Part shown: positions 1 through 64,000 of the stretch, in pieces
Numbering within the stretch: position 1 is the stretch's first letter
How the letters are laid out: each line of letters starts with the position of its first letter
Assembly: GCA_964016885.1 (NCBI GenBank)
Contig: OZ024742.1
Span: forward strand, 136,152,001 to 136,216,000
Direction of reading: 5' to 3'
DNA: 64,000 bases
DNA from: Eledone cirrhosa
Lineage: Eukaryota
Translations under genes and position numbers: made by a program
Notes under the pieces: model-generated
What the model was told of the DNA's origin: nothing
The model's database searches: none
What the model saw: only the letters and a program-made list of their open reading frames with translations

Positions 1-916
1 AACCCAGCACATGTAGCATGACCAACGAGTTGGAGATCATGTCATGTCTATGTTGAGCTTATTTGCAGCTTATCTCTTCTCGGAAAGGTTAATTTTGCTA
101 ATTTACTATATTCAAGGGAAGGAGTTCGCGCGGTGGTACACTGTACAGAACCGTATTAAACTTGTTATATAATTTAGTTCCCTCTTATGCCAATGCCCTG
201 AGTCCAAACAATTCCAAGAACAAAATTCCTTAAGAATGTTCATAAAATGAATACAAGTAATATGACCGATTCTGATGTCCATAATGCATCTACAGTTTGA
301 ATTTGTACTAATGTAAAAACCATTACTAATGAACAGTTTCAGAATCAGTAGGACACCGGTGTTGTGAGTTGAAATGCTATCTAGCATCAATCATGCAGTT
401 TAGGTCCAATACAAATTGTATTCAGATGGGCGTATTTCGACTTTTCAATCATCCGAAATCGAATTAGATATATACCAGTCATGCTTTGGAGGCGGGCAAT
501 TCGATTTTGTACCATCTCACCAACAATTTGGCTTCTTATTTCTCTTTTCCCAATGTAAGTAATCGATTATTTTCGGCGCGGAGATTACAAAGAATACCGA
601 TGCCAGAATGCATCAGAATGGTTATCAGAAATAATTCAGTGCAATGTACGGTGAATATAGATTTCTCTCTTTCTCCCTCTTTTTCCCCATTACAATTTCT
701 CACTCTCTCACTCACTCTGTACTCTTCTATCTTTCTCTGTTCTCGGGACATCGATCATTTTTCAGTTAATCAATCCTTACAGACAACAGCAGCAGTGCTT
801 TAAAAATTCCTCCAGACTGACAATAATCTTGGAACAGACGACAGATTGTCAATTGTCTGCTGTCTTATTGTCCCTTTCATATATCATCAGAAAAGTACAT
901 TGAATCTCATTCTCTT

Positions 917-1008
<92 letters not shown>

Positions 1009-1170
1009 TGTGTATGTATATATAATGTATGTGTGTATGTATATGTATATATGTATATATACATATGTGTATGCATGTATATGTGTATGTATGTGTATAT
1101 GCATATATATATATATACATATACACACACATACGCACACACACACATATATATATATACCCCCCCACCT

Positions 1171-1210
<40 letters not shown>

Positions 1211-1351
1211 TGTATGTATGTGTGTGTGTGTGGGGGGGGGGGGTTGTCCTGTGCATATACATAGTTTTTCTGAAGTGGATTTCGGATGTGTATTTGTGAC
1301 AAATATTTTATATACTCCCTCAGACACACGTAAAATATGAATGTATATAAT

Positions 1352-1449
1352 AATTATTTCTACTTTTGGCACAAGGCCAGCAATTATCACTGTACATTAC
1401 TGGTACTTTATTTTATCGACTCCGTAAGGATGAAAGGCAAAGTTAACCT
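1352..1449 (-). mobile_element. tRNA-derived SINE family 1 (Meta/MESC-like domain), 3' part
   Basis: Reverse complement of aggttaactttgcctttcatccttacggagtcgataaaataaagtaccagtaat...gccttgtgccaaaagtagaaa, shared with more than 10 copies in the window. Confidence 0.85.
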
Positions 1450-2375
1450 ATAATATTATTTATACTTATATATACACTATATATAATTATAAACAGGAAA
1501 GGTCAGTATTTTTTTTATTTTTTACTACCTTAATACCAGTATGAAAAATAGCTCAATGTAAATACATCAGATGTTTTACAGAGCAGGAATATAAATTACA
1601 GAATTTGAACATAGTTTTGATTATTCTGTAATTTATATGAATGTATATATGAATTCTTCGATTATAAGGTGTATGTCCTTATAGACTCCTTACTTGTACG
1701 ATTAGTATATGCAATAATATGACCTGGTAAATACATTTTGAATGCATATACGAATGTATATATTGTATATAAAAATAAGATTTCCTTCATATGTATGTAT
1801 ATACATATATATATATATATACATATATATATATGTGTTTGTGTGTGTGCATGTGTGTATAGGAGGCTAATATTCACTCTAAAGATGATTAGATGTATAT
1901 ATTTATCTCTGTATATATGTATGCATGCATATATATATTTATGTATATACGTACATATGTACGTACCTCAGTTCGTATGTAGATGTCTGTATATTCTGCT
2001 GTTTCTTTCTGTATACGTGGCTATACACAATAGATCACAAATAACTATGCAAATAAAGACGATATTGATACGTCGCTGTATATACGTGTATTTATGACTA
2101 AAATTATCTATATGTATATATGTACATATTTATGTATAGTAAAATTATTGCACTGTCGTATTGTAAATATTTGATAATTGACTGATTATACATTAATGTG
2201 TGTGAGCGTGTGTGAACACATCTGTTGACTTAGGACACATTGAGAAAATTTGCAAATGACTATAATGATAGTTGGTCACTATACATAGTAGTTAAGAAAA
2301 TAGGGTAAAATAACCTTGGTGACGGAAAAAACCCTCCAGGGGTACTTTATCCGATTCTGTCAAATATTATATTAT

Positions 2376-2560
2376 AATTGTTTCTACTTTAGGCACAAGG
2401 CCAGCAAATACCCAGTTCATTACTGGTACTTTATTTTATCGACCCCGTAAGGATGAAAGGCAAAGTCAACCTCGGCGGGATTTGAACTCAGATCGTAAAG
2501 GGACGTAACTATGCTGGAAAGCATGGCGTCCGACCCTCTACCGATACTGCCAATCCACCC
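2376..2560 (-). mobile_element. SINE family 1, near full length
   Basis: tRNA-like head (ggattggcagtatcggtagag, B-box gagttcaaatccc) plus the shared domain; near identical to 20939-21127. Confidence 0.9.
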
Positions 2561-2720
2561 CATTGCAGTCATTCGCGTTGGGATGTATACGCATTCACAC
2601 ACACACTCATACACACACACATATATAAGGAGAGAGAGATGGGGAGGGGGGGGGATATGTTCCTGACCGTGTCGCCAAGCAGTTTCACCTTGTGTTTAAC
2701 AATTCTTTTCAAGGTCTCAG

Positions 2721-3128
<408 letters not shown>

Positions 3129-3984
3129 ACTATGTGTGTGTTAGTGTGTGTGCAGAGATAGAGGAAGATTTTCCCTAGAGGAAAGGAAAGAGACCACAGT
3201 TAATTAAGTCGCCCAATTCATTAAGTACAGAAGGAACATGATTTATTTATGATAGGAATGGCTAGAACAGTTTCATATATACATAAAGTAAGCATGCATG
3301 AATTACAAGTATATTAGTGTATCGTATATAGTGAATAATTGCAAATTATTTTGGAGTGCTATGCCTATGGGATAAAAACAAAATTAAACGCAAGACGGCG
3401 TGCAACGTTCGCAGAGATAGACAATTTTATTTATTTTAGTATTTCCATACAGAAACTAATAGTATTGCAGTAAATACCTCGATTTAATGTGCACTGATTT
3501 AAGGGATATAGAATTTAACGGACCAAATTATGATTATAATACAATAATGTACCTCCACAATGGTCGCGGTTAAATAACTCCACCCTAAAGAGATAAGTAA
3601 AAGTGATAGATTTCTTGTTGTAGAACAATTTTATACTGTGTACTCGTTGTGTTCTTAATTGAAATACCGCATGTCAACAACATTTCCATCTTTCCACGGT
3701 CGAAAAATATTAAGTACCAGTTACGTAACGGGACCAATTTAATGGATTAACAAGTTGTTTCTATGATAGAAACAATTCTCCCATTAGGTGTTGTTAGATA
3801 GTTGAATCGATAACGTGTTTGTATTTACTTACTCCCCTTTATTCTTCAGTTCAAATCCAGCCAAACTCAAATTTATTTGTCACTCGCGTCAGGTCAATAT
3901 GAATTAGTTATGCCCCAAGCTTGATAAAAGTAACTGCTCACTACTCTAAAATATGTGCCCTTGCCGCTAAACTAGATATCATGG

Positions 3985-4205
3985 TTGTTGCTTTTGTTGT
4001 TTAGTTACTAGTCAAATCTGATCAAGGATATCTATGATTAATAGATATTCCAGCTGTGATCATGATGCTTTTTAAAGATGTAGTATATCTAAAATTACAT
4101 AATTCAATGTGTCTCTTTTGTTCTTGATGTCGTAGTACATAGTGAATCGTGCTCGACAAAAGACCTATGATCAAATAAATTCCATCCGTACCCACCCTGT
4201 CTTAT
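3985..4205. repeat. Old dispersed repeat (ctatgatca...attccagctgtga family)
   Basis: Two diverged units here; opposite-orientation relatives near 8055-8135, 55395-55472 and 57730-57806. Confidence 0.5.
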
Positions 4206-4607
4206 TATTTTGTAGGACAGCATTAACTTATTTATGTAAGGCGGTATGGTATAATTTGAGAAATTTGGCATATATTTTTATCAGGGTAAGTGAATGCATA
4301 GAGACATACTCGACTGGGTGGCGAAAGGTAGAATCTACACGACAGCAGACAAAATATTTTGTGGTATTTGGTTACACTCATTAATATTTTAAGTTCAAAT
4401 CCAACTAGTCTTTATTTTTGTCTTCAATCACTATGAGGACGATAAATATCTTCATTTTTCTTTGCACCCATGCTCCATCCATCTCTAATTGCGACCCAGG
4501 TCTCCCAGTCTGGCGAAACTTTTAACGGTCCATTCCAAGCTCTTATGACGTGATCCAACCATCTCATTTTTCTTTCCTTTACATGATAAATAAAGTACTT
4601 ACTAAAC

Positions 4608-4705
4608 AATTGTTTCTACTTTAGGCACAAGGCCAGCAATTACCCAGTGCATTACTGGTACTTTATTTTATCGACCCCGTAAGGATGAAAGGCAAAGTCA
4701 ACCTT
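4608..4705 (-). mobile_element. SINE family 1, 3' part
   Basis: Near-identical to 2376-2472. Confidence 0.85.
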
Positions 4706-5799
4706 ACTAAATAATAAATTACATATGATCAACTGTAAAAAAGCCAAAACTTGCATTTTGACTTGTATGTTATAATGTTGTTGATAGACGAGACCAATCA
4801 ACAACATTCCAACGTTTTCTACATATATAGACATAACAATACTCGTACTACATATTCCAATATGTTCTGCCCTTCTAACACGGTAGTGAATAGGTTGAGG
4901 TAATTTGAATTGCTACATCGATATACCACTCAAAGGACGTGAGAAGATCACCGGCAGATCTACTAAGTAAATAAAAGCCTCCGTTTCTGTAGGGTTGGGA
5001 ATGGGTGGAACCAATACAACATCGGACAAAGTTTCTTGGTATTTGATTAAACACATTTACATCCTGAGTTAAAATATCAACAAGATTGATTTTTGCCTGT
5101 GATCTGATCGTGATTGATAGAGTAAGTATTGCGTTCGATTTGATCGATCGGTCATTTCTCCATAATATGTGACATTGCATCTGTGTGAGAAACTATAGTG
5201 TTCTTCTAGTTTGGTTTTATTATAGTAAATTTAGTTGTGGGATGTACATCATTTTGATTTGTCATACTACCACACTGAAGATGCATACCCAATCGTCGAT
5301 TGAACATGCATTTACAAGGAGCCGTGTATAAGCAATAAAATGAGATATAAAATCATTAGTGGCTAACATCAAAATTCTCTATAAAATTCCACTCAAAAAT
5401 AAGAAGTGTATTTATGGAAGTTACAGAAATAGCAAAATGCAAGCTAAAGGATCACATCCAGTTTCAGCACAGGTGAAATTATCTATGAAATGTAACCGGA
5501 ATTAACTGCCGAATGCTTTTTTTAATCCGGCGCTGACAATATTATCAATTTTCCTATGACTCTTTGTAACCTACTGCAAAGCGCACAAACCACGTGTTAT
5601 CACTACCATCATTTTTTTTCTGAGGATGAGGTCAAGAAGTTCTTGAAAAGTTAATGGCCCAATGATTATTTTCCTAACTAAACACAAATGACTGATAAAG
5701 AAATATGGAAAATATTTAATTAAAAAAAGATTAAACGCGAACACGGGCAGTTTTCTTTCTTACAGAACATATTTGAAAGAATAGCTGTTCCCTATTGTT

Positions 5800-5945
5800 C
5801 CTGCTTGTCACTGGGTCATCAGACAAGATGATGACCTTGTGAGAAGCAGGCGAAACTCCAGAGTAACAAGACTCACTATTTAGCTTTAATAAAAGGAATA
5901 TTTAACCTCTACCTCGGTATTGAGTACTCTTTTCTCTTGGCCGTC
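5800..5945. mobile_element. Head-to-head hammerhead-bearing element (family D)
   Basis: Minus arm 5828-5800 reads tcttgt-CTGATGA-cccagtgacaagcagg; plus arm 5829-5871 reads TGATGA-ccttgtgagaagcaggc-GAAA-ctccagag-TA-acaaga; downstream gtattgagtac motif is shared with families A and B. Confidence 0.65.
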
Positions 5946-6573
5946 AAGTACATACGGATCTATATATACATACACACACACGCATATCTATACATACACT
6001 CACACATGTATATTTAATCATATATATATGTGCACATAATTATGTAATATAAGTATAATTACATATATATAAATATTTAAATGCAATTATACATATAATT
6101 AAATATAGAGTATAAACAATTAAATATATATAATTATGTATATATACATTATATTTACATGTAAGTTTGTGTGTTTGCCTGCATGTATTTATGTCGAGCT
6201 GATTATTATATATATTACTGTGTATCTGCGAGAATAGGTATGTATGTATATTTGTAGAGTATACTGAGGTAAGCTATAATCATTATGATAGTACCTATAG
6301 AAGAGAGGTGAGTGGAATGTTTTGCCTCCTTCGTTCTCTCCCTCTTTCTCTCTCTGAAGGAAAATATCGATGTGTGTGTCCCAATACAGCTAGCTAAACA
6401 CACACACATACACACACACACACAATCTGTATTTGTTTCACACTCACACAGTTTCTCTCTCTCTCTCTCTCTCCCCCCTCTCTCTCTCTATCTTCTCTCT
6501 CCAAGCACCTATGAAGGAAAATATCGATTTATGCGTGTGTGTCCCAATAGAAATAGCCGCTACTGCATTCACC

Positions 6574-6674
<101 letters not shown>

Positions 6675-6860
6675 CAATAAGGTTATTTGATGGGAAGTGA
6701 AGGAACAAAGCAGAAATAACTCGCAGGATTACATCAACCTGTCGGATTCTCTTCATCTACCTTGCATTACCTGTCTCTTTCTTTCTCAGTTTTTCTCCAT
6801 GTCTCTCCCTCCTCGCCCCCTCTCACACACACACACTCTCTCTCCCTTTCTCTCTCTCTG

Positions 6861-6901
<41 letters not shown>

Positions 6902-7696
6902 TCTATGTGTGTGTGTCTACGTATGTATGTATGCATACATTTATATGTATATATATATGTATCCATACCAGTAAATTACTGCATCAATGTTTTGTTTTTA
7001 TCTCTGAATTGGCTACGTTTCTATGTGAGAAAGGTCATAGCGAAATTAGAGAAAATGTGGGTTGTGGATCCCTCACAAAGGCCCTTTTCTCAAGAAATGA
7101 AGACGAAGAAGGGCATCCCATAGAAAAACCTGATATACTACTATAACGATCGGCGGAGTGTCTTCGATGTGCTGTACCGTACGGAACAGAAATTGAAAAG
7201 AAAGTTTTTTCTATCTATCTGTCTGTCTATCTATCCCGCCCATTGTCTGTCTGTCTGTCTATTCCCCCTCACTCCCACCCCCTCTCTCTCTCTCACACAC
7301 ACACTCTGGCACTCTCCCTTTCTGTCTCTCTGTTGATTGGACTGTCCATGTACACTATGTTCCCCCCCACCACCTTCAATCGATTTATTAGTCTACCTAT
7401 TTGTCTTTAATAATGTATGTTCAGGTTTTTCTTCTAGTTTTCTCCTCTTCTTTTCTCTCTTTCATAAACCCCCCAATCCTCTTTCCCTTTCTCTGTTTCT
7501 TCCAATCTTCAAACTAAGACGTTGTTGGTATTGTGATGTCATAATTAAAAGAATTCATTTCAATAATTAATTATGAATATTCGAAATTTGTATTCTCGAA
7601 CGCTACCGCGCATACTATTATAGATAGAGGTTTTGCGTCGAATACAGGACGTACACACACACATACACACAGACACACACACACACACAGACACAT

Positions 7697-7743
<47 letters not shown>

Positions 7744-8364
7744 GACACACACACACGGACACATGGACACACACACACGGACACACACACACACACACAC
7801 ACATATATATGGATGTCTTGACACACACACATGCACACACAATGAGAGGCACAAAGATTCGGACATCTGTACCATACTCCAACTTGCAAGACATAACAGC
7901 CAAGTCTCCCTCTAATCATACATACCTTTTCATTCTGGTTTCATTTTATAGACTTCAGTCATACCAGGTTATCTTTTTCCGTTGCCACTTTCTTCTATCT
8001 AATTCAATATAACACATTGGATGTTGTCTTGTATAACCCATCTTATCTAAAAATATTACATGACCGTCATGGCTGGATTAGAATATCTTTCGATCATATA
8101 TCAGTTCGATCACGGCTGACTTTAGTGTAAACAAAAGCAGGAATAAACACTAATGAAAAACAGGGAGAGATTGGAATGAGAGAAAGACAGAGGGGCGTAA
8201 TGAAGAGCGTGAAAGATAGGGAGATAGCTCAGAAGGGAAATAGAGACGGATAAGAAGCTCAGGAAGGAGAGTGAGAGAGGGATGGATAGTGAAGGAGAAA
8301 CAAATATGGAGAGTGAAATAGTATGTATGTGTGTGTTTGTTTGTATATATATATTATGTGTGTA

Positions 8365-8670
8365 AGCGCGTGACTTAGTGATTGGGTTGTTCGGCTCAGG
8401 ATTGCAAGGTTGTGAATTGGAATTAAGGCAGAGCAATGTCTTTGAGTAAGACACTTTATTTGATGCTCCTCCAGTTTACTTACCTTAGTTGTACTTGGAA
8501 TTAAATGTGTCATCCTTGTCGCACACTGTGTTACGCTGAATCTCCCTGAGAACTACGTTATGAGTGCATATGTCTACTGAATTCACAGGCAAGTTTACGA
8601 TAATTTCACGAGCATGCTATTTCGTTGAAGAAGCAACTGTAACACGCGTCGTCGAGACCGATGGTTATAT
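8365..8670 (+). mobile_element. CORE-like SINE with gaatctccctgagaactacg body
   Basis: Degenerate tRNA head and tgtctttgagtaagacact; body shared with 60460-60640 and 63600-63965. Confidence 0.7.
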
Positions 8671-9326
8671 AACACACATGTGTGAGTGTGTATGAACGTG
8701 TGTGTAATCACGCGTTAGTGTGGGAACTAGTGAATGAGTTTGTTTATTCATGTATACTAGTGAATGAGTTTGTTTATTCATGTTTGACTTTACCTATGAA
8801 GGTGATAATGTCAGATACTCTTTCTGTATGTTTATCCGTTGTCTGTGACATTTACACATTCGATACTGAGATACGAATAGGCTAAAAATTACATGACAGA
8901 TACGAATCCAGAAACCCATAGCGATGGGATATGGTCACATTAAATTATTCATAACAAGACTCATGTATGTTTATTATATATGTATAAGCATACAATATAC
9001 CTTCACATACTCCATTATTGGGAACCACGCTGTTAATGTTTCTGCTGGTTAATTCTGGCCAGCTAAATTGGCACTATATGCAAATGAGAACATCCAGGCA
9101 ATGTTTCATACGCAAAAAACATATAAGCTTTAGCTTTGCTCAGTACCGAGTGAGTAAACAGCATCGGTGACAGATGAAATCCCCAAACACGTGGCTGGTA
9201 TTCTTACGGGCTACTATGATAGCTGTCTGTGATACACATGATCACAACTTTAAATATCGAAAAGGGTGACTCTTGGATGTTTATTATACATAAACATATT
9301 GTATATATCCTCATATACACATTTAT

Positions 9327-9409
<83 letters not shown>

Positions 9410-9532
9410 AATAAGAATAACAAGGTGAATTCGTTAATTAATTCATTGCTTTACGATCGTTTCAGAAAAATATAATAAATATGCTGTCCTTGCGAGTGTT
9501 CTAATATAAATCGCTACCGCCAGTCTCGAGAA

Positions 9533-9610
9533 ACACATCTGTGTTGCTGTGTATTCTCAGAAACAATGGAAATCCATTGTTTCTGAGAATAGACAACAGA
9601 ATAGATGTGT
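9533..9610. repeat. Foldback inverted repeat
   Basis: Perfect 19-bp arms tattctcagaaacaatgga / tccattgtttctgagaata (9552-9591), 2-nt spacer, imperfect extension to acacatct/agatgtgt. Confidence 0.85.
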
Positions 9611-9829
9611 AAACCAATGCATTACTTAACTACTTCACGTCGTTTTTCGTATTCTTTCATGTTCAACACAATATATGAAGCTGAGTAGATTTGAATACTC
9701 AACGACATATACGTGGATATCATCTTTCCACAGAAACGGATAACACTCTGCTTCGAGTGAATATTCACATCAACACTATATCGAGTTCCAAAATGATTAT
9801 CAATCTTACGCTAACTACACACACACACA

Positions 9830-9870
<41 letters not shown>

Positions 9871-10309
9871 ACGCACACACACACACACCTCTGTGGGTAT
9901 GCATGTATGTGTGGCTGTGTTAGCTATGAAAAATTCTAGAAGTATATTTCGTTCAAGGAATCATAAGATTCTTAACTCCTTTTTCAGTTTTTTCACTAAA
10001 AGATTTGCTAAGAATATTTTACCTCCTCACATAAGGTTTCTTTTCTCGTGATTTTAAAGGTTATATTAAATGATTTTAGATTACTAAAACTCTAATAGCC
10101 GTGACGGAAATGGTTTTTAAAAAAAACTTGCTGTTTTTGCTATGACACATACATATTTATAAATAAATCCCTTAAACTCTTCACTTGTAAAATTTCTCCT
10201 CCAAACACATTTCTAGGTTTAACTTCTCACATTAGTATCACACATAACATAATATGCAGACATGTGTTTATGTGTATAAGTGTGTATATATTTGTGTGTA
10301 AGTATGTAC

Positions 10310-10354
<45 letters not shown>

Positions 10355-13024
10355 TAAATAGGCGTGTACAAGCTATTTTAATATACATTCGAATAAGTGC
10401 GTCAAAAGATGTATGCATATAGTTATATACATGCATAACACACACACATATACACACACACACATATATATATATATATAATCTTCTGTTCATTTACTTT
10501 TGAGTAGACATTTCATTGGTTTAAATCGAATGTATACACATATACACCCATTCGTTCCAACACACTAAGAAATGCTCACAAACTTTATACAAGCATAAAT
10601 TCAATATACACACATAAAACACCTTACAGATAACTACAAACATGTATACAAGCACATAGGAATGTACAAATAAAGGGCCCTCAACTCCTCAACTCACACC
10701 GTGTCTTGGGCAGTTCATTTCCTTCAGTAAGCAAGTGAGTTGGAAGAATGAGGGAGAATTGACTCAAATACTTTTCTGATACTTTATTTATCGACATCTT
10801 AATGATGAAAGGCAGAGCTGCTCTCGGCTGGATTTGAACTTAGAGCGAACTGAGCTGAAAGAAATACTGAGGCCTTTTTCATCCGACATCTTAACGACAG
10901 CCAATTTATACCTTATGTGGAAATATTAATATATGTAAAATATAAAAAAATTAGTGGCACTAACACGTAGATAGAATGACAGCCCCACGTTGTCATAGAC
11001 ACACAAAGATATGCTGTGAATAATAATCTGTGTAACCCTTTTTGACATACATACATAACAACATACATACATGCACACGGGCGCATGTTGAACCTCTGCC
11101 TTTCAGCCTGCTCGGGAAATTACTTGGTCGAAACAAAAACTTGTGTCTTGGGCATACATTTTTTTTATTTCTCATGTATATTCATTTCAACATGCCTTCC
11201 GTTTCGGTGTAGCGGACATTTTTACCAAGAAGGTTAACGATAACTGTAAACCACAAAGTTCAAAACAGAAAAAAAGAAGAAAAGAATGTTATTGAATCAA
11301 GCAGATACATGTACTTTGTCAAACGATAAAAAATAATAGATAATTAAATAAATAATAATAAAAATCCGGCACTTTTACAAGTGGACATAACTATTTTCAT
11401 GAAACAATCAAAAGTATTAACAATATTTTTTGCTAGTGTTACTAAACAAGAAGTATAGACATCATTCAGTCACAGGAAGAACAGGGAAAAGAAAGAAAAC
11501 GTAGGAGTGGTATATTGCTACACAGTGATTCTTTGCCTGGTGGATTCATCCAGAACGGACAAGATTACAAGTAACTTATCTCTAATAGAAGAACAGAATA
11601 TTTAATTAGTTAATTGCTCTTACAGATCAAGTGCTACATTCTGAAACTTAGGAATAGTAAGAGAAAATACCACATTTTTCTCGAATGAACTCTGTGCTAC
11701 GGTGAGAAGGAACATTCCAGTCTGTTGCAGAGAAGCTTCGGCCCGAGGACTATGGATCACATCCGGAAATCCCACCCCTGGCAGTGCTATTGCGCGTGTG
11801 CGGTTTGCCATTTCAAGAGAAAATCTTCACGTACGAACGAACCTGTACGAGACAAGCAGAACGACGGAACCGTCTGAACACACTTGTTCAGTGTCCATTA
11901 ATCGCTGACTTCTGGATGTTTTTATCGAACAACTTTTAGGCGTATAGAATAAAACACCTATCGGACAAGTTCATCATAAAAACCGCACTCAGCATTCTTT
12001 TTATGACTGTTTGGTAGCTATGGTGAATGATGTTGTCGTGGACGTGAAAGGATTGAAGACATACTTTCTATTTCGGCCAAGCCACTTTCATTCTTTTGTG
12101 TTTAAAGATGTTTGTAAGTGACGGGTATAGCTTGAGTTAATGACCCTAGTCAGCATGAACATATTGACCGGATATGATAGCTGAAAAGGAAACATTACCT
12201 TGAAGACAAGGGTATTCCTAGATCTGTAGGATTCCTTGACTGGCCCCAGGTAGGAATATTTTTGGGAACATTTTAAGATTTTGTATAATGTGCATAGTGT
12301 CATTTTTCTAGGTTTTCTCTTGCATTCGTTTTTATTGTATGGCTCCACTTATTCTTTTATATCTTGAGTGTATTTATATATGTCATGTTGTGTATGCTAG
12401 GGGAATAGGCTTTTTTGTATATATAAATTACCAATATTTAAGTCGGTGAAGCGGCAGTCACTACAATGTTAGTGCTACTTGGTCAAAATCTGCGCTCGCT
12501 GTTCAAATGTTGCCGAGGTCAATTTTGTCTTTCATCCTTTTGAGATCGACAACAAATGGTGTACATGTTCAGTACTAGAAGTGATTCTCTCTCTCTCTCA
12601 CTCTCACCACGCATGCATTCCTGCAACCATACATACATGCAAACATACATTCATGCAAACATACATACATGCAAACATACATACATTCATACATATCCTT
12701 TTTTTTTTTCTCCTAAAAATCGACTGTGCTTCGACCTTGAAATGAGTGTGCACGACATACGGTGAAAATCATGTTCGGCGCTCTTACGACACCACCAATT
12801 ATGGGTCCATGGCAATGTTAACATACGTGTTTTACTTCATGTTTGTGTGTATTTGCTATTTATATATACACAATCACACTTAGATACAGAGAACAGAACC
12901 TACGCTTACACATTTCAATTCGGTCATCGAATAAACTCATTAAATGAATGAACACGCAATATGTGTAAACAAAGTGTAGAATTTATATTCTAAAACAAAA
13001 ATGGCTGTTGCTTCATCTGACGAC

Positions 13025-13085
<61 letters not shown>

Positions 13086-13416
13086 GATAAATCTACCAAG
13101 AGTTTACGGTAGTGTCCAATCCGTATGAAGAACTCAATGTATTCCGGATATCATGGAGAGAAGAGATGTAATGAAAAACCACTTTCGGTGAAAGATAAAC
13201 GGTATACAGAGTCAAGATAAAATATTAAACAAATAATGAATAAACAATTCCTTATATTAAACAAAAAAAGTTCATTATTTAACGATCGTTTCTAGGATAT
13301 ATATGTGTTAGAATTGGTATGCATATTCAACAGATCTATGTACAAAATTATACAAAATTATACAAATTATCAAGATTAAATATACATACCAAACACATAT
13401 ATACGCCGTCTTCAGA

Positions 13417-13463
<47 letters not shown>

Positions 13464-13604
13464 CATACAATAATGATAATGAGTATAACCAAAGCTTCAG
13501 CTGCACAATAGTAGAACTATATATATATATATGAAAAATAAAGGGAAACAACATAGTACAATGAAGAAATGTTTGGTTTAACGCGTGATATAATAAGAAC
13601 ATAG

Positions 13605-13640
13605 TCTTTACGTTTCGGACACTAGTCTTTGATCAGAAGA
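13605..13640 (-). ncRNA. Degenerate minimal (Penelope-type) hammerhead motif
   Basis: Minus strand tctt-CTGATCA-aagactagtgtcc-GAAACGTA-aaga: 4-bp stem I, palindromic ACGT in place of stem III, core G8 changed to C. Confidence 0.55.
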
Positions 13641-14668
13641 TAGAATGGGCAATAGAAGTTATAATAGAAAGATAGAAAGTGTGAAGAGGAAAGAACGTAA
13701 ACAAAAATTAGGGGGAAAAGACGTGTTTCAGACAGCCATATATATATGTACGTTAAAAAAATACTGCAAGAAGATACATGTAATATAAACACACATTAAA
13801 AATGTAACACAGGTACCTTCACACACATGTTATTTATACTTAAGTGAGATGCACGAGAAGCACATATGCACTTAAACATGGTGTGTTCACACACACTGGG
13901 AGGCAAAAGGCAACACGCATTCATAATTCAGAAACACAATACGCACCGCACATATACAATGTATAGTGTAGGTGAACGAGAAGTAAAAGCGTCTCCTTCG
14001 GTTTCGACGATGGCTTTCCAGTTGTTCTATAAACTGACACTGCCTAATCATTGAAGTAACGGTTGAGTATCCTATAGAGACTTGTACCCTAAACATAATC
14101 AACCCTCGGCCTGAATAAAAGTGATAATGTCTGACAAGGTCGGACGTTTGAATCTTAGGTTCAGTTTATCTGAAGAGTCAATTGAAACAGTCATTCCACC
14201 AATCGTATTCTATGCAGAAGTTTAGGTTTATACGAGGTCCGGAAGGAAAGATGCAATACAGCGGGATTGAAAGCGAGACCCTATGAGTGTGAAACGAATG
14301 TTTTTATCCCTTGGCCGTGTCAAACACATGACCCTACGCACCACAGATACCATACACAGGCATACCATACATACACTCAAACATGCAAAAGCTACCTTGA
14401 AATTAAACATATTGCACATACACACATACATACATTGAAAACATACTTCACACTCAACATGTAAAGTAACACGATCTCAAAACACAGTTTTCGGCGAGAG
14501 CAACAATCACATAGCTTTAATGCACACACGCATATTCACTCCGGCATTACACAAACATTTGTGCGTAAAACGTACAGCACACACAGACACAAAAATGTCC
14601 GCCTTTAAACACACACGCACGCTTGCGCGCTCAGTTCACTTTCTCTCACACATTTCCCTCACCCTTTC

Positions 14669-14728
<60 letters not shown>

Positions 14729-14840
14729 TTATTTATGTATATATATCCCTCGTGTTTCTCTTTCACACACATTCTTGCTATGTACTTCTTTCCGTCTATC
14801 CTATTAATGCACGCGTGCGCACAACATTCATACCGTATAT

Positions 14841-15450
<610 letters not shown>

Positions 15451-16400
15451 TCCTCTCTTGTTTCCCACATTCTTCTCTATCATCCGTTATAGCTCAACGT
15501 CAACCCTTACTTATTTCATCTACGTCCGTTCCCGTCTATTTCTCTCTTTCCTTTTCTTTCATTAACCTCTCTCATTCTTTCTCTACTCTTACTCTCCTTT
15601 CATATCTCTTTCACTACGTCCAGTGAGAATTGACCACATATTGCACTATTGCGGACTTCTTCCTGTCTCCCCTTCCCTCCCTCTATTCTCTCTCTCTCTC
15701 TCTCTCTCTCTCCGCGTAACAACCTTTTTATTTTCTCTCGTCACCTCCAACATTATCTTTCTATCTCCTTGTGTATGGGTGTGTATGTGTGTTTGAAGTG
15801 TAATGGATAGGAGAAAAAACATCGGAGGTCTTTATGCACATATAAGAAAGGAAAGGACATGATCATTATATTGGACCAGGTAGATAATGTTTCCATTTTC
15901 CATTCTATTGCTGATAGTATCTGCCAGTCTGAATTCCTGGCAGAAAGAGTAATGTTAAAAAAAAGAATTTCACTCGAAAACACACTTGGTCAAGGAATCG
16001 AACTCACAACTTATTCTCGTGAGCCCAACACGTACCAATAAACCATATTTGTTTGATTTCCATTGGATCCGTCGATGAATGTTCCAATTGTTCGAATATC
16101 TAAAAACGCTCAAGGACACAAACTGCTGTTTGGCCTGTGACTCGAACACGCGGCTTTACGATCCTGAGCTCAGCCCCATTATGCCACGTGACTTCAGACA
16201 CATTCACAGACATGAATGTACACGCATACATACACGGGTTTCTACATACTTCTAAGAACGTTCGGAGAGTATATATATATATATATATAAATATATATAT
16301 ATACACATATACACATATACACATACACACATACACGCATATATGAATTTATTTTAATCTGTAGATTTTTTTCAAGTTTCTAATCATTATAATATAGACT

Positions 16401-16578
16401 TTGGCAGTATCGGTAGAGGGTCGGACGCCATATTTTCCAGCATAGTTACGTCCCTTTACGGTCTGACTTCAAATCCCACCGAGGTTAACTTTGCCTTTCA
16501 TCCTTACGGGGTCGATAAAATAAAGTACCAGTAATGTACTGGGTAATTGCTGGCCTTGTGCCAAAAGTAGAAACGATT
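16401..16578 (+). mobile_element. SINE family 1
   Basis: ttggcagtatcggtagagggtcggacgcc...gcctttcatccttacggggtcgataaaataaagtaccagt...gtagaaac. Confidence 0.9.
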
Positions 16579-16983
16579 GTAATATAGACTTTACAATCTA
16601 AATCTAATTTTTTTTCAATATTATGGTAGTCCATTTCCTAATCCCATTTTTATAATTATTATAACAGCTCACTTTTCTAAAGTTGTTTTGTTTCCAAATT
16701 ACACTTTTAACGTTAAATCTGGTGAAACGAACACTCTTGTAAAGTATACTGCAACGAAAGTCCACCGCAGTTGTATTTTTGATATGTTATCTGTTTCCAT
16801 ACATCATTGGTTATTCATTGCTATCATACTCATTGCAATTCCGCTTATGAAGGCATCACGAGCTCATATACGTCTTCGAACGTCTGACTTGAATAAAACA
16901 CGATCGTTTCAGAAGATTATATAATAAATTTATTTGATGTAGTTTGGCGAGTGTCTCTCCATATAACTATCTATCTATCTATG

Positions 16984-17109
<126 letters not shown>

Positions 17110-17596
17110 GACCCCCCCCCCACACACATATATATATTTGATATTAGGTTAACAATGATAATAATTAAAAAGGCAAGTTATCTTACATATTCCTTTCAGT
17201 GTTTCGGCGGGTGGATCGTGTTGACATATTGACTGGTCTATAGCAGTTAGAGAACTGTATACTATCAGACATAACATATAGGTTCGATCACACCGTCTTC
17301 TTCGGAAACAATGAAGTTAGTATCTTTATTGGTAGTATATAAACAGGGTAGATATAAGAAGAGACATAACATACACATATATTTTCCAGATTGCTTCCGT
17401 TGATTGATAAAGATAGTGGAAGAAGTGTTCCAGGACTCTAACCCCACTATCATTTGACGGGTAAGTGGATGAAGAAGAAGAAAACGAAGAGGGAGAAGAA
17501 GGGGTAGAATAAGAGGGATAGGAAGAGGTAGAAGAAAAAGAAGGCTCTAAAGAAAAGGGAGATAAGAAGATCATAGAAGTCGTGAGTTCCTTGTGC

Positions 17597-17880
17597 TAAC
17601 GAATGGCTTAGTGGTAAAAGCATTGGGCTTGCAATCGTGAAGTTATGTGTTCGATTCTTAGACTGGGTGATGGATGTGTTGTGTCCTTGAGCAAAACATT
17701 GTGTTCACGTTGTTCCAGATTTACTCAGCTACAGAAATGAGTTGCGATCGCCTTTCCCATCGACAACATCAGTAGGTGGAGAGAGGAGACTGGTATGCAT
17801 GGGCGACTCACTAACAGCCATGCACGGACATGTACCTCCAAAGAGAATTTCCAAGGTGCAAATCCCAAAGTCATTCGTGT
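17597..17880 (+). mobile_element. SINE family 2 (CORE-like)
   Basis: A-box tggcttagtgg, B-box gttcgattc, then tgtgtccttgagcaaaacat. Confidence 0.8.
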
Positions 17881-17939
17881 AAGATTTTGATAAGTTTCAG
17901 CCAGTATTGGCCTAGGTCATATCTCAATTAATAGCACCT

Positions 17940-17977
<38 letters not shown>

Positions 17978-17979
<2 letters not shown>

Positions 17980-18331
17980 CTTTTTTACATTTTACCTGTT
18001 CCAGCCATCCGGCTGAGGCCATGCTGGGGCACCGACCTTGTTACTACACATTTTATCTCCAGCCTGTATTGGTTGGCCACTGGTGCAACAGAGAATTCGT
18101 TGCTGCTGTCCTTAGATTTCCCTCGTGCCTTGCTGTGGGCTTATCCGGGATACTGGATAGCAAGGTGTCGAGATGTTTCTTGAAGGCATCCACATCCACA
18201 CCATGCAGATCTCTCAGATCCCTCGGCAGCTTGTTGAAGAGTAGAGGGCCCTTGAACCCCAGACTATTGCAATATCTGCTCCTTATTCTAGATGTGGAAG
18301 ACGGGACCTTTGGTATCACACAATGACGTCC

Positions 18332-18332
<1 letters not shown>
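17978..18332 (-). mobile_element. CR1/L2-group LINE 3' end (ORF2 C-terminus plus 3' UTR)
   Basis: Translation ...NSLGFKGPLLFNKLPRDLRDLHGVDVDAFKKHLDTLLSSIPDKP...NSLLHQ is typical of such ORF2 ends; 5'-truncated, flanked by (AT)n. Confidence 0.85.
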
Positions 18333-18366
<34 letters not shown>

Positions 18367-18397
18367 CTGTGTGTGTGTGTGTGTGAATATATGTATG

Positions 18398-18573
18398 AGA
18401 AATTCTGGATTCTGAACAGCTCGGAGAGATCCGGAGAGTTCGGATCTAGCTGTTGAGACGACCGGAGCTCAGCTGTCGGGGTCCCGAATTTTTCATATTA
18501 AGCACACTACTACTACAAGTATCGAGTACTCTGGTGAGTAATGATCTAACTGTTTTTTACCACTTCCATTCTG
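18398..18573 (+). mobile_element. Hammerhead-related element family B, diverged copy
   Basis: cggagctcagctgtcggggtcc and agtatcgagtactctggtg match 37477-37672. Confidence 0.55.
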
Positions 18574-18574
18574 A

Positions 18575-19790
<1,216 letters not shown>

Positions 19791-19792
19791 GA

Positions 19793-20134
19793 AGGCGCAT
19801 GGCTTAGTGTTTAGAGCAGTAGTCTTGCAATCGAAAGGTTATGTGTTCAATTCTCGGACCGGCTGATGTGTTGTTTCCTTGAGCAAGACACTTTATTTCA
19901 CGTTGTTCCAATTTACTCAGCTGAAAAGGAGTACCAGCAATAGCTGGAGGTTTAACCCTTCGATGGACAGGTGTCGGGATAAGCACCGGCCAAATGAGCC
20001 TTCTGCCTTAAGGCAGACTTTAGACTTACGGCCTGCCCGCCCAGCCAGTGGGATGGCGTCATCGTATGGCTAAAACAGCACATGCTGTGACCAGCGGCGC
20101 CGTATGGCGCCCGACTGATTGGTCAGTCAAGGTG
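19793..20134 (+). mobile_element. SINE family 2 (CORE-like) with a distinct 3' tail
   Basis: ggcgcatggcttagtg head, gttcaattc B-box, tccttgagcaagacactttatttcac. Confidence 0.8.
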
Positions 20135-20202
20135 ATATATATATGTGTGTATGTATATATGTAAGTGTGTGTATATATATGTATACTCTTTTTTGGTTCC
20201 AG

Positions 20203-20636
20203 CCACCCGGCTGCTACGTCCACATCATGCATATCTCTGATATCCCTCGGCAACTCGTTGAAGAGATGAAGGCCAAAGAACCCCAGGCTATGGTAATATA
20301 TTCTAGATGTGGAAGACGGGATCTTTGGCACCACACAGTGACGTCCTGTTCGACAGTTGGTCTCCCAATGCCAAAGTTTGGTACTAGTTCCCCCAGGATT
20401 ATCCACATGTCGATCACTGCGTATCTCTCTCGTCTTCGTTCCAAGGAGTAGAGGTTCAGTTCTTTTAGCCTCTCCCAGTAGCTTATCTCCTTCATCGTCA
20501 CAATCCTCTGAATTACCTCAAGCTCCGTGGTTAGTTTGTCACTATGTGGTGCCCACAACTGGGAGCAATAGTCCAGGCGGCTTAGGACAAATGTCCTCCA
20601 TAGTGTCAAGATGGTGTCTCGGTCTTTTGTCCAGAA
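20203..20636 (-). mobile_element. CR1/L2-group LINE ORF2 fragment, frameshifted
   Basis: LWRTFVLSRLDYCSQLWAP...ISYWERLKELNLYSLERRRERY; 20203-20345 is homologous to about 18185-18330. Confidence 0.9.
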
Positions 20637-20667
20637 AGTATGTGTGTGTGTATATATATATATATAA

Positions 20668-20709
<42 letters not shown>

Positions 20710-20716
20710 TTATATA

Positions 20717-20766
<50 letters not shown>

Positions 20767-20768
<2 letters not shown>

Positions 20769-20900
20769 AAAAGGTATGATTCCGATGGCTTGAGCTCTGC
20801 CGTCGGGATCATACCTTTTCCGATCACCCACTCTACTACCCTAAGTATTGTGTACTCTGGTGCGTTATGGTCCACCTGGTTCCTTACCACAATTCCATCG

Positions 20901-20903
<3 letters not shown>
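20767..20903 (+). mobile_element. Hammerhead-related element family B with terminal hairpin
   Basis: 23-bp arms ggaaaaggtatgattccgatggc / gccgtcgggatcataccttttcc around ttgagctct; conserved tail ending ggttccttaccacaattcc; (AT)n on both sides. Confidence 0.8.
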
Positions 20904-20938
<35 letters not shown>

Positions 20939-20939
<1 letters not shown>

Positions 20940-21127
20940 GGCGGTGGATTGGCAGTATCGGTAGAGGGTCGGACGCCATGTTTTCCAGCATAGTTACGTC
21001 CCTTTACGATCTGAGTTCAAATCCCGCCGAGGTTGACTTTGCCTTTCATACTTACGGGGTCGATAAAATAAAGTACCAGTAATGCACTGGGTATTTGCTG
21101 GCCTTGTGCCTGAAGTAGAAACAGTTA
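20939..21127 (+). mobile_element. SINE family 1, full length
   Basis: Complete tRNA-like head, shared domain and tail. Confidence 0.9.
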
Positions 21128-21358
21128 TATATATATATATATATATATATATACGTTTATATGTATGTATATATGTATGTATGTATAAATGTTTATATGT
21201 ATGTATATATGTTTATATATATGTATATATGAGTATTATATGTATGTATATATGTTTATATATATGTGTATATGAGTATATATATGCATGTATATATGTT
21301 TATATATATGTATATATGAGTATATATATATATATATATGTGTGTGAATATATATGTA

Positions 21359-21390
<32 letters not shown>

Positions 21391-21510
21391 CCTATGTGTG
21401 TATATATATATGTATATATATATATGTACATGTATATATATATATGTATATATATATGTATATATATGTATATATATATATGTATATATATATATGTATA
21501 TGTATATATG

Positions 21511-21555
<45 letters not shown>

Positions 21556-21688
21556 GTATATATGTATATATATATATGTATATATATATGTATATATATA
21601 TATGTATATATATATATGTATATATATATATATGTATATATATATATGTATATATATATATGTATATATATATGTATATATATATATG

Positions 21689-21733
<45 letters not shown>

Positions 21734-22002
21734 GTATATATATATATGTATATATGTATATGTATATATGTATATATGTATATATATATATGTATATATA
21801 TATATGTATATATATATATGTATATATGTATATGTATGTATATATGTGTATATGTATATATATATGTATATATGTATCTGTATATATATGAATATATATG
21901 TAAAAGAGTATAGTAATAACAATAAAATTGAAGACTAAAATCCAAAGAGGGCTCGATAATATATATATGTATATTTATATGTATATATATATATGTGTAT
22001 AT

Positions 22003-22078
<76 letters not shown>

Positions 22079-22160
22079 ATGTATATATATATATATATAT
22101 GTATATTTGTATGCATATAAATGTATATTTGTATGTATATATGTATATTTGTATATATAT

Positions 22161-22205
<45 letters not shown>

Positions 22206-22257
22206 GTGTTCATATATGTGTATATTTGTGTGTAGATATATATATATGTGTATATTT

Positions 22258-22302
<45 letters not shown>

Positions 22303-22317
22303 ATATATATGTATATA

Positions 22318-22385
<68 letters not shown>
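21128..22385. repeat. Compound (AT)/(ATGT) microsatellite array
   Basis: Direct inspection. Confidence 0.95.
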
Positions 22386-22386
<1 letters not shown>

Positions 22387-22388
22387 TG

Positions 22389-22605
22389 AAGGCGTGTGGC
22401 TGAGAGGTTAGAGAATTGGATTCGCAATCGTAAGGCTGTGAGTTCGATTTCTGGACCAGGCGATGCGTTATGTCCTTGAGCAAGACACTTTATTTCACAT
22501 TGCTCCTTCTACCTGGAGTTGCGACCGATAGATAGTATTAGCAATTGGAAAGACCAACGGAAACATTGTTCCCTCGGTCCGATTTGACGAAAGTCGATCG
22601 TTCCT
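22389..22605 (+). mobile_element. SINE family 2, young subfamily
   Basis: Highly similar to 34248-34467 (-) and 36904-37120 (+), including tail ccctcggtccgatttgacgaaagtcgatcg. Confidence 0.9.
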
Positions 22606-22692
22606 ATATATATATATAACACTTTGAAAGGTTTTGGCCGATGTTGGCCAGGACATCTCAGAGTTAATAGCATCGCATCACCTGTATATATA

Positions 22693-22737
<45 letters not shown>

Positions 22738-22931
22738 CCTTCTGTTGTGTTTGAGAAAAATGCTCATAAAAATACACATCTAGTCCTCTGTCATATTATC
22801 TGAGATTATATTATCCTTTTTATGCCATTCTTCATTTTTTAGATGTCAGGTAGTGATATGAGGGAGTTAGGTTTGCAAGTCAACCCGTTCAATACGTATT
22901 TACCATAAAAACTACGGCCGTTGACAACTCG

Positions 22932-22994
22932 GTGACTATTTTGATGATTTCATGCGAATGAAACAGTTCTTGTCCTGTAGCAGTTATTTCTATA
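22932..22994 (+). ncRNA. Degenerate hammerhead, family A
   Basis: TTGATGA-tttcatgcgaat-GAAA-cagttcttgtcctg-TA-gcagtt; core C3 changed to T. Confidence 0.6.
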
Positions 22995-23005
22995 TGAAAT
23001 ATATA

Positions 23006-23056
<51 letters not shown>

Positions 23057-23142
23057 TAAAATAACAGATTAAAGTTTAAGCAAAAATGTATATATATATA
23101 TGTATATATATGTATATGTATATATATGTATATATATGTGTA

Positions 23143-23173
<31 letters not shown>

Positions 23174-23251
23174 ATATATATGTATGTATATATATATATG
23201 TATGTATGTATATATATGTATGCATGTATATATATGTATGTATATATATGT

Positions 23252-23299
<48 letters not shown>

Positions 23300-23310
23300 G
23301 TATATATATG

Positions 23311-23381
<71 letters not shown>

Positions 23382-23396
23382 GTATGTATATATATG

Positions 23397-23429
<33 letters not shown>

Positions 23430-23459
23430 GTATATATATGTATACATATATATATATAC

Positions 23460-23493
<34 letters not shown>

Positions 23494-23504
23494 ACATACA
23501 TATA

Positions 23505-23584
<80 letters not shown>

Positions 23585-24159
23585 TATAGGCTCAACAACA
23601 GTTATATTATTATGTCTTCTCGCCCTCAGTTTATATCTTCAACGTTTCCTATTTCGACTGACTGTAAGTCTCTAAACCCGTTGTAGGAAATTTACTGCTA
23701 CTACTGTATTGGCAGAATCCTTCTAGTATCGGACAAAATATGCCTTGCGGTATTTATATATAGCAATTTTTAAAAGTCCTGCGTTCAAATCCCGCCGAGG
23801 TCAACTTTGCATTTCAGCCTTCCGGAACCGATAAAAATAAAACATCCTAGACGTCAATGGAATTATAATAAAAGGCAGCACAAGTCTTCTGCTACTATTA
23901 CTACTACTACTACTACAACGGTTATGTTACCATCATCATGATACTACTCTTACTGCTATTACTACCCAGTGGGCCAATATTTCCGCCGAACACAGCCTAT
24001 AATTATCATAACTGTAAAAATAATAATAATAGTTATTACTATTATCATTAAATCTATTTATATAAATCAAGTCCCGAAAAAAATAAAAGAGAAAATAATA
24101 AAAATGAGCGACGTACGACAACCACCACCACCTTACAGCAACCGCGGATCACGTTTACA

Positions 24160-24600
24160 GTGACTGCGACTACCACGATAATAGTAGCAGCAGTAGCAGC
24201 ATCAACAGCAACAACAGCAGCTGAAGTAACTTCAGTAGCAGCAACGGCAGCAGTAGTAGCGCCCACTATGACGACGACGACGACGACGATGATGATGATG
24301 GCGACGGCAACACTTAGAATTATCAGCAGCAGTAGTAAGAACTATCACTAGCACCAGCAGTAAGAAGAGTGAGTAGCAGCAGCAGTAGCAACAGTAGTAG
24401 TAGTAGCAGCAACAGAGGCAATAGTAGTAGCAACAGTAACAGCAACAACAGGAACATCGCAAAGATGATGAGGATGTACAGTATAAACCTCTTAGGATAC
24501 TAAATAACAACAAGAACAGTAGCAGCATCAGCAACAGTATAATAATACTAATAATAACAACAAATACATAATTATACCACTAGTTACTACTAATTAAACG
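24160..24600. repeat. Trinucleotide low-complexity tract (CAG/TAG/GAC/GAT/AAC)
   Basis: Direct inspection. Confidence 0.85.
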
Positions 24601-24756
24601 TTAATATTAATAACAAGATGAAGTAGAATGATGCGAAGACGACGGAGGAGAAGAAATAACAGTTTATATTGAAAGAATAACGAGGGAATTTTTTTTTTCT
24701 TTTGCCTTTTCATTCGTCTGTAAGAGACGTGAGGTCTAGCTGCTACTAGTATAATA

Positions 24757-24814
<58 letters not shown>

Positions 24815-24835
24815 TATATATATATATATATACAC

Positions 24836-24873
<38 letters not shown>

Positions 24874-25398
24874 TATATATACATACATAAAGACATACAT
24901 ACCAGATAGTATATGCTATGTCGTACCGTTCTCTATCGTGGATATATATACCTACTTACATACAATTTGAGGAGGATATGGATAACATGTTTTCCCCTAT
25001 GATATGACCATAAAGTTTGGAACAAAAAAAAAAAAATTAAGTATTGGAAAAAAAAATAAAATAAAAATAAATACAAGTCGGATTATTTACGGGACGTTGA
25101 TTAATATTATTATCATTATTATTTTGGTTGTGTGATATTGTGCCTCTGTGTCCGTCTCTGCTGCTTCTGCAGGTTCGAGTTCGGCCGTCGGACACTTGTG
25201 TACATACATATACGTCGACATAATATACACACACGCGCAGGATATCTACCTACCTACCTACCTACCAATATATATATATATATGTATATATATGTATGTA
25301 TATATATATATATATATATGATATGTACTTCATTACGGTATGTTTCATCTTCTTTATTTTATTGTTACAATTGTTTTATATATTTGATGTTTTTGCGA

Positions 25399-25438
<40 letters not shown>

Positions 25439-25548
25439 ATTGATACTTGTATGCATATGTGTGTGTTCGATTACTCGATTATGGTATGTTTACTCATGTA
25501 TCATTATTGGAAATTATTTATACACACACACATCACATCCATACACCC

Positions 25549-25609
<61 letters not shown>

Positions 25610-25622
25610 GTATGTATGTATG

Positions 25623-25658
<36 letters not shown>

Positions 25659-25845
25659 GCTGTGTGCGTGTGTGTTTTCTGTCCAAATGTGTATCGAATC
25701 GGATATTTTTTTAATTTTCATCTTCCGAGTTTTATTTTCATACATTGTAGTCTACACCCTTTCTCTCTCGCCCTCATATAGTTTCCTCTTTAAATATATT
25801 CATTTTTTCATTTTATATCTTTCTGTCTATCTCTCTCAGGCTTTA

Positions 25846-25954
<109 letters not shown>

Positions 25955-26437
25955 CACACACACACACCTCTTTTTCTGTCGTCTGCTGTCTCTTCGTCTG
26001 TATGTTCGTCTACGTCTCTATCTCTCCTTCCGCTATTCCCATACTCTCTCTATCTCTTCCTCTCACTCTTTTCTTTCTCTTTCCCCCTAACTCTCTATCT
26101 AATCCTCTTTCTCTCCCTTTCTTTCTCTTTCTCTCTCTTTCTCTACCATCCGACATCTAAGTTTACTCTCTTGCTCTCTATCTCATTATCTTCATATTTT
26201 CTAATGATTCTCCACGCATCCCCCTCTCTCATAACACCCTTTTTCTCTTTCTTTCTTTCATTCTTTTTTTCTCTCTCTCTCTATCTCGTTTCCTTGTCGT
26301 CTGCTTCAGTCAATGTTCTGTCCATTTGTCGTCTGTCCTCAGTTTTATTCACTTTCCGTACGTCTATTTCTCTTTTTCTCTTTTCATTATATATGTGTCT
26401 CTATCACAGGCTCTCTTCCTCTCTCTCTCTATCTCTA

Positions 26438-26495
<58 letters not shown>

Positions 26496-26652
26496 GCTCT
26501 ACATCTCTCTCTCAATCACTAGCTCTACATCTCTCACTTTCTCTCTGTATATCCCTTATCTATGTCTGTCCCTTTCTCTTTTACTTATGTCTGATTTTTT
26601 TTTTCCTAGTTGTCGCTAGTCTGCATAAGTCTCCGCGACATTATTATATGCT

Positions 26653-26835
26653 TTGGCAGTATGGGTAGAGGGTCGGTCAACAGGCTTTGCAGCACAGAGT
26701 TACGCCCCTTTCTGATCTAAGTTCAAATCCTACCGAGGTTAACTTTGCCTTTCATCCTTACGGGGTCGATAAAATAAAGTAGCAGTAATGAACTGGGATA
26801 ATTGCTGGCTTTGTGCCAAAAGTAGAAACAATTAT
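26653..26835 (+). mobile_element. SINE family 1
   Basis: Same head, domain and tail as 16401-16578. Confidence 0.9.
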
Positions 26836-27077
26836 TATATATGTATTACATTTAGTTTATAGTCTTCTCGTCTCGCCGTCGGATTTTTCTATCAATCCGT
26901 ATAACTATGAAACATTCAATCAAACAGTTAGTCAATATATTAATCTATCAATGTAATTCATTTTCTTACTATATATAAAAATGAACTATAAACAAATTCT
27001 CTTCGTAAATTCTACTCTACATGTGTATTATATGTTACTAGTATGCATATGGGGATATGTATAAGTATATGTGTATA

Positions 27078-27144
<67 letters not shown>

Positions 27145-27295
27145 ATAAAGCATGTATGTATAATAAATAATATATAAATATATCATAATAATAATATATA
27201 AATATATACATATTTGAAATGTATATAACGTGTGTGTGTGTAAGTATACGTTATATATAATACAATATATAACAGATATTGAATATATATATATC

Positions 27296-27334
27296 GAATG
27301 AAACAGTTCTAGTCCTGTAGAAGTCATTTCTATA
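27296..27334 (+). mobile_element. Family A hammerhead element, 3' half
   Basis: cgaatGAAAcagttctagtcctgTAgaagtc embedded in (AT)n. Confidence 0.65.
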
Positions 27335-27336
27335 TC

Positions 27337-27399
<63 letters not shown>

Positions 27400-27649
27400 C
27401 ATACATACATACATTTGTCTCTCTCTCTCGCTATCTATCACTTATCTCCATCTGTATTGAGTACATATATATGTATGCATATCTATATGGATGAATATAT
27501 GTGTACAGAAAGTGAGATGGATCTATAGTATCGAGACTAATAATATTGAGTTACATAACTACTATCGATTAATTGTTATAGAGATTTATCATAATCAATC
27601 ATCTTTCTGAAACGATCGTAACGCATTGAATGTTTTTCTGACTGTATCT

Positions 27650-27808
<159 letters not shown>

Positions 27809-28076
27809 ATATATACATATATGTTGAAGGTATGTATGGACACACAGACATTGCGGCCAATCGAGATTGACTTTAGATCGTTGGATAACATTCTGTGCAC
27901 TATTCCATCCGTCTGTCTCGGTACTCTGAGTTCGAATCGCGCCAAGGTCAACTTTGAATTTCATTCCTTCGAACATGATAAAATTGTACAAGTTCAGTAT
28001 CGGGGTCGATTGGGGTCGATTGTCCATCAATATTTCTTTTTCACTTACATGTCCTCACTCTGGAGGACTTCCAGGA

Positions 28077-28119
<43 letters not shown>

Positions 28120-28444
28120 GTATATATATGTATGTATAGTGTGAGTACATATATGTATGTAAGAAGGAAACAAAAATAACAAAACAAACAGCACAGTACA
28201 TGGAAGAAATATAAGTTTAACGCTTCAGATAGCAGGAAGAGTGTCTTATATGCGTTTGTTTCTATATAATACATAATATATACACATATAGTATGCGTAT
28301 ATCTATATATACAATTACATATATGAATGACACATTACACATTGATGTACGGGCATAATGTCCAGAGGTTACTATACTTAGAACTTTATTACAAGAGAAA
28401 ATGGTATGAAAACAACCTATGTATTAATATGTAGGCTTGAATAG

Positions 28445-28453
28445 ATGAATATA

Positions 28454-28496
<43 letters not shown>

Positions 28497-28567
28497 ATAT
28501 GTATATATGTATGTATATATATATATATGTATATATGTATATATATATATATATATGTATATATATG

Positions 28568-28602
<35 letters not shown>

Positions 28603-28684
28603 GTATGTATGTATGTATATATATATATATATGTATATATGTATATGTATATTTATATATGTATATATGTATATGTATATTTTA

Positions 28685-28715
<31 letters not shown>

Positions 28716-28822
28716 ATATATATATATATATATATGTATATGTATATATGTGTATATATATGTATATATATATGTATATATGTGTATATATAAGTATGTA
28801 TATATGTGTATATATGTGTATA

Positions 28823-28890
<68 letters not shown>

Positions 28891-29156
28891 ACGGCCATTT
28901 GCCAATATAATTTGTTTTTATTGATTTATTATTTTAAATCGAGACAGGCAAACTGTATTATTATTATTAGTATTTTTTCAATCTAGCTAACTTAGTCATT
29001 GAGAATACAAACACTTATAGGTTGGTATTAGTGTTTATCAATTATATTAATTTATATTAACTTGTATTACACGGCTCAGAAATACTTCTTTCTTTGAGCT
29101 ATTTCATTGTAAAGGACTGTTTGAGTTTAGAACTCGTTATTCATAATATATGTGTG

Positions 29157-29201
<45 letters not shown>

Positions 29202-29266
29202 ATATATGTATATGTATATATGTATATGTATATGTGTATATGTATATGTGTATATATATATAAATC

Positions 29267-29319
<53 letters not shown>

Positions 29320-29415
29320 CTATGTATATGTATATGTATATATATATATGTATATGTATATATGTATATATATATATATATATATATGTATATGTGTATA
29401 TGTATATATATATTT

Positions 29416-29453
<38 letters not shown>

Positions 29454-29454
29454 T

Positions 29455-29512
<58 letters not shown>

Positions 29513-29950
29513 TATGTGTGTGTATATATATATGTGTATGTGTGTATATATATGTGTGTATATATATGTGTATATATATATGTGTATATATATATGTGTG
29601 TATATATATATGTGTGTATATATATATGTGTATATATATATATGTGTATATATATGTGTATATATATATGTGTATATATATATGTGTGTATATATATGTG
29701 TATATATTATATGTGTATATATATATGTGTGTATATATATGTATATATATGTGTGTATATATATATGTGTGTATATATATGTGTATATATATGTGTGTAT
29801 ATATATGTGTGTATATATATATGTGTATATATATATGTGTATATATATATGTATATATATATATATGTGTGTATATATATGTGTATATATATATGTGTAT
29901 ATATATATGTGTATATATATATATATATGTGTATATATATATATATGTGT

Positions 29951-29987
<37 letters not shown>

Positions 29988-30010
29988 GTATATATATGTA
30001 TATATAATAT
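28445..30010. repeat. Compound AT-rich microsatellite arrays
   Basis: Two arrays (28445-28888 and 29145-30010) separated by unique sequence. Confidence 0.95.
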
Positions 30011-30038
30011 ATATGTATGCATCAAATAGGGTGTGGTA

Positions 30039-30268
30039 AAAAACTAGATGGACCAGAAGCCACCAGATTACTTAGGGTGGTAGAGTGGGTAATATGAACA
30101 GATTCAGGACCCCCACGGCTGGGGGTATATATATATATATATGAAACGATTCAGGGCAGATATATAGATACGAAACGGCAGGAACCTAGTCGTGGGGGTC
30201 CTGAATCTGTTCATATTACCCACTCTACCACCCTAAGTAATCTGGTGGGTTCTGGGCCATCTAGTTTT
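30039..30268. mobile_element. Family B element as a long inverted repeat
   Basis: About 80-bp near-perfect arms (30039-30119 / 30188-30268); right arm is preceded by GAAAcggcaggaacct and begins agtcgtgggggtcc. Confidence 0.8.
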
Positions 30269-30279
30269 TATATATATGT

Positions 30280-30519
<240 letters not shown>

Positions 30520-30598
30520 CATATATATACATATATATACATATATATATACATACTTATATATACATATATATATATATATATATACATATATATAC

Positions 30599-30660
<62 letters not shown>

Positions 30661-30984
30661 ATATATACACATATAATGTATATAAATATATATGTAATAT
30701 ATATATATATGTAATATATATCATCAACATCATCATCATTTAACGTCCATCTTCCACGCTTGCATGGGTTGTATGTATATATATATATATATGTATCTAT
30801 ATATATATATATGTATATATATATGTATGTGTATATATATATATGTATGTATGTATATATGTATGTATGTATATGTATGTATATATATATATATAATTAT
30901 ACATATTCACATACATATATCTATAAAATATATATTTTCACATACATATATCTATAAAATATATATATATACATATATATAATA

Positions 30985-31186
30985 TAACGAAGGAAATGTG
31001 GTAAGGAACCAGGTGGACCATAACGCACCAAAGTACTCAATACTTAGGGTAGTAGAGTGGGTAATAGGAAAAAGTATGACCCCGACGGCAGAGCTGAAGC
31101 CGTTTCGACGTTTATTTCTGGACTAAAAAAGAAATAGTCGTCGAACCGGCTTGAGATCTGGCGTCAGGGTCATACTTTGTCCTATA
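30985..31186 (-). mobile_element. Family B element with inverted partial copy
   Basis: Minus strand cgtc-GAAA-cggc-ttcagctct-gccg-TC-ggggtc plus family tail; inverted arm 31130-31185. Confidence 0.8.
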
Positions 31187-34247
<3,061 letters not shown>

Positions 34248-34467
34248 AAGGAACGATCGACTTTCGTCAAATTGGACCGAGGGAACAATGTTTCCGTTGG
34301 TCTTTCCAATTGCTAATACTATCTATCGGTGGCCGCTGCAGATAGAAGTAGCAACGTGAAATAAAGTGTCTTGCTCAAGGACATAACGCATCGCCTGGTC
34401 CTGGAATCGAACTCACAACCTTACGATTGCGAATCCAATTCTCTAACCGCTCAGCCACACGCCTTCA
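34248..34467 (-). mobile_element. SINE family 2, young subfamily
   Basis: Reverse complement closely matches 22389-22605. Confidence 0.9.
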
Positions 34468-34470
34468 CTA

Positions 34471-34809
<339 letters not shown>

Positions 34810-34828
34810 TTATGTATATATATATATA

Positions 34829-35455
34829 TGTGTTGGGTCCACTTCATTTCATCATCTACATTAATGACATTACTGACATCATCAAGCACAGCAACATAAG
34901 AATCTTCGGAGATGATTCCAAGCTCCAAAGGGTCATCAATGAGATGGTTGACCGGACTTGCCTTCAGTCAGGCCTACTGGCTTTTATCCAATGGGCAGAA
35001 AAGAATAATATGCTGTTGAATGAGGATAGATTTGAATTAATCCACTTAGGAAAAAAGGATGCCCCGAAACTACCATACTCTATCCCTTCGGGTGAAACTC
35101 TAGCGCATCTAACATCAGAGACCTGGGAGCAATTGTGGACAACAAAATAAGCTGGGCCACTCATATAAACAACAAAGTTGATATGGCCTGCAGAATGTGT
35201 TCCTGGATTCTCAGAAGTTTCCGGTCGAGAGATATCCACACTGATGTCCTTCTCTTCTCCACTTTTTCCCGACCCCACCTTGAATACTGTTGTCCCCTCT
35301 GGTCACCCCACACGAACAAAGTATCATGAAAGTTAAAGCACCCCAAAGGTCAATTACAAAACAGATAGATGGCATGACAGGCCTTAACCATTGGAGTCGA
35401 TTAGAAAAGCTCAAACATTATTCTCTCCAACGTCGCCGTGAGCGCTACATTTGGC
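34829..35455 (+). mobile_element. CR1/L2-group LINE reverse transcriptase fragment
   Basis: [14 protein letters not shown]...[10 protein letters not shown] (YADD-type motif)...[10 protein letters not shown]; RPHLEYCCPLWSP; [17 protein letters not shown]; several frameshifts. Confidence 0.92.
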
Positions 35456-35609
35456 CATGGTGCCCAAAGACTGATTTGTAAGACTTCGCCTGGTTGTGCC
35501 ATTAAGTTAGACAGGGCCCGGGCCAATACTGGCCGAAACCTATCAAATTTATCAAAGTTATATATATATATATATATACCTATATATCTATATACATTTA
35601 TATATATAC

Positions 35610-35720
<111 letters not shown>

Positions 35721-35748
35721 TATTTATATAAACCTTATTATTATATAC

Positions 35749-35789
<41 letters not shown>

Positions 35790-36027
35790 CATATATATAT
35801 ATTTATACATATATATATATTTATACATACATATATATATATATATTAATACATATATATATATATTTATACATACATATATATATATATATTTATACAT
35901 ATATATATATTTATACATATATATATTTATACATATATATATATTTATACATATATATATATTTATACATACATATATATTCATACATACATATATATAT
36001 ATATATTTATTTATATATATATATATA

Positions 36028-36071
<44 letters not shown>

Positions 36072-36103
36072 CATATATATATATATGCATATATATATAT
36101 ATA

Positions 36104-36164
<61 letters not shown>

Positions 36165-36348
36165 CTGAGTCTCCGTAAATATCAAATTCGTAAAAACAAT
36201 CACCTGAAGAATCAAAGTTTTCAGAACGACCAGAATGTGAGAATGAAAGAATGACGATAAATACTAGATTTATTTCGATGGATATATACTAAAGATAATG
36301 TCTCAGTTCAGTCATTCAGATCAAAGTAGAAGATATTTGCGTGTGTGC

Positions 36349-36384
<36 letters not shown>

Positions 36385-36419
36385 ATATGCCTGTCTGTTT
36401 TTGTTCTCGTCTAAGTTTG

Positions 36420-36473
<54 letters not shown>

Positions 36474-36538
36474 ATGGTATAGTTATACACACTTAAACGG
36501 ATATATATATATATATATAACAAATGTATATGCTTATA

Positions 36539-36582
<44 letters not shown>

Positions 36583-36584
36583 CA

Positions 36585-36632
<48 letters not shown>

Positions 36633-36903
36633 ATATATGCATATTTACATACCAATATAGACACACACACACAGACATACATATTCATTTATATATTCAT
36701 TTATATATATATATATACATACATATATATATATATATATTTTTTTTTCCAGTTATATATATATATAGATATATATTCATATATCAAATTGATATAGATA
36801 TTCATATATAGATAGATATATTCTTATATATATATATATATATATTTACATATATATATATTTATATATACATATATATATACATATATATACATATATA
36901 TGT

Positions 36904-37120
36904 GAAGGCGTGTGGCTGAGTGGTTAGAGAATTGGATTCACAATCTTGAGGTTGTGGGTTCGAGTCCTGGACCGGTCGATGCATTATGTCCTTGAGCAAG
37001 ACCTTTTATTTCACGTTTTGCTCCTTCTACCTGGAGTTGCGACCGATATATAGTATTAGCAACTGGAAAGACCGATGGAAACATTGTTTCCTCGGTCCGA
37101 TTTGACGAAAGTCGATCGAT
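36904..37120 (+). mobile_element. SINE family 2, young subfamily
   Basis: Matches 22389-22605; B-box ggttcgagtcc. Confidence 0.9.
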
Positions 37121-37130
37121 TTAAAAAATA

Positions 37131-37161
<31 letters not shown>

Positions 37162-37476
37162 TGAGACCGCATGCCCTGGTGTTAAGTGTGTTGGACTTAC
37201 GATAATAATCTTTGGGTACAATTCCTGTGCTGGCTGTGCCTGCTGTCGTGTTTTGATCAAAACACTTCATTTCACATTTCCCCAGTATACTCAGCTGAAA
37301 AAAAAATGAGTACTAGCAATATCTGGGGCTCCAACCCTGCGATCGACTGGCGTCTTGTCCAGAGGAATCCTGTATTGTCAGTCGCTGGATAAGCCCACCG
37401 GTCTCGAGACATTATTTAGATTTTAGCCTTAGTTAAATGTATATCTATATATATATATATCTATATATATATACAT

Positions 37477-37672
37477 AGGAAAAGAGTCAGGACCCCGACG
37501 GCTGAGCTCCGGCTGTTTCTGCAACTAGTTGTGGTGAACGCTGTGTCGAAATGGTCGGAGCTCAGCCGTCGGGCTCCTGCCTCTTTTCCTAATACCCACC
37601 CTACTACTCATAGTATCGAGTACTCTGGTGCGTTATGGTGCACATGGTTCCTTACCACAATTCCTTCGTTAT
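37477..37672 (+). mobile_element. Family B element with inverted partial copy
   Basis: gtc-GAAA-tggtcggagctcagccg-TC-gggctcc plus family tail; left arm ggaaaagagtcaggaccccgacggctgagctccgg is its inversion. Confidence 0.75.
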
Positions 37673-37715
37673 ATATATATATATATATATATATTATGTG
37701 TGTATATATATATTA

Positions 37716-37750
<35 letters not shown>

Positions 37751-37771
37751 TATGTGTGTATATATATATTA

Positions 37772-37822
<51 letters not shown>

Positions 37823-37825
37823 GTA

Positions 37826-38136
<311 letters not shown>

Positions 38137-38405
38137 AAATAGTTAATAAATCGAATGTTTACGCTCGTTTCAGAGAGCTTGATTACCTATGTGCAGATAA
38201 GTCTATATCAGTGATGCAAATGTAATCCACTACCACCACCCCGATATAATACCTTGATCCACTCTGTTGCCTATCCCCAGAAACTATTAATTAATTACTT
38301 CTTGTTTTATTCTCTCATTGCTTACATTTATCTGTCACCACTTTTCTTCGATGATATCCTCACGTCGAGTACATAAAGGGTTATAAATCCTAAATTAATT
38401 ACAGA

Positions 38406-38530
<125 letters not shown>

Positions 38531-38647
38531 TATTGAAGGTTCCGTTGAACATTGAAAAAGTCATAGGAGTGAAGAGTGCTCTATGTAAGTACCAGAGCTA
38601 AATTTAATGTTTATATATATGTATATATATATATATATATATATACA

Positions 38648-38736
<89 letters not shown>

Positions 38737-38739
38737 ATA

Positions 38740-38864
<125 letters not shown>

Positions 38865-39133
38865 TTTGTAGTGCTTGGTATGGTTGTAAATTGGTAATCA
38901 CTGTAATCATGTTAAGAAAAGCAGCCCAGTAGCTGGAGAACTCTGACATGTGGAACATGAAGCTTCCGTACATGATTTGATGTTTATATAGAGAGTGTGT
39001 GTTGTATGCCACAGACTATTGACAACTTTAGGTGGTTCGGTAATTCAATAGACTACTTTCATCTTGTGTGTTTTTATTCACATGTCATCAAATATTTACC
39101 GAACATTCGCCTGTCCTTTAGGATGTCAGGGTC

Positions 39134-39164
<31 letters not shown>

Positions 39165-39449
39165 TTATGTAATAAACAACATAAGATAATTATTTCATTT
39201 ACCAGTGGTTTCTTGAAAGCAAACAAAATTTGCTTTCAATCATCAGAATGAAAAAATCCTATATATATATATATATATTTATATATTTCTCTATCTTTCT
39301 ATTTCTCCGTAACCCAACGGCTTATTTTAAAAATATCCAATACTAATAATTAACGCTATAACTCCACTATCCGGGAGCTTCCAACAGTAATGGTTGCATT
39401 CTTTAAGGGTATGTCAATATTTATTTATAAAACTGATCTATATTATATT

Positions 39450-39505
39450 TTATCTGATGAAAGCACACCATAATTTAACTTGGCGTCCTTGAAATATGTA
39501 TAATG
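39450..39505 (+). ncRNA. Degenerate hammerhead-like motif
   Basis: CTGATGA-aagcacacca-taatttaact-tggcgtcctt-GAAA-tatg-TA; stem II pairs at 8 of 10 positions; stem I poor. Confidence 0.5.
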
Positions 39506-39695
39506 AAATAAATATGGTTTTATAAATATAGTTTCCATTTGTTAATATCGTATTTTTACTCCAAATATTTGTTGAGTGCTTTATATCAGTTATAAAAAAT
39601 ATTTGCCTGTTGTATCCCAACAATTTAAATAGAACTTTTACATATATATATATATATACGTATCACCCACCACTTTTGTAAGTGTGTGTGTGTGC

Positions 39696-39807
<112 letters not shown>

Positions 39808-40495
39808 CAGTGGACAGGGGAAGCTTCGTGTCTCCTAATACTACGAATATTTCTATTTCAATGCGCAGTATATTAGGGAAAATTTTTGCAGAAGTTCACC
39901 AGGGTACAATTGCATAGAACCCCCTCCCCCCCACACACATTTCTCCATTACACAAATGTAAAGAAAGGGTCGATATACCTTAGCGTTGGTGATGTCAATG
40001 ACAAACCTAGAATATAAGGGCCGAAAAAGGCTCGTGCTCATAATGATTCAATCAATTCAAACCTGGACAGGTCGTTGATTTATTGAACCCTGAGTGGGGA
40101 AATTGTCGCCGGAACAAGTTGAAATCAGTAATCAGATCACCTGTGTACATGCGCGCGACAAGTACATGTACACATAAATATATGCCATATATTTACGTGT
40201 ATTGCACTCACACACACACTCTTATACATAAGGCACGGCTTTATCTACGGTATATATGAGTGTGTATGTACATAGAGCATATAGACATATTTTATATAGT
40301 TACACAATAGGCATGAAAATAATTGGGCAGTGACTGGTTATAGTACTTAAGAATTAAATGGTCATTGTCTAATGTCAATAATAAATTACAATAAATTTGA
40401 ATTTTGAATTTTTCCTGTTTCCAGTTAATGTAACGAATCCTAACGTTCGAATAGGCCAGTATAATTCCTACGCGTATATTATATATATATGTTTA

Positions 40496-40560
<65 letters not shown>

Positions 40561-40713
40561 CGCGATGAATTAGTTTTGCGAGGTTTTTTATATGAAATAT
40601 AATATGATATATATATATAAAAGACAGCTAGAAGCGAAAACCAACCAAACAGTGAGTGTGTTCTGTTATTAATTCTGGCAATATTACGCAAATATGACCC
40701 TCCCCAAATATAA

Positions 40714-40740
<27 letters not shown>

Positions 40741-40745
<5 letters not shown>

Positions 40746-40894
40746 GAATAGCTTTCACCGTATTTTTGACTAAAAGAATTTTAACCTGATAATGGGGTTT
40801 AGAACCCTCAGATAAATGGAAAAAGATGAGTATTGACGTACATTATCAGGCTAAAATTCCTTTAGTCAAATATACGGTGAAAGCTATTCTATTT
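40741..40894. repeat. Inverted repeat, about 54-bp arms
   Basis: aaatagaatagctttcaccgtattt...cctgataatg / cattatcagg...atacggtgaaagctattctattt, adjacent to (AT)n. Confidence 0.85.
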
Positions 40895-41302
40895 TCTAAT
40901 TTCAAACCTGCTCACTGTTTCAAAACACATACTTACTTGATATATATATATATATGTGTGTGTGTATATATATATGTGTGTGTGTTTACATATACGTACA
41001 CATATATACATATGTAAACATGTACGTATATGTAAACACACGTATGTATGTATATTTGTATATATGCATATGTGTTTATATTGTATATATATATATATAT
41101 AGATCGACAGATAGAAGTAGACATGAATGTATGTAGAAAAGAACAGTGATTTCGATGTTCTATATTTGTTGCTTCATCTTGTAACTAGAAGAATTGACGG
41201 GGTTAAAAGATTTGAAGTGAAGACAAATTTTTAAATTAGAAAAGACATTTCAACTTCTAATATCTAGAGCTCATTCACATATATATATATAAATATTTTA
41301 AA

Positions 41303-41490
41303 TAATTGTTTCTACTTTAGACACAAGGGCGGCAATTACCCAGTGCATTACTGGTACTTTATTTTATCGACCCCGTAAGAATGAAAGGCAAAGTCAACCT
41401 CGGCGGGATTTGAACTCAGATCGTAAAGGGACGTAACTATGCTGGAAAACATGGCGTCCGACGCTCCACCGATACTGCCATTCCACCGCC
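41303..41490 (-). mobile_element. SINE family 1, full length
   Basis: Reverse complement matches 20939-21127. Confidence 0.9.
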
Positions 41491-41561
41491 AAATGTTTTA
41501 AATAATACGGCATTTTACAGACGTACTCTTGAACACATATCAACAAACAAACACATATATA

Positions 41562-41697
<136 letters not shown>

Positions 41698-42053
41698 GCA
41701 AACAAACAAACAAGAGGGTGCAATAACATAATGTATTAGTTTCACGCTTAAAATTCAACGCATCGGGTATTGGGCCTTCATCGGGAAAAGCGGAAAGAAA
41801 TAATAAAAAATGTATTAAAATAAAATTAGAAAGAAAATAGAAAGAAGTGGGGAAGAAACGGGAGCAGTAATGTGTGGGGGAGTGATTTGGCCTGCAGGAG
41901 AGGTGGTAGTGGTTAGGGATACAGTCGTGTAGGTGGGGTGTATATTATGAGTGTGGGTGTTAAAATGTGTTGTTGTTGGAAGTATGTGCACGCAGATGCA
42001 TGAGTATGCACACAAAAACACATGTGCACACACACACATACACACACACACAC

Positions 42054-42084
<31 letters not shown>

Positions 42085-42127
42085 AATGCACAGACACACA
42101 TACACACAAACTCATATATATATATAA

Positions 42128-42290
42128 AACAAAGGAAATGTGGTAAGGAACCAGATGGGCCATAACACACCAGAGTACTCAATACTTAGGGTAGTAGAGT
42201 GGGAAATAGGAAAAAGTATGACCCCAACGGCAGAGCTCAAGCCGTTTCGACGGCTATTTCTGGAAACCGTCGGGGTCATACTTTTTCCTA
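42128..42290 (-). mobile_element. Family B element with short inverted arm
   Basis: Minus strand gacccc-gacggtttccagaaatagccgtc-GAAA-cggc-ttgagctct-gccg-TT-ggggtc plus tail nearly identical to 30985-31120. Confidence 0.8.
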
Positions 42291-42336
42291 TATATATATA
42301 TATATATATAATATATGTGCATGCAAATATAATATG

Positions 42337-42382
<46 letters not shown>

Positions 42383-42950
42383 TACACACACATATATATT
42401 GGTGTGTATAAATATGATTGTAAATACGTATAAATATATATATATATAATACACACACACCACTGCGCATTTGTATATTATGTAAAATTCTACATGTATA
42501 TCCAGTTCACCATGCTGATATAATAATTGTCGCTATCGTTTACCGAAATACATTTAATAAAAATACACTCTCTATACCATTAAATGAATATACACATTCC
42601 ACAGAAATATACTACTGCGGTTGTGGCTGTAAACTTACAAAGCACACTTGTTCAGGTGATCGTCTGTGACTGTCTGTGGGCCGTAAGCAGAGGTATGCAC
42701 ACACGCACAAGCATTTTTTTTTTTTCATTGTAGATATGCGCGTAATTGTCAGTCTGGTCAACTTTCAGAACAGACACATACATACACATAATTCCACGCA
42801 CACACACACACACATGGATGTATGCATATACATAGAGGTATATAAATATGCATGTGTAATGGATATATATTTATATATGTATATATTATATATATATATA
42901 AATGTATAAATATATTTGTAAATATATATGTGTGTGTGTGTGTGTATATA

Positions 42951-43136
42951 ATAATTGTTTCTACTTTTGGCACAAGGCCAGCTATTACCCCAGTGTATTA
43001 CTGGTACTTTATTTTATCGACGCCGTAAGGATGCAAGGCAAATTTTACCTCGGCGGGATTTGAACTCAGAATGGCAAGGACCGTATCTCAATGCGTCAAA
43101 GCATGGCGTCCGGCCCTCTACCGATACTGCCAATCT
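42951..43136 (-). mobile_element. SINE family 1
   Basis: Shared head, domain and tail. Confidence 0.85.
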
Positions 43137-43145
43137 ACGGCACAA

Positions 43146-43185
<40 letters not shown>

Positions 43186-43368
43186 GTATGTGTAGGTATA
43201 TATATAATATATACATGTGTAGATATATGTATATAATATATGGGATATGTGTGTGTAAATATAAATTTGTATACATTTATATATAATATATATGCTTATT
43301 TATATGTAACATGTGTACATAATATCTATATTTATATATAACATATGTGTGTGTGTGTGTATATAACA

Positions 43369-43432
<64 letters not shown>

Positions 43433-43434
<2 letters not shown>

Positions 43435-43660
43435 TGATGATTTCTCACGAATGAAACAGTTCTAGTCCTGTAGAAGCTCTTCTATATTAAAACTTGTATA
43501 CTCTGCTATGTATTGAGTACCTTACTTACTGTGGTTACCTTCGATTCTAACCGGAATAAATTATATATATATAAGTGTATCCCGGGTTCAATCTGGGGTG
43601 ACCACGGTAAGTAGGGTACTCGATATTTCTCCCGAATGAAACAGTTCTAGTCCTGTAGAA
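43433..43660 (+). mobile_element. Family A hammerhead element plus rearranged second copy
   Basis: CTGATGA-tttctcacgaat-GAAA-cagttctagtcctg-TA-gaagctc (43434-43479), tail to 43555, inverted tail 43580-43625, then a second GAAA...ctgTAgaa half. Confidence 0.8.
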
Positions 43661-43949
43661 CGGTTTAATTCGGAGAATTATATATTTAAAATGTATATAA
43701 TATGGGCAAAGGCAGTACAATGAACGAATACGGAGAGTGGTCCCATCTCAACGGACTACCGCACCGAATGTTAAAGCACAGAAGCAACGTATCTCAAGCG
43801 GTCGACCGATAAGATGAGACCACTGTCTGTATTCGTTTTATTTTCGTGTCTTCGCCTATATTTTTTATTCAATTCTGTGCTTATCTATCTATCTATCTAT
43901 CTATCAATCTATCTATCTATCTATTGGGGAAAATCGATTAACTTTTAAA

Positions 43950-44223
43950 TTGCATTTGTGATAATATTTTACACGTTTTTATTGTATGTAAACTTCCCCC
44001 TTTGTATTTGTCCCCTTCTTTTGTGCCCCTGCGGCTAATAAAGAAACATATCTATCTATCTATCTATCTATTTGAAATTGTTTGTTTTTATATTTTTTTA
44101 CACGACTGTATGTAAAATCCCCGGCATGTCTTTGTATTGTCCCCTTTCTTGTTGCGCCCTTGTGGCTAATAAAGAAATCTATCTATTTATGTATGTAGCT
44201 ATCTATTTATGTATGTATGTATG

Positions 44224-44299
<76 letters not shown>

Positions 44300-44300
44300 C
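43950..44300 (+). mobile_element. Two tandem LINE-like 3' ends (possibly Tx1/L1) in (TCTA)n
   Basis: Two diverged units ending cccctgcggctaataaagaaa and cccttgtggctaataaagaaa, each followed by TCTA repeats. Confidence 0.55.
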
Positions 44301-44537
44301 ACACACACACACACACACACACATATATGTGTATATATTTCTCCCAGAGCCTTATACTATTATGTTTTTGCATCATTGTAAATAGTGTTGTCATTTATTT
44401 AAATAATATATATATATAAATACGTTTATATATATAAATATGTTTACATATATGTGAATTTATATATAAATGTATATATATGTTTGTGTATATATGTATG
44501 TATACATATGTATATATATATATATACCTATATGTAG

Positions 44538-44575
<38 letters not shown>

Positions 44576-44886
44576 GTGTGTGTATATATATATATGTGTG
44601 TTTATATATATATATATATATATATGTGTATATATATATATACATACATGTATGTATATGTATATATGTATATGTGTATGTCTACACATAGACATACATA
44701 TACATATACATGTACATATGTATATGTATGTCTATGTGTGTATATATATATATGTATATACATATACATATATATGTATATATATACATATATATATATG
44801 TATGTATATAGATATCTATGTATGTATGTATATATGTATTCATATATATGTATGTATGTATATATATATATGTATGTGTATGTATG

Positions 44887-44936
<50 letters not shown>

Positions 44937-45034
44937 TGTATGTATGTATATATGTATATGTATGTATGTATGTATATATGTATATGTATGTATGTATATA
45001 TGTATATGTATATACATATATATATATATATATT

Positions 45035-45066
<32 letters not shown>

Positions 45067-46401
45067 TATGTAGGTATATATATATGTGTGTGTGTGCGCG
45101 CGTGCCCATGTATTTGTACATGCTCTTTTCATTGTGTATTTGTTTCTATGTCTTGTTGCATACACATACACACATGAAATCTTATTTGAGAATGAAAAAT
45201 AGATGTTTATTCATTGAATGTAAGAAATGATTTGTTTATAAGCATAAACGAGAGCTGCCAGTTTAGTCTAATGCTTTTATTAATTGTATTGTGAACGTTT
45301 TAACGTTTATCTTAGGCGGACAAGACTTTACATGTCGCAATGTTTCAGATGCCATGCATTGTAGAACTGCTTCTTGTAGTCAACTATATATTGCCTTTTG
45401 ATGGACAAGCCTCTGTTCCGATAAAACTGAATGTCCTGCTCGTGAAATTATCATTCCCGTTGCTGAGGATTCATTCACATATAGATGTAATCTTAAGTAG
45501 TCGGCAGGGGATTCATTGTGACACAATGAGTGAAAGTATTTAGCTGTTTGAATTACATGTATAACTTATTTTTGTTAGCTGAGTTGAGTGAAACAACATA
45601 AAATAAAGTACTTTTCTTTAAGCCCCAGTATACACTTCACCATCAGTATTCGATCTCATGGCCTTATGAATACCCTAACCACTACGCCACTTGTCTTCAC
45701 ATCATTTCGTTATTTAATCCCTAACCATACAGTGCTGAAGGCGCATATCCTAGTTGTTAGGCTTTATGATTCACGATCCTAAGATTGTAGTTTCGATTAC
45801 TGGTCCAGACGTTACATTGTGTTCTTCAGCAAGACATTTCATTTCCGTTGCATTTCCCGTTGCTTTTTACGAGAAAGGCTAGTCTGTTTCGTTGTAACAC
45901 CCTAGAAACGCCTGCAATTAAACTGCATAGGCGGCGAAATAGACCTTCTTACACATTTGTGATTGAGGTGGATTAATTGGGGTGTTGACATGGTTGCAGC
46001 CAGAGAGGGGGCTGGCAGAGTATTTAAGGAGAACTAAATTTATATTTTTGCTAGCATATATTATAGACTAGAAACCCGATGAATTTTAAGCAAGGAGCCA
46101 TACGCTAGATTTTCTCTTAAAAGATCTTGTAATGCCTTAGCAAAATATATCTAAAACTTGACTAGTTAATTAAAATGTTTATAGTATCTTTACTAGATGA
46201 GAGATCTTTAAAATTTATAGTAAAACTTTAATTATTAATGTGATGCAACCATAGTGCTGTTTTATATTCCTCTACAATGTCCTGCTAATGCAATTTCATT
46301 TAATACAGTACATTAAGTGTTAATTCGTCGCTCTGAAAATGCAGTCCCATTCGTTGTGAATATCATTCTGCAATCCCGAACACGCATGTGATGCGTGTTT
46401 G

Positions 46402-46437
<36 letters not shown>

Positions 46438-47552
46438 GACCCAGTACATGGATGCTAACTTATCTTGTCGACCGTCATTTGAATTCAAAATGCAGAGCCA
46501 GAATTTATACCGGAAGATATTTTGTCCGACGATCTAACCAATTAGTCATATCCGAACTTGCATACTTGCAATCGAAATAACATTTCGTAAGATATAACAG
46601 GAAATGTTTATTTGTGCAAACTGTATTAGCAGAGAACTTTGGTTAGGAAAAAAATATTGATATTCACAATGAATTAAATATGATAAACAAGAGCAAATTG
46701 ACAAAACAAGAGCAAATTGACAGTCAGAATTAGAAACGTAATGATACGCGTCTGGATGATTGCATATTTGAATGTATTGTTTCTTACTCCCAATATAATG
46801 ACAAAACCAGCCACTGCCGTTAACGTCAAACATACAAAGATTAGTTTATTGTATACTTCAAGTTGAAAGAACGAAGAAAATATAGGAAAGCGGGCGAAAT
46901 ATTGTAGGGTCTCTCTAAAGCTTTTTTTTTTTTTGTTTTACTTTATAAATTGAGTCTGTCGGGATTTCCCAGACTAACCCGGCCGATTACTGATTCACTG
47001 GTGTTAAGCGACTGAGAGTACAAGGCTCCTGTGCGACGAGATATCAATGCTTCGCAAGTTTAACCAACAGCTAATACTGGTTTGTGGACTAGGTCAACGT
47101 AAAATGAAGTATTTTGCCCAGACATAATACACTACCTAGTCTGCTAAACATGCATCCAACAATCTAGCCAGAAACCCTTTCCTGGTACTTAGATTTTAGG
47201 GTTTACATACTATTCATCCTGCTGTTTGCAAGTATACATTCTTTTCTTACTCTTATATCAAGATTCTGTTGTGTGTGGGTGCATCCATTCATTTGATATA
47301 TGTTGACCTGTATGTGTGGCTGTCCTGTACATTATTGTGAGCGAGTCCAAATATTACGGGTACAGTACCAACGAGCGATAATCGCATGTTGGTTACATAA
47401 TCATTTAAATATATAAAACAAACTCGCACGCACGCATGCACGCTCATCCTCCCTCGCTCTACAAATCTCTCTGCACACATACACACACACACACACACAT
47501 ACTCACACTCACACTCACACACACATATATATATCTATATCTATCTATCTAT

Positions 47553-47699
47553 CTAAGGCGGGTAACATTCCCGAGATCCATGGACGAGTTCTCTCCAGCG
47601 GTCTCTGTCCCTCATTATCGCTGCCATGTCCTGCATCTCCAACAGGCCAGTGTCTGTCCTTAGGGCATCAACATACGTTAACCTTGGTCTTCCTCTTCT
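47553..47699 (-). mobile_element. RTE-clade LINE 3' end
   Basis: RRGRPRLTYVDALRTDTGLLEMQDMAAIMRDRDRWRELVHGSRECYPP* followed by a (TAGA)n tail. Confidence 0.85.
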
Positions 47700-48921
47700 A
47701 GAATACTAAGTCATTTGTCCTTTTTGTTTACTGGTTTCTGTGTGTCATACTATGCGAATGTAGGAAAAAGCAGTGGCTGTGCTTTGAGAGGGAGAAGAGT
47801 GAAAATGAATATATTATAAAAATGTGGAGAATTAGAGAGGTGCGGTGATTAAGTTAAAACTCTAAAGTATGAACGAATGACATAAAGGGACAGAGGGAGT
47901 AAGTAAGAATTTCATGCGTGATATCAGTGTGTGGGAGAGGCTGTTGTTAAGAAATGAAGAGGTGGTCGAGACAGATGTCGATTAAGAGGTAGAAAATGGA
48001 AGCTGTTGATACTTAAAGGGTGAAGAAAAATAATGAAATATATAGGTCAGTGAGATGGATAAAGGAAAAGGCGTTGCTTTACACTTTTTATTCACAATTG
48101 TTGTATAAAATAAGTACCACCGGCATATTGTAGCAGTAGATTCAAAGGAATATAACTAGACTAATGGTCCTGTACTAGGGTTAGAAAGTATTTGGTAGAC
48201 TATTTAGAGTGCCAGAAAAAGTCCCAGAGAAAAGTTAAACCTGTCACATATATGCCCATATTTCTATGTTATTTTGTCTGTCTGTGTGTCTGTCTGTATG
48301 TATGTATGTATACTTATGTGGACACATACCTGACCACATCAGTGACTCCGCTTTGGCCTGTAAAGTGTATGAGAATGTATATATTTGTGCACGTTTGTTT
48401 GTTCAACAAACTGTTATCTTTTCTGTGACATGCACTTATAATTTCACGACACACAATTATACTCAGACGCACGCAAAAAACACACACACACGTGCATTAT
48501 GCATGTACTGCAGAAGACAGGATAAAATATCAATAATTGTCAAAACACACTGCTGCCTCGATGTTTTCTGCACCAAACTGTTACCATTTTCTTTTCTTCC
48601 TGACAGGATTCTGCAGATTGTTGAATCAAAAAAAAAAAATATTTATCAATATCCACCTTTATCATCCTTACCAACTCCACTATAGCTAATACTAACATTC
48701 AATTGAAAAGAAAGACAACAAATAAAATTTCCCGTAGCATACACAAATGTCAACATCAATCATAAGAAATCATTATTACTCAATTTTGCCTAAGAGAATT
48801 GTTTTGTTTCACGGAAATTGCAAGGAGCAGGTTACCAGCCTACAAACATATTCACAGACGCACACACGCATATATGACATGCCTGTATATCTGTCCCCTT
48901 CTCTCTCTCTCTATGTATGTA

Positions 48922-48993
<72 letters not shown>

Positions 48994-49057
48994 TTTATGC
49001 ATATATAATATATATATATATATGCGTGTGCGTATAAGAGAAATCGGTGGATGAGCA

Positions 49058-49094
<37 letters not shown>

Positions 49095-49962
49095 CTCTCT
49101 CTCTCTCTATATATATATATATGAAAGACAAAGAAAATAGTTGAACATAGAGAGTGTTTCTGTAGTACACACACGCATAAATATATACATATGATGTAAC
49201 AACACAGCCATGTCCTTGGTGTTTATAAGGAAATAAAGAACAGCATATAGTAAAAGAGTAAAACACGAAAAAAAATAAAATATTCTGAGTGGGGAAAAAG
49301 TAAAGCCAGTTCAAATTCATGCCGTGAGGAATTGAAGGTGGTCGTGTGTGCACACGTATGTGTTATATAGAGGTCTGCGTGTGTGTCTTTTATTTATTTA
49401 TATATTTATTTAACAAATTATAATGAAATGAGAACTAAAAATGTAATAATGGAATGATCCACCATACTAGAAATGTATCGAAAATGCCATAATCGATATA
49501 AAAATGAATGCGTAGCCACATATAATGGCTCTCTCTCTCTCTGTCTCTCTCTCTCTCTCTCTCTCATATAAATATATATAGATATCCATTTCATCAGGGA
49601 TAGTGTTTTTCTTATCTTACATTACCTAGACCGAATATATTTGCCTCGGGTGCATGAAGGTCTTCTGTTTGTGTGAGGAAAGGTGTTCCATGTATTCAAT
49701 TTACGGGAAGATATGTTTACTGGGCCGACTAACATAATATTTTATAACGTGTATGGAAATAGATATGTAGATGACTAATGCTTACACTATTACGTGTTTC
49801 GGGTCAATCTCTAAACAAACATTTTATTATTAGTAGGGTTATCAAGGCGCTGGATTGGTAGAATCGGAAGAGCGTCGGACAACATGCTTCGTGACATTGT
49901 TACCGTCCTTTACATACTGAATTCGAATCCCACCGAGTTCGATAAAATAAACACCAGTAATG

Positions 49963-50245
49963 TCCTTAGTGACTTCGATCGTTTTATATGCGTGTCAGTG
50001 CTGGGCTTTCACAGTTGACATGTAAAGAAGAATCGAGTCATTCGAACACAAGGGCTTAAGAGGGTTAATACACATCCCATAGACGGAGCACAAAACAAAT
50101 AGCTTTGTCAGGCAGCAAATTAAAAAAATATGCTGGCAAACAGAACCTACTCCTTGCGATGGTGGAAAGACGGAAGATTGCCTGGTATGGTCATGTATCC
50201 AGCTACAACTACACGTCTGAAACCATCCTTCATGGCACAAAATTG
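49963..50245 (+). mobile_element. RTE-clade LINE ORF fragment, with stops and a frameshift
   Basis: SLVTSIVLYACQCW...RRIESFEHKGLRGL...EHKTNSFVRQQI / LLAMVERRKIAWYGHV...ETILHG. Confidence 0.85.
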
Positions 50246-50256
50246 TTTGCCTTGTG

Positions 50257-50447
50257 CGGTGGAATGGCAGTATCGGTAGAGGATCGGACGCCATGCTTTG
50301 CAGCAAAGAGTTACGGCCCTTTATGGTCTAAGTTCAAATCCCGCCGAAGTTAACTTTGCCTTTCATCCTTACGGGATCGATAAAATAAAGTAACAGTAAT
50401 GTACTGGGTAATTGCTGGCCTTGTGCCAAAAGTAGAAACAATTATTA
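50257..50447 (+). mobile_element. SINE family 1 abutting the RTE fragment
   Basis: Full head, domain and tail; an older degenerate copy follows at about 50450-50680. Confidence 0.9.
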
Positions 50448-51239
50448 GTAAGGTTAACTTGGCTGGAGTTTATCAGAATTCTCAGAGACTCGAACAAAAT
50501 GCCGCACAGTATTTAGTTATGATTGTTTACATACTGCGTTCAGATCCCCCAAAACGAATTTTGCCTTTCATCCCTCCGTGCTCGATAAAATAAAGTACTA
50601 GTCAAGAATGTGGTCAATATAATCGATTTACACATTCTTATTAAAATTGGTTATTGTGCCTAAATTAAAAATCTTTATTATTAATATAAAACCAGCGAAT
50701 GAAGATAGAGGAGTGAGAATTCCACTTTCTTTAAAATTTCACCGATGGCAAATCAGAAAATGAATTTAATCCTAAAAGAAGCCTAAAGAAAAGGACGTTG
50801 AGGACAAAGAAATATGTTTTTCATATTAATTAATCAATAATTTAACTACTTATGTTATTTATTGAACGGCAAATAGTATGTATTCGTACGTATTAAAGAT
50901 CTTAAGATTTGATTCCTAGTGGGGACTATTTCACTCTACTTAATATGCTTATACTCTTGAAGAAAACTTGAACTTAAGTCCTCTCATTTCCTTAATATAT
51001 TGGAGCTTTAAGGGATACTTGTAAAAGACCTGACTATTTGTCTTTGAATATGTGAATATCTGAAAAATTGTTCGCAATAACTCGAAACGATTCACTAAAG
51101 TGTTTTTCATCAGTCAGATTTTCTTTTAGAACTTTTAATCACAGTTTATTAACACGATTTTAAATATTACAACAACTTCTGCTGTTGTTGCTGCTACTGC
51201 TACTACTTTTATAATTATTATATGATAAAGCTGTTTCCA

Positions 51240-51577
51240 GCGGTGGATTGGCAGTATCGGTAGAGCGTCAGGATACATTCTTTGCAGCATAGTTGCGTCC
51301 CTTTACCATATGAGTTCAATTCCCACCAAGGCTGGGTTCGATAAAATAAAGTACTAGCAACACACTAGGGTCGATGTAGTTGACATACCTCTTGCCCAAA
51401 ATTGTTACCCTTGAGCCAAAATCATTATGATGTTAGATTCGTTAGTGTTGGATAAAATATTTTGTGCTCTAAGGTTACAGCTCATTGCATTCAGTGCTGA
51501 AATCCCACCGAGGTTAGCTTAAATGTCTGTTCCTGTTACCTAACATTGCTGGCCTTGTGCCTAATATAGAAACCATT
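51240..51577 (+). mobile_element. Two degenerate tandem SINE family 1 copies
   Basis: ggattggcagtatcggtagag, tcgataaaataaagtac and gctggccttgtgcctaa segments. Confidence 0.7.
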
Positions 51578-51739
51578 GTTGTTGTTTGTGTTCGTTGCTT
51601 TTTGGTGTGATAAATGTATTGTTTACATTTTGAATTAATGCCCCATCAGAATGGAAACTGAGATGAGTAAAACTAGCTGTCAAGTTAAGCACGTCCTCAG
51701 AGGAGCGACCACCAATAGGGCTGTCTGAAGCAGAAGTCA

Positions 51740-51975
51740 GTTACTGTAAACAAAATCATAGCCATGGAGGGGGTCGCGGTCATGTGACTGTATTTTTTCA
51801 GACATTGAGTGTCTGAGGCGGTCCATTATGTAGTGAGAATGGATGTGGTGGAAGGATGGCACATATCTGGTCGTGTGATAAATGTGACAAATGAATGGAG
51901 AGGATTACATGTTCAATCTTGTGCAAAATATATGCCCCAAAACGTTTTCGATTCAGCACATCACGGGAACCTTAC
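51740..51975 (+). mobile_element. Possible decayed Tc1-like transposase fragment
   Basis: Collinear motifs across frames: TV..HGGG, MNGEDY and FSIQH resemble Tc1 TVKHGGG, MN...Y and F.FQQD. Confidence 0.35.
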
Positions 51976-52831
51976 CTGTCGTCTTTTTGGGGGTCACTTC
52001 ACTCAATGATAGACACACCTTACCCCGAAATGTTTCGCTGTTCAGAAGAAAGTGTTTAGACTGCTGGATTAAATGCCTCGCTGTATTGCTATATATCCGT
52101 CTAGATTTTCAGTTTAATTCCTGCTGGAAATATCTTTACCATTGTTATGTCCTATAATGATCGATAAAATATGTAACTCAAAATACTGATGTCGATTCAA
52201 TCGATCAAAGTATACTTTACAAACATGTATGCATGACATTGCATACGTGGGATGAAACAATTTTTAACGTGCATGTAGATTTTGTTATAATGGTGTTGGT
52301 GAGGAAGGGCTATGCGGTATGTATATGGCGCTCTGTCTTTCTACGATATGTCCCTTGTTATGCTGATCAGATATACAATTATGTAATATATATTGTACGT
52401 GTATACCGCCTTTCCGAAGTGATTAATGCATCGATTTAATCGATATGTTGTAGTTCCTCTCACTTCTTCATTTATTGTTCATCCTCTCAATCACGGCTCC
52501 GTTTTCTGGTCATAGTCATTCGCTCTTTCCCACTTCCTGGCTTATATAAACTGTGGATCGATATTGACTAAGCCATTGAAGGCGGTGATCCAGCATGTCC
52601 GCAGTCGAATAACTGTAACTAATACAAAATGTAAAATGTGTGTGTGTGTGTGTGTCTGTCTGTGTGTCTGTGTGTGTGTGTGTGTGTGCTAAGAATCCGT
52701 AGTATATGATATATGCATATATTTATATAGTATAGAGGTAGACATTGTCTATTTCGACATATGAATATGCTAGATAGATTTACGCATTTCCTTATCAATT
52801 GAAATATTCTCTACGATAGTATGTTAGCTCT

Positions 52832-52880
<49 letters not shown>

Positions 52881-52883
<3 letters not shown>

Positions 52884-53512
52884 TAATCGTCCGCTATATC
52901 GCGGTTCACTTTTCGCGGTCCCGCTACATCGCGGATTTTTCTTTGGAAAGTATCTAATTTCCTCTCGCGGCAATCCTCGTTACATCGCGGATTTTTCATT
53001 AGAATATATCTATTTTCTTATCGCGCTACGAACGTCAGAACAAAAAGTGTTTAAAATTTAAACTTATTAAATAAGTTTCGATGTGATTGGAGTGTATAAG
53101 GCAAGGAAGGGTTATCTTAAGGTTTTAACTATAAAAACATGTTTTTATTTTTCATTCCATTACTGTTTTACTGATTGTGTTTTTCTCTAATCTACTACAA
53201 ACCCTTTATAGATTGACGGGAGATGTGCAGTGCATTACTAAGCGGCTAACGTGGCTGGTAATGGTTGTCATTGGTAACTAGTGGTACGGACATTGGTGGT
53301 AGTTTCTATACGATAGTTATTGGCTGGTTTTGGTAGTTAAATATAGAAGTGTGTTTTACTGTGTTTATATGTACCTAAAACGTGCAGGAGAAGTATTTTA
53401 AGACTTAAACTATGAAAACAATGGTTGTCTTTATGGTCTCTCTATATCGCGGATTTTCATTTCTCACGGTTGGCTCTGGAACGTATCCCCCGCGATAAAC
53501 TGGGGATTACTG
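52881..53512. mobile_element. Tigger/pogo-type non-autonomous DNA transposon (MITE)
   Basis: TIRs cagtaatc... / ...gattactg, subterminal atcgcgg repeats, TA on the left and TG on the right. Confidence 0.85.
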
Positions 53513-54223
53513 TGTATATACATATATATAGCGAGAGAGAGACAGAGAGAGATTATGCCTAACCTTGGAATGAGAACAGAAGAGTGAAAACCAAAGAAGG
53601 GATAAAGAAATACAAAGAAATAAATAGCAACCTGAATCGATCTATCGATTTCATTTGGTGAATACAAGTAATCTCGGTAATATAATAGACATAATATATA
53701 TTTTCTACTTTCGCATTGGGCGATTTTTCCTCGTGTATACAAACCAAAAAGTACGAACACACACGAGGAGAAAGAAACACACAATTATTGAAAGCATGTA
53801 ATATTCATTCTGATTTCGTTTTTTTTTCATTTTATTTCTCACAACTAGATCAACATTCCCGTCCGTGTTCAACAAGCCTTTTCACTTATGCGTATAAGTG
53901 TATGTTAATATATGCAGCATTTCTGTTAAATAGATGTGTTTACATAACGTTTATCCGCCACATATAAGCCTCTTTGTACGCCTCTATATGTATAGAGACA
54001 TATATATATGCATACAAGCTCAGGCAGTCTCTACCCTGAAGTATGTGTGGTCATGTCTGTGTATGTATGTTAGGAAACGTGTGCAGGCTGCCATAATTCC
54101 TTTTTACGTTCATTTAATTGATATTCTTACACTCATATATTTATTCATTGGCATTAAATTTTTCGCTCGGGGACAGACACATCCCTTCAAACGTACACAT
54201 TCACATACACTTACACTCACACA

Positions 54224-54330
<107 letters not shown>

Positions 54331-54344
54331 ACATACGTACATAT

Positions 54345-54418
<74 letters not shown>

Positions 54419-54738
54419 GTGTATTAACATAAATTGTGATATTTAACGGCAAATGGAGTAACCGAATCGTAGACATTTTATAATCTATTACGTTTCAGTT
54501 AATGTGAGATGAGATTAATGCAAAAAACAATATAAATAAAATAAAATGAAAAAGATAATTCGCTTTGCCATTTCTAGGAAGAGATTTTTCTGTGCCAACG
54601 ATCGATCTTCTAGAAATAACAGTCTAATCTGCCTCAAAATTCCATCAAATTATAACACACGCGCACACTGGTAAATGTACACCGACTAAAATATTCGAAT
54701 AAGAAAATATATATGTGTTTATATATATATATATGTGG

Positions 54739-54794
<56 letters not shown>

Positions 54795-54834
54795 TCATAT
54801 GTATATACAATAGATGAAACGATGCATCATTGCT

Positions 54835-55070
54835 CTAGTCAATACCCAGGTCCCGTATTGATTTTGATTCAGAGATTTTGATTCCACCTGGTCCAGTGTA
54901 CCTTTGTTGTGGTGGTCCTATGTTTATGGGTTGATAACGGAGGGCTTGAAACTTACCTGTATTAAATTGCATTTTGTTGTCTTCAGCCAATTCGTATATG
55001 GCATCATCAGAATAGCTTGTGACGGAGGCTGTCCGTATTACAGAGGGCATTCCTGAGAGAGCCACTACAA
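54835..55070 (-). mobile_element. CR1/L2-group LINE RT fragment
   Basis: SYSDD (YADD-like) joined to LAEDNKMQFNTGKFQALRY...SIRDLGI. Confidence 0.75.
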
Positions 55071-55591
55071 ACACACATATATATATGTATATATACACTT
55101 TATAGATATATGTATATATGCATATGTATATATACATATGTATGTATATCTGTATATAGGTGTATATATGTATTTATATATGGACATATGTATCTCTATA
55201 TAGGTGCATATATGTATATATATATATATGTATTTATATATGCACTTATATATTTGTATATATCTTTATATATTTGTATATATCTCTATATAGGTGTATA
55301 TACATATAGAGAGAATTATATATATATAGATATGTATTATATATATGCGTATTGTATATATGTGAGTGTGTGTACAAGAAAGAAAAAAATAGATGTACTG
55401 GTCACAGCTTGAATATAAGCTTTTCATTATAAGCCTACTCGATCAGCGATGACCTGGGGCTAAATTACAACAATATGTATATATGCGTCACCACACTATA
55501 TCGTTATTAGCAGGAAGAAATTGTTTTCTTCAGCATCATACATCACACACATATACATTCCTCCATTCGTATATATATGTATGTAATATGT

Positions 55592-55633
<42 letters not shown>

Positions 55634-55648
55634 TCTTTATTTTCTTTT

Positions 55649-55725
<77 letters not shown>

Positions 55726-56017
55726 AAAGAAAATAAGGAATTGTGTGGCTTGATATTTATTTATTGCATGCACTTGTATCGTAAGAAGTAAATCGCTTGA
55801 CCCCTTTCTTAAACAGACATTCCTTCAACGGGCAGTCAGTTATATTGACTTCAGAAGGTCCCGTGTAAATGTCTGAGAGATTTTTTTTAATGTTCATATA
55901 TATAAGAGCTTATGACTCACTCAGCACGACGCATCTATTACCCACCAACACATGTGTGAATATATGTGTGCATATATATATGTGTTTGTATGTGGAAATG
56001 TGTATTTATACAGACAT

Positions 56018-56054
<37 letters not shown>

Positions 56055-56674
56055 GGGGGGGGGTATTTGCGTGTGTGTATGTATGCACATATAATAATGT
56101 CTTCGAAGGATGAAAATCTGATGCTGTATGCCCCAGACATATCTCCCTCTTTGTTATGCTTCTGTTGTCCGTTCGTTCGTTCTTAATACTCGACGGGAAA
56201 AGAAACACCTTTGATGTATTTTCCACAAATGTTTCACCAATGTTTTTAATATGTACATTATTAGTTTCGTATATAAGCGTGTGTCTTGCAGTTCGTATCC
56301 TGTGCTTATTTAATGGCGACCAGAAATAATGTGCTTATTATTATTATTGCATTTGCACAATACTTGCACAATATGCAATGAAGTGTGATCTCTTTCTGTT
56401 GACACTGATCTGCATGTTCATGTATGTGATAAAGTGTACATGTGTGTGTCTGTGTGTGTGTGTTTAAGTTCGACTCTGTTTTATATATTTGCTAATTGCT
56501 TTTTTATGGCAGTTTGAATGTTAGATACCTTTGTGAGTTTATATATTGGAGACCTCTTTGATTTACGTGTGCATCTGAAATTTTGTGTTAATTTGGGTTG
56601 GTTCATTCATATAAATGCACACATACATATGTGTGTGTATGAACGTGTATGTGTAATACGAAAATGCGCATACA

Positions 56675-56708
<34 letters not shown>

Positions 56709-57094
56709 CATATACATACATGTATACATCGGGTAGGGGCGAAAGTGATTGACGAAAACGCTATGCATGAAATGTATATATAAAATAAGTGTCTAACATT
56801 CTAAATGTGGCGCTTGGTAGAAAAAAAATAATGTAGTCAATCGATCTTATAAAGACGCCTACTTCTTTTCTTGGCGTAAATTTAATGAGAAGCAATCAAA
56901 GTAGTGAGATCCTATCTATAGCTTGCAGTGATCTAATTTCTTAACATTATTTAGACAATGCAATGACAGGGGTACTCGTCTTTTTGCCAATTTTGATAAA
57001 GCAAATAATGTTTCGATTTTATTAGATCTCCTCAGCGAGATTTAAACCTGGAATTAGGTGATAATTTCTTGGTTCTGGAAGAAGAGTTAATGTC

Positions 57095-57355
57095 TATGGC
57101 CCTAATATTCTCTTTGAAACCGGTGAGATTTACGCTCCTCGTAAACCTGTGCATGTCGAAAAACATAAATAAGGAAAGATATTCCAGAAGGTCGGTGTTA
57201 TTGGGTTGAAGGTCTATAAATAGTGGTTAGTTGCAAAATGGGAGAAAGATTAGTGCGCAGGGAGTGCCCGAGAGGAGGTGAGGGGGAGACAATGCAATCA
57301 GTTAATAATATAGCAGTAAAGAAAAAAGACAAGCAGATGATCTTTTAGTACCGGT
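57095..57355 (-). mobile_element. Highly decayed LINE ORF2 C-terminus (L2/Jockey-like)
   Basis: TNHYL*TFNPITPTFWNIFP and VNLTGFKENI resemble SFFPRT..LWNSLP and NL..FK motifs. Confidence 0.4.
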
Positions 57356-57394
57356 ATTATACATTTTGATACTACACTTTGATCTTAGCCAATA

Positions 57395-57550
57395 GGGTGG
57401 TTCGTGGCCTAGTGGTAAGGGTGTTGGATTTACGATCATAATGTCGTGAATCCGATTCCTGGACAGGGTTGTGTCTTGTGTTCTTGAGCAAAACACTTCA
57501 TTTCACGTAAACAAAGCTGAAAATGAGTACTAGCAATAGCTGGGGCTTTA
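57395..57550 (+). mobile_element. SINE family 2
   Basis: tggcctagtggtaagg head; tgtgttcttgagcaaaacacttcatttcacg. Confidence 0.75.
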
Positions 57551-57849
57551 ACATTTTACGAGACACATTGTATACGTTTTTAGATTATACAGTCTTGTTT
57601 GTACCTGCTTGAAATACCAGTATGACAAATAACCCCCGACAGTGAAATTCCCTGAAATGACACTCAGTAATCTCAAAAAAGGACATGTTCGATAATGTGG
57701 ACAATGGATCTAATGCTTAGGAGAGAAAAATGAGATAGCCACGGATGAAATGATTTTGATTATAGATTTGATCAATACCGTTTAAGCTGAGATTAAACAA
57801 TAACAAAAGTACTGATCCATGCTGGTGATCGGAATGAATATAACACTGA

Positions 57850-58100
57850 CACCACCACCACAATCACCATCCACACCATCACCACCCCACCACAATCACC
57901 ATCACCACCCCACCACCACCACCATCAACACCATCACCACTCCACCATCACCACCATCACCATCATCACCACCACCACCACCACCACCACCACCACCATC
58001 AACACCGCCACCACCATCAGCACCATAAACACCACCACCACCACCATCACTACTACCACCATCACCACCACTACTACCACTACCACTACTACTACTATAA
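57850..58100. repeat. (CAC/CAT/TAC)n trinucleotide repeat
   Basis: Direct inspection. Confidence 0.9.
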
Positions 58101-58220
58101 ATAGTAAACGTTAACAAGCATTAAATGTGGTAGTAGTGGTAGTAGTAGCAGTAGTGACACCTGAACAAAACTCACTTCGAATTAAATGTAATCAATACAT
58201 GGATTATAATTATATTCACA

Positions 58221-58340
58221 TAATTGTTTCTACTTTTGGCACAAGGCCAGCAAATTAACCAGTACATTACTGGTACTTTATTTTATCGACCCCGTAAGGA
58301 TGAAAGGCAAAGTTAACCTCGGCGGGATTTGAACTCAGAA
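58221..58340 (-). mobile_element. SINE family 1, 3' part
   Basis: Near-identical to 2376-2492. Confidence 0.88.
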
Positions 58341-58506
58341 AGGCAACGCATGCATGTAGATATCTAACTACATACATACGTACATATGCTTGGTGTGTGT
58401 ATGTCTTGGATCTCCATCGATTCCTACTATGAGCATTACACTTGATTAGGCAACGTAACAGCCTCTGCTGTTCATGTGGGATATTCATTTGGGATATTCA
58501 GCAGGA

Positions 58507-58562
58507 TACTGTGATATGGGTAACCTTTGAATTACTGTGATATGGGTAACCTTTGAATTACT
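58507..58562. repeat. Perfect 26-bp tandem duplication
   Basis: tactgtgatatgggtaacctttgaat repeated twice. Confidence 0.9.
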
Positions 58563-58915
58563 AAGTAAATTAGAGCAGCTTGAATTACGGTGTCATGCTC
58601 AAGGACGCACGAACCGCCATGAATCGAACACACAAACTTATGAGCCGAACGCACTAACCTTTAAGCCACGTACTTTCACATATATTACATACACACAAAC
58701 GGAGGAGCGAACAGAAAATTTATGTCACCATAATCCCCGATATAGATATGGAAACTAACATTGATTGAGTGATATAATCGATTGCGTTTTACAGATTAAT
58801 ATGTCCACCACTACCATAACTATAAACATTGTCTTTATATATGTTGGATATGTGTGTGACTGTGTAATTTATGCATACATTTCTCTCTCTCTCTCTCTCC
58901 CTCTCCCTATCCCTC

Positions 58916-58946
<31 letters not shown>

Positions 58947-59112
58947 GTCTATTTATATATATATATATATATATATACATACATACACTTATATATACTT
59001 ATATACTCTTATATATATATATATACTTATATATATATTTATATATATTACATCGCTTATATATATATATATATACACACACAGATGTACGCAACCCACC
59101 CACACCGAATTT

Positions 59113-59181
<69 letters not shown>

Positions 59182-59398
59182 CGTTGCTTATATGTGTTTA
59201 CGCACACCACCAGTCACATGATTCTCTATATTATTTCATCGATAAGTTAATTTGATAGAGGTCACGATAACATTTCAGAACAAGTTTTTTACTCTAGAAT
59301 ATGTTAGGAAGGTCACCGCATTCCTGTAACATTTTACCGTCATATATAATGATTAAGATTATATATGTGTGTATATATATATATGTATGTATGTATAC

Positions 59399-59430
<32 letters not shown>

Positions 59431-59624
59431 GTATATATATATGTATGTATATATATAAGTATATGTATATATTTGTATATTTATATGTATGTGTATATAT
59501 ATATGTGTGTGTGTGTATATGTGTGTGTGTATATAGTATATATGTGTATATATATGTGTATATATATGTGTTTGTATGTATATGTATATATATGTATATA
59601 TATATGTATGTATATGTATATTTG

Positions 59625-59655
<31 letters not shown>

Positions 59656-59979
59656 GTATATAAATATATATATATTTGTATATGTGTATGTATATATATA
59701 TATTCATATGTGAACGTGTATTTTTACAATATTTTTCATTTGTTGTATGCGATTGATTGATTGACTGATCAATAGCTTTCACCGCTGAAGCACAATCCAT
59801 CAGCATGCTAATCTAATGTCTCTTTTGTGAGACTGTTTCACGAAGAAAGAGTTTTTGTTCAGTCATTTTGTATTTATTGTTGCTGCTGCTATTGTTACTT
59901 GTTGTTTGTTGTTGTTTTATCTTTCCCCAAGAAATAATTTCTTTTATGTTAAACCGAGGGAAGAAAATGAAGCGGAAAG

Positions 59980-60017
59980 AGAATGCATGTTATATGCATT
60001 TCTAATTGTATTTACAT

Positions 60018-60076
<59 letters not shown>

Positions 60077-60101
60077 TAGAAATGCATATAACATGCATTC
60101 T
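59980..60101. repeat. Perfect 31-bp inverted repeat bracketing a microsatellite
   Basis: agaatgcatgttatatgcatttctaattgta / tacaattagaaatgcatataacatgcattct. Confidence 0.9.
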
Positions 60102-60174
60102 GAGTACGAGCTGAGGAATCCGCTAAGGTTAAACAATTGTTCTTCGTATGGTGAACTAACTGTTGTGTTACCAC

Positions 60175-60284
<110 letters not shown>

Positions 60285-60352
60285 TAAAATAACAGATTAA
60301 AGTTTAAGCAAAGAATCGCTGCTTTCACCCTTAACGGGATCTTTATTATTAT

Positions 60353-60418
<66 letters not shown>

Positions 60419-60681
60419 GCCCCTTTATAGTTGTGTAATGAAATTTGATAGATGGAAACTGTTTGGAAACTTGTCCGGTGGATTGTACTAGTTATTCATG
60501 AGACAAGCCTTACCACATACCGTTTCATGTTGAATTTCTCTAAGAATTACGTTAAGGATAACTTGTGTGTGTAATGTTCAGCCATTTACACGTTTATTTC
60601 ATAAGTAGGATGTTCCATTGATTGAACAACTGGAACCCGGGATGTTCTTCATTATATACTTTCTATATTCTGTTGTGTGTG

Positions 60682-60712
<31 letters not shown>

Positions 60713-61079
60713 TTTTTTGATATTTGAAGAAAAATTAGTTTCGCACGCATCACCTATAATAAACCTGCTCTTCAAACAAAATGTACTCTCAAGTCGTTGA
60801 TGTGGGCATCTAGCTGTGTTGCTTGGAATGACAATGTTTTTTGAGGTTGATTAGTTTAAGCAGACAGTTGAAGATTACCACTAAATGCACTGGCAAAAGT
60901 CACCATCATACTGTTTTTGACAGCAAGCAACATATTAATTCTAGTACGACAGATGGGGTATCTATCTCCACCATCTAACTACCCCCTTATCTCTTTAGCA
61001 ATTTCACTATTATTTATTACTTGTTGGTAAAGAAACGGCAGTTGGTAGAACAGAAAGAAACTATAAGTGTGTGTGTGTG

Positions 61080-61204
<125 letters not shown>

Positions 61205-61754
61205 ATCTGATTGACTTAAGAAGCATTGGGAAAATTTGAAATGTAGTTAGTCACGCCAACGTAGATGACTAATATAATAGAGAATTTCTATAAATAAAAA
61301 TTGAAAATGGAATAAAGTACGCCAGGAAACGGGGAAAGAAGCAAGCAGGAGCAGCTGTGAGAAACCGATGTAATGATCGATTCTTCGATTGCGCTTTTGT
61401 CTCCCTTTTTCTGTTCCAAGAAGGGTTATATCGAATTTATTTATAAATTATAGGTATCGACTATTTTGTAATTGGGATGAATTAATTTCAAACATGTGTA
61501 TATTGATATGTATCGAAATCAGTACTGTTTCTATGTGTTATCAAATGCTATAATAGTTAGTGAGCGTTATTAAAAATCGGCTAATAATGGCTTTCCTGTG
61601 TTGCGCGCAAAATCAACAATTTAAGACAAGTCACCATTGCATCATTATTATTATTATTCTTTCAACTTCTCGAATTCATTCTCATGCAGTTTATACTGTT
61701 TGTTTAAACATCTTTCTAACCTATACATGTTTCGACTCTACGGGAAAACATTGC

Positions 61755-61836
<82 letters not shown>

Positions 61837-62210
61837 AGTGTGGATGATATGCTTGTACTATTTATTTTTTAGATGCCTATGGTTTAGTTTCATGTTGAAC
61901 ATCATGTGGTAATTGTTTTTATTTATTCGTCGCTAAACCATTGTGTTTATTTATTTACTATTGCTGTTTACTTTTTTCTTTGCATTTAATTATACTGTGC
62001 AGTTCTCTACCCTGTTGGATCACACACACACGCACGCACACACACACACACACACTGGTATCTAACTATTTATGGTAGGGCCACTAACGCTGTTAAAACT
62101 CCATGTAGTCCTGAAGTAATAATTCCAACGAGATCAAGTGATGAGACATTATTTTTGTAGTAGGCTTCCAGCATATCAGATTCCCTTGTATATTCTAAAC
62201 GAGCTAGAGT

Positions 62211-62265
<55 letters not shown>

Positions 62266-63599
62266 TTGTATGTGTATGTATGTATGTATGTATGTGTGTT
62301 GAACAATGAAACTAAGGGCGAAGATTGGTGCTAAATCAATTCATTGTTTTGCGATCGTTTCAGGTTAATTGATCAGGAATTGTCGATATAGTGACTAACT
62401 GATAGTGGTTATGTAACCACATATCATAAGTCTCGATATTTCAGATCCATCTCACCGTCATTTTCGAAGGTTATTCAAAAAGAGAGATTTGAATAGGGTA
62501 CAAGAAGAGACGTTTCAATAGAGTACATTTCTGGGCTACATCTTGTTCTCGCGAATATGTTCCAGATCAGAAAGATCATATAATATTACTTACAATCTAC
62601 TGGCATCCTACCCAGGAGAATATTGATCTATCATCTACTACACGCTTTTAATTCGTATCCAAACACCAGTCCTAGACAAAATTTCGTTTTGAGGAATGCT
62701 TTTATATTTTTTAATTTGTTCTACACAACGAAGAAAACTGAATGAAGCCTATAGAATTAATAGAACTGAGAACCAACGAGTTGATAGTGCAATATTGCTA
62801 GTTACCTGACACTTTGTATTCTACTCACCAACATCAGTATATTAATATTTATTACATTGCTTATGTGGTTGTTTTACTATTATATTATCAAACACTATTT
62901 TTTAATAACTCTGTCTTAGAAACAGGCTCCAGTACGGAAAAATTGATTTCATTTGTTCAGCAACCAGTCAATTTCTTTTTTTAGCAATGAAGGATTTATA
63001 GTTGAATGAATCGATCCAACATATTACTGGTAATTATTTTATCGGCTAGTAAGTAGCAATTAAATAGGAAGTCGAATTTGGCATCTCATACAATCTATTT
63101 CTACTACGAAAATGTTTTCTTCCAAATCGTTCAATACCAAAGCTGTGATTTAGTTTCTAGTACCAAATTGTAATGTGCAAGCTTTCCAAGCCATTTACTC
63201 TTTAGTAGTAAATTATTATACACCACCGCTAGTTTTTCTAAATCGTTAGTTACCATTTCCAAAGCTCATTATTTCCAAGAAATTCGTATTTTTTTCTTTA
63301 TTTCCCTATGTATTCAATTTCAAATTGTTAATTTATTCTCCATTAACAAACAAACTGTTGGCTTCAACCGCTTGTCATTTTCCCTCCCAGTTCCAAACTA
63401 TTATTTACAACCATTATTTCTTCCATTAATCTTATCTTGTTATTTCCAGTGCTGTTCGCTCTTACTTTGCTTTCCAAAACGTTGTTGTCTAGTCAATATG
63501 TCTGAAAATATTTCCGTCTCGAATATTGCATGTACCTCAGTCATTCCAAAAGCTTAAATTACCAAAAAGTTCTTTAAATAGTTCCCACACATATGGAAA

Positions 63600-63965
63600 G
63601 GAATCGACCTCCGTCGGTTTCGACGTGATTGTTTCAGTAGTTCTGTTACGTGTACGTAGGATACTTCAGGAACGTATACATTGAAACTGATTTTCAGGGA
63701 TATTCAGCGTCCTCCGTTGGTTGCTACGTGATTGTTCCAATAGTTCCGTAAAATATACGCAGCTGAGTATACCAAATACACGTGTACCCTTAAACTTATT
63801 CTCAGGGAGATTCAGCGTGATACAAGAACATTTCATTCGACGATCTGTCAAATTTCACCCACAAGGCATGGAACGACTCTAGGCTATTGTAAGTTACACC
63901 TATCCAAGATGCCACGCTGTACGACAGAAGCCGAGATATGATTCCGAAGCAAACTTATTAAACGT
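63600..63965 (-). mobile_element. Degenerate SINE with gaatctccctgagaa body, partly duplicated
   Basis: cagggatattcagcgt and cagggagattcagcgt are reverse complements of the motif near 8533-8550. Confidence 0.6.
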
Positions 63966-64000
63966 TAGTCTATATAGCGTTCTTTTCTTCTTGAAATATA

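Follow-up and report, generated by a model that had tools for sequence, protein, structure and literature searches.

A stretch of 64,000 nucleotides of the Eledone cirrhosa genome (the window) contains, close to its left end, two adjoining arms on opposite strands whose letters can be assembled into one hammerhead ribozyme, which raises the question whether this locus encodes a ribozyme that is split between two strands. The original prediction had read it in this way, for positions 5800 to 5945, as a property of a whole repeat family (family D). The letters of both arms are present as described, on the minus strand from 5828 to 5800 and on the plus strand from 5829 to 5871. The minus strand reads TCTTGT and CTGATGA, followed by a damaged stem II, and ends short of GAAA. 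The plus strand begins with TGATGA, which lacks C3, and continues with C, CTTG, a loop of 7 nt, CAGG, C, GAAA, CTC-CA-GAG, TA and ACAAGA (5866-5871). The stem I drawn across both arms is, as claimed, a perfect helix of 6 bp. The letters CTC-CA-GAG also stand where a loop III of 2 nt had been proposed, but this loop is nominal only, as hairpin loops require at least 3 nt. Likewise, the locus is real but the element does not end at 5945; its plus arm extends to 5959 and is followed by a TA-rich microsatellite (Table 1). The split ribozyme, however, is not real as a device, and the locus itself is therefore ordinary. With little doubt it is a decayed insertion of the Penelope-like element (PLE) type.

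Table 1. Features of the locus and its surroundings in window coordinates; model positions refer to the family D profile, which was built from copies of the family.
Feature	Position	Strand	Remarks
Unrelated old repeat, not part of the element	5502..5796	+	about 70% identity to 27 other places; adjoins the truncated left arm
Inverted arm, truncated	5800..5828	-	model 520-550; 5′ strand of stem I at 5828-5823, CUGAUGA core at 5822-5816, stem II damaged
3′ part lacking from the inverted arm			in intact copies, the stretch of about 50 nt from GAAA to the short end
Head-to-head junction	5828..5829	.	arms begin at model 521 and 528; no overlap called
Direct arm, hammerhead part without stem I 5′ strand and C3	5829..5871	+	UGAUGA, stem II, GAAA 5852-5855, short stem III, stem I 3′ strand
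Predicted cut site of the direct arm	after 5865	+	
Spacer to the site of the short 3′ end of family D	5872..5901	+	short end at about 5898-5901; partner arms end at model 596-607
One-sided tail to the long 3′ end of family D	5902..5959	+	about 58 nt
Tail motif, predicted small bulged hairpin	5906..5925	+	2 substitutions in the window copy; common to other repeat families of the genome
TA/CA-rich microsatellite flank	5961..6150	.	usual target of family D

The copy in the window differs from the family D majority at 12 of 131 and at 3 of 29 positions (about 9% divergence). Positions 5700-5858, which include the junction, are identical in contigs of the runs X1 and X3, both from one sample that is possibly also the source of the assembly. 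The summed contig depth over the arm exceeds that over the flank by a factor of about 10,000, a figure that does not represent a copy number. The host genome comprises 3.0 Gb and is rich in microsatellites; for the window, the output of a generic repeat finder was dominated by (TA)n and that of Rfam by microsatellite matches to miRNA models. No hammerhead was found by Rfam at the locus, and an intact copy of the family yielded only a sub-threshold match (16.5 bits vs 48.5).

A first look at the genome returned 1,289 candidates for family D, and a second match on the opposite strand was present in 20 of the 40 places scored. Using a strict descriptor, the contiguous hammerhead could be detected at 240 places in the genome, compared to none for the reversed control, and the family therefore passed the check proposed with the original prediction, which had named absence of this motif from the genome as its refutation. 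These matches contain the core elements CUGANGA, GAAA and UH in type I order together with stem I, whereas neither arm is complete at the window locus. Thus, a hammerhead-type motif within a repeat family of head-to-head architecture is borne out. A hammerhead split across two arms is, on the other hand, not what characterizes the family: each arm is a truncated copy of one unit, and many loci carry the whole motif within a single arm. The complementarity at the window locus is only apparent: C3 of one arm was removed at the junction, and the 3′ half of the other arm is gone. Copies of family D mostly comprise only 85 + 145 nt. Of the 24 copies with an intact core, 21 are unpaired at the position that corresponds to 10.1/11.1 and none has a G-C pair there, and covariation in stems II and III did not exceed that of shuffled controls (158 of 500 reach the score), as is expected for dead copies of one family.

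For an analysis of the ends, a pattern of 26 letters from the long end was used, which had 266 matches. Seventy of these loci were examined (the first 30 and 40 of rows 31-100, with preference for variants atypical of a composite element), of which 12 represented the composite element and were dropped, leaving 58 loci that include two near-duplicate pairs. An adjacent inverted arm was present in 28 of them, and in none of these cases was its end long (0/28). Twenty-four of the 58 begin within model positions 512-531, while three reach further upstream. The pooled junction rows (n = 68, including one spurious row and one locus counted twice) comprise 41 combinations of a long with a short end, 25 of a long with a clipped end and two others, but neither two long nor two short ends. 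Hence, every pair with both ends callable has one short and one long end (41/41), the tail being at one end only. Selection through the long arm underlies most sets, so that the 16 rows selected through the ribozyme provide the only fair test for a pairing of two short ends, which none of them exhibited. The composite element (L087, L101, L114, L081 and L082) has a constant flank, contains the family D tail only and lies beside a CT-rich array; it looks like a family D fragment spread by another mobile element.

The junctions between the arms are nearly all copy-specific. Among the 34 without added bases, 25 show an overlap of at least 2 nt (null 16%), and the other 34 of the 68 rows contain insertions, mostly of 1-7 nt. 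In the loci L058 and L086 both arms are at the 5′ limit and the loop between the arms is absent. The arm that extends further 5′ can be of either polarity (46 vs 13, with 7 equal). Divergence between arms amounts to 13.6% within a locus vs 15.7% between loci with the same loop variant, and in 35 of 36 pairs both arms carry the same loop variant. An arm begins precisely at the predicted site of cleavage in three independent loci (L031, L042 and L044); this could point to a cleaved template or merely to the 6-nt microhomology of stem I. Apart from these three, the histogram of 136 arm starts contains no pile-up at this site. The flanks conform to an AT-rich or (TA)n target, and target duplications are unreadable in such microsatellites. 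Some copies consist of a solo arm, and longer ones reach beyond the long end as well as further upstream.

Of all arm starts, 52 of 136 fall on model positions 518-522, with 518 being the A of a TTAGT that we take to be initiator-like. This 5′ limit is sharp and lies 3 nt upstream of stem I; the eight starts upstream of 518 comprise one spurious row, four short over-extensions and three real long copies. As the A of TTAGT is located 30 nt downstream of TATTTATA in long copies, the limit appears to be the start of the RNA. The TATA pattern is exact in only 10 of 21 long copies. The same TTAGT, preceded by a TATA-like box at -29, occurs in family B, which is unrelated; of 22 family B arms, 18 begin between -4 and +10 of the A. 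For a rotifer PLE repeat, a TATA 20 bp upstream of an initiator-like word is described (excerpt of PMC3846280). Alternatively, the TTAG at the limit could be a 3′ splice site, in line with the intron of Drosophila Penelope, which ends at helix I (excerpt of PMC4209133); a shared first exon upstream of the limit, however, was not seen in 87 arms. An extra G before the arm start was considered as a sign of cap copying and dropped, as microhomology with the inverted arm accounts for most cases.

Palindromes of family B occur in the window at 30980-31190, 42120-42290 and 20765-20910 as well as in L017, L067, L081 and L223. Their arms contain only the half with GAAA, stem III and UC, and no CUGANGA was seen in the 200 nt upstream in a long copy. 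One family B palindrome is located inside a near-continuous (AT)n-type microsatellite of about 6.4 kb (window 28459-34829). A 31-nt piece of the upstream region of family D also occurs as a short tandem array (L169-L173; G000:C7 near 52,120,300).

A few bases past the short end lies the tail motif, whose predicted hairpin has only -2 to -4 kcal/mol and which recurs, with different loops, in at least three other families. A protein-coding reason for this motif was rejected because its halves lie in different frames across families. A second hairpin past the long end exhibits the same base and 2-nt bulge in L083 (-10.7 kcal/mol). It folds as predicted in one of the seven read-through copies found and is not the best fold in the other six, some of which may have failed through CpG decay. 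The hammerhead family C (window 37820-38010 and 43434-43570; L028, L109 and L119) has a head-to-head layout, short and long ends and the same tail motif, and it is likewise devoid of a G-C pair at the base of stem II.

With respect to the parent element, some family D copies extend about 500 nt upstream. In a few copies, the sequence continues past the long end and reaches a candidate ATG after about 75 nt more; two of these copies are partial head-to-tail tandems. An apparent continuation of this reading frame in L237 is in reality a junction into another repeat, so that the candidate ORF start comprises only about 10 codons. No reverse transcriptase or endonuclease gene of family D was found by walking along its copies, with the upstream walk ending in simple repeats and the read-through walk in the short ATG start, and a tblastn search with the protein of family F yielded no match beside family D arms. 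As no such gene is linked to the family, its membership in the PLEs rests on its ends and its layout. Two short PLE-like fragments had no Pfam match. A fragment with an IWYNP-like motif, presumably the one in the linker of PLE proteins, is located in L045 (1-350, minus strand) and has no Pfam match. The loci L230 (1390-1720, minus strand) and L231 (1420-1710) contain partial head-to-tail tandems, in which an arm is followed by about 85 nt of read-through and a second arm beginning inside the ribozyme. Their motifs are incomplete and no full tandem around an ORF was seen; they could be template-jump products or internal deletions.

Family F, a different and young PLE of the same genome, was used as an in-genome control with an ORF. 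It has 22,065 first-look candidates, (TA)n targets and a tail of about 55 nt, and its 3′ repeat contains a hammerhead. The protein of its 994-aa frame reaches only a sub-threshold match to RVT_1 (Pfam, E = 0.0016). Twenty-one elements were fetched, 14 of them with both ends callable, and these comprise 12 mixed pairs (two long by eye), one short + short and one long + long pair (p = 0.0065). The 12 of 14 inverted pairs with mixed ends were counted for the two-cDNA model set out below. Family F (L206:1242-4226 and L207-L227) is very abundant and autonomous, with an Asn/Thr-rich N-terminal part and a canonical minimal hammerhead, and is devoid of the ACTC/GAGT tail motif. Another abundant hammerhead repeat (L240-L268; 1,521 first-look candidates) has a tail related to that of family F.

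Taken as a whole, the locus is best explained, and rather probably so, as a decayed mirror-image repeat that was made by a PLE enzyme from two cDNAs joined head to head. The reverse transcriptase-endonuclease of a PLE would cut both strands in (TA)n, and each cut end would prime one cDNA. The template would be uncleaved RNA, as the arms run through the predicted cut site. Each of two internal sites, located a few bases ahead of a small hairpin, would give rise to one cDNA; both cDNAs would run off at or near the 5′ end of the RNA, and end-joining by the host would link them via microhomology or a few added bases. The pairing of short with long ends, the pile-up at the A of TTAGT and the copy-specific microhomology junctions favour two run-off cDNAs over a strand that folds back and primes itself, and we judge the run-off route to be the probable one, by a similar degree as the explanation as a whole. 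In work with a purified PLE protein, both strands were cut and extended, synthesis started at two internal sites and uncleaved RNA served as template, with ribozyme mutations having no effect (excerpt of PMC11167929). Against the two-cDNA route, deletions in the centre of the palindrome after insertion would also give microhomology junctions, and the concordance of the arms fits self-copying, or later homogenisation, equally well. It is conceivable, at a little under even chances, that the stubs are fossil strong-stop products: from each side of the cut, one cDNA would have started just ahead of one of two hairpins close to the RNA 5′ end and extended as far as the transcription start, after which the two were end-joined in head-to-head orientation. 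If so, the inverted copy and the one-sided tail would be explained without antisense self-priming, and a template jump, comparable to strong-stop transfer in retroviruses, would be required for full-length copies.

The main competitor keeps the same element and derives the palindrome from self-priming, with a strand that folds back and is copied and an endonuclease that resolves the product to a one-sided tail. Such self-priming on an antisense template has been proposed for head-to-head PLE junctions (excerpt of PMC3846280), and both the microhomology at the junctions and the concordant arms agree with it. Yet, a fold-back accommodates poorly the two loci with both arms at the limit and no loop, the freedom of either arm to reach further 5′, the bases added in half of the junction rows and the position of the limit at a sense-strand TATA/initiator-like pair in two families, and we regard it as rather unlikely. 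A non-LTR retrozyme, in which a small RNA circle arises by hammerhead cleavage and ligation and is copied by rolling-circle reverse transcription, would account for a type I hammerhead with short stem III, for the lack of an ORF among the copies searched and for the two partial head-to-tail copies, and retrozymes are described as non-autonomous PLE derivatives (excerpt of bioRxiv 10.64898/2026.07.22.740005). However, neither a full tandem array nor an arm longer than the unit was seen in the sampled loci, a circle does not impose the stop of the arms at the 5′ edge of the ribozyme, and 3 of the 58 long arms extend upstream, which makes this origin quite improbable. Even less credible is a DNA transposon of the MITE kind whose mobile form is already a palindrome; while short, palindromic and abundant copies in a TA context are what it would produce, the termini of family D are different sequences, the central junction is nearly always peculiar to its copy, and some copies are solo arms or extended upstream.

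A functional reading of the layout, namely that the arms yield two RNAs which form an active hammerhead in trans or that the arrangement serves a dimer partner, likewise has very little probability. It is possible to draw the RNAs of the two arms as a two-piece hammerhead that has a full stem I, but this structure has to be forced (-2.3 kcal/mol, compared to -13.4 kcal/mol for the best co-fold). For a read-through transcript, the predicted fold is a hairpin and not a ribozyme (-37 to -40 kcal/mol; -36.8 kcal/mol with z -6.6 for window 5800-5880). Furthermore, the junction is devoid of the upstream promoter-like block, and the break points vary from copy to copy. In 26 long arms that span the motif and were picked by their far end only, mismatches to the family amount to 20 of 246 (8.1%) in the core and to 203 of 2,224 (9.1%) at other positions (p = 0.72; CpG sites and one polymorphic column excluded), and the strict motif is intact on the long arm of only 1 of 56 loci picked by the far end. 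The core thus decays neutrally, any sign of function in place is absent, and the hammerhead is without a role at the window locus. It belongs to the parent element, where it would likely cut only as a dimer, if at all. The proposed dimer dependence is plausible for the parent motif, in view of the predicted duplex of two stem III segments (-7.2 kcal/mol; -13.8 kcal/mol for a natural palindromic variant), but it would require two copies on the same strand. Arms on opposite strands cannot provide such a partner on one transcript and are predicted to pair with each other instead. Dimer cleavage is published for the minimal type I hammerhead class (excerpt of PMC4209133) and is attributed to Lunse et al. 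in the review PMC6765202. If transcribed, the many palindromes of this kind would amount to built-in double-stranded RNA; octopus is reported to have an unusually high fold-back potential and A-to-I hyper-editing (excerpt of PMC5625713).

The inverted truncated copy, the one-sided tail and the (TA)n bias are published features of PLEs (excerpts of PMC8557442 and PMC3846280). According to these two papers, insertions of EN+ PLEs carry, like family D, a head-to-head inverted copy at the 5′ end, a one-sided tail and a (TA)n target, together with a hammerhead in the terminal repeat and a TATA about 20 bp before an initiator-like word. Their tails measure 30-40 nt compared to about 58 nt, and family D deviates by its copies of mostly 85 + 145 nt, by one sharp 5′ limit and by a reverse transcriptase-endonuclease gene that was not found. 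The Hydra clade of PLEs shares insertion in (TA)n and canonical hammerheads (excerpt of PMC8557442), while a placement in this clade needs a reverse transcriptase sequence, which was not found for family D. Stubs bounded at a transcription start, or family D itself, were not found described in the literature listings and papers covered by the search. PLEs are the closest mobile relatives of telomerase, and family D provides a natural record of how their inverted ends and tails form.

The minimal type I hammerheads of metazoan PLEs (Cervera and de la Pena 2014, PMC4209133) resemble the motif of family D in their type I order, the stem I of 6 bp, the very short stem III and the predicted need for a dimer. 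According to that paper, the G10.1-C11.1 pair is highly conserved in them; in family D this pair is absent, and the loop III of the majority is not a perfect palindrome. If the proposed origin is true, the parent ribozyme, which has a pyrimidine mismatch where this pair would stand, would constitute a further hammerhead variant. In Schistosoma, pairs of minimal hammerheads occur 100-700 bp apart on opposite strands (same excerpt of PMC4209133). Animal non-LTR retrozymes are similarly non-coding and PLE-related, with a type I hammerhead, but are defined in bioRxiv 10.64898/2026.07.22.740005 by tandem units that each have a complete ribozyme, whereas family D consists of inverted stubs and no such tandem units were seen in the sample of its loci examined. 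A further close parallel is PAc, the Poseidon element of Anolis (Frangieh et al. 2024; excerpt of PMC11167929), with two internal starts that define the tail, an AT-rich target, both strands cut and extended, and uncleaved RNA as template, as would also hold for family D. The ORF of PAc begins inside the ribozyme, whereas the candidate ATG of family D lies past the long end. For the in vitro system described in this paper, the fixed pairing of short with long ends and the promoter-like 5′ limit of family D make sharp predictions.
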